DNA of 64,000 nucleotides from Candidatus Gottesmanbacteria bacterium RIFCSPLOWO2_01_FULL_43_11b (GCA_001780985.1 MFJV01000001.1:835497-899496), one strand, 5' to 3'. Shown: positions 1 through 64,000, counted from the stretch's first letter. The notes: generated from the sequence alone by a model not told the origin. Made by a program: numbers and translations.

Positions 1-990
1 AGAAAAGAACTTTTTAAAAATAAAAAAGCACTCATTTTTCCGGCCCTTGTGGGACTTCTTACTATCGCACCACTCATTCGTGTGTTTTCAGATCCAAATA
101 CTTTAACGAGATTACGAGGAACAAGTTCACTTGCCGATGAGACAGCGTTACTTTCAAGAAGCGTTCAAAAACTGGAAGACGATGCTGTAAACGGCAATCC
201 GTGGGGAATAATCTTCGACAACCGTCGGATTGTTTGGGCAAAAACCCTTCTCGACGGATATTTATCTCATTTTTCATTCCGTTGGTTGTTTCTTACGGGT
301 GATAATCCACGTCATCACGCCCCTGGCATGGGACTTGTTTACTTATGGGAATTACCATTCCTGTTGTGGGGAATGTATACTTTATTCCATAATGGAGGAA
401 AGCAATCAAGATTTCTCTTCGGCTGGTTTCTCATTGCTCCGATCGCCGCATCTCCGACAACAGAGCTGCCGCACGCCATCCGCTCCATTGTGTTTCTCCC
501 AACTTTCCAGATTTTTACCGCCATCGGACTTATCGAGCTTAGTAAATATAGAAAAATAATTCTCCCACTATTGGCAATAATTGCATTAAATATTTTCTAT
601 TTCCTTCATCTATATTTCGGGCATACAAATAATGAAGTTTCGCAATTTTGGCAATATGGATATAAACAAGCGGTGGAGTATGCAAAGCTTCATAAGGGTG
701 AATACAAAAAAATAGTGGTATCCACGGAACTGGAGCAACCGCATATGTTTTTCCTTTACTTTTTGAAATACGATCCCGTTCTGTATCTTACAGAGGGGGG
801 GACCGCGTCCGGTGGATTTGAGGAAATGCGGAATAGATTTGATATATACGAATTTCGTCCGATTGACTGGGGGAATGAACTGCGGGACGGATCGACTCTT
901 TATATCGGAACTCCGTATGAAATTGCCGACAGTGTTATTTATACGATTTATTATCTAGATGGGGCAGAGGCCATTCGGATTGCGAAGTGA
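1..990 (+). CDS. GT-C-fold integral membrane glycosyltransferase (PMT_2/ArnT-like), 5' end outside window
   Basis: Frame is open from nt 1 (the ORF-track Met at 49 is internal). Aligns by eye with residues ~200-481 of the next gene, sharing RWLFTG..LxYxWELP..PHAxRS..GGTxSGGF..FEFRPIDW blocks. Tandem paralog. Confidence 0.75.
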   Translation, partial: RKELFKNKKALIFPALVGLLTIAPLIRVFSDPNTLTRLRGTSSLADETALLSRSVQKLEDDAVNGNPWGIIFDNRRIVWAKTLLDGYLSHFSFRWLFLTGDNPRHHAPGMGLVYLWELPFLLWGMYTLFHNGGKQSRFLFGWFLIAPIAASPTTELPHAIRSIVFLPTFQIFTAIGLIELSKYRKIILPLLAIIALNIFYFLHLYFGHTNNEVSQFWQYGYKQAVEYAKLHKGEYKKIVVSTELEQPHMFFLYFLKYDPVLYLTEGGTASGGFEEMRNRFDIYEFRPIDWGNELRDGSTLYIGTPYEIADSVIYTIYYLDGAEAIRIAK

Positions 991-2432
991 ATATGAACAA
1001 ATGGGTATTATTCGGAATACTTGCCCTTGCAACTGTACTGCGGTTCTTCTCATTGTCTTCCGTCCCTCCAAGCCCGTCCCTCGACGAGGTTTCCATTGGG
1101 TATAATGCGTATTCCATTCTTCAAACGGGCAAAGATGAGTACGGGACAGCGTTTCCCATACTCCTTCGAGCCTATGACGACTGGCGGCCAGCACTTTACG
1201 TATACCTTGTCGTTCCGTTCGTAAAGTTATTGGGTCTTACAGTATCGGCAGTACGATTACCATCCGTTATTGTCTCAGTTCTAACTGTATTTCTGACGTA
1301 CGAACTTTCAAAAAAACTACTTAAAAAAGAATCCATTGCTCTGTTTGCGGCGCTACTTTTGGCTATCTCGCCCTGGCATATTTATATTTCCCGACTTGGG
1401 CATGAAGTAAATCTGGGACTTTTTGCAGGCGTTGCGTCTAGCTATTTTTTCATTCAAAAAAAATTCTTTCTGTCTTCACTATTATTTTCACTTGCGCTCT
1501 ACAGTTACCAAAGTCAAAAAATAGTAATACCGGTTGTCTTTATAGGTCTCGCGGTACTCTACCGACGTAAAATTATTCTTCCGGCTATTATTATTCTTCT
1601 TTTACTTATCCCACTTATCAAGACGAGTTTTGCCGAAGGAGCGTTCATTCGATTTCAAGCGACCCGTGCCTCGAAAGAATTCTTTTGGCCAAACTACATA
1701 AGTCATTTTGATCCAAGGTGGCTATTTACCGGTACGGAACGTGAAAATCATAAAGTTCCCAATCTGGGACTCCTGTATTGGTGGGAACTACCGCTCATAC
1801 TCATGGGCCTGTTTAAATTAAATAAACAGAATAGATTTTTTATTCTTCTCTGGATTTTTGCCTCCCCGCTTCCTGCCGCAATTACCACACAGGCACCTCA
1901 TGCAATGCGTTCTTATACAATGCTGCCATATCTTCAAATCATTGGAGCAGTTGGTTTTGTCTCTTTTTGGGAAACGTTTAAGAAATATCGAGTGTTTGAA
2001 GTACTTATTATCGGTTTGAGTATATTTTATTTTGGAAAAAACTATTACGGAGTATTTCCAAAAACGCAATCGGATTCATTTCAGTATGCCCTCACCCAAT
2101 CTATAAACTACGTGACTTCTCACCAACAAAATTATGAGAGAGTCGTATTCTCAAACAAAGATAATCTTTATCAATCATATATGTTTTTTCTTTTTTACAG
2201 CCGATACGATCCACATCAATATCTTCTCTCGGGAGGCACGAAATCCGGCGGTTTTGCAGAAACACACACGTTGGGCAAATTTGAGTTTCGTCCGATTGAC
2301 TGGAAAAAAGATTTTTCATTGAAAAATACGCTTTTTATAGGAAATCCAAGTGATTTTCCTCCTGATGTACCTACACTTGATCAGTTTTCTTATCTAAACG
2401 GAGCTGTAGGAGTCGTTGCGGTTACACCATGA
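987..2432 (+). CDS. GT-C-fold integral membrane glycosyltransferase (PMT_2/ArnT-like), 481 aa
   Basis: About 11-12 hydrophobic helices. N-terminal loop with acidic DE..Y motif (LDEVSIGYNAY, DEYGTAFP). C-terminal soluble region conserved with the upstream paralog. ATGA-type overlap with the next gene. Confidence 0.8.
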   Translation: MNMNKWVLFGILALATVLRFFSLSSVPPSPSLDEVSIGYNAYSILQTGKDEYGTAFPILLRAYDDWRPALYVYLVVPFVKLLGLTVSAVRLPSVIVSVLTVFLTYELSKKLLKKESIALFAALLLAISPWHIYISRLGHEVNLGLFAGVASSYFFIQKKFFLSSLLFSLALYSYQSQKIVIPVVFIGLAVLYRRKIILPAIIILLLLIPLIKTSFAEGAFIRFQATRASKEFFWPNYISHFDPRWLFTGTERENHKVPNLGLLYWWELPLILMGLFKLNKQNRFFILLWIFASPLPAAITTQAPHAMRSYTMLPYLQIIGAVGFVSFWETFKKYRVFEVLIIGLSIFYFGKNYYGVFPKTQSDSFQYALTQSINYVTSHQQNYERVVFSNKDNLYQSYMFFLFYSRYDPHQYLLSGGTKSGGFAETHTLGKFEFRPIDWKKDFSLKNTLFIGNPSDFPPDVPTLDQFSYLNGAVGVVAVTP

Positions 2433-3862
2433 AAATATACCTTTTGTCAGCCATATTGCTCCTGGGATTTTTTTTGCGTGCGCAAGAGACCCTGTCCGGT
2501 AATTTTCTCTTTCTCAAAGACCAGGGAAGAGATATGCTTGCGGTCAAATCTGTAGTTGTTGATAAGAAACCTACTCTCATCGGGCCATACACAGGCTTTC
2601 GGGGTGTTTTTCAGGGGCCTTTGTATTATTACATTCTTGCATTACCATTTGTAGTCTCTGGTGGAGACCCTCGTGGAGTAATGTGGCTCATGTTGACAGC
2701 GAGCATGTTAAGTATTCCTTTCGGGTATATTGTCGGCAAAAAATTCTTTTCTGAAACAACGGGGTTATTTACCGCATTCCTGTTTGCAGTCTCTCCGGCG
2801 GCGGGGGCAGCGGCAACGTTTATCTGGAGTCCGTTTTTTATTTTTCCTCTTGTATCTGCCTGGCTTTATTTTTTCCTCGATTGGGTTAGTTCATTTTCAA
2901 AAAAATCATTTGTCATTATGGTATCGTTTCTCGGGCTTATGTTTCATTTTGAAACCGCGTTTGCCGCTCCGTTTACACTTACAATCTTTATTTTTTGTTA
3001 TTTCTTAGCACGAAAAAATAAGCATTCATTTTCCGTGTTACTCTTTTTTGTAATTCTTGCAATTTTTCTTTCTCCGCTTCTTCTTTTTGATTTTAGACAC
3101 GATCATATTACTCTCAAATCAATAGTAAGTATATTGCAGGGAATGGATGTGGGTTTAGGAGGAGGGGAACCATACGGTAAAATAGTCCGCGACCATATCA
3201 TTCGATTCATACTTAACCTTAAAGCAACATTCATTGCGCAGGATTTAGTAGCAAATATATTTTCATTCGTTTTTCTTTTTTCAGCCGTGTATTACATGAT
3301 TGCCGGGTTATCAAAAAAAATAAAATTACTTGTTCTCATTCCACTGGTTCTCTTTACCATATATTTATTTTTCCCATACCAAATTTGGGATTGGTACGTT
3401 ATCGGATTGTTCCCCATATATTTACTCCTGGGTGGGATATTTTTAACTAACAGACGTTGGCGACTCATGAGTATGATTGTTGTTATTGTACTTCTGAGCA
3501 ACGCCTATGTGAAACTCGATAATTTATACCGTTACCCGGATCATGGAGGAACGGCGAAACTTAGAGGTAAGCTTGAGGCAATAGATGCGGTGTATAAAGA
3601 TGCAAATGGTCAGCCTTTTTCACTGGAAGTTTTTACACCGGTAGTACTTACTGACGCTTACGATTATCTTATTTGGTGGTATGGATTAAAAAAATATTCG
3701 TACACCCCAGAAGATCGTGGAATGCTATATCTTTTGATTGAATCTGACCCATCAAAGCCTTGGAGTTATAATGGATGGATTGAGACTGAAATTAAAATAG
3801 GATCGACAATCGACACATATGAACTTCCGTCCGGATTTATAATACAAAAACGAAAGATATGA
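2429..3862 (+). CDS. GT-C-like polytopic membrane protein (putative glycosyltransferase), 477 aa
   Basis: Hydrophobic multi-TM N-terminal ~350 aa followed by soluble C-terminal ~120 aa. Start overlaps upstream stop (ATGA). Architecture resembles ArnT/GT83 but motifs are weaker. Confidence 0.65.
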   Translation: MKIYLLSAILLLGFFLRAQETLSGNFLFLKDQGRDMLAVKSVVVDKKPTLIGPYTGFRGVFQGPLYYYILALPFVVSGGDPRGVMWLMLTASMLSIPFGYIVGKKFFSETTGLFTAFLFAVSPAAGAAATFIWSPFFIFPLVSAWLYFFLDWVSSFSKKSFVIMVSFLGLMFHFETAFAAPFTLTIFIFCYFLARKNKHSFSVLLFFVILAIFLSPLLLFDFRHDHITLKSIVSILQGMDVGLGGGEPYGKIVRDHIIRFILNLKATFIAQDLVANIFSFVFLFSAVYYMIAGLSKKIKLLVLIPLVLFTIYLFFPYQIWDWYVIGLFPIYLLLGGIFLTNRRWRLMSMIVVIVLLSNAYVKLDNLYRYPDHGGTAKLRGKLEAIDAVYKDANGQPFSLEVFTPVVLTDAYDYLIWWYGLKKYSYTPEDRGMLYLLIESDPSKPWSYNGWIETEIKIGSTIDTYELPSGFIIQKRKI

Positions 3863-5421
3863 AACTACTTATTGTTTTTTCTCTTATTCCGCTTTTCAAT
3901 CTTCTTACACCGGGTCTTCCGGTTACGCACGACGGGCAGGACCATGTTGCACGCATTGCTAATTTTTACCTGTCACTCTCAGAAGGAAATATGATTCCCC
4001 GCTGGGCAGGTAATTTAAACTGGGGGTATGGACACCCGATCTTGATGTTCCTGTATCCGTTGCCTTCCTATGTTGCTTCATTATTCCATGCACTCGGACT
4101 ATCATTCGTTGATTCTACTAAATTGGTTTTTGCCCTTTTTTATGTAGCAAGTGTACTGGCAATGTATGTATGGCTGCGAAATCACTGGGGAAAGATTCCG
4201 GGATATGTTGGCGCAATACTCTATGGTTTTGCTCCTTATCGATTCGTTGATCTTTATGTACGTGGAGCAATCGGCGAACATGTTGCGTTTGTTTTTCTGC
4301 CGCTTGTTCTTTTGGGTTTATACAAAAAATCTCCAATGCTTACAACATTCAGCATGGCCGGGCTCATTCTTTCTCACAATGCAATAAGCCTCATGTTCCT
4401 GCCAATAATTGCACTTTATATTTTGTTTCTGAAACGAGATACTCGCTTCTTATTTTTTGCATGCTACTCCTTGTTCTTGGGTTTTCTTGTTTCTGCATTT
4501 TTTTGGATACCTGCGTTTTTTGAAGGGAAGTATACCCTACGCGACATTGTTACAAAAGGAGAATTTGGTGATCGATTTGTTCCTTGGAGTTGGTTTTTTT
4601 CATCACCCTGGAACTATGGCGGAGGAAATCAACTGACGAAAGAATTGGGGATAACGCAGTGGCTTTCAGTTGTCATTTCACTTTTTTACCTCCGGAAAAA
4701 ACAAAATCGAGTTGTAATTCTGACACTACTTCTGATATTATTTATTGTTCTGTTTCTTATGACCCAGGGATCAGCCTTTATTTGGAATACAATATCACTT
4801 TTGCAGAAATTTCAATTTCCCTGGAGACTTCTTAGCGTTGCAGTATTTATCACATCAGTTCTCGGCGCTTTCGCCGTTGCTCATCTTCCAAAAAAAACAA
4901 TGGTAGCCGTTATATTAGTTGGTTTATCCCTCATGACAACCTCCCACATGTGGAAAGCAAAGGAATACACAGTCAGACATGAATCATTTTACGCGGGTAT
5001 CTATGAGAGCACAACTGACACGGGTGAGAGCAGTCCAATCTGGTCTGTGCGCTTCATGGAAAAAAGAGCGGCCGCCGCTATAGAAGTTATCGAGGGAAAT
5101 GCGGATGTTGAATTGGGTCGACGTACGACAACGTCGAGAGAATATAAAGTAAAAACTCAAACACCGACGAGGCTTGCTGAAAACACGTTATATTTTCCCG
5201 GTTGGCGGATATCGGTAGACGGACAACCAGCTGGAATTGAATTTCAAGATCCGAACTACCGGGGACTCATGACATTTCAGCTCGAGAAGGGAGATCATCA
5301 GGTCATAATAGACTTTGTCGAAACAAAATTACGAATGGCAGCTAATTTAATTTCCGTTGCGGGACTTGTACTTCTTTTATTCTGGTATGCCAAAATTCGT
5401 TCTCATACTGCTTCTGTCTAG
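3859..5421 (+). CDS. PTPS-related/YfhO-like integral membrane protein (putative GT-C glycosyltransferase), 520 aa
   Basis: N-terminal THDGQDHVARI..RWAGNLNWGYGHP motif typical of the 6-pyruvoyl-tetrahydropterin-synthase-related membrane family (PF10131-like). C-terminal beta-rich YFPGWRISVDG region. Paralog at 12090..13592. Confidence 0.7.
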   Translation: MKLLIVFSLIPLFNLLTPGLPVTHDGQDHVARIANFYLSLSEGNMIPRWAGNLNWGYGHPILMFLYPLPSYVASLFHALGLSFVDSTKLVFALFYVASVLAMYVWLRNHWGKIPGYVGAILYGFAPYRFVDLYVRGAIGEHVAFVFLPLVLLGLYKKSPMLTTFSMAGLILSHNAISLMFLPIIALYILFLKRDTRFLFFACYSLFLGFLVSAFFWIPAFFEGKYTLRDIVTKGEFGDRFVPWSWFFSSPWNYGGGNQLTKELGITQWLSVVISLFYLRKKQNRVVILTLLLILFIVLFLMTQGSAFIWNTISLLQKFQFPWRLLSVAVFITSVLGAFAVAHLPKKTMVAVILVGLSLMTTSHMWKAKEYTVRHESFYAGIYESTTDTGESSPIWSVRFMEKRAAAAIEVIEGNADVELGRRTTTSREYKVKTQTPTRLAENTLYFPGWRISVDGQPAGIEFQDPNYRGLMTFQLEKGDHQVIIDFVETKLRMAANLISVAGLVLLLFWYAKIRSHTASV

Positions 5422-6607
5422 TTTTCTGCTATTTTGGCGATTAGGAGACACGCATCTATCCAATTGGGATGAAGCGTGGTATGCGGATGTTTCCAGAACT
5501 ATAGCAGAGAAGGGTAACGTTTTGACCCCAACCTGGAACGGACAACCTTTCCTTGAAAAGCCCCCTCTCCATTATTGGTTGACCGCTATTTCTTACAGAA
5601 TTTTTGGCGATTCAGAGTTTTCAGCCCGGTTTATATCTGCTGTTGCCGGCATTGGCACGACGCTTCTTGCGTATAAATTTGGCGGTTTATCATCGGCACT
5701 CATCTTGCTCTCAACACCGGCATTCCTGTGGCGAGCGCGAACGGGAAATCTCGATAGCCTTCTGACTTTTCTTATTTTTCTCTCTGCCGTTTATCCGAGC
5801 GGAGCAGCATCAGGGCTCGCATTTTTGACAAAAGGTTTTATAGGATTTTTCTACCCGTTGTTTTACCACAGGAGAAGCTTGATTTTGGGTTCAATTATTG
5901 CAGGTGTATGGTTTTTGGTGAGCTACGTTGTCAATGGACAAGTATTCTTACAACAATTTTTTGCACAGCAGGGAGAAAAAATTGGGTCTATACGGTTTTC
6001 ACTTGATTACATCATACATCTCAAAACAGGACTTAAGCTTTGGTTTATTATTTTTTTTCCGGCGATGTATTTTGTAAGAAAAAAACTTAAAAACTTTGTA
6101 TTGTTTGTATGCCTTTTTCTTTTGTTTCTTTCATTTTTGCAGGAGAAGAGCACGTGGTTTCTCATGCCTGTTTATCCTTTTATAGCACTTATTGTTGGTC
6201 GGTGGATACCAAAACGATATCTACTTGCTGTATTGATAATAGCTATTTTTCAGATCATCTACTTTCGTTCGGAATACTTTGTTCCTGATGTTGCAGCTGA
6301 CGAGGCTCGCGTATCTATTGCCTCGCAACAACTTACAAAGGAAGACGATATTATTTATCTAACGCACTATTACTATCCCACGGCAGTCTACTATAGCAGA
6401 CGTAAAACCTATGCTGTCTATGCCGAAAACCCCTCCGTTACCTGGTGGATTTTACCCAAAAGCTCGTGGGGCGAGATACTTGGGGGTAGTCGGATATTTA
6501 TCAATACTACCCGCGATGATCTTAAGGAATTGGAGCGTCAATTTCCTACGATTCGCTTCGAAACGCTTTTTTCTTCAGGTGATAAGCTCCTCGTGAAAAA
6601 GGTATAA
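5357..6607 (+). CDS. ArnT/PMT-family GT-C glycosyltransferase (4-amino-arabinose transferase-like)
   Basis: Motifs NWDEAWYADV and EKPPLHYWL in the first periplasmic loop. Multi-TM. True start may be the internal Met near 5390 (MPKFVLILLL), which still overlaps the upstream gene. Confidence 0.8.
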   Translation: MRDLYFFYSGMPKFVLILLLSSFLLFWRLGDTHLSNWDEAWYADVSRTIAEKGNVLTPTWNGQPFLEKPPLHYWLTAISYRIFGDSEFSARFISAVAGIGTTLLAYKFGGLSSALILLSTPAFLWRARTGNLDSLLTFLIFLSAVYPSGAASGLAFLTKGFIGFFYPLFYHRRSLILGSIIAGVWFLVSYVVNGQVFLQQFFAQQGEKIGSIRFSLDYIIHLKTGLKLWFIIFFPAMYFVRKKLKNFVLFVCLFLLFLSFLQEKSTWFLMPVYPFIALIVGRWIPKRYLLAVLIIAIFQIIYFRSEYFVPDVAADEARVSIASQQLTKEDDIIYLTHYYYPTAVYYSRRKTYAVYAENPSVTWWILPKSSWGEILGGSRIFINTTRDDLKELERQFPTIRFETLFSSGDKLLVKKV

Positions 6608-6617
6608 TAAGATAAGT

Positions 6618-7379
6618 ATGAGTCTTTCGGTGGTTCTTGCGACATTTAATGAGGAAGATCGGATTGGGGAGTGTTTAACGTCAATTAAAGATATTGCTGA
6701 TGAGATTGTGGTTGTCGACGGGAGGTCGACGGATCGGACAGCGGAGATTGCAAAGAGTTTTGGGGCAAAAGTAAAAGTTGTTGAGAATGAGTATATTTTT
6801 CATATTAACAAACAAAAAGCAGTTGATTTAGCCACAAAAGATTGGGTCCTCCAGCTTGACGCGGACGAAATTGTATCAGTCGAACTGTTAAGTGAAATAA
6901 AAACGGCAATAAAAAGTAAGCAATATAATGGTTATTACATTCCCCGTAAAAACTATTTTCTAGGTCACCGGATGAAAAAAGGTGGACAATATCCCGATCC
7001 AGTCATTAGACTCTTTAAAAAAGGAAAGGGCAGATTTCCTCAAAAAAGCGTTCATGAACAAATTATGATAGACGGAAACGTAGGAACATTAAAAAATGAA
7101 CTTCTTCACTATCCATACCAAACTCTTTCAGAATACTGGGAGAAAGCTGTTCGCTACAGTCATTTAACCGCACGAGAAATGGCACAAGCCAACGCAAAAA
7201 AGAATTTAGTTACCGCACTCAATTATTTACTCCTTAAACCCACATTTACATTTCTTAATCTTTTTATCCGCCATCAAGGATTTGTTGACGGAATATACGG
7301 ATTTTTATTTGCGTACTTATCAGGGATTCAATTACAAATAGCGCTCTTTAAATATTTTTATGGAAAAAACCTCGACTAA
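6618..7379 (+). CDS. GT2 family glycosyltransferase
   Basis: VVLATFNEEDRIGECL...VVVDGRSTDRTAEIA...LQLDADE (DxD). Amphipathic, hydrophobic C-terminus. Confidence 0.85.
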   Translation: MSLSVVLATFNEEDRIGECLTSIKDIADEIVVVDGRSTDRTAEIAKSFGAKVKVVENEYIFHINKQKAVDLATKDWVLQLDADEIVSVELLSEIKTAIKSKQYNGYYIPRKNYFLGHRMKKGGQYPDPVIRLFKKGKGRFPQKSVHEQIMIDGNVGTLKNELLHYPYQTLSEYWEKAVRYSHLTAREMAQANAKKNLVTALNYLLLKPTFTFLNLFIRHQGFVDGIYGFLFAYLSGIQLQIALFKYFYGKNLD

Positions 7380-8073
7380 ATCACACTGGAGAGATTACTG
7401 GAATAGATCCGATCACCAACCTGTCGTTACCCATGAGGAGTTGCTTGCCAATTTACTGGCAACAACATCTGTTAAGGGTAAAAAAATATTGGAGGTGGGA
7501 GCAGGAATGGGTGGGGACAGTATCTATTTATCAAAAAAAGGAGCACACGTCACCGTTGTTGATTTTACAAAAGAGGCGCTTGAAAAGATTAATGAAAATG
7601 CAAAAAAAGCAAAAGTAACGATAAAAACTGTTCAGGCTGATGCAAGAAACATGCCCTTTGCAGATAACACATTTGATATTATTTTTCATCAGGGATTACT
7701 CGAACATTTCAAAAATCCCAAAGAACTCCTCATTGAGCAGAAACGCGTTCTGAAATCCGGAGGGTATCTGCTTGTTGACGTACCGCAGCGGTATACCACC
7801 TACACAGTTAAAAAACATCTTCTCATGATATTAGGCAAGTGGTTTGCCGGTTGGGAGAGAGAATTTTCCGCAGGAGAATTGGAGCAATTATTAACAGACG
7901 AAGGGTATAGCGTTGTTCGTTCATACGGATGGGGCTATTATGGGAAGCTCCACAATATCCGTTTCGCTAAATTAGGAGCATGGTATGAAGCTATATGGAA
8001 GTTTATTGAATCGACCCGTATGAAGCTCTATCTCAACTGGTGTATAGGAGTTATTGTTCAAAAGATTGCATGA
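7360..8073 (+). CDS. class I SAM-dependent methyltransferase
   Basis: ILEVGAGMGGDSIYL (motif I) and DIIFHQGLLEHF (Methyltransf_11-like). Confidence 0.85.
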   Translation: MEKTSTKSHWRDYWNRSDHQPVVTHEELLANLLATTSVKGKKILEVGAGMGGDSIYLSKKGAHVTVVDFTKEALEKINENAKKAKVTIKTVQADARNMPFADNTFDIIFHQGLLEHFKNPKELLIEQKRVLKSGGYLLVDVPQRYTTYTVKKHLLMILGKWFAGWEREFSAGELEQLLTDEGYSVVRSYGWGYYGKLHNIRFAKLGAWYEAIWKFIESTRMKLYLNWCIGVIVQKIA

Positions 8074-8516
8074 AATATATTTTCATACTGACTCTTTTTT
8101 TAGTTTTTGCTACTCATGCTTTTGCTTACACTCTCCCTTACCCGTCGTACATGCCCGGACACAAGCTCTACAAAATTTCCCGATTTCTCGATCAGGCTAA
8201 AGCATGGTGGTATTGGGGAGTGAAATCAAAAATAAAGTATCATGCGTCTTTAGCTGACAAATATCTGGTTGAGTCAAAAACACTTTTTGAATATCAACAA
8301 TATCTGCTTGCGGTTGATGCACTCAGAAGATCAAATGAGCAGATTACGGCGATTTCTTCGAGATCAGGGGAACAGATGAAAGCACATACGGACGTCCTCG
8401 AACGCTTAAAACAAATGCTTCCGGAAGAATTTCTCTGGCAACCGGAAAAAGAGACACCTACACGATTGCCGCTACATATACTTCTTGACGAAGCGCTATT
8501 TATTCGAAATGAATAA
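8071..8516 (+). CDS. small secreted DUF5667-like protein (signal peptide + helical domain)
   Basis: Start MKYIFILTLFLVFATHAFA is a signal peptide; the ATG overlaps the upstream stop as ATGA. PGHKLYKISRFLDQAKAWWYW...ADKYLVES block is shared with the paralog at 30141..30689. Confidence 0.6.
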
Positions 8517-9597
8517 ACTTATAATTACTCTTTTGCTTTCCTGGATTGTTTTTTCTCTGGGAAATATTGTATTTAATCCTGTTAATCAATACTTTAACCG
8601 ATACTTCAACGAGAACGTCTATCAGAATTTAGAGCGTTTATACAATAATTCTCAATATAGGCAAAAGAATCCGATATCAGTTATCGCAGATGAAATTGTG
8701 TTTCGATACGCAGCAGCGGCATACATCCGCGGAGCAGACCCGATTCTTATAAACTCAGAACATACTCCATTAGGGAAGTACATGATAGGTTTGTCATTTT
8801 TATGGTTTCAAAACGATGGCGTTGCAATAGTTTTTTTTGCCGTATTATCGCTTTTTACACTCTGGCTACTTGGGAAACAGATATTTAAGGATACAACATG
8901 GGCATTAGTTCCTGTTGCGTTATGGGTAACTGAGCCGCTTTTTCAAAATCAGTTACGCGTTACGCCGCTACTGGATATTATTCAACTTCCATGGATTCTT
9001 TTGGCTTTGTATGCTTTTATAAAAAAACGATTTTTATTGACAGCGATATTTCTTGGCTTAGTTGCTGCAACAAAAAGTGTTGTCCCTTCAATGCTTCTCG
9101 TGTTTTCTTTTTTCCTTTTTTTTGCATTCAAGAATAAAATTCGTGAGTTCTTTCGCTTTGTGCCCTGGTTATTTATTAGTTTTTGTATCTTAGCTCTTTC
9201 CTATACAAGGACGTTTCTTAACGGTTACTCGTTGTGGGATTTTTTGGGTTTTCAAAAATGGATTCTCACTTACCAGCAGAGTAAACTCATTTTCCCGTTT
9301 TCTTTTTGGAAGCTTATGTTTCTCAACCAGTGGCAGACCTGGTGGGGAGATATGGCGGTTCACAAAGCGGAAGATTGGTTCTGGACCTGGCCGATTATCG
9401 TACTCGTTCCTTTTATTCTATTAATCATGAAGAGGAAAAAATTTAACGACGGTATGCTCGTTTTGGTTCTATGGGTTTTTGTTTACGAGATTTTTTTGTC
9501 TTCCGGGATAGTTGTAACCAGATTCCTCTTGCCGCTTATTCCTATTTTATATATCCTATCAGTGCAATTTGTCCGCGAAATTATTCATAGATCATGA
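8509..9597 (+). CDS. polytopic integral membrane protein, unknown function (possible GT-C)
   Basis: Start MNKLIITLLL overlaps the upstream stop by 8 nt. About 9-10 hydrophobic segments. No recognisable catalytic motif. Confidence 0.6.
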   Translation: MNKLIITLLLSWIVFSLGNIVFNPVNQYFNRYFNENVYQNLERLYNNSQYRQKNPISVIADEIVFRYAAAAYIRGADPILINSEHTPLGKYMIGLSFLWFQNDGVAIVFFAVLSLFTLWLLGKQIFKDTTWALVPVALWVTEPLFQNQLRVTPLLDIIQLPWILLALYAFIKKRFLLTAIFLGLVAATKSVVPSMLLVFSFFLFFAFKNKIREFFRFVPWLFISFCILALSYTRTFLNGYSLWDFLGFQKWILTYQQSKLIFPFSFWKLMFLNQWQTWWGDMAVHKAEDWFWTWPIIVLVPFILLIMKRKKFNDGMLVLVLWVFVYEIFLSSGIVVTRFLLPLIPILYILSVQFVREIIHRS

Positions 9598-10646
9598 TAT
9601 TTGCATACATCATCGCACTCGTTTTTTTAACTATTTTTAGTTTCGGCTTTATAGATGCAAATTTCTCGGTGAAAATACTTCCGGCTGTATTTGAATTCAT
9701 TCATTCAAACCGACCGCTGGCAACGTATCTTTATGTTGGGGCAGTAACGTATCTTTTTATTTTTTACTTTTGGATTTTGCGACAAAACAGAAATATTTGG
9801 AAATTGATTTTTATAAGTTGCGCTATTTTGTTTTTTTCATTTCCTGCATTTTCGTACGACATTTTCAATTACATGGCCACGGCAAAAGTTGCGTACTTAT
9901 ATAAAGAGAATCCATACGTAGTGATGCCTATTGAATTTCCGAATGAGCCGATGCTTTCTTTCCTTCATGCTGCCAACAAAGTCGCTCTCTATGGGCCGAC
10001 CTGGATTGCATTGACGTATATACCTCATATTATAAGCGGAGGGAACATACTCGTTTCCATCTGGGCCTTTAAAGCACTTGCCGCAATCTTTTATCTTGGT
10101 GTATGTTGGATTCTTTGGAAGTTGGGTGGCAACAGCGCATTAGCTTTTTTCGCATTAAATCCGTTGGTGATTACGGAGACACTCGTATCAGGCCATAACG
10201 ACATCGTTATGATGTTTTTTGGTTTACTTGCGTTTTACTTTGCAAAAGCGAAACGGTGGTGGTTAGGGTTATTTGTACTTGTTCTTTCGATATTTGTTAA
10301 AGGAGCAACAATTATTTTATTGCCACTTTATTTTTTGAATATTCCCTGGAATAAGAAGTGGTTATGGGCTGCAGCGGGTATGTTTATAGTATTTTTATTA
10401 ACTCCGCTACGAGAAGAACTATATCCTTGGTACTTCATTTGGCCGCTTACCTTTATTGCATTACTCTCCAATACCCATATATTACGGTATCTCTCATACG
10501 GATTTTCCATAGGTCTCCCGCTACGATTTGCACCGTTTATTTATTACGGAGATTGGAGTGGGGTAGTGCCGATCATTAAAAAAATAGTATCTTCCTTACC
10601 ACCTGCCCTTGCACTGTTTTTTTATGCGAAAAAAAGGAATCGTTAA
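9594..10646 (+). CDS. polytopic membrane protein, GT-C-like (DUF2029/GT87-like?)
   Basis: 350 aa, almost entirely hydrophobic. GHNDIVMMFFGLLAFYF..KGATIILLPLYF resembles mannosyltransferase-type GT-C cores. ATGA overlap with the upstream gene. Confidence 0.55.
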   Translation: MIFAYIIALVFLTIFSFGFIDANFSVKILPAVFEFIHSNRPLATYLYVGAVTYLFIFYFWILRQNRNIWKLIFISCAILFFSFPAFSYDIFNYMATAKVAYLYKENPYVVMPIEFPNEPMLSFLHAANKVALYGPTWIALTYIPHIISGGNILVSIWAFKALAAIFYLGVCWILWKLGGNSALAFFALNPLVITETLVSGHNDIVMMFFGLLAFYFAKAKRWWLGLFVLVLSIFVKGATIILLPLYFLNIPWNKKWLWAAAGMFIVFLLTPLREELYPWYFIWPLTFIALLSNTHILRYLSYGFSIGLPLRFAPFIYYGDWSGVVPIIKKIVSSLPPALALFFYAKKRNR

Positions 10647-12093
10647 TCTTACACTTATCATTTTGTTTTTTGTTTTTTCTTTGTGGCTCTTTGGAAAATC
10701 ATTCGGATACGAAAATGGTGAGTTTCGAATAGCAAGACATCAAGTGGGTGATTTTGGTCTGCATTTAGGGCTCATCAGGTCTTTTTCATGGGGTCAAAAT
10801 ATCCCTCCCCAGTCTCCATTCTTCCCGGGTCCCCCGTTACCGTATCATTACGCAACGGATATGGCTGCAGGACTTCTTGAGCGGGTGGGAGTTCGTATAG
10901 ATCATGCCCTTAACGGCATAAGCGTCATATTTTTTACTTTGCTTCTCTTTCTTATTTATAACTTTAGTAATTTACTGTTTGGCTATTCACCCATACAGTC
11001 ACTTATTGCGGTAGTACTATTCCTTTTATCGAGCAATCTCACATTCGTTACATTTCTAAAGCAGAGTACATTTGCCGAAGTATGGCGGCTTCCTGACTAT
11101 ATTTATAAAGGCCCGTTCGATGGATCTGTTATTTCAATATTTTCGACTCTTAACCCACTCCTTAACCAACGTCACCTCATCGTTGGGCTTGCTCTAAGCC
11201 TCCTTATTTTCACGCGTATCCAAAAGCAAAAAATTTCAACGATTGAGCTTATTTTACTTGGCATACTACTGGGAATTTTAACGAGAATTCACACACTCGT
11301 TGCCTTCGGAACCGCTATCGTTGTAACAGGCATGACGATTTACAAAAGCCGTTTCATGATTTTATTGTCTGTAGCTTTTCTTTTTGCACTGCCGCACCTC
11401 CGACTTTTTTTTACAAATGACTCTCGATCACTTGTCGATTTCTTTCGTCCGGGATTTTTAGCCGCCGCGCCGGTTACCATATATTCATGGTTAACTTTTT
11501 GGTGGCAAAACTTAGGATTGACACTTATTTTTCTACCCATAGGTGTTTTCCTTGCCAACAGTAAACAAAAGAGAGTGTTTTTTTCTTTTCTCCTTCTATT
11601 TATTCTCGCGAATATTTTTCAATTCAGTTACCGTATCGAGCACAATCATTCGCTCATCACAATGTTTTTAATTATTTCAAATATGTTTGTCGCATACGCG
11701 ATTATGCGTTTACCCAAAATATGGACAGTCATGTGTTTATTTTTTCTTACTGCATCGGGCATCCTCAATCTTATGGTCGTTAAAAATGATTTCCAATATC
11801 GTGTGGCTGATGCACCCAAGGATACGCTTATCTCCTGGATTTTAGAAAATACTCCAAAGGACTCTATTTTTCTTGCACCACAAAACCTCTATGATCCAGT
11901 TGTGCTTGCAGGGAGAAAAAACTTTTTCGGGGCAACATACTACTCTGAGGTCATGGGCTATGATATTGAAGCGAGACGAGAAGTAGCAGCGACAGGTAAA
12001 ATTGATGATGTGGACTACCTCATCTCCACGGAAAGGGAAGTTGACCGTGAACCTGTATTTACCAATGAAAAATATTGGGTATACAAACTATGA
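10624..12093 (+). CDS. polytopic membrane protein, unknown function (possible GT-C)
   Basis: Probable start MRKKGIVNL; the ORF-track Met at 10609 gives a longer overlap. Conserved-looking loop HLGLIRSFSWGQNIPPQSPFFPGPPLPYHYATD. C-terminal soluble ~100 aa. Confidence 0.55.
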   Translation: MRKKGIVNLTLIILFFVFSLWLFGKSFGYENGEFRIARHQVGDFGLHLGLIRSFSWGQNIPPQSPFFPGPPLPYHYATDMAAGLLERVGVRIDHALNGISVIFFTLLLFLIYNFSNLLFGYSPIQSLIAVVLFLLSSNLTFVTFLKQSTFAEVWRLPDYIYKGPFDGSVISIFSTLNPLLNQRHLIVGLALSLLIFTRIQKQKISTIELILLGILLGILTRIHTLVAFGTAIVVTGMTIYKSRFMILLSVAFLFALPHLRLFFTNDSRSLVDFFRPGFLAAAPVTIYSWLTFWWQNLGLTLIFLPIGVFLANSKQKRVFFSFLLLFILANIFQFSYRIEHNHSLITMFLIISNMFVAYAIMRLPKIWTVMCLFFLTASGILNLMVVKNDFQYRVADAPKDTLISWILENTPKDSIFLAPQNLYDPVVLAGRKNFFGATYYSEVMGYDIEARREVAATGKIDDVDYLISTEREVDREPVFTNEKYWVYKL

Positions 12094-13592
12094 AAAAAAT
12101 ATTCATAGCTATCATTCTTGCACTCGCACTCTGGTTTGCATCACCGTTACTTCGCCCGGGATTCATCCCCACACACGACGGGGAGTTCTCAATTATCAGA
12201 ATTTGGCAGTATTCTAAAATGATGGGAGAGGGATATCTCTTCTCCCGTTGGGCGCCGGATCTTAACAGTGGGTACGGAGTACCGCTTTTTACTTTTTACT
12301 ATCCCTTCCCGTATTTTGTCGGATCCTTATTTCATTTCGCGGGTTTATCTCTCGTTAATTCATTTAAATTAACCCTTGGGTTTTCCTACATTACAGCAAT
12401 TACTCTTTGTTTCTTATGGCTTAAAAAATTATTTAACTTTCAGACTGCCATTATCGGAACGCTGTTTTTCTTAAGTGTTCCGTATTGGTTTGTAAATCTC
12501 TATGTTCGCGGATCTGTCGGGGAAGTGATGGCAATGGCATCACTTATGGCTGTATTGGTCGGGATCGAGTATCAACGAATACGAATTGCAGCATTTGCAC
12601 TTGCCGCTCTTATTATAAGCCACAATATTACCGCATTTATATTTTTGCCGCTTATTGTTGGGTATTCGTTCTTTCGGAAAAAAATCCCCTTTACTTATTT
12701 TGTGTGGGGGTTAGCTCTTTCAGCATTCTTTTGGATACCAGCAATTGTTGAACAGAAGTTTGTTGTTGGTTTATCCAATTTCGACTATCGGGACCATTTT
12801 CCGGAGTTAGCACAACTCCTTATCCCTTCCTGGGGAACAGGATTTTCCAGGCCGGGATGGCCGGCTGATGAAATGTCGCAACAATTAGGAGTTGGTGTTG
12901 TTGCACTTTTGGCTTTGGCGCTCGTGTACTTTAGGAAAATTCTCACTTGGCCGCTCCTTGTAAGTGTCTTAATATTGTTTTTGATGCTTGAGGCTTCCAT
13001 TCCTGTTTGGAATATCATTCCTGCGCTTCAATTCATTCAGTACCCCTGGAGATTATTGAGCGTATTTATTCCTCTCTCGGCATACTTAGGTGCATACATT
13101 GCGGGTCGAAATCGTGTTGTAGCTACCGTTTTAGCTGTTATAACGCTTTTGGTGAGCGTGCGATATGCTCAGCCTGTTATTTATGAATCACGAGGTGACG
13201 AGTATTACCTATCGAAGCGTGAGTTTACTGATGGTACGACGAGTGTAGGAAACAGCTTTTCGACGCTCTGGCTCACGTGGCAAAAAGAACGGCCCGCTCA
13301 AGTTTTTGAAAAGGGCCAAGGTGAAAGTGTGATTGCAAATATTTCGTATTACCCCGGATGGACTGTGGTAGTCGATGGAAGGAAAACAGAAGTTAAGGAA
13401 GCAAACGGCAGAATTCAGTTTGAAGTGCCGCCGGAAGCTCAAAACTATGAACTTCGGTTCCGAGAAACTCCACTGAGACTAGTAAGCGACGGAATTTCGA
13501 TTGTGAGTTTGTTTTGGCTCATAGGTTCGGGTATACTCGTGTCTAGGTATGCACATAGCAATAGACGTCTCTCCTCTCGAAAGCGGGCATAA
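12090..13592 (+). CDS. PTPS-related/YfhO-like integral membrane protein, paralog of 3859..5421
   Basis: PTHDGEFSIIRI..RWAPDLNSGYGVPLF and YYPGWTVVVDGRKTEV mirror the motifs of the first paralog. Start MKKIFIAI overlaps the upstream stop (ATGA). Confidence 0.7.
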   Translation: MKKIFIAIILALALWFASPLLRPGFIPTHDGEFSIIRIWQYSKMMGEGYLFSRWAPDLNSGYGVPLFTFYYPFPYFVGSLFHFAGLSLVNSFKLTLGFSYITAITLCFLWLKKLFNFQTAIIGTLFFLSVPYWFVNLYVRGSVGEVMAMASLMAVLVGIEYQRIRIAAFALAALIISHNITAFIFLPLIVGYSFFRKKIPFTYFVWGLALSAFFWIPAIVEQKFVVGLSNFDYRDHFPELAQLLIPSWGTGFSRPGWPADEMSQQLGVGVVALLALALVYFRKILTWPLLVSVLILFLMLEASIPVWNIIPALQFIQYPWRLLSVFIPLSAYLGAYIAGRNRVVATVLAVITLLVSVRYAQPVIYESRGDEYYLSKREFTDGTTSVGNSFSTLWLTWQKERPAQVFEKGQGESVIANISYYPGWTVVVDGRKTEVKEANGRIQFEVPPEAQNYELRFRETPLRLVSDGISIVSLFWLIGSGILVSRYAHSNRRLSSRKRA

Positions 13593-14568
13593 AGTTCGCG
13601 GAATCGGTTCATATACAGACCAATTGATTAAGGCTTTAAAAGAATACAAAAGTAAACATTCGTATTCTTTTTTTACTCGAGGACAAAAAGTACCCGAAAG
13701 TGCAGATTTGGTCCATTATCCTTACTTCGATCCTTTTTTCTTAACATTGCCACTTATTAAAACTAAACCTACGGTTGTTACGGTTCATGATCTTATTCCT
13801 ATTGCATATGCAAAATATTTCCCCAAAGGACTACGAGGAGAGTTTAAATGGGAAGTTCAGAAACGTTCTCTTATGAAAGCAAAACGCATTATTACAGATT
13901 CGAAGGCTTCAAAGAATGACATTATAAAATTCATAGGATATCCGGAAAGTTACATCGATGTTGTGTACCTTGCGCCTCCGAAAACTTACCAAAAGATAAA
14001 AAGTAATATACAGCTGCCAAAACAATATGTTCTTTACGTGGGAGATGTAAACTGGAATAAAAATATTCCGGGTCTTATTGACGCATATTATATAATTCAA
14101 AAAAAATTCACTGATACAAAACTTGTTCTTGTCGGTAAACAATTCCTCAATACAACGATTAATGAAACACAAAACATTAATAATCTCATTCACAAATACA
14201 ATTTAGAAAAAAATGTTGTAATGCCGGGATTTGTTAAAGACGAGGATTTGCCATCAATCTATAGATCAGCGTCTGTCTATATACAACCATCATTTGCAGA
14301 AGGGTTTGGATTTCCAGTTTTGGAAGCCATGGCAAGCGGATGCCCGGTGGTTTGCACGAACGTCTCGAGCCTTGTTGAAATAGCAGGCCCTTCAGCTACT
14401 GTCAGTCCTAATACTCGTGATATTGCTTCAGGAATAACCAACGTATTAACGTTATCCAAAAAAGAACGGGAAGATATTGTGAAAAAAGGATTAGCTTGGG
14501 TTAAACAATTCACATGGGAAAGAACTGCAAAAGAGACAGTTACCGTTTATGAGAAAGCATTGGAATAA
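13549..14568 (+). CDS. GT4 family glycosyltransferase (Glycos_transf_1)
   Basis: EGFGFPVLEAMASGCPVVCTNVSSLVEIAG is the GT-B C-terminal donor-binding motif. Confidence 0.85.
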   Translation: MHIAIDVSPLESGHKVRGIGSYTDQLIKALKEYKSKHSYSFFTRGQKVPESADLVHYPYFDPFFLTLPLIKTKPTVVTVHDLIPIAYAKYFPKGLRGEFKWEVQKRSLMKAKRIITDSKASKNDIIKFIGYPESYIDVVYLAPPKTYQKIKSNIQLPKQYVLYVGDVNWNKNIPGLIDAYYIIQKKFTDTKLVLVGKQFLNTTINETQNINNLIHKYNLEKNVVMPGFVKDEDLPSIYRSASVYIQPSFAEGFGFPVLEAMASGCPVVCTNVSSLVEIAGPSATVSPNTRDIASGITNVLTLSKKEREDIVKKGLAWVKQFTWERTAKETVTVYEKALE

Positions 14569-15589
14569 TATTAAACCCATTTTGTTTTTGTACGTCGGTT
14601 GGCTGCTATTACTTATTTTAGTACAAAAAATAGCGCCAACACTCTTTTCGCTTCAAAGAGACTTTCTCGGCCCAATCTCTTGGGCAAATTTTGACGGGGT
14701 GCATTACTTAAACATTGCTAAAGCCGGATACAGACAGTATCTGGAGGCTTTCTTTCCGCTGTATCCGATGCTCATCGGGAATAGTGGGCCTATTTTTGCA
14801 CTTATTATTTCCCACATATCGTTTTTTATCGGTTTATTGTTTCTCAAAATGATTGGTGAACAGAAATCTCTTCCCCTTATTCTTCTTTTTCCGACGAGTT
14901 TTTTCTTTGCAGCTGTCTATCCGGAAAGTTTATACCTGGGTTTGGCAGCCGGAACACTCTATGCACTCTCGAAACAAAAGTGGGGATTGGTAGGAGTATT
15001 GGGGATGTTAGCCAGTGCAACAAAAATATTCGGTGTGTATCTTCTCATTCCTGCAATTTTAGAATACATTCCAACGAAGAAAAAAAGAGCAAGAGATATG
15101 ATTGCTATTGGACTTATCCCTCTCGGTTTAGTTGGGTTCATGGTGTATTTGTGGCGTAAGATGGGTGATCCGCTTGCGTTTTTTCACGTACAACCTATCT
15201 TCGGAGCAAACAGAAGCGGAGGAGAGTTAATTTTTCTCCCTCAAGTACTTTGGCGATATATAAAAATATTCATTACAGCTAATCCCGCGACGTTTCAATA
15301 CTCCGTGGCTGTTTTAGAGTTTGTTGCGTTCGTGTTTAGTGTCTATTTACTTTTTGTAGCTTGGAAAAAAATCAGAAAACCATATTTTTGGTATAGCCTT
15401 GCTGTCATAATAACGCCAACTCTTACCGGAACGCTCTCGTCATTTCCGAGATATTTGCTTGCCGCATTTCCTCTTTTTTTCGTGATTAATACATTCCCGA
15501 AGAAAATAAAATACGTTTTCACCGTAATATTTATACTTCTATTTGTTTATTTTGCCTCTGCCTTTTTGAGAGGATATTTTGTAGCATAG
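14549..15589 (+). CDS. PIG-V-like (GPI mannosyltransferase 2 family, GT76-like) GT-C membrane protein
   Basis: N-terminal loop WANFDGVHYLNIAKAGY matches the WDxxxYxxIAxxGY signature of the Mannosyltransf_2 family. About 9 TM helices. Confidence 0.65.
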   Translation: MRKHWNNIKPILFLYVGWLLLLILVQKIAPTLFSLQRDFLGPISWANFDGVHYLNIAKAGYRQYLEAFFPLYPMLIGNSGPIFALIISHISFFIGLLFLKMIGEQKSLPLILLFPTSFFFAAVYPESLYLGLAAGTLYALSKQKWGLVGVLGMLASATKIFGVYLLIPAILEYIPTKKKRARDMIAIGLIPLGLVGFMVYLWRKMGDPLAFFHVQPIFGANRSGGELIFLPQVLWRYIKIFITANPATFQYSVAVLEFVAFVFSVYLLFVAWKKIRKPYFWYSLAVIITPTLTGTLSSFPRYLLAAFPLFFVINTFPKKIKYVFTVIFILLFVYFASAFLRGYFVA

Positions 15590-15598
15590 TATGGTTAT

Positions 15599-16285
15599 AT
15601 GAAAACACTTTCTATCGTCATTCCTGTATATAATGAGTCAAAAACAGTCAATACGCTTCTTCAACGCGTGTTTAGTCAAAGTGTTTTAGGATGGAAAAAA
15701 GAAATAATAGTAGTAGATGACGGATCTACTGATGCGACAAAAACGGTTTTAAAACGCTGGGAGAAGAAATGTACGGTGTTGTATCAGAATAAAAATAAAG
15801 GAAAAGGAGCAGCTTTACGTCTTGGATTTTCCCGTGTGAGCGGGAAAATAGTCATTATTCAGGATGCTGATCTCGAGTATAATCCTGTGGATTACGTAAC
15901 ACTTATTACTCCATTTTCCGACTCCCGAATTAATATTGTCTACGGTTCACGCTTTCTCGGACCGCACCTATCTACTATGTTTCTCTACGCATTGGGAAAT
16001 AAATTCGTGACTTTTGTCACCAATATTCTGTTTAATTCAAATATTACCGATATGGAGACCGGATATAAGGCATTTAGGTATGATGTATTGAAAAAATTAA
16101 ATTTACGCGCAAACCGTTTTGATTTTGAGCCGGAATTTACTGCACAAGCACTGAATGCAGGATATCAAATCTATGAAGTACCCATTTCATACTACGGGAG
16201 AAAATTCAGTGAAGGGAAAAAACTCACCTGGCGGGACGGGGTCATAGCTCTTTGGACACTTATAAAATATCGAATATCTTTATGA
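15599..16285 (+). CDS. GT2 family glycosyltransferase (DPM1-like)
   Basis: LSIVIPVYNE...IIVVDDGSTDAT...IIQDADLEY. Confidence 0.85.
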   Translation: MKTLSIVIPVYNESKTVNTLLQRVFSQSVLGWKKEIIVVDDGSTDATKTVLKRWEKKCTVLYQNKNKGKGAALRLGFSRVSGKIVIIQDADLEYNPVDYVTLITPFSDSRINIVYGSRFLGPHLSTMFLYALGNKFVTFVTNILFNSNITDMETGYKAFRYDVLKKLNLRANRFDFEPEFTAQALNAGYQIYEVPISYYGRKFSEGKKLTWRDGVIALWTLIKYRISL

Positions 16286-17082
16286 AACAGGAATCTCAAC
16301 TACTCTCAGTAATTGTTCCCTCGTATCACCAGGAACGGGTGATCGAACAAAATATACTATCGCTATCGGCTGCACTTATCCGTATAGGAGTTCCGTATGA
16401 AATCATCATTGTTGTAGACGGACGGGATGACAAAACATATGAAAATGCTCTTAAGTTAAAAGACAAGCAAGTCCATGTCGTTGGGTATGAACACAATAGG
16501 GGAAAGGGGTATGCGGTACGGTTCGGGATGGCGAGAGCAAGAGGTAAAATTATTGCATTTATCGATGCCGGCGGAGACATAAACCCAGAGGGAATTTCGA
16601 TATTACTCGAACACTTCCGTTGGTACAATGCGGATATTGTTGTGGGGAGTAAACGTCACCCGGTTTCTAAGATTAACTTCCCATGGTACAGAAAAATTCT
16701 TTCGTGGGGGTATCAACAGTTGGTGCGTGTGCTTTTTGGTTTGAATATCCGCGACTCCCAAGTAGGACTGAAACTTTTTCGAAGAAACGTTCTGGAGGAT
16801 GTTTTGCCAAGGTTACTTGTAAAGCGGTTTGCTTTTGATATAGAAATATTAGCTGTTGCACACTCTCTTGGTTACACACGCATATACGAGGGGCCGGTTG
16901 AACTTGATTTTTCAGGAGCGAGTAGTATTACCTCAACAAAACTGTGGAAAGAAGTATGGAGCATGCTTTGGGATACCATGGCAATCTTTTATAGACTAAA
17001 AATTCTTCACTATTACACAGGGGTAAATCGCCGCCGCTGGATATACGATAAGGAATTAGATTTTAGAATAAACGTAGGATAA
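16282..17082 (+). CDS. GT2 family glycosyltransferase (DPM1-like)
   Basis: Start MKQESQLLSVIVPSYH overlaps the upstream stop (ATGA). IIIVVDGRDDKT...FIDAGGD. Confidence 0.8.
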   Translation: MKQESQLLSVIVPSYHQERVIEQNILSLSAALIRIGVPYEIIIVVDGRDDKTYENALKLKDKQVHVVGYEHNRGKGYAVRFGMARARGKIIAFIDAGGDINPEGISILLEHFRWYNADIVVGSKRHPVSKINFPWYRKILSWGYQQLVRVLFGLNIRDSQVGLKLFRRNVLEDVLPRLLVKRFAFDIEILAVAHSLGYTRIYEGPVELDFSGASSITSTKLWKEVWSMLWDTMAIFYRLKILHYYTGVNRRRWIYDKELDFRINVG

Positions 17083-17105
17083 TTCATGAAAATCCTTGTT
17101 TTCGT

Positions 17106-18200
17106 ATGAAAATCCTCATTCTTAACTGGCGAGATATAAAGCACCCGCTTGCAGGAGGAGCGGAAATTTCAACGCACGAACATGCAAAAGGATGGGTGAA
17201 AGCAGGACATGATGTGACTCTTTTCACCTCATCGTTTCCCGGCGCAAAAGAAAAAGAAATAATTGACGGCATAACGGCAATTCGTCGCGGGAGTCATTAT
17301 ACCGTGCATTTTTTTGCATTTTTATACTACCTATCTCAAGGGAAAAAGTTTGATATGGTGGTTGACGAATTTCACTTTATTCCTTTTTTTACTCCTCTGT
17401 ATGTTCGAAAAAAGAAATTGGCTTTTATTCATGAAACAGCAGAAGAAGTTTGGTTCAAGAATAAAACGTTTCCTCTTAATGTAATCGGATTTATATTGGA
17501 ACCGTTTTCGTTTCTCTTTTACGGACATATTCCATTCATGACTGTTTCGGAGTCAACAAAAAGAGATCTCATGAGATTTCGTATCCCACAACAAAATATT
17601 CATGTAGTCAATAACGGAGTTACACGAATAAGCACAAATGTCAGGAGGGGGGCATATCCAATAGTTATGTACTTAGGAAGGATATCGGACGACAAAGGCA
17701 TCGGTGACGCAATTGATGCATTCGCATTTGTTCAGAAGAGGCACACCAATGCCGAACTTTGGATCGTGGGAAAGGAAGAAAGAAAAGGACAAATACAGGA
17801 ATTAAAACAAAAGTTAAAAGATTTAAACATTGCGCGTTCTGTTGAGTTTTTCGGATTTGTTACCGACAAGAAAAAATTTGATTTACTTGCTCAAGCGTGG
17901 ATACTTTTACATCCCTCAATCAAAGAAGGATGGGGTTTGACGGTGATAGAGGCAGCAAGCGTGGGAACTCCGACGGTTGCCTACAAAACAGCCGGACTTT
18001 CTGATTCTATTCAGCATGAAAAAACAGGAATTCTCGTGAGTGAGAAAAATCCGCAGAAGCTAGCCCTGGCTGTTTCTGTTTTGTGTACAAACAAAAAACT
18101 TTATGAGAAAATGTCATCTTCTGCACGAGTTTGGAGTAAACAATTTAACTGGGGAAAATCAATATCACAAAGCCTGAAACTAATACATAGTCTTGTATGA
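17106..18200 (+). CDS. GT4 family glycosyltransferase
   Basis: EGWGLTVIEAASVGTPTVAYKTAGLSDSIQHEKTGILV. N-terminal GT-B acceptor domain. Confidence 0.85.
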   Translation: MKILILNWRDIKHPLAGGAEISTHEHAKGWVKAGHDVTLFTSSFPGAKEKEIIDGITAIRRGSHYTVHFFAFLYYLSQGKKFDMVVDEFHFIPFFTPLYVRKKKLAFIHETAEEVWFKNKTFPLNVIGFILEPFSFLFYGHIPFMTVSESTKRDLMRFRIPQQNIHVVNNGVTRISTNVRRGAYPIVMYLGRISDDKGIGDAIDAFAFVQKRHTNAELWIVGKEERKGQIQELKQKLKDLNIARSVEFFGFVTDKKKFDLLAQAWILLHPSIKEGWGLTVIEAASVGTPTVAYKTAGLSDSIQHEKTGILVSEKNPQKLALAVSVLCTNKKLYEKMSSSARVWSKQFNWGKSISQSLKLIHSLV

Positions 18201-18967
18201 ACATATTTTTTCAACTATTAAATATTATCTACGCGGTTCTATCCTTTTTTCGCAGAAAAGTTTTTCTTTTAAACATTAAACCTGACGACCTTGTACTTGA
18301 TATAGGTTCAGGAGATAAACCGTTTTGGAGAGCTGATGTATTTGTCGATTTATATACGGAAGATGACCAACAGCGATTCAGTGGGGAGATGGTTTACGAT
18401 AAAAGAAAGATCTTTATTAACGCAAACGTCGAAAAACTACCGTTTGCCGATAAATCGTTTGATTTTGTCTTTTGTTCACACTTGCTGGAGCACGTCGAGC
18501 ACCCAGACCGCGCAATTGCTGAAATTACCAGGGTGGGAAAACGAGGCTATATCGAAGTCCCGAGAGCCATTCTTGATGCTTTAGCCCCATTCCCGCCCCA
18601 CCTTTGGTTTTGTGAAACAGATGGAAAGACTCTTATATTTAAAAGAAAAGGGAAAGAGAAAAATTTTTTTCTTAGATCCATGGAGAATTTCGGCAGTAAA
18701 TATTTCTATTCATCTTTGATGCAATATCTATTCATGAAAAATATCAATGCCGGATTTATTTGCTATTACTGGAAGGACAGTATTGATTTTCGGATTGAGA
18801 AGCCGGAAGGTGAAAAATACCAATATGTTTACAATCCGGCCAAAATTCACAAGAAAAGCGTACTCGTAACCTTTTCACATGCGGTTTATAAGCTTTTCTA
18901 TTTAACTTTGAATGCACTCTATTATAAAGAAAAGAAAATAGACAGGAACAAAATATTGAAGCATTGA
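18197..18967 (+). CDS. class I SAM-dependent methyltransferase
   Basis: VLDIGSGDKPF...FDFVFCSHLLEHVEHPDRAIAEITRVGKRGYIEVP. Confidence 0.8.
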   Translation: MNIFFQLLNIIYAVLSFFRRKVFLLNIKPDDLVLDIGSGDKPFWRADVFVDLYTEDDQQRFSGEMVYDKRKIFINANVEKLPFADKSFDFVFCSHLLEHVEHPDRAIAEITRVGKRGYIEVPRAILDALAPFPPHLWFCETDGKTLIFKRKGKEKNFFLRSMENFGSKYFYSSLMQYLFMKNINAGFICYYWKDSIDFRIEKPEGEKYQYVYNPAKIHKKSVLVTFSHAVYKLFYLTLNALYYKEKKIDRNKILKH

Positions 18968-20238
18968 TGAATAAAACATTTCTACTTATTATCATACTCT
19001 TCGCCGCACTATTTCTTCGGTTTCATAACTATTCCGTTTATCCGCAGAGAGGCGCAACCAGTGACGAATACACGTATGCATTTTTGGGTTTAAGTTTAAT
19101 GGAGAATGGAATTCCTACGTCCTGGTCATATTTTGGGGAATATACGGACCGCCAAGATATGAATATTGATGGCACACTATTCCCGATGGTAACTCCATAT
19201 TTTGATCACCCACCACTTGCAGGTCTTATTATTGGTGGCTGGAGTCGAATCAGGGGGGAAGAAACATTTGCCAAAGTGAAGCTCTCAACTATACGGATAA
19301 TTCCGATTCTCTTTTCAATGGTGTCTGCGGTGTTACTCTATATGCTGGCAAAAAACCTCTATGGCAGTAGAGTTGGACTTTGGTCACTTGCAATTTATTC
19401 AGTTTCCCCGCTTTTTGCAGTAAGTCACAGGGTAGCTGTCTCCGAAAATATTTTGACTACATTCTTCCTTGCTGCACTTACTATTTATAGCGGGTGGAAG
19501 AAACGGGTGTCGACACCCCTGATGGTACAACTCGGAATTCTGTCCGGGCTTGGATTTTGGACGAAAGAGACCGGCGTTGTTATTTTTCTCTCAATTTTTT
19601 TTCTTCTTTTTATTCAGGGCGAGAGATTTAAGATGATTGCACAATTTACGTTAGTTTTTTTGCTTTTTATACTCGCATATATTGCGTATGGGTATGCGTA
19701 TGACGGGCAACTGTTTTGGAAGATTATTGGGCTTCAGTCTGCTCGTGAAATCGGTCCTGCTTCGCTTTGGTATTTAATTTCTACTCCTATAATTATCAAT
19801 AAAGTGTACCATGACGGTTGGTATTATTTCGGGCTTTTGAGCATATTTGTTCTGGCTTGGGAAAAGAAACATGCAGCAGTCTTCATTCCATTTCTTACGT
19901 ATTTTACCTTCCTTATTATATCGCTCACGAAAGAAGGTCAGTCCGGCTGGTATCTAATTCCTTTGTTTCCGTTCCTTGCTATTGCAGCAGGATATACTCT
20001 CGCCACAAGCATTGAACAACGGTCGCTATATTTTTTAATTTTCGTTCTTTTTATCGGACTATTTCTTGTACAGCAACTGTTCATTCCCGCGTTCGGACTC
20101 GTACCCTTCCAATTCCGATTTTTGGTTGGTATACTCATAGTACTGGCCGTAGCGCTCAGGCGCCTTCAATCAGTGTGGGCGGTTGCCTTGATTGTTGGAA
20201 CAGCAGTAGTGACACTTCTCTACGTGCATCCAGCATAA
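18964..20238 (+). CDS. ArnT/PMT-family GT-C glycosyltransferase
   Basis: TSDEYTYAFLGLSL and FDHPPLAGLI motifs. About 11 TM helices. ATGATGA junction with the upstream gene. Confidence 0.8.
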   Translation: MMNKTFLLIIILFAALFLRFHNYSVYPQRGATSDEYTYAFLGLSLMENGIPTSWSYFGEYTDRQDMNIDGTLFPMVTPYFDHPPLAGLIIGGWSRIRGEETFAKVKLSTIRIIPILFSMVSAVLLYMLAKNLYGSRVGLWSLAIYSVSPLFAVSHRVAVSENILTTFFLAALTIYSGWKKRVSTPLMVQLGILSGLGFWTKETGVVIFLSIFFLLFIQGERFKMIAQFTLVFLLFILAYIAYGYAYDGQLFWKIIGLQSAREIGPASLWYLISTPIIINKVYHDGWYYFGLLSIFVLAWEKKHAAVFIPFLTYFTFLIISLTKEGQSGWYLIPLFPFLAIAAGYTLATSIEQRSLYFLIFVLFIGLFLVQQLFIPAFGLVPFQFRFLVGILIVLAVALRRLQSVWAVALIVGTAVVTLLYVHPA

Positions 20239-20244
20239 ATATAT

Positions 20245-21189
20245 ATGAAAACTATTTTGGTTACCGGCGGGGGAGGATTTATCGGATCACACCTTTGTGA
20301 AAAACTCCTGGAGCAAGAATATAAAGTTATTTGTCTCGATAATTTTAGAACAAGCAAAAAACGAAATATTGACGAGTTAATTAATAACCCCAACTTTAGG
20401 CTTATTGAAGCAGACACGAGAGATGTTGGAGTTTCCAATCTTCCATTTTCAGAAAAACTTGACGAAATTTACGATCTGGCTAGCCCGGCATCAGTAACCT
20501 ACATTATGGAACACCCTGTGGAGGTAGCGACGGTTAACGCTATTGGTACCAAGAATATGCTTGATATCGCAAAATCTATGGGAGCAAAGTTTCTTTTTGC
20601 ATCAACATCGGAAGCGTACGGCGATCCTAAAGAACATCCGCAGAAAGAATCGTATTGGGGGAACGTTAATCCTATAGGCGCACGATCCGGTTATGACGAG
20701 GGGAAGCGTTTCGGTGAGACACTAACAATGGCATATCACAGAGAACATGGGCTTGACGGTAAAATTGTACGCATATTCAATACCTATGGGCCAAAGTCAG
20801 ATCCTGATGATACCCGAGTGATTCCTCAGTTTGTTACAAACGCACTACGCAGTAAGCCTCTCCCCATACACGGTGACGGTATGCAAACACGATCGTTTTG
20901 TTACGTCAGCGATATGGTAGACGGTATTATTAAAATGATGAACAGCGACCAAATCGGACCAATAAATCTCGGGAACCCCGACGAGTATAAAATTATCGAC
21001 GTAGCTAAAAAAATAATCTCTCTTACAAGCTCGACTTCAAAAATAGAATTCGTCAATCGCCCTCCCGATGACCCTTCAGTGCGAAAACCAGATATAAGCC
21101 TCGCGAAACAGTTATTAAATTGGGAGCCAAAAATTAAACTTGAAGAAGGATTAGCCTTAACTATTGAATACTTCCGCTCCTTACTTTAA
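20245..21189 (+). CDS. UDP-glucuronate decarboxylase (UDP-xylose synthase family SDR)
   Basis: TGGGGFIGSH Rossmann motif. STSEAYGDPKEHPQKESYWGNVNPIGARSGYDEGKRFGE is the UXS/ArnA-decarboxylase signature. Confidence 0.85.
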   Translation: MKTILVTGGGGFIGSHLCEKLLEQEYKVICLDNFRTSKKRNIDELINNPNFRLIEADTRDVGVSNLPFSEKLDEIYDLASPASVTYIMEHPVEVATVNAIGTKNMLDIAKSMGAKFLFASTSEAYGDPKEHPQKESYWGNVNPIGARSGYDEGKRFGETLTMAYHREHGLDGKIVRIFNTYGPKSDPDDTRVIPQFVTNALRSKPLPIHGDGMQTRSFCYVSDMVDGIIKMMNSDQIGPINLGNPDEYKIIDVAKKIISLTSSTSKIEFVNRPPDDPSVRKPDISLAKQLLNWEPKIKLEEGLALTIEYFRSLL

Positions 21190-22412
21190 TGCGTAAGACA
21201 TTATCATTTCTCACTATCATGGTAGGTGGTCATGGGTTTGCTAATATCGGTGCGTACTTTTACCACCTTTTCATGGGTCGACTTCTGATTCCTTCTGATT
21301 ACGGTGCTCTTCAGAGCCTCATATCTCTTTCTAATATACTGAGCGTTCCGACAGTCACACTTAATACTGTCGTTGCCAAGTTTGTCTCTACCTATGTTGG
21401 CAAGGGCGAAAAAGAGATGATCTCATCTCTCTATTACCAACTTCGCAAATTTCTCTTTATTTTTCTGATTATCGGCGGGGCCCTGTTTCTTCTTTTTTCA
21501 AACCCCATCATGAAATTTTTACATCTTGAAAACTGGGTGAATGTACTTATTTTGGATCTTGCTCTTTTTCTGGGACTTATTAATTTTCTCAATCGTGCAA
21601 CTCTTCAAGGACTATCGCTTTTTGTACCGCTCACGATTACACAATTTATCGAAGCATTCGGCAAACTGATTTTTGGTGTTGTTGCGGTGTTGGCGGGCCT
21701 TCGGGTCCCCGGAGCTTTTGGCGCTTTTGTACTTGTGGTTTTTATATCATACGGCTATATGGTTACTGTGCTTCATAAAAAACTAGGAAAACCCTCTTAT
21801 AGACCATTACCCATACGGGCAATGGGACGCTATGCGATTCCGAGTGCACTCATGACGATTGGTGTAACAGCACTCTATAACACGGATGTTATTCTTGTCC
21901 GGCATTTTTTATCCGCGTATGAAGCGGGATTGTACGCTGCATTATCGGTGCTCGGAAAAATTATTTTTTTCGGAACTGCACCGGTTGTTACGACTATGTT
22001 CCCGCTTGTTTCAGAAGCACATGCACGAGGGGAGCGGTACCATAGAATATTTCTTTTGAGTCTTATGTTTCTTGTAGCAATTGCGGGTAGTGTTACGCTT
22101 CTTTTTACAATACTTCCAACATTTATGATGAAACTTCTTATAGGCAGTCAATATCTTGACGCAGCGGTCTACCTTGCCCCTTTTAGTCTATTTCTTTCTC
22201 TTTGTGCGGTTATTTATCTTTTTGTTAATTTTTTTCTGTCAATTCATCGTACTCGTGCTGTCTACGTTGTCGTTGCGGGTGCCATTGTTCAGGCTGTAGC
22301 ACTATCACTGTTTCACCCGGATATTTCAACGGTGATAACAATATCTCTTTCAGTAACGACTCTGTTAACGGTGATTTTGTCGTTTTACTATATCTCCGTT
22401 GCACGATCCTAA
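21189..22412 (+). CDS. polysaccharide/oligosaccharide flippase (Wzx-like, MOP superfamily)
   Basis: 407 aa with about 12 TM helices. Polysacc_synt-like N-terminal pattern (GGHGFANIGAYFYHLFMGRLL..DYGALQSL). Confidence 0.6.
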   Translation: MRKTLSFLTIMVGGHGFANIGAYFYHLFMGRLLIPSDYGALQSLISLSNILSVPTVTLNTVVAKFVSTYVGKGEKEMISSLYYQLRKFLFIFLIIGGALFLLFSNPIMKFLHLENWVNVLILDLALFLGLINFLNRATLQGLSLFVPLTITQFIEAFGKLIFGVVAVLAGLRVPGAFGAFVLVVFISYGYMVTVLHKKLGKPSYRPLPIRAMGRYAIPSALMTIGVTALYNTDVILVRHFLSAYEAGLYAALSVLGKIIFFGTAPVVTTMFPLVSEAHARGERYHRIFLLSLMFLVAIAGSVTLLFTILPTFMMKLLIGSQYLDAAVYLAPFSLFLSLCAVIYLFVNFFLSIHRTRAVYVVVAGAIVQAVALSLFHPDISTVITISLSVTTLLTVILSFYYISVARS

Positions 22413-22418
22413 TTTTTT

Positions 22419-23603
22419 ATGAGAATTTTATTTATTACCTCAACATTCCCACGGAGTATACACGATGATCAAGTTCCATGGCTGGCAGAATTCGTCCGTA
22501 AATTAAAAGAAAAGGGAGTACAACCGGTTGTTTATGCTCCTTCTTACAAAGGGCTTGCAACACATGAGTTTTTTGGCATTCCGGTTATCCGTTTCCGTTA
22601 CGGACCGAAAGAGCTGGAAATACTCACTCACGAGGAAGGGGCGATCTTTAAACTTCGTCAGAAGCCGTGGTTATTTATTCTTGCATTTTTTTATCTCTTG
22701 TTCGGAATCATCGGAATTTTCCGTCTCTCCCGTCACCATTCATTTGACGTTATTCATGTACAGTGGCCATTTCCGAACGGCATTTTCGGAATTGTTGCCA
22801 AGCGGTTGTTCCGAGCCAAACTTACCCTTACATTTCACGGAGCTGAATTTACTCTCGCTTCCCGCATTCCTCTAGGCGGATTTATCACAAAGACAATAAT
22901 GAAACAGGCCAACGCAATAATTGCAAACTCAACCTATACTAAAAATATGATTCAACACACCATACCCATGGATGTTTCTATTATTCCGTTTGGTTCCGCA
23001 ATTACGGGAACGACACAAGGCTATCATCAAGTACACAGGCAAGCAAAAGTGACGAATATTCTTTTTGTCGGACGATTTATCGAAAAAAAAGGTGTCACTT
23101 ATCTTATTGATGCAGCAGAAATTCTTCGTAAAAGACAGAAGTCGATTTCTCTTTCTATCGTCGGTTCCGGCGATCTAGCAGGGGAAATACGGAGTCAAAT
23201 TCATAGACTTGACTTAGACCAAATTATAAAAGTATATGAAAATCTCGATAAAGAGGAAATCGCTCAATTTTACAGGTGGTCAGACATTTTTGTGCTGCCG
23301 TCAATCGTAGACCGATGGAATGACACAGAGACCTTAGGCGTTGTACTTATAGAAGCAATGACTTTTGGAAAACCAGTTGTAGCATCCCGCGTTGGGGGCA
23401 TACCGGATGTTGTGAAACACAATAAAAACGGAATACTGGTTGCCGAAAAAGATCCGCAAGCGCTCGCTGATGCAATAGAGAAACTTATTCAGGAACCTGA
23501 ACTCCGCAGGAGGTTAGGAAGAAACGGACTGCAATTTGTGAAAAATCACTATAATTGGAAATCCATAATTGACAAAACAAGGCATCTTTATTTTTCACCA
23601 TGA
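22419..23603 (+). CDS. GT4 family glycosyltransferase
   Basis: VGRFIEKKGV..GSGDL.. and IEAMTFGKPVVASRVGGIPDVVKHNKNGILV. Confidence 0.85.
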   Translation: MRILFITSTFPRSIHDDQVPWLAEFVRKLKEKGVQPVVYAPSYKGLATHEFFGIPVIRFRYGPKELEILTHEEGAIFKLRQKPWLFILAFFYLLFGIIGIFRLSRHHSFDVIHVQWPFPNGIFGIVAKRLFRAKLTLTFHGAEFTLASRIPLGGFITKTIMKQANAIIANSTYTKNMIQHTIPMDVSIIPFGSAITGTTQGYHQVHRQAKVTNILFVGRFIEKKGVTYLIDAAEILRKRQKSISLSIVGSGDLAGEIRSQIHRLDLDQIIKVYENLDKEEIAQFYRWSDIFVLPSIVDRWNDTETLGVVLIEAMTFGKPVVASRVGGIPDVVKHNKNGILVAEKDPQALADAIEKLIQEPELRRRLGRNGLQFVKNHYNWKSIIDKTRHLYFSP

Positions 23604-25822
23604 AACAAAGAACTCATTTTATCCTCTTGTCTCTTGTTCTCCTCGCGTCTTTTTTAATTCGGACGATCGGCACGAAACCGGGATTTTGGGCTTACCATCC
23701 GGATGAACCTGCTACCTACGATTCCGCGATATCAATGATAATAAACGGTGACCTAAATCCGCGAAGATTTGATTATCCGGCGGGAGTGCCGTTAATCCAC
23801 ATGGCCGTTTTTCGGTCAATTTTTATTCCAATTAATTTTGTTAAATTAACCATTTCTGAGCCGCAAATGGTTATCTCAGCCCTCAAAAATTTTGAGGATT
23901 TTCCTAAAAACATAAGCGAGGAACTGTTTGGGAGACGCGGAGTAAATGCACTTTTTTGGTCACGCTACATTACTGCAGTCCTTGGAATGCTTTGCGTTGC
24001 TGCGATATACATGCTCTCCGCTATTTTATTCTCTCCTACTGTCGGACTCATAGCAGCATTTTTTCTCAGTTTTAATTATCTCCATGTTCTTCGAAGTCAT
24101 TTGGCTCTCACAGACATTCCCAACACTCTATTTACTCTTATTGCACTCATTGCAATCGCAAAACTTTTGAAGAAAGATTCACCCAAAAATTATTATTTAT
24201 CCGGCATAACCATCGGATTAGCATTCTCGGTAAAATTTCAGCTGTTCCTTATTTTTCCATACTTGCTTGTTCATCTTGTTTGGTCAATACGGAAAAAATC
24301 GTTTGCCAACTTTTTTCGAAAAGAAGTGTTCTTTTCAGCAATACTTGCAATCTTTACTTTTTTAATGATAAATCCATATCTACCGTTCCATTTAAAACCC
24401 GTACCTGTGGCCAGGCGAATTGATAGTTTCATTACAGCTAATGAAATAATAGCGAAGCGATACGCGTTTGGTTCCAACATATTTAATCCCTTCCCGATAT
24501 TTTATCTCTATAAATGGGGGATCGGAAAAGCATTGACGCTTTCAATTCTTGGTGGTGCTGCGTTGATGCTTTTTCAGTCACCGCTCCTTTTCTTTTTGCT
24601 TTTATCTATTATTTTTCCGTTCATGTACGCATTTGTGTACTACGGTGGGGCGGGCGCGGCATTTTATGTGCGTAATTTAGTTGCGATCGTGCCACTTCTT
24701 CTTGTTTTTTCTGCGTATTTCTATAGCAAATTATTTGCGTATGTGGGTAAAAGAGGGATATTGGTAAGTTTAATTCTTATTGGTGTTGCGTGGAGTCAGA
24801 TCACATCCTCAACAAAGCTAAGTTACTATTGGAGTAAACCGTGGTTATATATGCAAATGATTGATTGGGCATCCGATCATTTACCCAAAGATGCACGGTA
24901 CGAAGAAAGTTCAGGGATTGTTATGACGATTTTGAGAGATAAAGGTGGGTTCACTGATATCGACAATAGATGGGGGCGGGAGCAAATGAGCGTCGTATCC
25001 CTGGCTGAAATGGAAGAAGATGGTGCAGATTTCGGCATTCTTGTTTCTAATCAAATTCAAACTAGTTTTATCAGTTGGATGAATCCGTTAAGCTTTAGTG
25101 AGCTTCTTGATTATGATGATGTTTCTTTTAGTTTTCTCGATAACACCTATGTAGGACTATCCGTACATGAAATGCTTCAGAATAATGTTTATGAATTGCA
25201 CTATCCGATTTTTGTGCCGAATAACTTTATTTTTGTAACGAAGCTTCCGCTGAGTGTGGTTACACCTCTCGTGAGACACTACGCTTTCGAATTTAATGAA
25301 GCATCATCCATATGGGATGTAGATGGACTTACAGATAATGGAATGAGGGGTAAGTTTAGATGGAACGAAGGTAGCCTTATCATAGACGGAGCAGTTGGCC
25401 AAACAGCGCGTTTTACCTCACCAGTCTTGTCAGTAACTGAGGGAAAAACATATAAAATTATCGGAAGAGTGAAATATACCGATAACGTGCCAAAAGAGGA
25501 ACGGTCTGCATTTTTGAGAATAGACATGTATGCAAACAATCAAGAAGCGACTACCGAAGAAAAAGGTTCGCTCGTTACCGTTTCCGCACGAAGCTGGGGT
25601 GAACCCGGGTGGAAAGAAGTGAGTGTCCTGACGCCCAAGATTCCTAAAGGAATTAGTGTCATGAAAATAAGCTTTCAGACTCGAGGCAACAGTTCATACA
25701 AAGCATATCTTGATTCCGTGGAAGTTTGGGAAGTTAAACCTGGGGCGGAGCGGTACCCGGAAGTCCCTTATGTTCCCTATACCCTCCCACCACAATATTT
25801 TTACCCCAAGTCAGTTTTTTAA
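23600..25822 (+). CDS. GT-C (ArnT/PMT_2-like) glycosyltransferase fused to C-terminal beta-sandwich carbohydrate-binding-like domain, 740 aa
   Basis: N-terminal YHPDEPATYDSAI motif and about 12 TM helices. Soluble C-terminal ~300 aa (GKTYKIIGRVKYTD..FLRIDMYA..ISFQTRGNSSYKAYLDSVEVWEV) has a CBM4_9-like jelly-roll pattern. Paralog at 55871..58138. Confidence 0.75.
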   Translation: MKQRTHFILLSLVLLASFLIRTIGTKPGFWAYHPDEPATYDSAISMIINGDLNPRRFDYPAGVPLIHMAVFRSIFIPINFVKLTISEPQMVISALKNFEDFPKNISEELFGRRGVNALFWSRYITAVLGMLCVAAIYMLSAILFSPTVGLIAAFFLSFNYLHVLRSHLALTDIPNTLFTLIALIAIAKLLKKDSPKNYYLSGITIGLAFSVKFQLFLIFPYLLVHLVWSIRKKSFANFFRKEVFFSAILAIFTFLMINPYLPFHLKPVPVARRIDSFITANEIIAKRYAFGSNIFNPFPIFYLYKWGIGKALTLSILGGAALMLFQSPLLFFLLLSIIFPFMYAFVYYGGAGAAFYVRNLVAIVPLLLVFSAYFYSKLFAYVGKRGILVSLILIGVAWSQITSSTKLSYYWSKPWLYMQMIDWASDHLPKDARYEESSGIVMTILRDKGGFTDIDNRWGREQMSVVSLAEMEEDGADFGILVSNQIQTSFISWMNPLSFSELLDYDDVSFSFLDNTYVGLSVHEMLQNNVYELHYPIFVPNNFIFVTKLPLSVVTPLVRHYAFEFNEASSIWDVDGLTDNGMRGKFRWNEGSLIIDGAVGQTARFTSPVLSVTEGKTYKIIGRVKYTDNVPKEERSAFLRIDMYANNQEATTEEKGSLVTVSARSWGEPGWKEVSVLTPKIPKGISVMKISFQTRGNSSYKAYLDSVEVWEVKPGAERYPEVPYVPYTLPPQYFYPKSVF

Positions 25823-26323
25823 GTGATTAATAATTTCCTCAAGTACCATATTTTTTGGACGTTCGGCATCAATGGGGATTAGATGAAAGTGTTTGGCAAC
25901 CTCATTGTAGAATTCATGTTTTTTCCCATGGTACTCCTTGGAATGTTCTTTGTCTCTTGTGTATGAGATTTTGTCGGATAGACGTAAATGAAAAGCTATA
26001 TGAGCGATTGGAAAAGCAAAAAACCTCGGTAGTCTGCTTTGCTGTTTATGGGAAATTTTTACGAGCGTATCATAGAGAAACCTATCGAAAATAATAATGT
26101 CGTATTTTCCAATACTTCGCATGTACTGAAAAATAATCTGAATATAATCCTTTAGGTAAATTAGACTTCCAATACTAATTGAAACACCTCCAACTCCTGC
26201 TCCGATATGCGCGACATGAGCCGAGTGTCCTTGTTTTTTAAAATGATCTTTAAGGAGTGCGGCAATAGTCGACTTACCTGATCCGTCAACACCGCTGAGA
26301 GTAATAATTCTAGGTAGCAACAT
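25811..26323 (-). CDS. thymidylate kinase-like P-loop nucleotide kinase
   Basis: Walker A ITLSGVDGSGKST. DRFLYDT corresponds to the Tmk DRY/DRX motif. Start chosen at internal Met (MLLPRIITLSG) to limit overlap; the ORF-track Met at 26389 is also possible. Confidence 0.6.
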   Translation of the reverse strand: MLLPRIITLSGVDGSGKSTIAALLKDHFKKQGHSAHVAHIGAGVGGVSISIGSLIYLKDYIQIIFQYMRSIGKYDIIIFDRFLYDTLVKISHKQQSRLPRFFAFPIAHIAFHLRLSDKISYTRDKEHSKEYHGKKHEFYNEVAKHFHLIPIDAERPKNMVLEEIINHLKN

Positions 26324-27050
26324 AAAGTTTTTTATGGCGCTTCGGATAACACCAGACCCAGTCAATAAAAAAGTATGCAAACATCTCATTTACGATTTGA
26401 CCAAATCCCACTTGAAATATATCAGAGAATAACTTGTTGATGCGTATGGCAAGAAGTTCACTGGCTGCGATTTGGGAGTCATTATTGTTAAGTTTATTAC
26501 GTATTAACTCCAAGCCGGATTCCCAATGAAAACGACCTGCCTGGCTCTTTAAATATCCGTAATCAATTTTATTTTTCAGAATATTCTTTCCATAATATAT
26601 TTCCTCCGGTACTATACACATATTTTCAAACAAAGAATGAACGGCGATGATAAGAAGTTCGTCTTCAAGAGAGGGAAGGAAAACCTGCTGTTCTTTTCTT
26701 TTTCTGCTCCATAGTACGGATGAGTCAAGATAAGGAACTGTGTTCCAGGAAAAATATGCGTGCAGATGAATTTTGTATTTTTGCTGATCGTGAGAAAAAA
26801 AATCTTTATCCCGTTCGCGTATTTTTGATTTGTTGTTGTTCAACTTCCAGTCGTCTATTCGAAGAACGTCCGCAGCCTGAGAGTATTTCTGCGAATTGAT
26901 TACCACTAGATCTACATCATCGTCGTGAGAATACATTTTCATGCACAATGAGTCGATTCCGACCCCCGCCAAACGGTGTTGAAGTTCTGCTGCGAAGACA
27001 AATTTGTCAGAGTATTTTTTTATAGAGCGCTTCATATTTTTTAGCAACAT
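26310..27050 (-). CDS. hypothetical protein, possible nucleotidyltransferase-fold (MNT/LicD-like) enzyme
   Basis: YSHDDDVDLVVI resembles the [S]DxDhhh NTase-fold metal-binding strand. No other recognisable motif. Start ambiguous (44-nt overlap with upstream gene if 27050). Confidence 0.4.
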   Translation of the reverse strand: MLLKNMKRSIKKYSDKFVFAAELQHRLAGVGIDSLCMKMYSHDDDVDLVVINSQKYSQAADVLRIDDWKLNNNKSKIRERDKDFFSHDQQKYKIHLHAYFSWNTVPYLDSSVLWSRKRKEQQVFLPSLEDELLIIAVHSLFENMCIVPEEIYYGKNILKNKIDYGYLKSQAGRFHWESGLELIRNKLNNNDSQIAASELLAIRINKLFSDIFQVGFGQIVNEMFAYFFIDWVWCYPKRHKKLYVAT

Positions 27051-28062
27051 TATGTATGCTGAAATGTTTTTCTGCAGTCATTCTTGCATCGTTTGAATGC
27101 TTTTGGAATGAGTTAAGCGTTTTCATGATGACAGTTAAAAAAGCTTCGGCGGAATTTTGTGAAGGTGTAAGAACACCCGGAAGAATAGTAAGTTCTCCAA
27201 GCGGACCAATACTTGAAATGACAACAGGTGTTGCAGAAGCGAGAGACTCCAATAGAACGAGCGGGTAGTCAAATTTTTCAGTAACCGCAGTTGCCGGAAA
27301 AACAACAAGCTTTGTTTTGCCTAAGAGTTTTGGCATATCTTCGACGACGTCAACAAACGTGACGCGGTCAGACTTTGCATATTTTTGTTTCAATTTTTGA
27401 ACCAATTTTTTTTCCTCAGCTGGTTTGCGTATTGTCCGAAAACCGGTGATTATTTGATAATCGGGTAGGGATATAAGAAGTAAATCGATAAGTTTATTTA
27501 CTATAGCATAACTTTTTTGTCTGTGGAGTTCTCCCAAAAACGCGATGATATTTTCTTTTTTTGTTGCTTTAAAGATTTCCAGAGGTACAGCAGGCGGAAT
27601 TACGCTAGCTCGAATCCCGTTGCCATTAAGTATATTCGCAGTGGTTTGAGAAAAACACACGACTTCGTCGCCAAAAACAGTAAAAGATAACACATGATAT
27701 TTTGAAAGTGCCGAAACTGTCTGGATTATTTTGAACCCTCTGATGATTTTTAGTGTTTTTATCACGAAACCAGTAAGAGGCGTGAACACAAATAAAGAAT
27801 GAAAGTGCTTAACATCAGTCCTCAGTAGGTACCAGAATAATCTGAGCTTGCTTTGGAGTGTTAATGCTTTTGTTATGTGAATTGGGATTTGGGTTACATG
27901 AGAAGGAAGTTTCGGTAAACGTGTTGATGTGGTGAGTAAGAGAAATTGAATATTCGGAATGTGAATGTGCGTTGCGAGATATACGGCGAAATTTTTGCTT
28001 GCTTCGTCCCATGGCGGAGCAATCGGACGAGTTAAAAAGACCATCTTTTTCATTTGCGCCAT
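27007..28062 (-). CDS. GT4-like (GT-B fold) glycosyltransferase, divergent
   Basis: C-terminal VVFPATAVTEKFDYPLVLLESLASATPVVISSIGPLGEL resembles a degenerate Glycos_transf_1 motif. Confidence 0.55.
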   Translation of the reverse strand: MAQMKKMVFLTRPIAPPWDEASKNFAVYLATHIHIPNIQFLLLTTSTRLPKLPSHVTQIPIHITKALTLQSKLRLFWYLLRTDVKHFHSLFVFTPLTGFVIKTLKIIRGFKIIQTVSALSKYHVLSFTVFGDEVVCFSQTTANILNGNGIRASVIPPAVPLEIFKATKKENIIAFLGELHRQKSYAIVNKLIDLLLISLPDYQIITGFRTIRKPAEEKKLVQKLKQKYAKSDRVTFVDVVEDMPKLLGKTKLVVFPATAVTEKFDYPLVLLESLASATPVVISSIGPLGELTILPGVLTPSQNSAEAFLTVIMKTLNSFQKHSNDARMTAEKHFSIHNVAKKYEALYKKIL

Positions 28063-28071
28063 ACCTCAAAA

Positions 28072-28080
28072 TGGTACAAT
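28072..28080 (+). promoter_or_regulatory. extended -10 promoter-like element (TGGTACAAT) in divergent intergenic region
   Basis: 38-bp divergent gap between the 27007..28062(-) start and the 28101(+) start. TGnTAnAAT match lies 20 nt upstream of the ATG. Confidence 0.3.
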
Positions 28081-28100
28081 AAGAACAAGAGTTACACAAC

Positions 28101-30137
28101 ATGAAGAGACTAATTTTCCCGCTCGTCCTATTTTTGACTTATCTTATCCTCGGGATTGTTACAATAACTAATTATGGTATCAATTGGGATGAGCCAGCTC
28201 ATTTTATACGCGGGCAGGTGTTTTTACGCTTTCTTCTTACAGGGAAGAAAGATTATGCAGGTCTTCCCGAAATAGACGCAAAGAGTTACAGGCAGGACTT
28301 TGGATACGAATTTCGTGACCCGAATACTAATTCCACAGTTCGCCGGAGCATCTATCAACACGATGACTATGGCCTTGTGTACTATACCCAGAATGTAGAA
28401 AAACGGGGGAGCCACCCCGCATTCTCAGACGTCATGTCAGCACTTTTTAATTACGTATTATTTGTTAAATTGGGTATCGCACCGGATGTATACTCCTATA
28501 ATTACTATTCAATTTTTGTTGCATCTTTATTGGTAACAGGGATATATATATGGACAAAAAAATACTTTGGTGGATTCGCAGCTATTGTCTCCACTCTCTC
28601 GCTAGCGCTTTTCCCTTTCTTTTGGGCAGAATCACACTACAACATAAAAGACGTGCCGGAGACGGTTTTCTACGCACTGTCCGTGCTTGTTTTTTATGAA
28701 GCAATTACATCCGCCAAAATAAAATACATTTGGTATTTTGCTTTTGTTTTTGCGATGGCATTTGCAACAAAGTTTAATGCTCTCTTTATTCTTCCGACCG
28801 TGCTTTTGTGGTTATTTCTACGGAACTTTTTCCTCTATCGAACGTCATGGAGAGAAATGTTTTCTTTCGTGAAAAAGAACAAAGCCTTTTTGGTTTTTTT
28901 GGTTGTTCCGATTATTGCGGTTGCGCTGTGGGTTCTTTCATTTCCGGCGATGTTGTTCGAGCCAAGACTCATTCCTGCATCATTTTCATATTACAAAACG
29001 ATTGGTACCACCCCGGTGGGAAATGATTGGCGCTATCCGCTCTATTATCTCTTTTATACCACTCCGCCATCTTTACTCATTTTTTCAATTATTGCACTGG
29101 CAGGAGAATTCACAAAAATCGATAGAAAAATAAAGGACATACTTCTCCTTATCATGGTTTGGATTTTTATACCGATTGTTCGAGTGATGATTCCCGGAAC
29201 CGCAATTTACGGCGGAGTGCGCCAAATTATGGAATACATCCCGGCGATTGCTATCTTATCCGGAATAGGAGCAAACAGATTAACCAAAATTCCCAGAATG
29301 TTTATCATTCTCACATTTATTCCTCTCATAGTTACCTTAGTGAAACTTCATCCCAATGAAGCGGTATACTTCAATAGCTTGATTGGCGGACTCGAAGGAG
29401 CAAAAGAACGTAATATTCCCGATTGGGGACAGACATTGGGGAATCCCTATAGGCAGGGAATACTCTGGATCAACCGGCACGCAGAAGAAAATGCACAATT
29501 GTCATTAGGATTTGAACTGTGGGCAAACCTTCCTCATATTTGGGTCCGCAACGACATAACGTACGATAACATTGTTAAAAGCGGACCAGCGCGTTTAGGG
29601 GAATATGTTATGGCAGTCATGAATCCAAGCGATGCGCTTAGTTGGTATCGGATGCAATATTTAGAAACATTTATTGACCCTGTTTATCAAGTGTCAGTAG
29701 ACGGAGTCGTACTTCTTACTGTGTGGAAAAACGATACAGCTCACCTGAAAGAGATGTATCGTACAATGGAAGAGGAAAAAATAGCAGATGTTCCCATCAC
29801 CGGCCACTTTCCCTCGTTTGTTCTTACGCTACCCAAAAAACACAAAATTCTCCGCATTGAATTCAAAAATAAAAACCCGTCCCTATGTCCGGAACCCGCA
29901 CGTCACGAACTTGATGATGTTGTAGGTATTTTCCGTTTCTACAGTGACACTTCAATGTCACGCTTCTTAAAAACGCTTCGAGCCTCATCGTATGATTTTA
30001 ACGGAAAAGTCAGCTACCCGCGACCGAACTTCCTCTTTGCAGCAGAGGAGGGGAGAGCGATCGTCTTTGACGTGGCAATCGACCACCCGTGCTATTCTAC
30101 AATCAGTGGGGCAAACGTCTATGTCGTAAAGGAGTAA
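28101..30137 (+). CDS. GT-C (ArnT-like) glycosyltransferase with C-terminal discoidin/F5-8-type-C-like domain, 678 aa; tandem paralog 1 of 3
   Basis: YGINWDEPAHFIRG motif. About 12 TM helices. IYGGVRQIMEYIPAIAILSGIGA block is shared by all three paralogs. C-terminal ~200 aa beta domain. Confidence 0.8.
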   Translation: MKRLIFPLVLFLTYLILGIVTITNYGINWDEPAHFIRGQVFLRFLLTGKKDYAGLPEIDAKSYRQDFGYEFRDPNTNSTVRRSIYQHDDYGLVYYTQNVEKRGSHPAFSDVMSALFNYVLFVKLGIAPDVYSYNYYSIFVASLLVTGIYIWTKKYFGGFAAIVSTLSLALFPFFWAESHYNIKDVPETVFYALSVLVFYEAITSAKIKYIWYFAFVFAMAFATKFNALFILPTVLLWLFLRNFFLYRTSWREMFSFVKKNKAFLVFLVVPIIAVALWVLSFPAMLFEPRLIPASFSYYKTIGTTPVGNDWRYPLYYLFYTTPPSLLIFSIIALAGEFTKIDRKIKDILLLIMVWIFIPIVRVMIPGTAIYGGVRQIMEYIPAIAILSGIGANRLTKIPRMFIILTFIPLIVTLVKLHPNEAVYFNSLIGGLEGAKERNIPDWGQTLGNPYRQGILWINRHAEENAQLSLGFELWANLPHIWVRNDITYDNIVKSGPARLGEYVMAVMNPSDALSWYRMQYLETFIDPVYQVSVDGVVLLTVWKNDTAHLKEMYRTMEEEKIADVPITGHFPSFVLTLPKKHKILRIEFKNKNPSLCPEPARHELDDVVGIFRFYSDTSMSRFLKTLRASSYDFNGKVSYPRPNFLFAAEEGRAIVFDVAIDHPCYSTISGANVYVVKE

Positions 30138-30140
30138 ACG

Positions 30141-30689
30141 TTATTCCTCTTGGGGTTTCGGCGTAGAAAATTCAAGTTCGAGATTTTTTAATTCTGTCTC
30201 ATTCCTCTGAGAGAATTCCAATATTTTCTGTAGATCAGTCTGTGTATCCGCTGAAGTTTTGCCAATCACACCGATAAGCAATTGTTGATGGTATGGGTAT
30301 GCGTCATGGGCGCGTTTTATAATTATTGTATCGAGCGAACCGGATTCGTCCGCCATTCTCTTGATCTCGTTAACAAATTGTGTCATGTAGTGTTCTCCCC
30401 GAAATGCAGAATGGAGACCAACGGCATTATCGCCCAGTTGAATAACTTTAGCAGCGCCCGTCAGTTCTCTGTCAGCAAGCTCTATATACTTAAGCGCTCT
30501 TTTGGCGGAGTCTTTCGTAAATAGTAAGGAAAGTTTATCCCAGACAAGCTGGAGTTTATAAAACGAGTTATTGGGTAACAGTTTGACTTCAGGCGCTTGA
30601 TAGGTTTGAGGAGTTTGCGCAAAAGCGGCGGGCAAGCCGGAAAAATAGACAATACCGGCAAAGAGAATGAAAAGCATCTTGAATTTCAC
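30141..30689 (-). CDS. small secreted DUF5667-like protein, paralog of 8071..8516
   Basis: Signal peptide MKFKMLFILFAGIVYFSGLPAAFA. LPNNSFYKLQLVWDKLSL..AKRALKYIELADRELTGA block parallels the other copy. Confidence 0.65.
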   Translation of the reverse strand: MKFKMLFILFAGIVYFSGLPAAFAQTPQTYQAPEVKLLPNNSFYKLQLVWDKLSLLFTKDSAKRALKYIELADRELTGAAKVIQLGDNAVGLHSAFRGEHYMTQFVNEIKRMADESGSLDTIIIKRAHDAYPYHQQLLIGVIGKTSADTQTDLQKILEFSQRNETELKNLELEFSTPKPQEE

Positions 30690-30746
30690 AATAGAACAAC
30701 CGTATCATAGCAAACATCATTTATCAAGAGGCACATAAAGACCGCG

Positions 30747-30755
30747 TGGTATAAT
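30747..30755 (+). promoter_or_regulatory. extended -10 promoter element TGGTATAAT
   Basis: Perfect TGnTATAAT lies 13 nt upstream of the ATG at 30769, inside the 79-bp divergent gap, so the mRNA would be near-leaderless. Confidence 0.4.
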
Positions 30756-30768
30756 TCCATGTGTTTGT

Positions 30769-32754
30769 ATGAAGAGACTAGGATTTATTCTCGGTACCTT
30801 GACCGCTCTTTTTTATTTAGCTATCCAGGTAGCGAGTTTGTCAAACTACGGCGTCAACTGGGATGAGCCGACGCATTTTGGAAGAGGGCATGCAATTCTG
30901 CATTTTTTTCTGACAGGGAATAAAGACTACAAACAGCTAACCGAAAAAGAAAATATACGGCGAAGTTTTTATCAGAGCGATGCGTATACATTCAACGTGT
31001 TTGAAAAAAAATTTGCTCAAGCTGCACCTCTAACCGTCGGTAATCACCCCCCACTGAGCGGCTTTTTCGCGGCGATATTCAATAAAATTTTTTATCAAAA
31101 ACTTGCGATACTCGGAGATATAGAATCGTATCACCTCTACAGTATTGTTATAAGCAGTGCGTTTATCGGCATACTTTTTTATTTTGTGCATGACGTGTAT
31201 GGGTTGTTTGCGGCTGTGGTTGCCGCAATTTCTCTGATCACGCACCCTCTTTTTTTAGGTGAAAGCCGTTTTAACATAAAAGACGTGCCGGAAGCTTCGT
31301 ATTTCGGTATTACTTTAGTGTGTTTTTACTACGCCATGACTAAAAAAAATTTAAAATGGTTACTGGCAACGGTGATTTTTTTTGGACTCGGCCTAGCTAC
31401 AAAACTCAATATTCTGTTTGTACTACCGATCATGTTGTTGTGGGGGGTGGTAGCGGGAATAAAGAAAACGAAAATACTTTCGGTACTCATTCTGGTTTTT
31501 TTTGTCGGCGGAATAATTTTTTTTGCTAGTTGGCCAATGCTCTGGGCATCTCCGGTCGTGCGTATTTTAAAAGTGTTGACATACTATAAAACAATCGGCA
31601 CGAACACCCATTTTGATCCGCAATACCTGACCATCTTCCGTCTCAATAGCTATGCGCTGCAATGGATACTTTATAGTACACCGCTCGTGACGTTGTTTTT
31701 TAGTTTTCTGGGTTTCGTTCAGGTCGTACGCAATCGCTCTTCGTTCCTTGTACTCCTGTGGTTTTTAACTCCTATTGCCAGAGTTACGCTTCCCAATACA
31801 AATATCTATGGTGGGGTGCGTCAGATTATGGAATATATCCCACCCATGGCAATACTTTCCGGGATTGGGGCGGCAGCAATGGTTAGTTGGTTAAAAAACA
31901 AAAGAGGAAAATTAAAAACGGTTTTTCAGATGATTATCATTCTTTCTTTTGTTCCGATAACAATGAAAATGATTCAGATGCACCCTAATGAGAGTGTCTA
32001 CTTTAACCCCATTATCGGCGGTCTCAAAGGAGCAGCCCAGCGAGGTATTCCCGGTTGGGGGAACTCACTGGGGAGTACCTACCGTCAGGGAGTAGGTTGG
32101 CTCAATGCACACGCAGAGAAGGGGGCGAAAATTGCGACGGTGTTTGGACTTCGAAGTAATATTCCTCTCATTGATCTTCGACCGGATATCGATTTTCAAA
32201 ACAAGTATAGAAGCGGCATATATAGAGACGGTGAATACATTATTGATGTAACACACGAAGGAACCCAAGAGCATTTATACCTGCGTAAATATCTTGACCG
32301 CTTTCTTGTTCCTGTTTACGAGCTTACTGTTGACAGTGTTCCTCTTCTCAAGATATGGAAAAACGATCTTGAACATACGAAGCCGTTCTATAAAAGTGAG
32401 GAGCGTATTCTCTGGAACGTAAATTCCGTAGTTCAAGACGAAAGGAAAATTGACATTGATATCGGCAAGGTTCTTCAAATTACGCAATTGACCGTTTTCT
32501 ATAACACTCGCACGTTCTGCGCACTCCCCGCTAAGGGGTATGTAGAATATTCCGTTGATAACGAACATTGGCTGCGAGCGGTAAATGATCTAACCTCATC
32601 GCCGCTTTCGTCTTGGTTCAAGCCCCAACCCGAGCCCGGCATCCTCCAATTTCTTTTTGCTGCCGAACCAGTAAGATTTATTCGTCTATTCATACACGAT
32701 GAAACTTCCTGTCTTTTGAGGGGACCTGTCTGGGTTTGGGTTAATTACTTATGA
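30769..32754 (+). CDS. GT-C (ArnT-like) glycosyltransferase with C-terminal discoidin-like domain, 661 aa; tandem paralog 2 of 3
   Basis: YGVNWDEPTHFGRG motif. C-terminal IDIGKVLQITQLTVFYN..GYVEYSVDNEHWLRAV..VRFIRLFIHDE fits the F5/8 type C (discoidin) pattern. Confidence 0.8.
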   Translation: MKRLGFILGTLTALFYLAIQVASLSNYGVNWDEPTHFGRGHAILHFFLTGNKDYKQLTEKENIRRSFYQSDAYTFNVFEKKFAQAAPLTVGNHPPLSGFFAAIFNKIFYQKLAILGDIESYHLYSIVISSAFIGILFYFVHDVYGLFAAVVAAISLITHPLFLGESRFNIKDVPEASYFGITLVCFYYAMTKKNLKWLLATVIFFGLGLATKLNILFVLPIMLLWGVVAGIKKTKILSVLILVFFVGGIIFFASWPMLWASPVVRILKVLTYYKTIGTNTHFDPQYLTIFRLNSYALQWILYSTPLVTLFFSFLGFVQVVRNRSSFLVLLWFLTPIARVTLPNTNIYGGVRQIMEYIPPMAILSGIGAAAMVSWLKNKRGKLKTVFQMIIILSFVPITMKMIQMHPNESVYFNPIIGGLKGAAQRGIPGWGNSLGSTYRQGVGWLNAHAEKGAKIATVFGLRSNIPLIDLRPDIDFQNKYRSGIYRDGEYIIDVTHEGTQEHLYLRKYLDRFLVPVYELTVDSVPLLKIWKNDLEHTKPFYKSEERILWNVNSVVQDERKIDIDIGKVLQITQLTVFYNTRTFCALPAKGYVEYSVDNEHWLRAVNDLTSSPLSSWFKPQPEPGILQFLFAAEPVRFIRLFIHDETSCLLRGPVWVWVNYL

Positions 32755-34745
32755 AAAAACTCTATCGTATCCTGGCGGGATTATTGGTCGGAGGATATTT
32801 CCTTATTAGTGTGGTTACACTACCCCGTTATGGAGTGAATTGGGATGAGGTGAATCATTCAACTCGAGGTCAGGCGTACATTTATTTCTTTCTAACCGGA
32901 AAAAAACAGTATGACCAATCACTTTTTGCTCAGGGCAACCGATACAGCCTCTATCAAATACCCGGATATGACTTCAATCACCAAATAAAAAAAGAGGGAG
33001 GACACCCGCCTCTTTCCGATATTTTATCGTCGCTTTTTAACTACATCTTTTATCAAAAATTAGAATGGTTGGGAGATATCGAGGCATACCATTTATACGG
33101 GGTAGTATTGACGGGTGTGTTTGCAGGATTCATCTATCTGTGGGTTGAGGGTATTTATGGTGGATTTCCCGGCCTCGTATCACTACTTGCATTACTTACG
33201 TATCCGTTATTTTACGGTGAATCTCACTTTAACGTACAAAAAGACATTCCTGAAGCAGCTTACTTAACCATGTGTGCCTTGGTTTTTTACACCGCCTTCA
33301 TTCGCAAATCAACACGATTGATGATTTTAACAGGAATCTTAGCTGGTTTAGCGTTAGGAACAAAATTAAACGTACTCTTTTTGGTTCCGGTTGTTATCCT
33401 GTGGGTGCTTCTCTTGGGGATACGAAAAAGTATTAATCTTTTTAAATTGAAACTATTTCTCATTCCTGTTATTGCATTTGTTATCTACTATATTAGTTGG
33501 CCGTGGCTTTGGCTCGACCCGATTGGGAATATAACCAAGAGCTTGGGTTACTATCAAATGATGGGAATTGTGAGTGAGCCTGCATTGCCGACCTCCTATT
33601 ACATATTGGGACTTAACACGTATGCTATCCAGTGGGTGCTATATACGACACCACTAATCACGCTTTTTCTGTCATGCGCGGGTATCTGGTGGGTGATTCG
33701 TCATGGGGGGAAGGAGAAATCAAAAACAGGTTTTTACATACTTTTATTATTCATCGTTCCCGTTGTACGGGTATCTTTTCCACTCACTTCTATTTATGGC
33801 GGTGTACGACAAATTATGGAATATATTCCGCCTTTAGCGATACTCGCAGGGATCGGAGCAAAATTCCTTACGGATAAGTTTAAAAAATATGGCTTCTTCC
33901 CACAGGTACTTATAATTATCCTTTTTGTTCCCATAACAGCCAAAATGATATCGATGCATCCTAACGAGAGTATCTACTTTAATCCGATTATCGGAGGACT
34001 CAAAGGCGCAGCGGAGCGTAACATCCCCGGTTGGGGAAATTCTTTGGGGAGTACGTATCGACAAGGATTGCGATGGCTTAATGCGAATGCAGAAGAGAAG
34101 TCAAAACTGTCAACAATCTTTGAACTCCGTAGTAATATTCCACCCATTGATATCAGATCAGATTTCGATTTTCAAAATAGATACAGAAGCGGCATATACA
34201 GAGATGGTGAATATGTTATTGGTGTTACGCACAATGGCACACAGGAGTCGTCGTACTACCGAAAGTATTTAGATCGGTTTTTAGATCCGGTGTATGAAGT
34301 ACGCGTGGAAGGAGTAGCGATACTTAAGGTGTGGAAAAATGATTTAGCCCACACGAAGAAGGAATACATGATACCAGACAAGGTCATTTCTAATGTTGTG
34401 GTGACACCCCGAGGCCGATCATTGCTTATTGATCTTGGGGCAGTATACCAATTGACGCAACTTAATCTCTTTTTTTCTCCCAATGAGTGCTCGATGGAAG
34501 AGGGAGGGAGAATTGACGGATCACGAGAGGGGAGTCAATGGGCGAATATTTATCCTGACATATTCGGTAATTTTGGTTCCCGATTTGCCCCCTATGACGA
34601 ACCAGGAAACCTCCAATACCCATTTGCTGCGGATGAGGTTCGGTATATTCGTATAACACACTACCCACTTCGTTCCTGTTTGATGACGACCCCCGTTAAG
34701 GCTTCTGCGCGGGGATATGGCCCCTTAAATCCTTCGACAGAATAA
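32751..34745 (+). CDS. GT-C (ArnT-like) glycosyltransferase with C-terminal discoidin-like domain, 664 aa; tandem paralog 3 of 3
   Basis: YGVNWDEVNHSTRG motif. ATGA overlap with paralog 2. C-terminal LIDLGAVYQLTQLNLFF...VRYIRITHY. Confidence 0.8.
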   Translation: MKKLYRILAGLLVGGYFLISVVTLPRYGVNWDEVNHSTRGQAYIYFFLTGKKQYDQSLFAQGNRYSLYQIPGYDFNHQIKKEGGHPPLSDILSSLFNYIFYQKLEWLGDIEAYHLYGVVLTGVFAGFIYLWVEGIYGGFPGLVSLLALLTYPLFYGESHFNVQKDIPEAAYLTMCALVFYTAFIRKSTRLMILTGILAGLALGTKLNVLFLVPVVILWVLLLGIRKSINLFKLKLFLIPVIAFVIYYISWPWLWLDPIGNITKSLGYYQMMGIVSEPALPTSYYILGLNTYAIQWVLYTTPLITLFLSCAGIWWVIRHGGKEKSKTGFYILLLFIVPVVRVSFPLTSIYGGVRQIMEYIPPLAILAGIGAKFLTDKFKKYGFFPQVLIIILFVPITAKMISMHPNESIYFNPIIGGLKGAAERNIPGWGNSLGSTYRQGLRWLNANAEEKSKLSTIFELRSNIPPIDIRSDFDFQNRYRSGIYRDGEYVIGVTHNGTQESSYYRKYLDRFLDPVYEVRVEGVAILKVWKNDLAHTKKEYMIPDKVISNVVVTPRGRSLLIDLGAVYQLTQLNLFFSPNECSMEEGGRIDGSREGSQWANIYPDIFGNFGSRFAPYDEPGNLQYPFAADEVRYIRITHYPLRSCLMTTPVKASARGYGPLNPSTE

Positions 34746-35466
34746 AAATAAATGTGGGAAGAAATGGTTCAAGCATTCGTAAAACAGGAAGCGGCATATA
34801 TTTGGTAATTTCTGATACAGAATAGAGTTTCGTAAAAGAAAATCTTTTTGGATCACTGAGGATTTTTGTCGTGTAATCGGAAATTACGAAATTCTTAAGT
34901 AATTTTTTAAGTTCCCAGTACGTTTTGTAATGAGCGACGTAATAAGGTTTGCGATGCAGTAACCAAAACAGTTTGATTGCAACTAAGTCCGGAAGATTAT
35001 GGAGGAAGGGGATATGGTAGCGTGATTCAATGGGGTAAAGCGTATTGCCTCCGGAAAAATAGCAGCACCCTCGCGGTTTGAGAACGCGAAAGATTTCGTT
35101 CATAAGCTTTCTATCATTAGGTACATAGGAATACACTTCATTACAGATAATCACATCAAACGACTCATCGGGAAAGGGGAGATGTAAACCGTTCGCCTGA
35201 AAAAAACGGAGATTCTTTTTTTTGAAATCTTTTCTTGCAAGTGAAATTGCGTTTTTGTCTATATCTACACCGATCATTGATTTTACGGATGATGAAAGAT
35301 AATAAGTTATCGCGCCACTTGAGCAACCGACATCAAGTGTGTGAGCAGCGTTCAGTCTGCTTCCTAAAAAATCTTCAAGAACTGCCTGGATTTGTTTCGC
35401 TACGCGATGTCTGTCTTTAGTATCTAGGACTCGTGCATCGGTTGAAGAATATGGAAGTCTTTTCAT
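34696..35466 (-). CDS. class I SAM-dependent methyltransferase
   Basis: TLDVGCSSGAITYYL and FDVIICNEVYSYV. 3' end overlaps the convergent upstream gene by 50 nt. Confidence 0.8.
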   Translation of the reverse strand: MKRLPYSSTDARVLDTKDRHRVAKQIQAVLEDFLGSRLNAAHTLDVGCSSGAITYYLSSSVKSMIGVDIDKNAISLARKDFKKKNLRFFQANGLHLPFPDESFDVIICNEVYSYVPNDRKLMNEIFRVLKPRGCCYFSGGNTLYPIESRYHIPFLHNLPDLVAIKLFWLLHRKPYYVAHYKTYWELKKLLKNFVISDYTTKILSDPKRFSFTKLYSVSEITKYMPLPVLRMLEPFLPTFIFILSKDLRGHIPAQKP

Positions 35467-36695
35467 AATGACTGTAAGAGGTGTTCAACATCCTGTTTCA
35501 TTCCCAAGAGTTCAAATTTTTCATCATAGGTCTTTTTTGCATTTGATCCAAGCTTCATTGCTAATTGTTTATCTTTAAGGAGTCGAACGATTGCTTGAGC
35601 GAGAAGGATAGAGTTATGGGGTGGAACGAGCAGACCTGAATATTCATGTTTTATATCCTCAGGAATCCCGTCACAGTCAGTGGAGACAATAGGTGTAGCT
35701 TGGCTCATAGCTTCAATGACTGACAAAGCGCTGCTTCCTTCTTCAACCGTCGGCAAGACGTAAACAGAAGATTTTCGCAAAATCGTATGAATGTCAGCAA
35801 CTGCACCGGGAAAGATAACAGAAGAAAGCTGTAATTTTCTCGCCAATCGTTTATTAGCATCCCGAAGAATACCCGCGCCTATAATAAGACACTCACAGTC
35901 GATTTGCTTTTTCACCAACACGAGTGCGTGAAGTAAATAATTAATACCTTTTCTTGGATCTTGCCGACAAATACTTGTTACGATTGGTTTACGGGAATCA
36001 AATGCTTTTTGCATCCGTTTTGATACGGGTGTTCTGATTTCTTTTTTAAATACTTCGACAAAGTATCTCATGCGAATAAATTTATTCGTGTTAATCTGGG
36101 ATTCAGATTTGAGAATTTCTTCGGTGGATTTGTAATGGGTAACTATTTTTTCTGACATTGAAATAACAAGGGTTGATAAAAAACTATAAATTCGGGCAAT
36201 GATGTAATAGACAAACAAATATTTCAGTTTTGTTGATATACCGTAATCCCTTATTCTTGCCGCCAAAAGCGACCCTCTCATTTCGTGAAGAAATGTTGTA
36301 AAGTAGCTTGATATAAGTACTACTTTTTTTCCGTAAACTATTTTTAAAAGTGCTCCTGAAAGTCCCCAAGGGCCTATTCCCCAGATAATTATGCGGTTAT
36401 TTTTGTATGATCGAAAAATAGCGATAAGTTCTTTAAAAAAGAAATAACTGTAAAGGGGCAACGCAGCAAGTTCTATATTTCGTATAAGCGGCAGATGATT
36501 TAGCCAACGCGACTTTATAAAGTGAATAGTTGCGATATCCCGTTTTTCTATCTTTTTTATATCTGCAAATGTCAGAAGGTGCACCGGATGGCCGGTTGCC
36601 GATATGATCTTAGCGATATTCCGTGCATATGAAGCATACCCACCGGTAGAGGTATACGGGGATTTACCGCCGATGACGACGACGGGTAATTTCAT
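35463..36695 (-). CDS. GT4 family glycosyltransferase
   Basis: EEGSSALSVIEAMSQATPIVSTDCDGIPEDIKHEYSGLLVP. Confidence 0.8.
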   Translation of the reverse strand: MKLPVVVIGGKSPYTSTGGYASYARNIAKIISATGHPVHLLTFADIKKIEKRDIATIHFIKSRWLNHLPLIRNIELAALPLYSYFFFKELIAIFRSYKNNRIIIWGIGPWGLSGALLKIVYGKKVVLISSYFTTFLHEMRGSLLAARIRDYGISTKLKYLFVYYIIARIYSFLSTLVISMSEKIVTHYKSTEEILKSESQINTNKFIRMRYFVEVFKKEIRTPVSKRMQKAFDSRKPIVTSICRQDPRKGINYLLHALVLVKKQIDCECLIIGAGILRDANKRLARKLQLSSVIFPGAVADIHTILRKSSVYVLPTVEEGSSALSVIEAMSQATPIVSTDCDGIPEDIKHEYSGLLVPPHNSILLAQAIVRLLKDKQLAMKLGSNAKKTYDEKFELLGMKQDVEHLLQSL

Positions 36696-37782
36696 GGATA
36701 GCGTAGGATACCATTTCTATTTGTTTTTTTGTAATAGCTAACCCGGAGGGCAGGTAAAGACCTCGGCGGGAAATTTCATCAGAAACAGGGAAACGCTCAT
36801 TGCCTAGATGATATTTACGAAGAGCTGGTTGGCAATGGAGCGGTATAAAAAAAGTTCTTGTATCAATGCCTTTCTTTTTGAGTTTGTCCATGAGTTCATC
36901 ACGGCTTATACCGAAAGAAGGTTCAATGAGAATAGAGTACATCCAGTAAACATTTCTCGCCCATGGTTTTTTGGGGGGTAATGAAATGCCTTCTATATCG
37001 GAAAGCAATCGATTATAGAGATCAGCCATCCATAACTTTTTTTCTATAAATTTATCTACTTCTTCAAGTTGCGCAAGGCCTAAAGCAGCCTGGAGATTGG
37101 TGAGTCTGTAGTTAAATGCGATTTCTTCATGGAGAAATCTTCGTTTTGGTGAGTGAGCAAGATCTTTGAGCATCCGTGCCCGAGTAGCAAGTTTTTCGTC
37201 GTCTGTAACAACCATGCCTCCCTCGCCGGTTGTTACGATTTTATTTGCGTAGAAACTAAAACAGTTGATTTTTCCGAAAGAACCAACCATTTTCCCTTTG
37301 TAAAGAGCCCCATGGGCTTCTGCTGCATCCTCCACAACTGCCAATTTGTACTTTTTTGCAAGAGAAATGAGAGGATCCATATCAACCGGGTGCCCATAAA
37401 TATGAACAGGTATGATCACTTTTGTGTGTTTGGTAATTTTTCTTTCTATTTTTTTCACATCAATGTTCCATGTATCCCGCTCCACGTCGACAACAACAGG
37501 TTTTGCTCCGGTATAACAGATTGCATCAGCGCAGGCGAACATTGTGTGGTCGGGAACAATTACCTCATCACCCGGACCAGTACCGAGGGTAGCGAGAGCC
37601 AGATGAAGTGCGGTCGTTCCGTTGGTTGTTGTGATTGCATATTTAACTCCGATAAATTTTGCGAATGCTTCTTCAAACTTAGTTATGTAGGAGCCGGCAG
37701 AAGAAATCCATCCGGTTTTGATGCAATCGGAAACGTATTTGAGCGCGTTTTTGGCAATCAACGGCTGATTAACGGGAATCAT
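36664..37782 (-). CDS. DegT/DnrJ/EryC1/StrS-family PLP-dependent sugar aminotransferase
   Basis: GDEVIVPDHTMFA..VDVE..DAAEAHG..CFSFYANKIVTTGEGGMVVTDD, with the catalytic Lys present (NK). Confidence 0.85.
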   Translation of the reverse strand: MIPVNQPLIAKNALKYVSDCIKTGWISSAGSYITKFEEAFAKFIGVKYAITTTNGTTALHLALATLGTGPGDEVIVPDHTMFACADAICYTGAKPVVVDVERDTWNIDVKKIERKITKHTKVIIPVHIYGHPVDMDPLISLAKKYKLAVVEDAAEAHGALYKGKMVGSFGKINCFSFYANKIVTTGEGGMVVTDDEKLATRARMLKDLAHSPKRRFLHEEIAFNYRLTNLQAALGLAQLEEVDKFIEKKLWMADLYNRLLSDIEGISLPPKKPWARNVYWMYSILIEPSFGISRDELMDKLKKKGIDTRTFFIPLHCQPALRKYHLGNERFPVSDEISRRGLYLPSGLAITKKQIEMVSYAIHEITRRRHRR

Positions 37783-38182
37783 GGTGGTCTAGGTATCTTT
37801 TTGCTTTTTCATAACCCGGATAGGGGCCTTGTTTCACTTCAAAAATGACTGTATCCTCGAGCATCTTAAATCCGTGTCCGCCTGCTGCTAAAAATATTTT
37901 ATCTCCCCCGGATAGCGTTACTTTGTGAACACGTTTTCCGTTTGGCGCATAGAGATCGACAATGAGTTTTCCTCTTTCAACCACTAAAACCTCCTGTGTT
38001 GCCCGTACGGTTTTTACCGGTTCATTATGCATATGCGGTCGTATAGTTTCACCGGACTTTTTAACAATCGTACCTATTTGGAATGGGGCAGTGGAAGGAG
38101 AGTAAAACGTGGTTTTAGAGGGAGTCTTGTTACCCCGAATAATAATTGCGAGTAACAGCCGACGGTAATAAATTTTAGACAT
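37769..38182 (-). CDS. small cupin-fold protein (possibly WbuC-like), no clear ketoisomerase motif
   Basis: About 137 aa from the internal Met MSKIYY. GETIRPHMHNEPVKTVRATQEVLVVERGKL..KIFLAAGGHGFKMLEDTVIFEV fits a generic cupin metal-site pattern. Sits immediately upstream of, and overlapping, the DegT gene. Confidence 0.55.
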   Translation of the reverse strand: MSKIYYRRLLLAIIIRGNKTPSKTTFYSPSTAPFQIGTIVKKSGETIRPHMHNEPVKTVRATQEVLVVERGKLIVDLYAPNGKRVHKVTLSGGDKIFLAAGGHGFKMLEDTVIFEVKQGPYPGYEKAKRYLDHHDSR

Positions 38183-39080
38183 AATCTTGTTTTTTTCGTG
38201 ACATCGATGTGACGAGTTCCGCAATAAGCCCTACGGAAATAAGCTGGACTCCGATGACCATGAGGAGTATGCCGGCAAGGAGTAACGGAATATGATGGCC
38301 AACACTTCCGGTAGTAACGCGTATATACGTAACATATGCGTTCATCACAAAACCGATAGAGGTAAGAAGAAATCCATAAAGACCAAAAAAATGAGCAGGC
38401 TTACCTTCGTAATGGGTAAGGAAGAGCACAGTAAGCAGGTCTATTACGGCTCTCCAGCTCCTTCCCAGACCAAATTTTGATTTGCCGAACTTTCTCTTTC
38501 GATGAGCAACCGGAAGTTCCGTAACTTTGTATTTAAGTTTCGCAGCAAGTATAGGGATAAACCGGTGGAGTTCACCATGAAGATTAAGGGATTTTGCAAC
38601 ATTTCCCGTCATGGCTTTGAGGCCGCAATTATAATCATGGAGCGGAACTCCTGAAAGAAACCGAGTTCCGACGTTAAATAGGTAGCTTGAAATTTTCTTT
38701 TCGACACTGTCTTTTCTTTCTTTCCGCCACCCAACAACCAGATCGTACCCGTCGTTAAGTTTCTCTATTAGTTTTATTATTTCTTTTGGATTATCCTGCA
38801 GGTCAGCATCAAGGGTGACGACAACATTCCCTTTTGCTTGTGAAAATCCGTATGCGAGCGCTTCGGACTTGCCAAAATTTGCGCGGAAGTGGAAAACGCG
38901 AACGTGTTTATTTTTCCGTGCAACGGATTCTAATGCTATTTTCGTTTTGTCAGTTGATCCGTCATTAACAAAAAGTATTTCATACGGTTCTCTTACGGTT
39001 TTGAGGATCGCGAAGAGCTCATCGGTTAGATGCGGAAGAGATTCCGCTTCATTTTTGACAGGAATAACAATACTTATCAT
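38175..39080 (-). CDS. GT2 polyprenol-phosphate glycosyltransferase (GtrB/ArnC/DPM1-like) with C-terminal TM anchor
   Basis: Start at internal Met MISIVIPVKNE. ILFVNDGSTDKT..VTLDADLQD..GLKAM, then two C-terminal TM helices (LLAGILLMVIGVQLISVGLIAEL). Confidence 0.8.
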   Translation of the reverse strand: MISIVIPVKNEAESLPHLTDELFAILKTVREPYEILFVNDGSTDKTKIALESVARKNKHVRVFHFRANFGKSEALAYGFSQAKGNVVVTLDADLQDNPKEIIKLIEKLNDGYDLVVGWRKERKDSVEKKISSYLFNVGTRFLSGVPLHDYNCGLKAMTGNVAKSLNLHGELHRFIPILAAKLKYKVTELPVAHRKRKFGKSKFGLGRSWRAVIDLLTVLFLTHYEGKPAHFFGLYGFLLTSIGFVMNAYVTYIRVTTGSVGHHIPLLLAGILLMVIGVQLISVGLIAELVTSMSRKKQDYV

Positions 39081-39130
39081 ATCGTGCTCGAGTATAGAGA
39101 AAACGCAAGGGCAAGTCAACGAATTGAGGG

Positions 39131-39973
39131 TTATTTTCGGGTTCGACCAATAAATAACCATCCAAGAGACACATGAAGAATACATGTCTCTAAGCCCACT
39201 GCGATAGCCCGTGTTACGGAAAATTTTTTAAGGAAATTAAGACCTTGAAGTACGTCTGCAACAACAACAATAACTTTTCCCCGTTCTTTATCCAAGCCGG
39301 ACATTTTATAGGATTTTAGGAAATCAAGCGTGATATCCTCAACAGTAAAGAAGTTCTGTACCATTTGACGAAACTGTTTGTAACTTGGAAGGCGAATATT
39401 GTGGTATGAGTCTCCTCTTCCTAACAGTCGTACGTAGCTGTCTGCAATTTTTGCGGGCAGATAAGACAAGAAGGGGAGTTTAAAATGCGGTTCAATCGGC
39501 CACCATTTATTTGCTGTGGTGATATGCAGTATACCGTCTTTTTTAAGTACTCTGTGTATTTCTTCGAGCATGCGCAACGGTTTATTTACGTGTTCAATAA
39601 CCTCAATTGATGTAACAATGTCAAACGTATTTGAGGGATACGGAATTTTTATCCCGTCGTATTTTTTTACCACTGCGGATATTCGAAGCAACCGCAACAG
39701 CTCCTTCGTTGCTTTTACCTCTCCGTCTCCCACATCGAGTGCTACGGAGCTAGGAAATGTTTGAGCAATTGCACTAAATGTAAGGCCGGTCCCGCAACCG
39801 AGATCCAGTACTTTTGCCCGTTTCGTTTTATACTGGAGGAGTGTATTGACAACTCTTTCTGCTTTAAGCGGTGCAACGCGGGAGTACCCGCGAGCCCAGT
39901 TTTGATTTTTAGCATACTGACTATATTTCCGAATATGGGTATAACTCACTGCGGGGGTTAATTTTACTCTCAT
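39131..39973 (-). CDS. class I SAM-dependent methyltransferase
   Basis: VLDLGCGTGLTFSAIA and FDIVTSIEVIEHV. Confidence 0.8.
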   Translation of the reverse strand: MRVKLTPAVSYTHIRKYSQYAKNQNWARGYSRVAPLKAERVVNTLLQYKTKRAKVLDLGCGTGLTFSAIAQTFPSSVALDVGDGEVKATKELLRLLRISAVVKKYDGIKIPYPSNTFDIVTSIEVIEHVNKPLRMLEEIHRVLKKDGILHITTANKWWPIEPHFKLPFLSYLPAKIADSYVRLLGRGDSYHNIRLPSYKQFRQMVQNFFTVEDITLDFLKSYKMSGLDKERGKVIVVVADVLQGLNFLKKFSVTRAIAVGLETCILHVSLGWLFIGRTRK

Positions 39974-39994
39974 AGCGTGCTATCATAGCAGGAT

Positions 39995-41200
39995 ATGAGA
40001 CTGAATGCACTCATTTCTCTTATACATTCTAAAAAGGCAGCAATAGGCGTTATTGGCCTTGGTTACGTCGGTCTTCCGCTTGCTACGTTAATTGCCCGAA
40101 AAGGATTTCGCGTAACGGGTTTTGTACGCGATCCAAGTAAAATTAATCAAAAAAAAATACGAGTTGCTCACATAGATTCAGACGAACTTAATGAACAGGA
40201 TATATATATTATTTGTGTTCCAACCCCGGTATTCGAAAATAAAAAGCCGGATTTAGGTGCAATCAGAAGCGTTGCACAGCGGCTTTCCCTGGTGCTTCTG
40301 GATGGAAAGCTCATCATCAATGAGTCGACGGTTGCGCCGGGAACGACAAGAGAGGAGTTTGGATCGTTAGGAGGAAAATATTTTTTGGCATGTTCACCTG
40401 AGAGAGTAGATCCCGGAAATAAAGATAAAACTGTGCGAACCATATCTAAAGTTGTCGGCGGAGTTAATCCTGAGAGTTTAGCACTTGCCAAAGTACTCTA
40501 CGAAAAAGTTCTTGATGCACCTGTTGTAAGCGTTTCGTCTCTCGAGGCAGCTGAAATGGTCAAAATGCTTGAGAACACATACCGTGCGGTCAACATAGCC
40601 CTGGTCAATGAGTTTGCCAGACTTAGTGAAAAAACAGGACTTGATGTTGTTGAAATAATCGAAGCAGCAAAAACGAAATGGTCATACCATGCCCATTACC
40701 CGAGTGTCGGAGTCGGTGGTCACTGCATCCCTGTTGATCCCTGGTATCTTGTTGACTTTAGCAAAAAGAAAAACGTGAACCTCACCCTCATTGAACAGAG
40801 TTTAAAGGAGAACGATGCAATGGCACAGGTTGTCGCAGATAAAGTAATCTCTCAGTATAAAAAAGGAGCGACAGTTCTTCTGTATGGACTCACGTATAAA
40901 AAAGACGTCAAAGATATCCGTGAAAGTCCTGTTATTCGTCTGGCTAGGATTTTACAGAAAAACAATATTCGATTTGTGGCTTATGATCCGTTATTAAACG
41001 AACAGGAAATAAAAGCATTTGGTTTTACGCCGGGAAAACTTAAAACTTCGGATATTTTTATTGTCGGTACAGATCATAAACAACTTTCAGGGGATTTTAA
41101 AAGATGCGTAGACAATAATACAATAATTATTGACGGCAGGAATTTTTTCCGAATAAAGGTTGGCAAATCCGTTCTCGGGGTTGGTCGGTCGCTTGTATGA
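39995..41200 (+). CDS. nucleotide-sugar dehydrogenase (UDP-glucose/UDP-ManNAc 6-dehydrogenase family)
   Basis: N-terminal IGVIGLGYVGLPLA Rossmann motif. Catalytic GGHCIPVDPWYL. C-terminal UDP-binding domain. Confidence 0.85.
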   Translation: MRLNALISLIHSKKAAIGVIGLGYVGLPLATLIARKGFRVTGFVRDPSKINQKKIRVAHIDSDELNEQDIYIICVPTPVFENKKPDLGAIRSVAQRLSLVLLDGKLIINESTVAPGTTREEFGSLGGKYFLACSPERVDPGNKDKTVRTISKVVGGVNPESLALAKVLYEKVLDAPVVSVSSLEAAEMVKMLENTYRAVNIALVNEFARLSEKTGLDVVEIIEAAKTKWSYHAHYPSVGVGGHCIPVDPWYLVDFSKKKNVNLTLIEQSLKENDAMAQVVADKVISQYKKGATVLLYGLTYKKDVKDIRESPVIRLARILQKNNIRFVAYDPLLNEQEIKAFGFTPGKLKTSDIFIVGTDHKQLSGDFKRCVDNNTIIIDGRNFFRIKVGKSVLGVGRSLV

Positions 41201-42648
41201 AACCTCTCGTTTCCGTCATTATTCCCTCTTTTAATTCCGCATTGACCATCGGCGTTACCCTTATGAGTTTAAAAAATCAGACATATAAAAACACTGAGAT
41301 TATCGTTGTCGATAAGGGATCAACCGACCTAACGCAAAAAATCTCGGGGAAATTTACAAAAAATGTTTTCACTCACGGACCGGAACGGGCAGCACAAGTG
41401 AATTTTGGGGTAAGGAAGGCTAAAGGGAAATACCTTTACCGAGTAGACTCTGATTTTATCGTTGAACCGGAGGTTATCGAGCAGTGTGTAAAAAAATGTG
41501 AAGAGGAGCGTCTTGACGGAATAGCCGTGCATAATACATCCGCGGAGGGATTAGGTTTTTGGTCAGAAGTAAGGAAAGTCGAACGGAACACATATCGGGA
41601 CGATCCGCTTATTGTCGCGGTGAGATTCTTTACAAAAAATTCATGGAAAACTATCAGCGGATTTGATGAAACCCTGTTCGGACCCGAGGATTACGATTTT
41701 CATAATCGATTTGTCAGCTCCGGATTCCGGTGGGGGAGAGTAAAAGCAATCGAACGTCACCTTGGTGAGCCAAAAAGCATTAAAGATATTTGGAAAAAGC
41801 ATTTTTTTTACGGAAAGCAAATGGTTGGGTATTACCGCAAACATCCCCGTACGGCTTTATTTCAATTTAATCCTGTGAGAGTAAGTTTTGTCCGAAACCT
41901 TGGAGTCTTGCTTTCTTCTCCCACGATTTTTGTCGGGCTTATCATTATGCAGATAGTTAAGTTTACTGCCGGCGGTTTGGGTTTTCTTACAGCTGTCGTT
42001 GTACGTGATGAAAGTCGACTAAGGATTATGTCAACTAAGAGGAAAGTTATCCGATTATACCGCGGCTTAGGTTGGGTAACTTTTTTTACCCGGGTAAGAT
42101 TTTGGACCGGATCCTTCGAGGAGATGGACCGATATATTTCACCCTCAGGTACGATTCTCGATTTGGGTTGTGGCTATGGTATTTTTGCAAACTATCTCGC
42201 ACTTTCTTCTCCCCGACGAAAAGTAATCGGAGTTGATTTGGACAAAGATAAGTTGCGGTATGCCGATAGGGGTATAAAGAACGCAAAATTTCTCTATGGT
42301 GACGCTACGCGTATGCGTGTGCCAAATTTAAAAGGTATAACAATACTCGATGTTCTTCACCACTTAGATTCTTATAGCATGCAGGAAAGTCTGATTAAAG
42401 CATGTACTTCCATGCTTGTTAAGAACGGAAAACTCATTGTGAGCGAAGTTGACAGTAAACCCTTTTGGAAACTTATACTTGCAAGACTCGCGGATTCCCT
42501 GTTGTATCCGGGGCAACCAGTGTATTATGGACATCGCAACCGACTTTTCCCGCTTTTGCAAAAATATTTTGGCGCGGGTAATGTAAGGACATATACGCTC
42601 CATTACAACCCCTTTCCTCATAGGCTTTACATATGTCAAAAAAAATAA
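41197..42648 (+). CDS. bifunctional GT2 glycosyltransferase - TM segment - class I SAM methyltransferase fusion, 483 aa
   Basis: N-terminal VSVIIPSFNS..IIVVDKGSTD..DSD..EDYDF (GT2). Hydrophobic stretch in the middle (FVGLIIMQIVKFTAGGLGFLTAVV). C-terminal ILDLGCGYGIFANYL..ILDVLHHL (methyltransferase). Confidence 0.75.
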   Translation: MKPLVSVIIPSFNSALTIGVTLMSLKNQTYKNTEIIVVDKGSTDLTQKISGKFTKNVFTHGPERAAQVNFGVRKAKGKYLYRVDSDFIVEPEVIEQCVKKCEEERLDGIAVHNTSAEGLGFWSEVRKVERNTYRDDPLIVAVRFFTKNSWKTISGFDETLFGPEDYDFHNRFVSSGFRWGRVKAIERHLGEPKSIKDIWKKHFFYGKQMVGYYRKHPRTALFQFNPVRVSFVRNLGVLLSSPTIFVGLIIMQIVKFTAGGLGFLTAVVVRDESRLRIMSTKRKVIRLYRGLGWVTFFTRVRFWTGSFEEMDRYISPSGTILDLGCGYGIFANYLALSSPRRKVIGVDLDKDKLRYADRGIKNAKFLYGDATRMRVPNLKGITILDVLHHLDSYSMQESLIKACTSMLVKNGKLIVSEVDSKPFWKLILARLADSLLYPGQPVYYGHRNRLFPLLQKYFGAGNVRTYTLHYNPFPHRLYICQKK

Positions 42649-43337
42649 AACAGAAACTTCCCAGTTTTACAATAGCAATACCAGCATACAATGAGGAAGA
42701 AAGTTTACCCTGGGTGCTCAACGATACGCTTCGTCACGCACCTGTTTATTTTTCGGATTTTGAGATAGTCGTTGTGGACGACGGAAGTTCTGATAATACA
42801 TCAAAAATCGTACGTCAGTATACATCAAAAGATAAACGGATCCGTTTAATTCACCAACCCAACAGCGGATACGGCAACGCTATGCTTCGGGGAATTCGTG
42901 CCGCCCGAAAAGATTTTGTTGCGTATATGCCCGCTGATGGGCAGTTTCTTGTCCGGGATATGCGTCATTGTTTCCCTCATATGAGGAACGCAGACCTGAT
43001 TTTGGGATATCGCGGGCCCAGAGTAGACTATTCTGTCTATAGACATATTTTGTCACAAAGCTATCTTTTTCTCCTGCGTTTATTGTACGGACTCAGATAC
43101 AGAGACGTGAACTGGCTGACAATTTGGAGAACACGGGACGTGCAAAAAATGTCCGTTACTTCCCGGGGGATATTTTTGCTTGCAGAAATTGTGATTCGTT
43201 TTAAGAGGAAAGGGCTTAGAATTGTAGAAGCGCCGTCATTTTATAGACCACGGCGGGGAGGGCGCGTGAAAAATACGAAATTTAGAATTGTCCTTCGTAC
43301 GCTTTTGGATGCGCTCCTGTTTCGCCTCGCTCATTGA
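42633..43337 (+). CDS. GT2 family glycosyltransferase (DPM1-like)
   Basis: FTIAIPAYNEEESL..IVVVDDGSSDNT..YMPADGQ. Confidence 0.85.
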   Translation: MSKKIKQKLPSFTIAIPAYNEEESLPWVLNDTLRHAPVYFSDFEIVVVDDGSSDNTSKIVRQYTSKDKRIRLIHQPNSGYGNAMLRGIRAARKDFVAYMPADGQFLVRDMRHCFPHMRNADLILGYRGPRVDYSVYRHILSQSYLFLLRLLYGLRYRDVNWLTIWRTRDVQKMSVTSRGIFLLAEIVIRFKRKGLRIVEAPSFYRPRRGGRVKNTKFRIVLRTLLDALLFRLAH

Positions 43338-43370
43338 TGGTACGAGTTTTTCCTGCTACTATACGAAGAT

Positions 43371-43754
43371 ATGAAATATATAAAAACAGTGAAACCATTT
43401 TATATTGACGAGCGCGGGGAAATGTCTCATTTGCTGCCGGGCACTGTTAAAATAGCGAGTGCAATTGTTATTAAGTGTAAAAGAGGTACTATTCGTGCTA
43501 ATCATTACCATAAGCACGATACGCACTTTTCTTATATGCTTAAAGGCTCCATGGAATATGTGCACAAGGATTTAAAGAAAAAAAACTCAAGAAAGCAATC
43601 GTTTACCGTACGGGAAGGCCAAATTGTTATGACGCCACCCATGTTTGGTCATGCGATGAAATTTCTTGAGGATAGTGTGTTTTTAGCCCTTACGACTGAG
43701 CCGCGAAGCAGGAGCGAGTACGAAACGGACACTGTCCGAATGGAGCTTCTATGA
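43371..43754 (+). CDS. WxcM/FdtA-like cupin (NDP-4-keto-6-deoxyhexose 3,4-ketoisomerase family)
   Basis: 127 aa. RGTIRANHYHKHDTHFSYMLKGSMEY matches the RGxHxHK motif of FdtA/WxcM cupins. Confidence 0.7.
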   Translation: MKYIKTVKPFYIDERGEMSHLLPGTVKIASAIVIKCKRGTIRANHYHKHDTHFSYMLKGSMEYVHKDLKKKNSRKQSFTVREGQIVMTPPMFGHAMKFLEDSVFLALTTEPRSRSEYETDTVRMELL

Positions 43755-44995
43755 AAGGAGCAGTGCATAAAAGAACGACATGTCGAGCATGCAAAAACAC
43801 AAAGTTAACAAAGGTATTGTCTTTAGGACCGACGCCTCTTGCAAATGCTTTTCTCACAAAAGAAATGCTCGACAAAGAGGAAATGTTTTATCCACTTGAT
43901 GTCTATTTCTGTCAGAATTGCCATTTTCTTCAACTCGGTCATGTGGTTAGGCCGGAAATTCTTTTTAAAAATTATGTCTATGTTTCAAGCACGTCGCCCG
44001 TATTCGTTGAACACTTTCATGACTTCGCGCATGATCTTATACAACGGTTTGACTTGGATCAAAAATCGTTGGTTGTTGATATCGGCAGTAATGACGGAAT
44101 ACTTCTTAAACCCCTTAAAGAACATAACCTTCGTACACTGGGTATCGAGCCTGCGCAAAATATTGCGGCAAGAGCGAATAAAGACGGTATCAAAACCATT
44201 GCAAAATTTTTTACTACCGCTCTTGCACGGTCTATAGGTAAAGCATACGGTCAAGCATCGGTTGTGACTGCCAATAACGTATTTGCACATATTGACAATC
44301 TGGACGAAGTTATTGAAGGAACAAAAATTCTTCTTAAAAAAAACGGCGTTTTTGTCGTTGAGGCGCCGTATTTGGTAGATTTTCTTACCAAAAACTATTT
44401 TGATCTTGTCTATCACGAACACCTTTCGTATCTTTCGGTGAAACCGCTCCAAACACTCTTTCACCGATTTGACATGGAGATTTTTGATGTACAAAAAGTT
44501 CCGGTCCACGGAGGATCCATTCGCGTTTTTGTAAAGGGAAAAGGTGCGGCTTACAAACAAACAGCGCGTCTCAGTCATTTCCTAAAACTTGAAAAAAGGA
44601 TGCGCCTTGATAGAGTAGAGACATATTTTACCTATGCGGACAAGGTGCGAATTAACAAAACAAAACTCATTGCTCTCCTGACCAAACTTAAACATCAGGG
44701 GAAATCTATTGCCGGCTACGGTGCTCCCGCCAAAGGAAATACACTGCTCAATTACTTCGGAATCGGTACGGATTATATCAATTACATTATCGACGACAGC
44801 CCGTATAAACAAGGATTATATTCACCCGGGAAGCATATTCCCGTGGTAGCTTCCGCTATGTTAGCCAAGCAAAAACCTGATTACCTTCTTCTTCTTGCCT
44901 GGAATTTTGCCAAACCCATAATGGAAAAACTCCAAGACTATCAGCATCAGGGGGGAAAGTTCATAGTCCCTGTTCCAAGACCCAAAACTGTCTAA
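43751..44995 (+). CDS. NDP-hexose C-methyltransferase (TylC3/NovU-like; Zn-ribbon + SAM MTase + C-terminal domain)
   Basis: N-terminal CRACKN...CQNCHF zinc ribbon. VVDIGSNDGILL motif I. 414 aa three-domain layout typical of sugar 3-C/5-C methyltransferases. Confidence 0.75.
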   Translation: MKGAVHKRTTCRACKNTKLTKVLSLGPTPLANAFLTKEMLDKEEMFYPLDVYFCQNCHFLQLGHVVRPEILFKNYVYVSSTSPVFVEHFHDFAHDLIQRFDLDQKSLVVDIGSNDGILLKPLKEHNLRTLGIEPAQNIAARANKDGIKTIAKFFTTALARSIGKAYGQASVVTANNVFAHIDNLDEVIEGTKILLKKNGVFVVEAPYLVDFLTKNYFDLVYHEHLSYLSVKPLQTLFHRFDMEIFDVQKVPVHGGSIRVFVKGKGAAYKQTARLSHFLKLEKRMRLDRVETYFTYADKVRINKTKLIALLTKLKHQGKSIAGYGAPAKGNTLLNYFGIGTDYINYIIDDSPYKQGLYSPGKHIPVVASAMLAKQKPDYLLLLAWNFAKPIMEKLQDYQHQGGKFIVPVPRPKTV

Positions 44996-45002
44996 TAATT
45001 TT

Positions 45003-46064
45003 ATGCACCCGATTATTCGTCAGGATATACGTCAAATTATCAAAGATATAAAAAAAGAAGCAAGACTGATGGAAGGAAAAACACTTCTTATATCAGGTGG
45101 TGCCGGTTTTTTGGGAAGTTACATTGTCGCGACTATTTCTCTTTTAAACACAAGTCTTTTTAAATCTCCATGTAGGGTTATTGTTGTCGACAATTACATT
45201 ACCGGTAAAAGAAAACGGGATTTAGAATCTCTAGACGACAAAAATATAGAATTCATAACTCATGATATAACCAAACCAATAATTATTGATAAAACAATTG
45301 ACTATATTATTCATGCGGCGGGTTTGGCGTCGCCGGTATATTATAGGAAATTTCCCCTAGAAACCATCGAGGCAGCAATTTTTGGCGCAAAGAATCTTTT
45401 GGAATTGGCAAGGAAAAAGAAAGTTAAAAGCTTTCTCTTTTTTAGTTCAAGCGAAATTTACGGGGATCCTGATCCCAATTTTATTCCAACACCGGAAACA
45501 TACCGCGGTAACGTCTCTCCAATTGGTTCCCGCGCTTGTTATGATGAATCCAAAAGACTGGGAGAAACCATTTCTATAACGTATTTCGACAAATACAAAG
45601 TACCGGTTAAAATTGTACGACCATTTAATGTGTATGGACCCGGAATGAGGCCCGATGATTATCGGGTAATTCCTACCTTTTTAATGAGGGCGCTCGAAAG
45701 AAAACCTTTACCGGTCCATGATGAGGGTAATCAGACGCGAACATTCTGTTACATAAGCGACGCGACGACGGCATTTTTAAAGGTACTTCTTTCTCACAAA
45801 TCGGGAGAAGTGTATAACGTCGGCAGTGATGATGACGAAATAAATATGATGAGTCTCGCTCAAATTGTTGCGGACGTCTCACCGAAAAAAGTAGAAATAA
45901 AAAGAATTCCGTATCCGGAAAACTACCCTAAAGATGAGCCGCGCAGACGCCGCCCCGATCTTTCTAAAATTAAAAATATTCTCAACTACCGGACACGCGT
46001 GAGTCTGAGAACCGGACTCGCCCGTACGCTCCGATGGTTTGCAAGCCAGTTAGAAAAGCAATAG
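45003..46064 (+). CDS. UXS/ArnA-type NAD-dependent sugar nucleotide decarboxylase/dehydratase SDR
   Basis: ISGGAGFLGSY. SSSEIYGDPDPNFIPTPETYRGNVSPIGSRACYDESKRLGE is the UXS-like signature. 40-aa N-terminal extension. Confidence 0.75.
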   Translation: MHPIIRQDIRQIIKDIKKEARLMEGKTLLISGGAGFLGSYIVATISLLNTSLFKSPCRVIVVDNYITGKRKRDLESLDDKNIEFITHDITKPIIIDKTIDYIIHAAGLASPVYYRKFPLETIEAAIFGAKNLLELARKKKVKSFLFFSSSEIYGDPDPNFIPTPETYRGNVSPIGSRACYDESKRLGETISITYFDKYKVPVKIVRPFNVYGPGMRPDDYRVIPTFLMRALERKPLPVHDEGNQTRTFCYISDATTAFLKVLLSHKSGEVYNVGSDDDEINMMSLAQIVADVSPKKVEIKRIPYPENYPKDEPRRRRPDLSKIKNILNYRTRVSLRTGLARTLRWFASQLEKQ

Positions 46065-46068
46065 TCAT

Positions 46069-46971
46069 ATGCCGCGCACAATACTTGCACTTATCGGTCA
46101 TGGACAGTGGGGTAAAAATTACCTTACGACTGCTCAAGAAATTCCTGAATGCCATATTAAATACGTTTGTTCAAGAGACTACAAAAAACTCCTCCGATAT
46201 AAAGAGATCGACGGGATTATTATCGCCACACCTCCGTCAACACATTTCGATATTGCAAGCTTCTTTCTCCTTCATGCAATGCCTCTCCTTATTGAAAAAC
46301 CTTTAACCACAGGATATCAAGATGCATTAAGACTTTTGAGAATGCACAAAGAGAGCGCGCCAGTCGTGTTGGTTGGACATATTTTTTTCTACAACCCGGC
46401 CTTTTTAAGGCTGAAAACCTTAGTGCCTCACATCGGGACACTGGTCTCCATAGATAGCGAGGGAACAAATTTTGGTCCAATGCGCAGTGACGTATCTGCG
46501 TTATGGGATTGGGCCCCTCATGAAATTTCTATGGGGATGAGTCTTATGGGAGCATCGCCTTCGGCGGTTCAAGGGTGGTCTCTTCGAACAAAAATATCCG
46601 GACGCGAAACAGACGATATGGTATATATGAAACTTGTCTTTGGAAAAATTTCTATGTTTTCAAAAATCGGTTGGTTGTCACCGATAAAAACACGACGTTT
46701 TACCGTTACAGGGACACATGGCGCTATCATTTTTGATGATATGCACCCCGTCCGTAAATTGAAACAGTTAAGTGGAGCTTTGCGTGCTGTTATTTCTTAT
46801 CCTTCCTACGAAAAAACAGCGCCGCTCGAAAATCAATTGCGTGAATTCATTTCGTGTATCCGCTTGAAGCGAAAACCCCGCACAGACCTTGCACACGGGG
46901 TCGAGTGCGTACGCGTTATCGATGCGGTTGAACGGTCAATACGGCAAAAAGGCAAATATATCTCTCTTTGA
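46069..46971 (+). CDS. Gfo/Idh/MocA-family NAD(P)-dependent sugar oxidoreductase
   Basis: ALIGHGQWGKNY N-terminal Rossmann motif. EKPL motif (LLIEKPLTT). Confidence 0.75.
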   Translation: MPRTILALIGHGQWGKNYLTTAQEIPECHIKYVCSRDYKKLLRYKEIDGIIIATPPSTHFDIASFFLLHAMPLLIEKPLTTGYQDALRLLRMHKESAPVVLVGHIFFYNPAFLRLKTLVPHIGTLVSIDSEGTNFGPMRSDVSALWDWAPHEISMGMSLMGASPSAVQGWSLRTKISGRETDDMVYMKLVFGKISMFSKIGWLSPIKTRRFTVTGTHGAIIFDDMHPVRKLKQLSGALRAVISYPSYEKTAPLENQLREFISCIRLKRKPRTDLAHGVECVRVIDAVERSIRQKGKYISL

Positions 46972-47835
46972 ATATTTGTGGATTTCGTCGAGTGCTTCCT
47001 GCCACGTATGAAAGGTAACTCCGAGAATTCGTCTCGTTCTACGAGACACAAATCCTCCGATACGGGTTCGCGGAGCCTTTGATGATTTCTTAAGATACCG
47101 TTCCATAGAACCCTTTTTCAAGGAATAATTTTTTACAAAATAGCAATCAAATTCCCATCTTGAAACAGGCGGCCCGCAACCCACATGGTAGATTCCGGTG
47201 ATACGTTTTTGGGCAAGCTTAAAAAGAACATTACTTAAATCCGGAATGTAGGTCGGTGTAAATTGCTGATCGGCAAACAGTGAATGTCCCATATGAATCT
47301 CTCTAACAGTTTTACGGATAAGATCCCGCGGGGAGGCGATATTACCGAACGGATGTGAAATTCGTACAATCGCGTACCGATTGTTTCTGTCTACAATACT
47401 TTTTTCTGCTGTCAATTTTGTGACACCATACCAGTTAATATCATTATAGTTAGATGCAACCGGGTCAGATTCATTGTAGGGTCCCGGTTCGTTTCGAGTT
47501 CCAGGAAACACTGCATCTGAAGAGATTTGAATAAAAAAAGCACTATAGTCAATTGAGAGGTTATGGAGCGTTTGTACTGCCTCAACATTGAGACGCCAGA
47601 CCGGTCCAAACTGTTTGCCGCGGGATTTCTCGATGGCGTCAATAGCGGTTGTGGCTGCAAAATTAATAATGACATCCGGATGGAATTTTTTAATATAGGA
47701 GTTAACAGTACGCGGATGGGTAATATCGAGGTGTTTATGTGAAGGAGTAAAAACTTTGAACGGTTTATCGGCAAAAAAGGAATGAACAGATGATCCGACC
47801 AATCCACTTGCTCCTATGAGAAGGATTGTTTGCAT
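46936..47835 (-). CDS. RmlD-like NDP-4-keto-sugar reductase (dTDP-4-dehydrorhamnose reductase family SDR)
   Basis: ILLIGASGLVGS..DIT..DVIINFAA. 299 aa. 3' end overlaps the convergent gene by 36 nt. Confidence 0.7.
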   Translation of the reverse strand: MQTILLIGASGLVGSSVHSFFADKPFKVFTPSHKHLDITHPRTVNSYIKKFHPDVIINFAATTAIDAIEKSRGKQFGPVWRLNVEAVQTLHNLSIDYSAFFIQISSDAVFPGTRNEPGPYNESDPVASNYNDINWYGVTKLTAEKSIVDRNNRYAIVRISHPFGNIASPRDLIRKTVREIHMGHSLFADQQFTPTYIPDLSNVLFKLAQKRITGIYHVGCGPPVSRWEFDCYFVKNYSLKKGSMERYLKKSSKAPRTRIGGFVSRRTRRILGVTFHTWQEALDEIHKYSKRDIFAFLPY

Positions 47836-48980
47836 TAAATAGAGTTGACAACGTTTATGATGTGGTGAATCTCTTTCGTCGTTAACCTAGGATAGAAAGG
47901 AAGTGATATCGTGCTGCCTCCAATTTTTTCGGCACCTTTAAATGTCCCGCGTTTATAACCATATTTCTTTTTATAATATGAGAGAAGATGTAATGGTTTA
48001 AAATGCACAGAGATGCTGATACCGCTATTCTGGATGGCATTGATATATGTATCCCTCCTTTTCGGGTCGACCCAGATTGTATAGAGATATCGGGCATGGA
48101 GTGATTTTGCAGGAAAAGAAGGCAGACGGATTGCTGGATTTTTAGAAAATGCCTTATCGTACATTCGGGCAATCCTTTCCCGTTTGTGAAGCAGTGAGTT
48201 GATTCGTTCGAGCTGGTGGAGGAGGAGGGATGCTGCAATGTTGGTCATATTGGCTTTATACCCTAAAAATTCTAAGTCGTTTGGCTCGTAGCGCTTCACG
48301 TAGCGGTCGACGGCATTTTTGCTCATACCATGGATCCGTGCCCGAATGAACCACTCAAAAGCCTTCTTGTTGTTGGTTGTAATAGCACCGCCTTCCCCGG
48401 AAGTAATAGTTTTTGTTGCATAAAAACTAAAACAGGCAAAATCCGACAAACCACCAACGCGAATTCCATCTCTTTTTCCTTCAATACAATGTGCGGCATC
48501 TTCGATAACTTTCAATCCGTGTTTCTTTGCGATTGCATGAATTTTTTTCATATCGCACATAAGCCCATACAAATGAACAACTAATATGGCTTTTGTTTTT
48601 TTTGTAATAGCGGATTCGATAAGATTCGCATCAAGGTTACCCGTAGATTCTTCGACATCGACGAATACCGGTTTAGCGCCGCAGTGTTCAATGACATTAC
48701 TAGAGGCAGCAAACGTCATAACCGTGGTAATAACCTCATCACCCGGACCGATTCCGAGGTACTTGAGCGCCAAAAACAGCGCATCCGTGCAGCTGCTCAC
48801 TCCGACGCAGTATTTCGCACCAATGTAACGGGCAAATTTCTTTTCAAATTCTTTAACGACTTCTCCTGTAGTTAAGAATATTGAGTTAAGTACTCTGATG
48901 CACTCTTTTATATCCTTATTGTTTAGATTATGCCGATAAAATTCAATTTTTTTTCTTTTCATGTGCTGCAGTGACGACAA
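47835..48980 (-). CDS. DegT/DnrJ/EryC1-family PLP-dependent sugar aminotransferase
   Basis: GDEVITTVMTFAAS..VDVE..DAAHCIEG..CFSFYATKTITSGEGGAITT, with the Lys present. Start may be the internal Met MKRKKIEFY at 48962. Confidence 0.85.
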   Translation of the reverse strand: MSSLQHMKRKKIEFYRHNLNNKDIKECIRVLNSIFLTTGEVVKEFEKKFARYIGAKYCVGVSSCTDALFLALKYLGIGPGDEVITTVMTFAASSNVIEHCGAKPVFVDVEESTGNLDANLIESAITKKTKAILVVHLYGLMCDMKKIHAIAKKHGLKVIEDAAHCIEGKRDGIRVGGLSDFACFSFYATKTITSGEGGAITTNNKKAFEWFIRARIHGMSKNAVDRYVKRYEPNDLEFLGYKANMTNIAASLLLHQLERINSLLHKRERIARMYDKAFSKNPAIRLPSFPAKSLHARYLYTIWVDPKRRDTYINAIQNSGISISVHFKPLHLLSYYKKKYGYKRGTFKGAEKIGGSTISLPFYPRLTTKEIHHIINVVNSI

Positions 48981-49857
48981 TTGTTCCCGATTTATGCATT
49001 AAACTTCCTGCGATCCAAAAAAGTATAACGATGGGGGAGCCCACTGTCAACCAAAATATACTCCAGAATGCGTCCTTCGGTCGAAACGTAGCATCATGGC
49101 CGCGCCTTATGAATCTATGAAGCGCTCCCTGAGATCCGGTTGAGGCGTTAATAAATGTTTGGAGGAGGCACGGCAGATGGTGCTCCGGTGACCAGTAATC
49201 GATGGATTCTACTTTAAATCCATATTGTTTTAGGAGAAGTTCTATCGATACGGGAGTATTTTCCCAAATGTGAAACTTCGGGGTATGGAACCAGTGACTA
49301 CCAAAGACATAGTATTCCAGACAATCAATATTTGGAACGCCGATAACCAATCGGCCATGTTTAGGAATAAGATTCTTTTTGGATGCTGCAATGTAGTCCC
49401 AAGGGTTGGGAACATGTTCGAGTACGTGCCAAAAAGAAATGACGTCCGCATTCAAATTATTCTTTTTAAGAAATTCTTCATCGGTTAATGTTGCAATGCC
49501 GGCGTCCTTCATGAGACGGCGGGCGGACGCGGAAACTTCAACACCGATCTTTTTTTCCGCCCGGACAGTTTTGAGGAAACTGCCGTCACCTGCACCTACA
49601 TCTATCCAGAGCTTTTTTTGTTCTGTTCCTACGTAGAGAGACCGAATAAGATAAAAGAAGGTAGATACGGGCTTCAAAAGTTTAGAAGCGAGAGGAGATG
49701 TCCCTTGATAATACTTTTCCTCGTATGTCGGGATCACGAAACGTTTTACCCATGCAAGCCGGCAGACAGAACAATGCAAATATAGAGGGAGATGGGGGAG
49801 TTGTTGCCCTTTGTTTTTACAGAAGGGGCATCTAGTGCGTTCTATAATACTTTTCAT
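48943..49857 (-). CDS. SAM-dependent methyltransferase with N-terminal Cys4 zinc ribbon
   Basis: CPFCKN...CSVC followed by WIDVGAGDGSFL and VISFWHVLEHV. Start taken at internal Met MKSIIERT. Confidence 0.75.
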   Translation of the reverse strand: MKSIIERTRCPFCKNKGQQLPHLPLYLHCSVCRLAWVKRFVIPTYEEKYYQGTSPLASKLLKPVSTFFYLIRSLYVGTEQKKLWIDVGAGDGSFLKTVRAEKKIGVEVSASARRLMKDAGIATLTDEEFLKKNNLNADVISFWHVLEHVPNPWDYIAASKKNLIPKHGRLVIGVPNIDCLEYYVFGSHWFHTPKFHIWENTPVSIELLLKQYGFKVESIDYWSPEHHLPCLLQTFINASTGSQGALHRFIRRGHDATFRPKDAFWSIFWLTVGSPIVILFWIAGSLMHKSGTIVVTAAHEKKKN

Positions 49858-50563
49858 ATTGAAACCGAAACCACAGGTACCAGATATAAAAAAATTCATT
49901 CATACCCCATATTGCCTTTTTAATAAAAGTACCGACAAACGACGAAGTACCCACACGCGCGCGAAAATTCACAGGAATCTGAATATAATGTACTTTCCTC
50001 ATGACCGCGACAAGAATCCATTTAATTGAAAATATCCAGTCGCCTCCTCTTACTTCTTTTTCAATACGTCTCCAGGCAGTCCTATGGGTGAGGCGAAGGG
50101 TACATCCGAGATCAGTTAAAAGCGGGCAAAAGAAAAGCCACGTGGCCATTTTTGCAAGCCAAATTGCAAGTATTTGCTTAACAGAAGTCATGTCTGAACC
50201 TTTGTGGATGAGTGAAACGTGTGTTCTGGATCCCAAAACTAAATCAAAATCGTCACTATATGAAAGCAGTTTGATGATGTCATTGCCGTCGAAGGTACCG
50301 TCTGGTTCCGCGACAATAAGAAGATCTGCATATGTAGAAGAAAGGCCTTTTCGAATTGCATGTCCATACCCCTGACGTTTTTCATATACTATTTTCGCTC
50401 TCGTTTTTTTTACTTCTTCAACCGTTCCTTCTTCGGCATTATTATCAACGACAATAAGTTCATCAACATACCCGGAGCGGTCAAATTCACGAATGACGCT
50501 CTTGATGGATTTTTTTTCCCGGAATGTAGGGAAGATAACCGCGACTTTTTTTCCGTGCCACAT
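49832..50563 (-). CDS. GT2 polyprenol-phosphate glycosyltransferase-like (DPM1/GtrB-like) with hydrophobic C-terminus
   Basis: VAVIFPTFREKKSI..LIVVDNNAEEGT..IVAEPDGTF. Hydrophobic C-terminal ~60 aa. Confidence 0.8.
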   Translation of the reverse strand: MWHGKKVAVIFPTFREKKSIKSVIREFDRSGYVDELIVVDNNAEEGTVEEVKKTRAKIVYEKRQGYGHAIRKGLSSTYADLLIVAEPDGTFDGNDIIKLLSYSDDFDLVLGSRTHVSLIHKGSDMTSVKQILAIWLAKMATWLFFCPLLTDLGCTLRLTHRTAWRRIEKEVRGGDWIFSIKWILVAVMRKVHYIQIPVNFRARVGTSSFVGTFIKKAIWGMNEFFYIWYLWFRFQYEKYYRTH

Positions 50564-50564
50564 A

Positions 50565-52028
50565 TTATTTGATTCGCGTCTCTATTACACAGCTACAGGC
50601 TTTGTCGAAGCGAAGTCTGATAACGTGATCATATTTTGGAACTTGTTCTTTCCAATCATGATAGACAGTACTATCCGTAGTATATGTTACTTCGTTTCTC
50701 CCAATAACCTGAGTAAAGAAAGAACCTTCTTGCCCTGCAAACTCAGGAGACTTCACAACGACCAGAGTGTTTGGAGAGAGTGAATTCCGCTTTTCGACAA
50801 TATAGGAATAAAGTGCTTTTGTGGGTCTGTTCCACACAAACGTACGGCGCATAATATTTTCTAAGAGAGTTACACTCGCGAAATAGTAAATAACAAGGAG
50901 AATAATTCCTAGGTAAAGTCGGAGCCCTTTGTGTTGCAGGAAGAAATACCAAAGAGCAATTGCCCAAAATATACTCAAGAAAAATGTAGGAAAATATAAA
51001 TACCTGTTGGAATCTGCGATGATAATTTCAGGAAGCTTCACATACGCGTTAAGGAAAAAAATGATGGTTACTGCGGTAAGGCAGGTTACAAGGAGAGCCC
51101 GAAATTTTGGAAGCCTGGTAAAAAGTATGAGGAATACGATCGGATAAAGAAGAAATACGTAAGGTAAACTTTTGATTGCCAATTGAGCACTAAACCGTAC
51201 AAAGGCAGCTGACGTTGAGAAATAGCTTACGAGCGGTGCGTAATCAGACCAAAACACAAGCTGGAGCGCCATTGCCCGAACATAGTTATATTTTTGAGGA
51301 TTCAATAAAAACTCAGGGAGGGTCCATTTTGGCCCCCAGCCACCGTAGGATAACTGTTGCGCTGCGACAATTGCTGTGCTCAGCAACAAAAACGATGCTC
51401 CGATAAATATTCCCCTCCGCAGATTGCGATTGTTGGATTTGAATACAAACCACCAGAAAGGATACAAGGCAAATGCAGGAGTGAGCAGGAGTTCCACATG
51501 TCCAAGTCCTATTCCCACAACATACAAAATTAAAGAAAGTCCGTACTGTATATTCTTTCCTGTCGTAAGAAATAAATGGAGGAATAGGAAACTAATAATC
51601 ATAAATGGTACATTAATGACCCGTTCCAAAAAAAAGCAATAGCAGTGTGTACCATATGTATCCCACGTCCCGAAGTAATTAACACTGGCAATGAGCGACG
51701 CGCTAAAAGCCAGAATTCGTGACCGGGTGACTGTTCGCACGAGAAGATAGAACAAGACGTCGATAAGCAAAATGACACCCAGTTCAAACCATAAGTAAAG
51801 ACTTATGGTTGGTCCGAATAGTTTTGCCAGTATCGGGGCGAGAAGAGCTTTCCCGACTTGAATTGCGGTCAGCGCGTATTGCTGACTCCAATACTGTTTT
51901 TGTATGTTTTCGAACATAAAGAGGAATGCGTCGGTTCGGAGAATAGTCTGCGGGAGAAGCCGCCATGCATACAGGGTCAATACAATAAGAAGGATAACTA
52001 ATATAACATCCGGAAAAAATTTTTTCAT
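50565..52028 (-). CDS. large polytopic membrane protein, unknown (possible GT-C or polymerase-like)
   Basis: 487 aa with at least 12 hydrophobic segments. No soluble domain or catalytic motif recognised. Confidence 0.55.
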   Translation of the reverse strand: MKKFFPDVILVILLIVLTLYAWRLLPQTILRTDAFLFMFENIQKQYWSQQYALTAIQVGKALLAPILAKLFGPTISLYLWFELGVILLIDVLFYLLVRTVTRSRILAFSASLIASVNYFGTWDTYGTHCYCFFLERVINVPFMIISFLFLHLFLTTGKNIQYGLSLILYVVGIGLGHVELLLTPAFALYPFWWFVFKSNNRNLRRGIFIGASFLLLSTAIVAAQQLSYGGWGPKWTLPEFLLNPQKYNYVRAMALQLVFWSDYAPLVSYFSTSAAFVRFSAQLAIKSLPYVFLLYPIVFLILFTRLPKFRALLVTCLTAVTIIFFLNAYVKLPEIIIADSNRYLYFPTFFLSIFWAIALWYFFLQHKGLRLYLGIILLVIYYFASVTLLENIMRRTFVWNRPTKALYSYIVEKRNSLSPNTLVVVKSPEFAGQEGSFFTQVIGRNEVTYTTDSTVYHDWKEQVPKYDHVIRLRFDKACSCVIETRIK

Positions 52029-53128
52029 ACGGCGTAGAAAGATGCAATTGTTTTGTACACAAATTGGATTTCTTTCTTGGTAATCTCCGGAAACATGGGG
52101 AGAGATAAAATTGCTTTACTCCGTTTTTCCGTGACGGGATACATACCCGGTTTATACCCTCTTTTCCTGTAAGGTTTTTGTAAATGAATGGGTATCGGGT
52201 AATGGATAACCGTAGAAATGCCGTAGGACTCAAGGTATTTTTGCAGCCCGTCTCTATTTTCACACGTAATCATATAGAGATGATAGATGTGGTAGACGTA
52301 AGGCATTTCAATTGGCGTTTTGACCTGTTTTATTCCTGATAACAGATTATTGTAGAGTAAAGCTGCCTGGCGTCTATTTTTGTTCCATTGCGAAAGCAAT
52401 GGAATTTTTGCTGAAAGTATTGCAGCCTGGAACGTATCGAGCCGGCTTTTATACCCAAATTGCGTATGAATATATTTTTTTGTTGAGCCATCGTTTCGTA
52501 ATTTAAGTGCAGAATCACGAATTTTTTTACTATCGGTAACTATAGCGCCGGCATCACCGAATGAACCGAGGTTTTTCCCAGGGTAAAACGAAAATGTGCC
52601 TGTCTCGGTATACGGCAATATTTTGTTTTTATAACGGGCTCCGTGCGCCTGGCATGCATCTTCGATAATGGAAAGTCTGTATTTTTGTGCAAGTTTGACA
52701 ATAGGATCCATGTCAGCGGACTGACCGCATAAATGCACCGGCATAATTGCTTTTGTGTTTTTGGTAATTGCCTTTTCTATCTTTGAGACATCAAGATTCC
52801 CACTTTTGGGATTAATATCAACAAAGATGGGAACTGCACCTATTTGTGAAATCATCATCGCGGGAGAAAAATAGCTGTTTGGGGCGGTAATGACTTCGTC
52901 TCCGGGACTTATTCCATATGCCAACAGAGCAAAAAGGATTGCATCCGTACCTGAGTTAAGCCCGACACAATATTTTTTACCGCAAAAATCTGCGAATTGA
53001 CGCTCAAAACGTTCAACCGGTTTTCCTTCGACAAAAATGGAATCTTTTAATGTCTGATTAAAGACGTGAGAAAATGCTTTTCGATAACGCCTGTTTTGAC
53101 GTTGAAGATCAACAAATGCGATTTTCAT
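52025..53128 (-). CDS. DegT/DnrJ/EryC1-family PLP-dependent sugar aminotransferase
   Basis: Start at internal Met MKIAFVDL (CAT at 53126..53128). GDEVITAPNSYFS..DACQAHG..TFSFYPGKNLGSFGDAGAIVT, with the Lys present. Confidence 0.85.
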   Translation of the reverse strand: MKIAFVDLQRQNRRYRKAFSHVFNQTLKDSIFVEGKPVERFERQFADFCGKKYCVGLNSGTDAILFALLAYGISPGDEVITAPNSYFSPAMMISQIGAVPIFVDINPKSGNLDVSKIEKAITKNTKAIMPVHLCGQSADMDPIVKLAQKYRLSIIEDACQAHGARYKNKILPYTETGTFSFYPGKNLGSFGDAGAIVTDSKKIRDSALKLRNDGSTKKYIHTQFGYKSRLDTFQAAILSAKIPLLSQWNKNRRQAALLYNNLLSGIKQVKTPIEMPYVYHIYHLYMITCENRDGLQKYLESYGISTVIHYPIPIHLQKPYRKRGYKPGMYPVTEKRSKAILSLPMFPEITKKEIQFVYKTIASFYAV

Positions 53129-53192
53129 AAAGGATTCTTGTCGTGTTATACTACCATACCCTATCTGTGCCGAAAAGAAGAATGTTTGATCT

Positions 53193-53828
53193 ATGAAACC
53201 AAAGAACGTGATTTTTTGGGGCGGAACAGGGCAAGCGAAAGTTGTGCGCCCCATTATTGAAGCATACGGTGGAAAACTTGTTGCTGTTTTTGATGATAAT
53301 CCAAAGCTTCCGCCGCCATTTCCTGATGTCCCCTTATTTTATGGGAAGAAAGGCTTTGAAAAATGGATGAAATCACACGTACCCCGACGATTGGGGTTCT
53401 GTATCACTATAGGTAACCCACATGGCCGCGTGCGGGTGAAGTTTCATAACTGGCTCGTTGGGATCGGATTAACGCCGGTAACTGTCATACATCCGACTGC
53501 CTTTATTGCCGATAATGCCGTTATTGGTGACGGTTGCCAGTTTATGGCCGGAGCTTCTGTGGGTGTCCAGGCGCAGCTGGGAAAAGAATGCATTATTAAT
53601 ACTAACGCGAGTGTTGACCATGAATGTGTGCTTGGCGATGGCGTGGGAGTAGCACCCGGTGCGACGTTATGCGGAGAAGTAAAAGTCGGAATTAATGGTT
53701 GGATTGGTGCGGGTGCTACCGTTTTACCGCGAATTACGATTGGTGCTGACAGTATTGTTGGCGCCGGTGCAGTCGTTATTCGAGATGTTCCCTCCGATGT
53801 TACCGTCGTTGGTGTTCCGGCAAAATGA
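53193..53828 (+). CDS. PglD/NeuD-family hexapeptide-repeat sugar N-acetyltransferase
   Basis: N-terminal Rossmann-like VIFWGGTGQAKVV. C-terminal left-handed beta-helix repeats (IGDGCQFMAGASVG..VGVAPGATLCGEV..IGAGATVLPRITIG..VGAGAVVIRDV). Confidence 0.8.
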   Translation: MKPKNVIFWGGTGQAKVVRPIIEAYGGKLVAVFDDNPKLPPPFPDVPLFYGKKGFEKWMKSHVPRRLGFCITIGNPHGRVRVKFHNWLVGIGLTPVTVIHPTAFIADNAVIGDGCQFMAGASVGVQAQLGKECIINTNASVDHECVLGDGVGVAPGATLCGEVKVGINGWIGAGATVLPRITIGADSIVGAGAVVIRDVPSDVTVVGVPAK

Positions 53829-54414
53829 GGGTTTTCTTTGCGATAATTGTCGGATATTTGTACAGCCAGTAAAATTTTTTAATAACAAACGAGCGTTCTA
53901 TCGTTAATTGTTTCCGGAAAATTTTCTTAATTTCAGGAAGTTCGCGAAAGTTTTCCCCTTCATCTATTTTTTCCAAAACGGCACTTAATGGACCCAGGTC
54001 AGGCTTACTATCAAAAAGAATTATTCTTTTAAAACGGATATTTTTTGTTAAGTTTGATAAAACCGTTTGTAGTTGTACATCAGTCATATGATGAATAACA
54101 TTCATAAATAAAACAATATCGAATTTTTTATTCAGCGGCTGTAAATTTTGGGCATTCAAAAATAAAAAATTTCTTGCCGGACTGCCAAAGTGTTTCCGTG
54201 CGTATTGTATATAAGATAAATTATTATCGACTCCTACATAGTATTTTGGGCGGATGAATTTCATTATTGTTCCGGGACCACATCCTATTTCCAAGATAGA
54301 ATCATGCGGATACTTCTCAATGAGGCGTTTTGCTACATGCGGGAAATCCATGTCTAATATCTGGATGACATTATATATCCCGGGGATGTTCAAGAGTTGA
54401 GTTTTTAGGTTCAT
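53800..54414 (-). CDS. class I SAM-dependent methyltransferase
   Basis: ILEIGCGPGTIMKFI and FDIVLFMNVIHHM. Confidence 0.75.
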   Translation of the reverse strand: MNLKTQLLNIPGIYNVIQILDMDFPHVAKRLIEKYPHDSILEIGCGPGTIMKFIRPKYYVGVDNNLSYIQYARKHFGSPARNFLFLNAQNLQPLNKKFDIVLFMNVIHHMTDVQLQTVLSNLTKNIRFKRIILFDSKPDLGPLSAVLEKIDEGENFRELPEIKKIFRKQLTIERSFVIKKFYWLYKYPTIIAKKTLILPEHQRR

Positions 54415-55133
54415 TTTTCGCGTCGCCTAAATTGCAAAATGGCAATAATATAGCGGAGTGAATCATGAAATGGCTTTACTGTCGAGGTCTTTTTTACGTT
54501 TCGTATAAATTGAACAGGAAGTTCAACGATTCGTAAACGAGATTGATATGCTCTTGCAACTAGTTCGGTATCCCAAAACCAATGAGGATCCCGGACGGCA
54601 CTAAGAACGCGCAGAATTTTTTGTCTTTTAAAAAACTTATAACCGGCCTCCGTATCGTGGATAGGGAGGTGTAAGAGTCGGCGTACCATCATCGCATAGC
54701 CTTTGCTCAGGAGTGTACGCAGAATATTCTGAAAAGAAAAATCTACAGTGTAATAGCGTTTTGCGACGACAATGTCTGCCCGATTTTCCATAATGAGGTG
54801 TGTGAAAGAGGGTATATACTTTGGAGAAACTTCCAGATCGATATCGATATACCCAACGATGGTTGAGGAAGACATCCTTATTCCCTCTGTCACAGTTGCG
54901 CCCCTACCCCGGTTGTGAGCGTGCATGAGAAATGTAATATTTTTTTGCTTTTTTATTATCTGTTTTACCAACTGCGGAGTTTGATCGGTACTTTTGTCAT
55001 CGATAATGATAAGAGAAAAGTCATTGTAAAAAAACTTCTTCATGTACGCTATAATGCGTGGTAAGCTTTTTTGAATATGTTCTGCTTCGTTATAACAAGG
55101 GAGAATAAGGGTAACGAGGCGGGAAGAAAGCAT
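54411..55133 (-). CDS. GT2 family glycosyltransferase
   Basis: VTLILPCYNEAEHI..LIIIDDKSTDQT..YIDIDLE. Confidence 0.85.
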   Translation of the reverse strand: MLSSRLVTLILPCYNEAEHIQKSLPRIIAYMKKFFYNDFSLIIIDDKSTDQTPQLVKQIIKKQKNITFLMHAHNRGRGATVTEGIRMSSSTIVGYIDIDLEVSPKYIPSFTHLIMENRADIVVAKRYYTVDFSFQNILRTLLSKGYAMMVRRLLHLPIHDTEAGYKFFKRQKILRVLSAVRDPHWFWDTELVARAYQSRLRIVELPVQFIRNVKKTSTVKPFHDSLRYIIAILQFRRREK

Positions 55134-55155
55134 ACACTACATAGTACCAAATAGT

Positions 55156-55884
55156 ATGGAAAAAAAATACTATTCTGTCCTTTATCATCACCAAAATACA
55201 TTTTGGTGGTATAAGGGAATGAAGGATATTAACATTCGGTTAATCAAGAAATTTCTTCCCCGGGGAGAAAACCGCATTCTTGATGCAGGATGCGGTGCGG
55301 GTGCCGCATTACCGTATTTATCACAATTCGGGAACGCTGTTGGCATTGATGCTTCATCTGACGCAGTACGGTACGCCAAAACAATCGGAAAAGCGATGAA
55401 GGGGAACATCATGCATTTGCCGTTCAAAAATGAAACATTCGATATGGTTTTCTGTTTCGGGGTTCTCTACCATAGATGGGTAATTGACGACAATGTTGCA
55501 ATTGCTGAATTCCGGAGAGTTCTAAAAAAAGGCGGTTTCTTATACAGCCAGGAACCGGCATATCATTGGCTCATGGGTAACGAAGATGAAATTTCACAAG
55601 GGAAACATCGCTATACGCTACCGGAAATGCAGAAAAAACTGAAACAGAAGAAATTCAAAATTCTCAAAGCCACATACGTAAACACCATTCTTTTACCTCT
55701 GGCTATTTTGCGCCGACTGCCAAACATTTTGGGTTTTCGGGAAAAGAAAAAGGAAAGCGACATTTTTACTTTACCGCCGATAGTTAATGCTCTTTTTTAT
55801 ATAATACTGCGCATAGAAGGATTACTTCTTCAATATGTGAACTTTCCGCACGGTATGTCGATCATTTGCATTGCAAAAAAGTAA
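55156..55884 (+). CDS. class I SAM-dependent methyltransferase
   Basis: ILDAGCGAGAALPYL and FDMVFCFGVLYH. Confidence 0.8.
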   Translation: MEKKYYSVLYHHQNTFWWYKGMKDINIRLIKKFLPRGENRILDAGCGAGAALPYLSQFGNAVGIDASSDAVRYAKTIGKAMKGNIMHLPFKNETFDMVFCFGVLYHRWVIDDNVAIAEFRRVLKKGGFLYSQEPAYHWLMGNEDEISQGKHRYTLPEMQKKLKQKKFKILKATYVNTILLPLAILRRLPNILGFREKKKESDIFTLPPIVNALFYIILRIEGLLLQYVNFPHGMSIICIAKK

Positions 55885-58138
55885 GTCACGCCATATCAAT
55901 ATGATGAAAAAAAGAACGTCTCCGATTTCGTATCTTGTTATAATTATTATGATAATTGCTCTTGTTGTTCGATTCGTGGGAATCAAACCCGGTTTTCCTC
56001 CACTCCACGCAGACGAACCTACAAGCTACAGTACTGCGATCTATATGAATTTGCACAACTTTGAACCTGACTACTTTTTTTATGGTGCCGGAATGCCCTT
56101 GATTCACGCGATATTATATAGAACGATCATAATTCCCATACGATTGATAGACTTATTTATCAGGCAACCTCAAAGTTTGGTCTCTTTCATTTCGACAAGT
56201 ACTGATTTTTTCGTGCGGTACGGGGTAGCAATTTTTGGCCGTCGGGAAGTCTACGCAATGTTTTGGTCCCGTGCGATTGCCGCTCTTTTCGGGAGTGCTA
56301 CCGTACTTCTTGTGTATTTCACAGGCAAGCGATTATTTAATAAATCAGTCGGATTATTTACAGCATTTTTTTTAGCGGTTAATTATCGGCATGTACTCGG
56401 AAGCCACTTTGGTCTTCCCGATATACACAATAGCTTTTTTGCGGTTCTTTCCCTTTATGCAGCCTCACTCATTTTAGAGAAACGGACCATATTGCGGTAC
56501 GTATTTGCCGGTGTTAGCGCCGGATTGAGTTTTTCCATCAAATATCAGCCATTCGCATTCTTTCCTTTACTTGTTGCCCATACATATTGGACAGTAAAAC
56601 AACGTCAGCTATTTACCTTTATCGGCGCACATGCGTGGATTGCAGTTATCAGTTTCATCGTAACGTTTCTTGTCATTAACCCGTATTTTCTGTTTAATGT
56701 GTCGAAAGTAATATCTCAAAACGCTCCGTCTTATCAAACTTATCAAATCGGTGAACTCATGCTCCGTCCGTATGGTTATTTCTATCTTTTTCATTGGGGC
56801 ATTGGGGAGCTTCCGTCCGTTATTGTCGTGTTAGGAGCGCTCTTGATGCTCTGGAAAAAAAGACTGAATTTTTTACTGATAGGCTCCTATGCTTTCATTT
56901 TTTTACTGTTTATGACGTACGTGAGCGGTGGGGGTATATACACAAGAAATTATATTCCGCCGATACCATTCCTTATGCTCTTTGCCGGTTATGGATTGTG
57001 GAGTTTGGTTTCCGTACTTCCCAAGCATGGTTTCGGACAACATATTGCTATTTGGGTTCTGCTGATACTGATAAATTTTTATCCGATAAAAAACGTCATT
57101 GTTTTGGACATGAACTACCTTAAGCCTTGGGGCCCGACTGTTTTAGAGGACTGGATAGATAAAAAACTTCCCGAGGAAATTCGTCTTCGTGCACACCAAT
57201 TATTTCTTAATGACAAAGGAACAAACGCATTGAAACGCAAAAACGTGACGTTTCTTAATTGGGATTGGCGGGACAGTAAAGGTGCCAATTCACTTACCGA
57301 ATTTGTTGAAGAAGGCACGGATTTTGTTATCATCCGCCTTTCTTTGCTCCAACTCCAGACATACGGGTGGAGACAATTTCCTAAAAAAGAGTGGTTTTTT
57401 AAGTACAACAGCGTACCATATGATTATATTCTGAATAGTTATTACGGGTTAACTCTTCGCGAATTGCTCCCATATACGGTTTCTGAACTATACAAGCCAT
57501 GGCAGGCTCCCGAGCATGGTTTTCTCGTATTTAAAATCCCGCGTAAAGTAAATACACGTGGTCGTTCTGTTGACCGTCAAACTTTTCTTACCGATGATGC
57601 ATTGTGGCGAAGTGTTAATCCATTTGATTTAGGCAGCTATGAGTTTTCCTGGTTTGGTGAAGGGTTTAGGACACCGGGGTCAATACGCATTGAGGGAGAG
57701 TCGGGAGACAGTACGGCCCGATTATCTTCCGAACCAATAATCATAGAACCAGGACAACACTATACGGTGACAGGATGGTTGCGCAACACTGAAACAAAGG
57801 CTAATCCGGATCAAGAAAAAGAGCCGGATGGATTTTTACGTATAGACTTTTATGCAGATGGTAACACAAATGTACCGATAAGCTTGGGAGTCGGATTATC
57901 AGCAAGAGTGCTCCCTGATAACATATGGCATCAGGTGCAGGTGAGCACTGTAGCACCCGCGGGAGCGCGAGTTATGACGATCAGCTTTCAGAAGAAAGAT
58001 CCTATACTTCCTTATACAACATTCGTTGATGATATAGAGGTTTATGAATCCCAACCTCCTCCCGAACAATGGTTGCAGATCCCGTATATAAAATCGACGA
58101 TACAATGGAAAGATGTTTTTTATCCCGGATTTCTCTAA
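55871..58138 (+). CDS. GT-C (PMT_2-like) glycosyltransferase fused to C-terminal CBM-like beta-sandwich domain, 755 aa; paralog of 23600..25822
   Basis: LHADEPTSYSTAIYM motif and about 12 TM helices. C-terminal GQHYTVTGWLRNTE..FLRIDFYADGN..MTISFQKKDP..FVDDIEVYES parallels the other copy. Confidence 0.75.
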   Translation: MQKSKSRHINMMKKRTSPISYLVIIIMIIALVVRFVGIKPGFPPLHADEPTSYSTAIYMNLHNFEPDYFFYGAGMPLIHAILYRTIIIPIRLIDLFIRQPQSLVSFISTSTDFFVRYGVAIFGRREVYAMFWSRAIAALFGSATVLLVYFTGKRLFNKSVGLFTAFFLAVNYRHVLGSHFGLPDIHNSFFAVLSLYAASLILEKRTILRYVFAGVSAGLSFSIKYQPFAFFPLLVAHTYWTVKQRQLFTFIGAHAWIAVISFIVTFLVINPYFLFNVSKVISQNAPSYQTYQIGELMLRPYGYFYLFHWGIGELPSVIVVLGALLMLWKKRLNFLLIGSYAFIFLLFMTYVSGGGIYTRNYIPPIPFLMLFAGYGLWSLVSVLPKHGFGQHIAIWVLLILINFYPIKNVIVLDMNYLKPWGPTVLEDWIDKKLPEEIRLRAHQLFLNDKGTNALKRKNVTFLNWDWRDSKGANSLTEFVEEGTDFVIIRLSLLQLQTYGWRQFPKKEWFFKYNSVPYDYILNSYYGLTLRELLPYTVSELYKPWQAPEHGFLVFKIPRKVNTRGRSVDRQTFLTDDALWRSVNPFDLGSYEFSWFGEGFRTPGSIRIEGESGDSTARLSSEPIIIEPGQHYTVTGWLRNTETKANPDQEKEPDGFLRIDFYADGNTNVPISLGVGLSARVLPDNIWHQVQVSTVAPAGARVMTISFQKKDPILPYTTFVDDIEVYESQPPPEQWLQIPYIKSTIQWKDVFYPGFL

Positions 58139-58148
58139 TCAATAAAAT

Positions 58149-59312
58149 CTACTCGAATAGGCGAACGTAGATCTTTTTATAATCGTATCTATCCGCAAGA
58201 TTCTTCGCATTTATTTGGTACGAGTTGTAGCGGGAGAGAATTGTACCAATAGCACGGACAAATTCTTGTTTCCTGGTGTAGTTAAATACTATGCCGGCAC
58301 GGGAGCGACGGATTTCGCCGGCAAGACTTATGGGTGTGACGATGACCGGAATTCCCAGACTTAAGTAATCTTTAATTTTTGAGTTATCCGTATAGTAAGA
58401 CACATTGCTTTCTTCCGGTACGTAGGGCGCGATGCCTATATGCCATTGTTTCTGAATGTTTTTTACTTTTTGATAATCCGGAATATATCCGTAGAATTTG
58501 ACCGGAACCTGCGATTTTCCGGCTTTTTCCCGGAAGTATTGTTCATCAGGGCCGGAACCAATTATTTCACATGTAAGATTTGGGAAGAGCTCGTGTATCC
58601 TTTGAGCATTATCAAAGAAAATATCCAAACCCTGTGTTTTTTTGAGAACACCCAAAAAGCCAATAATTGGCGCAGTAAGATCGCGTTTTGATTTACGTAG
58701 CGGGTTGACGCTCGTTCCTATGGGTACTACCAAGGTGTCATGTTTGGGAAGCGCGTTGATTTTCATTCTCAGTTCCTGAAGTTTTAGGTGAAGAAACGCA
58801 ACAGTATCGGATTCTTGGGATGCTTTCTTGTCAAATTGCCAATAGTTCCACCGAACGAGACTGACAATTTTATTGGGATGCGAGGGAGGATAGTAATCCC
58901 AGACCCAAAAGATCGTTTTTTTTACAAAACGGTATTTTTTTAAAAGATTGCCCACCCAGGCGGTAAAAGCGTTGACTGTGAAATATATATCGTATGGTCC
59001 GTACTGATTTTTGAGTCGGATAACGTAATACCAAATTTGCAAAAGATTTAGAAACGACCGGATAGGAATAAGAAGGAAAACTGTCGATGGCGTTGTTCGA
59101 ATGGGCAAATCTAAGAGTGCGTATGTTTTTATTAATTTCCCGTTCTTATATATTGATAGTGTTCCAGGTTTATGTACTGCTCCCAAGTGGTGGAAGTTAA
59201 ATGAGAAAAGCAGAATGGTTTTAAACTTTGTCCGCAGATAATCAAGAATTCTCCCCGCATTTTCATAGGGGGAAAAATTAACGTAGATGATGGTTTTATA
59301 TTGTCTAATCAC
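58149..59312 (-). CDS. GT-B fold (GT4-like) glycosyltransferase, divergent
   Basis: C-terminal half IIGFLGVL..GLD..IIGSGPDEQYF..WHIGIAPYVPEESNVSYYTDNSKIKDYLSLGIPVIVTP resembles a degenerate Glycos_transf_1 domain. Confidence 0.5.
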   Translation of the reverse strand: MIRQYKTIIYVNFSPYENAGRILDYLRTKFKTILLFSFNFHHLGAVHKPGTLSIYKNGKLIKTYALLDLPIRTTPSTVFLLIPIRSFLNLLQIWYYVIRLKNQYGPYDIYFTVNAFTAWVGNLLKKYRFVKKTIFWVWDYYPPSHPNKIVSLVRWNYWQFDKKASQESDTVAFLHLKLQELRMKINALPKHDTLVVPIGTSVNPLRKSKRDLTAPIIGFLGVLKKTQGLDIFFDNAQRIHELFPNLTCEIIGSGPDEQYFREKAGKSQVPVKFYGYIPDYQKVKNIQKQWHIGIAPYVPEESNVSYYTDNSKIKDYLSLGIPVIVTPISLAGEIRRSRAGIVFNYTRKQEFVRAIGTILSRYNSYQINAKNLADRYDYKKIYVRLFE

Positions 59313-59316
59313 ACAA

Positions 59317-60306
59317 TTATTCTTTACGTAAAAGTTGAAAACGCAACCATTCGTAGATTATGAGCAACGCCATGACAAAACTTACCGGTATATGTAATAC
59401 CATAACAGAATCATGTTTTTTATGAACGAGAGAGATAGCTGAAATTGTCGGGCCAATAATACTTAAAGCGTAAGGGATAAAAAGTATTTTCCTCATACGC
59501 CTGGTTCTATTCATGAACCGTTCCCGATTGGCAAAACCCATCCCTTTGATAACAACAAAAAGATTATTTCGAATTCTCATGCGGTATTTTTGGATAAAAC
59601 TTTTCCACCCGCCGACATGATAGTGATAAAGAGGTGCATTCGGTACATAGGCAATTATGCCGCCTTCCATAATTAGTTTGATTCCCGAAAGAATGTCATC
59701 ACTCCAACCCATCGATTCACGCTTGAAAGTAGCGACTGTTCCCACCCCTTGGGATAAACCGAACAAAGGGTGATTTTGCGCAGTAAACTTATAGAGAAGA
59801 TAGTCTTTGGTGATTTTGAGTGGTTGATACAGACGCCTGTAATCTTTGGGGTTAGCGGCATTTTGGTAGATAAACCAAGTGAAGGGATCAGTAAAGAGAT
59901 GGCCGAGATATCTATTGAGTGGATGAGAGCCAGGCGGCGGCTCTGTTTGCGGCAGTAGCCCTTTTACTGTCTTGAGATTTTCAAGATATGGTTTGACCAT
60001 AGATGAAAGCCAATTTTGAGATCCCAGGACGTTATCAGCATCGGTAAAAAAGAGAAGTTCTCCTTTGGCAACCCCCGAGGCTCTTGCTTTTCCCGGTTCA
60101 TGCCACGTTTCCGGATTAGGAATTACCCTAGCTCCAAAAGATTCGGCTACTTTTTGAGTTTTATCCGTTGAACCACCGTCAGCTACAACAATTTCTATCT
60201 TGTTTTGCGGATAGCGTTGACTGCGAATTGCCGAAAGACAGCGCGGCAAAATATCGGCAGCATTGAGCGTCGGGATGATAAATGTTACCCGTGGTTTCTT
60301 ATTCAT
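59317..60306 (-). CDS. GT2 glycosyltransferase with C-terminal TM helices (polyprenol-phosphate sugar synthase-like)
   Basis: VTFIIPTLNAADIL..IVVADGGSTDKT..FFTDADN. Two C-terminal hydrophobic helices. Confidence 0.8.
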   Translation of the reverse strand: MNKKPRVTFIIPTLNAADILPRCLSAIRSQRYPQNKIEIVVADGGSTDKTQKVAESFGARVIPNPETWHEPGKARASGVAKGELLFFTDADNVLGSQNWLSSMVKPYLENLKTVKGLLPQTEPPPGSHPLNRYLGHLFTDPFTWFIYQNAANPKDYRRLYQPLKITKDYLLYKFTAQNHPLFGLSQGVGTVATFKRESMGWSDDILSGIKLIMEGGIIAYVPNAPLYHYHVGGWKSFIQKYRMRIRNNLFVVIKGMGFANRERFMNRTRRMRKILFIPYALSIIGPTISAISLVHKKHDSVMVLHIPVSFVMALLIIYEWLRFQLLRKE

Positions 60307-60346
60307 GGACTGCTTTGTAGAGCCATTGTATAATGCGCATTATATT

Positions 60347-61528
60347 ATGATTCCGCTTATTAAATCTACGTTTCATCAAGAGAAAAGCACAAAAGAAAAA
60401 ATTAGTCAGTTTATTCGGAAAAACTCTCACCTTAGTATGGCGGACGAATGTGCTAAATTTGAAAAAAACTTTTCTAAATACCAGGAAAGAAAGCATTGTG
60501 TAATGGTCAACAGCGGTAGTTCAGCCAATCTGGCTATCATCCAAGCTCTCCTTAACCTGGGAAAAATTAAAAAAGGAGACATGGTAGGATTTTCAGCGCT
60601 GACCTGGTCAACGAACGTCATGCCGCTCATTCAGCTCGGGTTGACGCCAATTCCTATTGATATTGAACTATCGACTCTGAACGTTTCTTCACGAACATTA
60701 CTTGCTGCAATAAAAAAATATCCTCTGCGTATGCTTTTTTTGACCAATCTTCTGGGGTTTTGTGATGACATAGACGTTATTCAACGTGTCTGTCAAAAAA
60801 GAAACATACTCCTTATTGAAGATAACTGCGAATCACTGGGTACGATTTACAAGAAGAAAAAATTGGGAAATTATGGATACGCGAGCACGTTTTCATTTTA
60901 TGTGGGACACCACATGTCAACTATCGAAGGCGGGGCCATCTGTACTGACAACGAGAGTTTGGCGACTATGTTACGGATTGTGCGGGCTCATGGTTGGGAT
61001 CGAAATCTTTCTTTTGTAAAACAAAAAGAAATTAGAAACAAATTCAAAGTTAATTCAACTTTTTATTCCCGCTATACGTTCTATGAACTGGGGTATAACT
61101 TTAGACCTACGGAAATAAGCGGATTTATCGGTAATGTCCAATTGAGATATATAGAGAAAATTATTAGTCGGCGGCAGGCAAATTTTTTACGTATGGCAAT
61201 ACCAATTTATCAAAAAACTGACCGGTATTATCCGATTCGATTTGAGCACATCGAACGGTTGTCTAACTTCGCCGTCCCGGTAGTGTGCCGTTCTGCAGCG
61301 ATTCGGGACGAGTTGGTTAGGCGTTGCGAGAGGGTGGTAGAAATTCGGCCAATCGTCGGAGGGGATATAACAAATCAACCGTTCTACAAGAAATACATGG
61401 GACAGTATGCTCAGACTTTTAGACATTCAAACGCCCGAATGGTTCATGAACGAGGTCTTTATTTTGGTAACAACCCGCAGCTAACTAAAAAAGATATGGA
61501 TACGATAGTTAAAATTTTCACAAGGTGA
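60347..61528 (+). CDS. ColD/E1 (RfbH/DdhC)-like PLP/PMP-dependent NDP-4-keto-6-deoxyhexose 3-dehydratase (DegT fold, His in place of Schiff-base Lys)
   Basis: DegT-family layout. Active-site block TFSFYVGHHMSTIEGGAICT has His-His where the three other DegT genes in this window have a Lys (ANK / ATK / PGK). Start MIPLIK at 60347. Confidence 0.7.
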   Translation: MIPLIKSTFHQEKSTKEKISQFIRKNSHLSMADECAKFEKNFSKYQERKHCVMVNSGSSANLAIIQALLNLGKIKKGDMVGFSALTWSTNVMPLIQLGLTPIPIDIELSTLNVSSRTLLAAIKKYPLRMLFLTNLLGFCDDIDVIQRVCQKRNILLIEDNCESLGTIYKKKKLGNYGYASTFSFYVGHHMSTIEGGAICTDNESLATMLRIVRAHGWDRNLSFVKQKEIRNKFKVNSTFYSRYTFYELGYNFRPTEISGFIGNVQLRYIEKIISRRQANFLRMAIPIYQKTDRYYPIRFEHIERLSNFAVPVVCRSAAIRDELVRRCERVVEIRPIVGGDITNQPFYKKYMGQYAQTFRHSNARMVHERGLYFGNNPQLTKKDMDTIVKIFTR

Positions 61529-61532
61529 CGCT

Positions 61533-62513
61533 ATGCGAAATTTTTGGAAACGACAAAAGGTGCTGGTTACCGGCGGCGGGGGGTTTATCGGAAGCCATCT
61601 TGTAGAGAAACTGGTGGAAAAAGGTGCACGGGTGACGGTCGTTGATGTGAACAGGAAACAGACGGAAGAAAATCTGTCCGGAGTGACGAGTAAAGTACGA
61701 TTGATAGCAGGGGATTGTCGGAAGAAACAGGTCATAGAAACAGCTTGTTCCGGGCAAGATATTGTCATGAATTTGGCAGCCAGAGTTTCCGGGATTGAGT
61801 TTAACCGACAGCATCAAGCAACGATGTTTCGGGATAACCTTCAGATTGCCACCGCAGTTATTGAAGCGGCCAGGATAAACCATGTCAAACGATTTTTAGT
61901 AGTATCGTCTGCGTGCGTATATTCACTACAGTGCTCAATTCCCACACCAGAAAGTGAAGGATTTATGGGAGAACCCGAAACAACAAATGAAGGGTATGGA
62001 TGGTCAAAACGCATGGCAGAAAAACTTGGAATGTATTACGCGCAGGAATTCGATATGAAGGTGGCTATTGTTCGCCCCTACAACAGTTATGGACCGCGTG
62101 ATCATTTTGACCCGAAGATCTCGCATGTCATCCCGGCACTTATCAAACGAATATTTGATGGTGAGAATCCAATTGTGGTCTGGGGGAGCGGAAGGCAAAC
62201 CCGGGCGTTTCTCTATGTTGATGATCTTGTCCGGGGTCTGATGCTAGCGGTCGAGCGTTATCCACAAGCCGATCCGGTGAATTTGGGTACAAATGAGGAA
62301 GTTACCATTGCCGAGCTTGTCAACAAAATAAAACTACTCATTGATCCTAAACGAAAAGTAAGATTTGACACCACAAAACCCGATGGGAGTCCCAGGCGTA
62401 ATTGCGATAACTCAAAAGCCATACAGCATTTGCATTTTAAATCCCGTATACCACTCTCCGTAGGGCTAAGACACACCATTTTTTGGTACCGAAAATACGT
62501 ATCACCCAAATAA
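61533..62513 (+). CDS. NAD(P)-dependent sugar nucleotide epimerase/reductase (extended SDR)
   Basis: VLVTGGGGFIGSHL and YGWSKRMAEK (YxxxK). 326 aa. Directly downstream of the 3-dehydratase-like gene. Confidence 0.75.
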   Translation: MRNFWKRQKVLVTGGGGFIGSHLVEKLVEKGARVTVVDVNRKQTEENLSGVTSKVRLIAGDCRKKQVIETACSGQDIVMNLAARVSGIEFNRQHQATMFRDNLQIATAVIEAARINHVKRFLVVSSACVYSLQCSIPTPESEGFMGEPETTNEGYGWSKRMAEKLGMYYAQEFDMKVAIVRPYNSYGPRDHFDPKISHVIPALIKRIFDGENPIVVWGSGRQTRAFLYVDDLVRGLMLAVERYPQADPVNLGTNEEVTIAELVNKIKLLIDPKRKVRFDTTKPDGSPRRNCDNSKAIQHLHFKSRIPLSVGLRHTIFWYRKYVSPK

Positions 62514-62538
62514 AACGGTCACCTTCCTCTGCTATAAT

Positions 62539-63270
62539 TTGTCTATGAAAAAAATAGTTGAATGGATACTTACTGCGAAGGTGTTAACTTTTCCCAGAAG
62601 ATATTTAGTAAGAATTATCGCACGTGCCATGTCGGTTAGCAGAATAGGAGCGTTATATGTTCTTAACCTCCAGGATCCGGAAACTGCTAAAGCAGTTAAT
62701 TTAATAGCACACATCAAAAGAGAAACAACGATGCTTTTGAGTGACTTTTGTGCCTACCAACTCTATACGACAGTGAAAAAAACGAGAAAAGTTAAAGGCG
62801 ATATTGCTGAAGTTGGTGTCTATAAAGGAGGGTCAGCAAAGCTGATTTGTGAAGCTTCGCCCCACAAGAAGATTTACTTATTCGACACGTTTAAGGGATT
62901 ACCCGAATTATCAATAAACGATAAATCTTCTCATTTTAAAAAAGGTGACTATGCTACCTCGTTTGAAATTGTTAAAACTTATTTGAAAAAGTATAGGAAC
63001 GTTATTTTTTGTAAAGGGTTTTTTCCTGCTACGGCCGACTTTGTGAAGAAAAACAAATTCTCTTTTGTACATATTGATGTGGACCTTTATGAAGCAACAT
63101 TTAATTGTTTGAAATTTTTTTATCCCAGGATGAATAAGGGAGGGGTAATTCTGGGTCATGATTATCCCGGAGCACCGGGGGTCAAAAAGGCGTTCGATGA
63201 TTTTTTTAGGGATAAACCGCAAACAATCTTTGAGATACCCGGAACGGGACAATGTTTAATCTCGAAATGA
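62539..63270 (+). CDS. TylF/MycF-family sugar O-methyltransferase
   Basis: GDIAEVGVYKGGSA..LFDTFKGLPE..HIDVDLYEAT..GGVILGHDY matches the macrocin O-methyltransferase family pattern. Confidence 0.8.
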   Translation: MSMKKIVEWILTAKVLTFPRRYLVRIIARAMSVSRIGALYVLNLQDPETAKAVNLIAHIKRETTMLLSDFCAYQLYTTVKKTRKVKGDIAEVGVYKGGSAKLICEASPHKKIYLFDTFKGLPELSINDKSSHFKKGDYATSFEIVKTYLKKYRNVIFCKGFFPATADFVKKNKFSFVHIDVDLYEATFNCLKFFYPRMNKGGVILGHDYPGAPGVKKAFDDFFRDKPQTIFEIPGTGQCLISK

Positions 63271-64000
63271 AACTTAAATACTTTGCGATTATTGTTCTTT
63301 TGTTTTCCTTTTTCGGATTAACACTGACAAGCAGCGTATCAGAATCCCCGGTTACGGACGAACCCGGCCACATTAGCACCGGATTGCTCTACTTAAAATA
63401 TGGTGATCTCACATTCAACTCCGGCTCTCCGCTTCTTGCAAACATTCTTTCCGCTCTTCCGCTTTATACAATGTCGTCTCTCACAATACCCATGGACGTT
63501 CAATATTTTCAAAATGGCTATTTACACTCCTTTGCTAAAGATTTTTTCATGATGAATAAAGCTAGGGTAGATCAAATACTACTTTTGTCACGATTGCCCA
63601 TAATGCTTGCCGGCATGCTTCTTGGACTCGTCATTTTCATCTGGACCAAAAATTGGTACGGATTTTTCCCGGCATTACTTGCGCTTGGTTTGTATGTTGG
63701 AGAACCTAGTTTTCTTGCTCATGCACATTACGCAACAACGGATGTTCTCTTTGCCTTGATGTTTACCACAACAATCTTCTTTTTAGAGCGATACCTTTCT
63801 CAAAAACGCAATTATTATTTGTTTTTATTTGCCGCTTTATTTGCTTTAAGCCAGCTTGTAAAGATCACTGCGATTTTTCTTTACCCTCTTTGTTTTCTTA
63901 TCTTTGCCATGTACTCAAGGAAAGCCGACGTTCTTGAAAAAATTTTCGAGGCAACACGGAGGGTTTTTGTGCTGGCCGTCTTTTCTCTGTTAGCCATCAA
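63267..64000 (+). CDS. GT-C (PMT_2/ArnT-like) glycosyltransferase, 3' end outside window
   Basis: Not in the supplied ORF track because no stop occurs before the window end. My own translation from the ATG at 63267 (ATGA overlap) gives MKLKYFAIIVLLFSF..TDEPGHISTGLLYL..GEPSFLAHAHYATTDVLF with no stop through nt 64000. Confidence 0.7.
   Translation, partial: MKLKYFAIIVLLFSFFGLTLTSSVSESPVTDEPGHISTGLLYLKYGDLTFNSGSPLLANILSALPLYTMSSLTIPMDVQYFQNGYLHSFAKDFFMMNKARVDQILLLSRLPIMLAGMLLGLVIFIWTKNWYGFFPALLALGLYVGEPSFLAHAHYATTDVLFALMFTTTIFFLERYLSQKRNYYLFLFAALFALSQLVKITAIFLYPLCFLIFAMYSRKADVLEKIFEATRRVFVLAVFSLLAI

What the first reader, a model, noticed from the sequence alone, without database searches (positions are those of the whole stretch)
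60347..63270. ColD/E1-type 3-dehydratase, SDR and TylF O-methyltransferase cassette: O-methylated 3,6-dideoxyhexose?
Of the four DegT-fold genes in the window, only 60347..61528 replaces the Schiff-base Lys with His (FSFYVGHHMSTIEGG, against CFSFYANK, CFSFYATK and TFSFYPGK in the others). This substitution defines the ColD and E1 (RfbH/DdhC) family, which performs C-3 deoxygenation of NDP-4-keto-6-deoxyhexoses in the colitose, abequose, paratose, tyvelose and ascarylose pathways. It is followed directly by an extended SDR, a candidate 4-reductase or epimerase, and a TylF/MycF-family sugar O-methyltransferase. This points to a rare methylated dideoxy sugar in the glycan.
Basis: partly seen in the sequence, partly recalled or inferred. 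Interest (0 to 1): 0.65.

Follow-up and report, generated by a model that had tools for sequence, protein, structure and literature searches.

The report
Colitose-type dideoxy-sugar gene pair
Two adjacent genes in an uncultured candidate-phylum (Gottesmanbacteria) bacterium look like the known enzyme pair that makes the rare sugar colitose, but nothing ties the methyltransferase next to them to that sugar, so this is an ordinary pathway in an unusual host.

Summary
Gene A (60347-61528) is a DegT-fold protein with His at the exact column of the Schiff-base Lys. The other three DegT genes in the window keep Lys. A's best solved relative is E. coli ColD (E 4e-57). Three of the four E1 [2Fe-2S] cysteines are missing, so A is the iron-sulfur-independent ColD type, not E1.

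Gene B (61533-62513) is not a generic reductase. It belongs to the GDP-L-fucose synthase family and keeps the Ser/Cys/Tyr/Lys/His catalytic set, like ColC. In 81 related loci, a B-type gene sits next to the A-type gene in 32. Bona fide gmd-A-B operons occur. Bacteroidota show B-A-GT11, as in E. coli O55.

The likeliest product is therefore GDP-L-colitose or a C4 stereoisomer. The nucleotide (GDP versus CDP) is inferred, and no gmd or nucleotidyltransferase lies in at least 79 kb.

Gene C, the TylF methyltransferase (62545-63270), is not a conserved partner. Its homologues sit in unrelated contexts, and methyltransferases are not enriched beside A. C may have its own promoter, and its 3' end overlaps the start of a GT-C glycosyltransferase gene. 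The "O-methylated dideoxyhexose" remains a guess.

This is a new member of a known kind and of modest interest. The host is a Patescibacteria bacterium, and the family is widespread and poorly annotated there.

The parts
60306..60334 (+). Promoter-like site TGGACT-17-TATAAT, in the only intergenic gap upstream of gene A; the -10 hexamer ends 12 nt before the ATG
   Evidence: 10 of 12 matches, the best in the region. The region as a whole has no more sites than shuffles, so this is a consensus match only. Sequence.
60347..61528 (+). Gene A: ColD-type NDP-4-keto-6-deoxyhexose 3-dehydratase (PLP/PMP enzyme, His188 in place of Lys, no Fe-S site), 393 aa
   Evidence: ColD 2gms E 3.9e-57 against E1 4.1e-40. 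His in 79/79 family members. E1 Cys ligand columns are R/L/I. ColD D159, E162, S183, R219, N248, R250, E329 and R331 are invariant. Foldseek's top 9 hits are all ColD.
61533..62513 (+). Gene B: GDP-L-fucose-synthase-family epimerase/reductase (ColC-like), 326 aa. Its start lies 4 nt after A's stop, with AGGTGA inside the end of A as a ribosome-binding site
   Evidence: NCBIfam Fcl 198.9 bits (cutoff 500). PDB GDP-L-fucose synthase 1.7e-44. S126, C128, Y155, K159 and H198 are conserved. Directly adjacent to A-type genes in 32/81 loci.
62530..62538 (+). TGcTATAAT (extended -10-like) ending 6 nt before the ATG of gene C, with no Shine-Dalgarno sequence: possibly a separate, leaderless transcript for C and the GT-C gene
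   Evidence: Read directly. The -35/-10 scan did not report it. Inference only.
62545..63270 (+). Gene C: TylF/NovP/MycF-family SAM- and metal-dependent sugar O-methyltransferase, 241 aa; substrate unknown
   Evidence: PF05711 76.5 bits. Matches 4cdz, NovP and MycF at e-11 to e-7. The DxDLYE motif is kept and the DD pair is HD here. Not a conserved partner of A.
63252..64000 (+). GT-C (PMT_2) membrane glycosyltransferase, 577 aa in the full contig, running off the window. Its start (63252 as called, or 63267) overlaps the end of gene C
   Evidence: PF13231 7.7e-10 and 1.1e-8.
58149..60306 (-). Divergent GT4 (58149-59312) and GT2 (59317-60306) genes: candidate transferases for the sugar (inferred)
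   Evidence: Pfam. The same two protein clusters (40 and 29) lie next to the A-type gene in L023 and L040.
36664..37782 (-). GDP-perosamine-synthase-like aminotransferase (Lys type): a second predicted consumer of GDP-4-keto-6-deoxy-D-mannose in the same locus
   Evidence: C. crescentus Per 3bn1 E 5.9e-97, 328 bits; LegC family 369.7 bits, cutoff 420. It shares the acidic-x-Arg motif (GIDTR) with Per (GIESRP), ColD (IECRP) and gene A (VEIRP).

Best explanation
Genes A and B form a two-step module that turns an NDP-4-keto-6-deoxyhexose, most likely GDP-4-keto-6-deoxy-D-mannose, into a 3,6-dideoxy-L-hexose nucleotide, most likely GDP-L-colitose or its C4 epimer. A works like E. coli ColD. PMP forms a Schiff base with the sugar's C4 keto group, and His188 abstracts the C4' proton so that the 3-OH leaves. 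The enamine is released and hydrolysed to the 4-keto-3,6-dideoxy sugar plus ammonia, and PLP is recharged to PMP by transamination from L-glutamate. No iron-sulfur cluster or E3-type reductase is needed. B works like ColC/Fcl. Cys128 and His198 epimerise C5, and the Ser126-Tyr155-Lys159 triad with NAD(P)H reduces C4. The precursor must be made elsewhere in the genome. The sugar is then used by the very large surface-glycan locus around it. The adjacent TylF-type methyltransferase C is probably tied more closely to the downstream GT-C transferase than to A and B, and its substrate cannot be assigned. Shown here: fold, catalytic residues, absence of the Fe-S site, and recurrent A-B and gmd-A-B linkage. 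Inferred: GDP as the nucleotide, the stereochemistry of the product, and every step after B.
For: Evidence for A:
- A's best solved relative is ColD: 197 bits, against 141 for E1 and 97 or less for aminotransferases.
- Foldseek's top 9 hits are ColD chains.
- NJ tree topology is (Lys-type aminotransferases,(E1,(EcColD, family))).
- His188 is present in 79/79 members. E1 Cys251/253/261 are replaced by Arg/Leu/Ile. ColD's PLP and NDP-contact positions D159, E162, S183, R219, N248, R250, E329 and R331 are invariant.

Evidence for B:
- B's best NCBIfam hit is GDP-L-fucose synthase.
- B's best PDB hits are GDP-L-fucose synthases (1.7e-44, 1.3e-40) and GDP-mannose 3,5-epimerase (7e-39).
- Ser/Thr, Cys (43/45), Tyr, Lys and His (45/45) are conserved across B-type neighbours.

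Linkage:
- B-type genes occur in 45/81 loci and are directly adjacent to A in 32.
- A gmd-A-B order occurs in L047, L057, L059, L060, L065, L072 and L084.
- L047's gmd scores 518.9 bits, above the TIGR01472 cutoff of 415.
- L057's B is 54% identical to the window's B.
- Bacteroidota loci show B-A-GT11. This mirrors E. coli O55 colC-colD plus the GT11 enzyme WbgN, which uses GDP-L-colitose (PMC11987014).

GDP rather than CDP:
- Both partner families are GDP-specific.
- Gmd-linked loci are basal and interspersed within the window's clade.
- The E-x-R-P motif is shared by ColD, GDP-perosamine synthase and A, but is G-x-R in the CDP enzyme E1.
- The locus also encodes a GDP-perosamine-synthase-like enzyme that would need the same precursor.

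Mechanism of ColD against E1/SpnQ: review PMC8987622.
Against: - No gmd, manC, manB or any nucleotidyltransferase lies in the 64 kb window or in the 7.5 kb on either side, so the precursor and its nucleotide are not shown for this genome.
- Among the closer relatives of A (58-70% identity, 49 loci), only 4 have gmd within 10 kb. Five have a Glc-1-P cytidylyltransferase plus an SDR with the 'SDK' motif, whose best match is CDP-glucose 4,6-dehydratase.
- B scores below the Fcl equivalog cutoff (198.9 against 500). It is closer to E. coli Fcl (33%) than to E. coli ColC (27%).
- ColD Ser187 is Gly/Ala in this family.
- 30 of the 49 closer loci have no B-type partner within 10 kb.
- The reading of E329 as a guanine contact rests on my memory of the ColD structure papers, which could not be read here.
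- The structure model has low confidence in the active-site loops.
Confidence: 0.6

Rival explanations
1. One reading: A, B and C act on one sugar, and C O-methylates the 3,6-dideoxyhexose at O-2 or O-4, on the nucleotide or lipid-linked sugar or after transfer. The result is a methylated dideoxy sugar.
For: C lies 31 nt downstream of B on the same strand, with no terminator-like site between them. C's solved relatives NovP and MycF are sugar O-methyltransferases; that they methylate 6-deoxyhexose residues, and that colitose is 3-deoxy-L-fucose, is my own knowledge. In L017 an unrelated class-I methyltransferase sits between A and B.
Against: The TylF gene is next to A only in this genome's own contigs. 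One weak TylF gene lies 4.5 kb away in L071. Homologues at ~55% identity lie among housekeeping genes or in nonulosonic-acid-type clusters. Methyltransferases are not enriched at +-1-2 genes from A: 14/307 against a 5% background. The window has about ten methyltransferase domains. C has its own extended -10-like box, and its 3' end overlaps the start of the GT-C gene.
Confidence: 0.2
2. A uses ColD chemistry on a CDP sugar. CDP-4-keto-6-deoxy-D-glucose (from RfbF and a CDP-glucose 4,6-dehydratase encoded elsewhere) is 3-deoxygenated without Fe-S or E3. B then epimerises and reduces it to a CDP-3,6-dideoxy-L-hexose of the ascarylose type.
For: RfbF-like genes (PDB 1tzf E 4e-58; TIGR02623 281 bits, cutoff 300) and an SDR with 'SSDKAYG', best matching CDP-glucose 4,6-dehydratase (182 bits), lie within 10 kb of A-type genes in L007, L017, L020, L026 and L038. 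All five are close relatives, 62-69% identical. Gmd is rare near this clade, in 4/49 loci.
Against: The RfbF operon carries its own dehydratase and a further SDR, so it looks self-contained. RfbF also co-occurs with gmd in L078 and L081. RfbF-linked and gmd-linked loci are interspersed in the tree. B's nearest families are all GDP-specific. The E-x-R-P motif matches the GDP enzymes and not E1. The window itself has no RfbF.
Confidence: 0.12
3. B is an ordinary GDP-L-fucose synthase, so the locus makes fucose. A's product is reduced by some other enzyme, or A and B merely share the Gmd product.
For: B is closer to E. coli Fcl (33%, 155 bits) than to E. coli ColC (27%, 114 bits). E. coli Fcl nests among the B-type neighbours in the tree.
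Against: The window's B subclade sits directly downstream of A in 8 of 10 members, including a gmd-A-B operon in L057. No other candidate 4-reductase lies next to A here. In a gmd-A-B operon, an Fcl would compete with A for substrate and leave A's keto product stranded.
Confidence: 0.08

Closest known systems
ColD (WbdK), GDP-4-keto-6-deoxy-D-mannose 3-dehydratase of E. coli O55 (PDB 2gms, 3b8x)
   Same: Same fold. 34.8% identity over 382 residues. His at position 188. No [2Fe-2S] cysteines. Identical residues at D159, E162, S183, R213, W217, R219, N248, R250, E329 and R331. Encoded next to an Fcl-family gene.
   Different: Ser187 is Gly here, and Gly or Ala across the family. No gmd, manC or manB nearby. 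The host is a Patescibacteria bacterium in a GT-C-rich locus, not a Gram-negative O-antigen cluster. Activity and nucleotide are untested.
ColC, GDP-L-colitose synthase of E. coli O55, and Fcl/GMER, GDP-L-fucose synthase
   Same: Extended SDR with Ser-Tyr-Lys plus the Cys/His epimerase dyad. Genomic partner of the 3-dehydratase.
   Different: Only 27% identity to ColC and 33% to Fcl. It forms its own subclade. The first ~75 residues do not align to the top-scoring bacterial Fcl chains and look more like GDP-mannose 3,5-epimerase or UXS, with GGGGFIGSHL and Asp38 after strand 2. It scores below the NCBIfam Fcl cutoff.
E1 (RfbH/DdhC/AscC), CDP-6-deoxy-L-threo-D-glycero-4-hexulose 3-dehydrase, with its reductase E3
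   Same: DegT fold and the His-for-Lys replacement. Best NCBIfam hit by name, RfbH at 210 bits.
   Different: Below the RfbH cutoff of 423. Three of the four Fe-S cysteines are absent. No E3-like ferredoxin-reductase gene in the window. E329 of the GDP enzymes is Gly in E1.
TylF / NovP / MycF sugar O-methyltransferases
   Same: PF05711 above threshold. The DxDLYE motif is conserved. ~240 aa class-I SAM fold.
   Different: Weak similarity, e-11 to e-7. The Asp-Asp pair is His-Asp here. The context is a cell-surface glycan locus, not an antibiotic cluster. The acceptor is unknown.

Membership tests
ColD-type sugar 3-dehydratase | DegT/fold-type-I PLP fold closest to ColD | tested here: met
   PF01041 at 2.4e-59. 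ColD 197 bits against E1 141 bits. Foldseek's top 9 hits are ColD, TM 0.76-0.77. Fold scores alone barely separate ColD from E1.
ColD-type sugar 3-dehydratase | His in place of the Schiff-base Lys (ColD H188) | tested here: met
   Column analysis: window H188, family 79/79 His, Lys in the three other DegT proteins.
ColD-type sugar 3-dehydratase | No [2Fe-2S] site; PMP regenerated from glutamate | tested here: met
   E1 ligand columns 251, 253 and 261 are R, L and I. Glutamate dependence itself cannot be tested here.
ColD-type sugar 3-dehydratase | Acts on GDP-4-keto-6-deoxy-D-mannose; gmd and colC in the pathway | tested here: inconclusive
   The colC-like partner is adjacent. gmd-A-B operons occur in relatives. 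The E-x-R-P motif is shared with GDP enzymes. However, no gmd lies within at least 79 kb here, and RfbF is linked in 5 close loci.
ColD-type sugar 3-dehydratase | Catalytic activity (C3 deoxygenation) | not testable with these tools
   Needs enzymology.
E1 (RfbH/DdhC/AscC) 3-dehydrase | C-X57-C-X1-C-X7-C [2Fe-2S] motif | tested here: not met
   Only the first Cys is present (C161); the others are R219, L221 and I229.
E1 (RfbH/DdhC/AscC) 3-dehydrase | NCBIfam RfbH equivalog score | tested here: not met
   210 bits against a cutoff of 423.
E1 (RfbH/DdhC/AscC) 3-dehydrase | Partner E3 reductase and the CDP-glucose genes rfbF and rfbG | tested here: not met
   No ferredoxin-reductase, NTP_transferase or CDP-glucose dehydratase hit among the window's ORFs of 150 aa or more. 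The rest of the genome was not searched.
GDP-L-colitose synthase / GDP-L-fucose synthase (Fcl family) | Ser-Tyr-Lys triad plus the Cys/His acid-base pair | tested here: met
   S126, C128, Y155, K159 and H198 align with Fcl 7ll6. They are conserved in 43-45 of 45 B-type neighbours.
GDP-L-colitose synthase / GDP-L-fucose synthase (Fcl family) | NCBIfam Fcl equivalog score | tested here: not met
   198.9 bits against a cutoff of 500. B is a family member but not an Fcl equivalog.
GDP-L-colitose synthase / GDP-L-fucose synthase (Fcl family) | Genomic coupling to a ColD gene, the ColC role | tested here: met
   Adjacent in 32/81 loci. The window's subclade lies directly downstream of A in 8/10 members. 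E. coli O55 colC-colD are likewise adjacent.
TylF/NovP/MycF O-methyltransferase | PF05711 above gathering score; metal and SAM motifs | tested here: met
   76.5 bits against 23. DxDLYE is kept, and the DD pair is HD.
TylF/NovP/MycF O-methyltransferase | Acts on the sugar made by the neighbouring genes | tested here: inconclusive
   There is adjacency only. It is not conserved in 80 related loci or from the methyltransferase side.

The most novel reading that the evidence does not exclude
Patescibacteria are not expected to make LPS (my own assumption, not checked here). On this reading they make a colitose-type 3,6-dideoxy-L-hexose as a regular part of their envelope glycans. In this Gottesmanbacteria genome the sugar is O-methylated in the cytoplasm, on the nucleotide- or polyprenyl-phosphate-linked sugar. 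It is then delivered outside the membrane by the GT-C transferase whose gene start overlaps the 3' end of the methyltransferase gene. As far as I recall (not checked here), that would be the first colitose outside Gram-negative O-antigens, and a methylated one.
Probability: 0.15. Interest if true: 0.6.

Novelty: new member of a known kind. Interest (0 to 1): 0.3.

Why it matters
To my knowledge, colitose and its ColD/ColC pathway are known from LPS O-antigens of a few Gram-negative pathogens. Here the same enzyme pair sits in a huge GT-C-rich glycan locus of an uncultured candidate-phylum bacterium. The A-type protein has more than 120 relatives at 67-72% identity, most of them without a source name; the few that are named come from Patescibacteria groups. 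Databases label them 'hypothetical protein' or 'aminotransferase'. E. coli O55 ColD itself is named only as a DegT aminotransferase in RefSeq, and the only 3-dehydratase model that matched A in NCBIfam is RfbH.

The practical gains are threefold:
- A better annotation rule: His188, no Cys251/253/261 equivalents, and E-x-R-P.
- A concrete sugar to look for on Patescibacteria surfaces.
- A caution that the neighbouring methyltransferase should not be read as part of the pathway.

Tried and rejected
- **Precursor genes.** Pfam and NCBIfam scans of all 56 larger ORFs in the window, plus 7.5 kb beyond each end, found no gmd, manC or rfbF.
- **Window SDRs as the missing 4,6-dehydratase.** 20245-21189 and 45003-46064 were rejected. 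They carry the UXS/ArnA decarboxylase motifs (STSEAYGDP...YDEGKR).
- **ColD and E1 structure papers.** I tried to read them to verify the GDP contacts, but they are not held. The role of E329 therefore rests on memory plus the comparison with GDP-perosamine synthase.
- **SDR upstream of A in several Microgenomates loci.** The ~310 aa SDR (e.g. L018:9060-9992) was considered as a dehydratase. It reads STAHVYG and so lacks the acid/base pair, and it was rejected.
- **TylF-to-ColD link from the methyltransferase side.** Four look-ups found no link.
- **Rfam and tRNA scans of the window.** Nothing found.
- **Literature on CPR plus colitose.** No paper found.
- **Structure prediction.** It added little: pLDDT 78.5, with the active-site and dimer-interface loops below 50.
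Full report
**What is there.** The finding covers three same-strand genes.
- A is 60347-61528 (393 aa).
- B is 61533-62513 (326 aa).
- C is 62545-63270 (241 aa).

A's stop and B's start are 4 nt apart, and AGGTGA lies inside the end of A. B and C are 31 nt apart. C's end overlaps the start of a PMT_2-type GT-C glycosyltransferase gene, which starts at 63252 or 63267 and encodes 577 aa in the full contig. Upstream, GT4 and GT2 genes run divergently.

The exact A protein is on record as a 'hypothetical protein' of a Candidatus Gottesmanbacteria bacterium (RIFCSPLOWO2_01_FULL_43...), on contigs up to 1.02 Mb. No Rfam family or tRNA lies in the window.

**Checking the observation.** Pfam places A in DegT_DnrJ_EryC1 (2.4e-59), B in the extended SDR epimerase family, and C in TylF (76.5 bits against a cutoff of 23). 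The window holds four DegT-fold genes.

Against solved structures, A matches E. coli ColD best (2gms, E 3.9e-57, 197 bits). Then come E1 (3bcx, 4.1e-40), a putative NDP-4-keto-6-deoxyglucose 3-dehydratase (9wvy, 2.5e-34), and aminotransferases from 8e-27 downwards.

The alignment pairs FYVGHH with ColD's FYSHH, and the deposited H188N and H188K mutants mark the first His as residue 188. In a multiple alignment, that column is His in all 79 family members and in E1. It is Lys in the window's three other DegT proteins.

**ColD type or E1 type.** Reviews describe the defining difference. E1 and SpnQ hold a [2Fe-2S] cluster on four cysteines and need a reductase. ColD has no cluster and regenerates PMP from glutamate (PMC8987622).

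In the alignment to E1, the cysteines of ...RDCYCAPGCDNTC... face ...HGWDRNLSFVKQKEIRN... in A. Across the family, the E1 ligand columns 251, 253 and 261 are Arg, Leu and Ile/Leu. Only the Cys of EDNCE is kept, exactly as in ColD.

ColD residues D159, E162, S183, R213, W217, R219, N248, R250, E329 and R331 are invariant in the family. Ser187 is Gly or Ala.

An NJ tree gives (Lys-type aminotransferases,(E1,(E. coli ColD, family))). A predicted structure (pLDDT 78.5) finds ColD chains as the nine best Foldseek hits, but the TM-scores barely separate ColD from E1. No E3-like reductase gene is in the window.

A is therefore a ColD-type 3-dehydratase. It fails the E1 membership tests, including the RfbH equivalog cutoff (210 against 423 bits).

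**The SDR.** B's best NCBIfam model is GDP-L-fucose synthase (198.9 bits, below the equivalog cutoff of 500). Its best solved relatives are GDP-L-fucose synthases (1.7e-44 and 1.3e-40) and GDP-mannose 3,5-epimerase (7e-39).

B keeps Ser126, Cys128, Tyr155, Lys159 and His198. These correspond to the reductase triad and the epimerase acid/base pair of Fcl. The five positions are conserved in 43-45 of 45 B-type proteins found next to A-type genes.

I fetched the E. coli O55 cluster for comparison. There colC, annotated 'GDP-L-fucose synthase family protein', directly precedes colD, annotated only as a DegT aminotransferase. The cluster also carries gmd, manC, manB and the GT11 enzyme WbgN. B is 33% identical to E. 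coli Fcl and 27% to ColC.

In a tree, the window's B lies in its own subclade. Its members sit directly downstream of the A-type gene in 8 of 10 cases, and its basal member lies in a gmd-A-B operon.

**Comparative genomics.** I kept 80 loci. Clustering all neighbours gave the following.
- B-type SDRs occur in 45 of 81 loci and are directly adjacent to A in 32.
- A Gmd cluster occurs in 24 loci, with the order gmd-A-B in seven.
- L047's gmd passes the TIGR01472 cutoff (518.9 against 415).
- L057's gmd scores 459 bits on PF16363, and its B is 54% identical to the window's B.
- Five Bacteroidota loci read B-A-GT11-GT2, with Wzm/Wzt-like transporter genes (assigned by eye from the sequences) in L071 and L085.

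This mirrors E. coli O55, whose GT11 enzyme WbgN transfers colitose from GDP-L-colitose (PMC11987014). So the family, taken broadly, sits in canonical colitose gene sets.

**GDP or CDP.** This is the weak point. Neither the window nor the 7.5 kb beyond each end has gmd, manC or any nucleotidyltransferase.

Among A's closer relatives (58-70% identity, 49 loci), only 4 have gmd nearby. Five have a glucose-1-phosphate cytidylyltransferase (1tzf E 4e-58; TIGR02623 281 bits) followed by an SDR reading SSDKAYG. That SDR's best match is CDP-glucose 4,6-dehydratase.

Several points argue against a CDP substrate.
- That operon carries a further SDR and looks self-contained.
- RfbF co-occurs with gmd in L078 and L081.
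- Gmd-linked and RfbF-linked loci are interspersed in the tree.
- B's nearest families are all GDP-specific.
- The motif E-x-R-P (VEIRP in A) is shared with ColD (IECRP) and with GDP-perosamine synthase (IESRP), whereas E1 has G-x-R.
- The window's aminotransferase 36664-37782 is itself GDP-perosamine-synthase-like (3bn1 E 5.9e-97) and would need the same GDP-4-keto-6-deoxymannose.

I rate GDP at about 0.7.

**The methyltransferase.** C has the TylF fold and the DxDLYE motif, and its nearest structures are NovP, MycF and 4cdz. It is not a conserved partner.
- In the 81 loci, a TylF-type gene appears only in this genome's own contigs and, weakly and 4.5 kb from A, in L071.
- C has many ~55% homologues, several of them named as Patescibacteria proteins. 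Four of them with long contigs sit among housekeeping genes or in other sugar clusters, and none lies near a ColD-like gene.
- Methyltransferases of any class occupy 14 of 307 positions within two genes of A, the same as the 5% background.

The window has about ten methyltransferase domains. C is preceded by TGcTATAAT ending 6 nt before its ATG, with no ribosome-binding site, and its 3' end overlaps the start of the GT-C gene. It may therefore belong to a separate transcript with that transferase. The 'O-methylated 3,6-dideoxyhexose' is possible but unsupported.

**Verdict.** The 3-dehydratase reading is right and can be narrowed to the ColD type with a ColC-like partner, which points to GDP-L-colitose or a close stereoisomer. 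The three-gene cassette and the methylated sugar are not supported. This is a new member of a known kind. The interest lies in the host, the apparent spread of the family in Patescibacteria, and the poor annotation of the family.

Noticed in passing
window 1-64000; L092 (7.5 kb upstream); L001 (7.5 kb downstream): The glycan locus spans at least 79 kb. The window holds 10 PMT_2-type plus 1 YfhO-type GT-C membrane glycosyltransferases, with more beyond both ends. It also has many GT2 and GT4 genes and about ten methyltransferase domains. It has no nucleotidyltransferase at all.
   Followed up: partly
window 36664-37782 (-): This Lys-type DegT gene is a close relative of GDP-perosamine synthase (3bn1 E 5.9e-97; LegC family 370 bits, cutoff 420). 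It is a second predicted consumer of GDP-4-keto-6-deoxymannose in a locus with no gmd.
   Followed up: partly
window 43751-46064 (+): An NDP-hexose C-methyltransferase (PF08421 + PF08484) is directly followed by a UXS/ArnA-like decarboxylase-type SDR (SSSEIYGDP...YDESKR). The same pair recurs in L005, where the SDRs are 59% identical. In L007 and L020 this SDR type follows RfbF. It may be a route to a branched-chain sugar.
   Followed up: no
window 60329-60334 and 62530-62538: TATAAT boxes lie 12 nt and 6 nt upstream of the ATGs of genes A and C, with no Shine-Dalgarno sequence. This suggests very short-leader or leaderless transcripts. These are consensus matches only.
   Followed up: no
L010, L021, L024, L043, L050 (e.g. 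L043:11461-12369): In 30 of 49 loci of A's closer clade, no Fcl-like partner lies within 10 kb. In five of these loci, a conserved 302-aa protein with no Pfam hit lies directly downstream of the ColD-like gene. What handles the 4-keto product there is unknown.
   Followed up: partly
L017:18195-19915, L026:17692-20362, L038:2942-5592: Microgenomates loci carry an operon with one or two Glc-1-P cytidylyltransferase genes, an 'SSDKAYG' SDR (best match CDP-glucose 4,6-dehydratase, below cutoff) and a further SDR. This is a CDP-6-deoxyhexose route near the ColD-like gene.
   Followed up: partly
L095 (E. coli O55:H7 CB9615, NC_013941.1 2553701-2555787): RefSeq names the biochemically characterised ColD only 'DegT/DnrJ/EryC1/StrS family aminotransferase', ColC 'GDP-L-fucose synthase family protein', and the colitosyltransferase WbgN 'alpha-1,2-fucosyltransferase'. 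The only 3-dehydratase model that matched gene A in NCBIfam was RfbH, so there seems to be no ColD model. This explains the poor annotation of the family.
   Followed up: partly
window 20245-21189 (+): This SDR has all the UDP-glucuronate decarboxylase (UXS) motifs, and a nucleotide-sugar dehydrogenase gene lies at 39995-41200. The locus probably also uses UDP-xylose or a related pentose.
   Followed up: no
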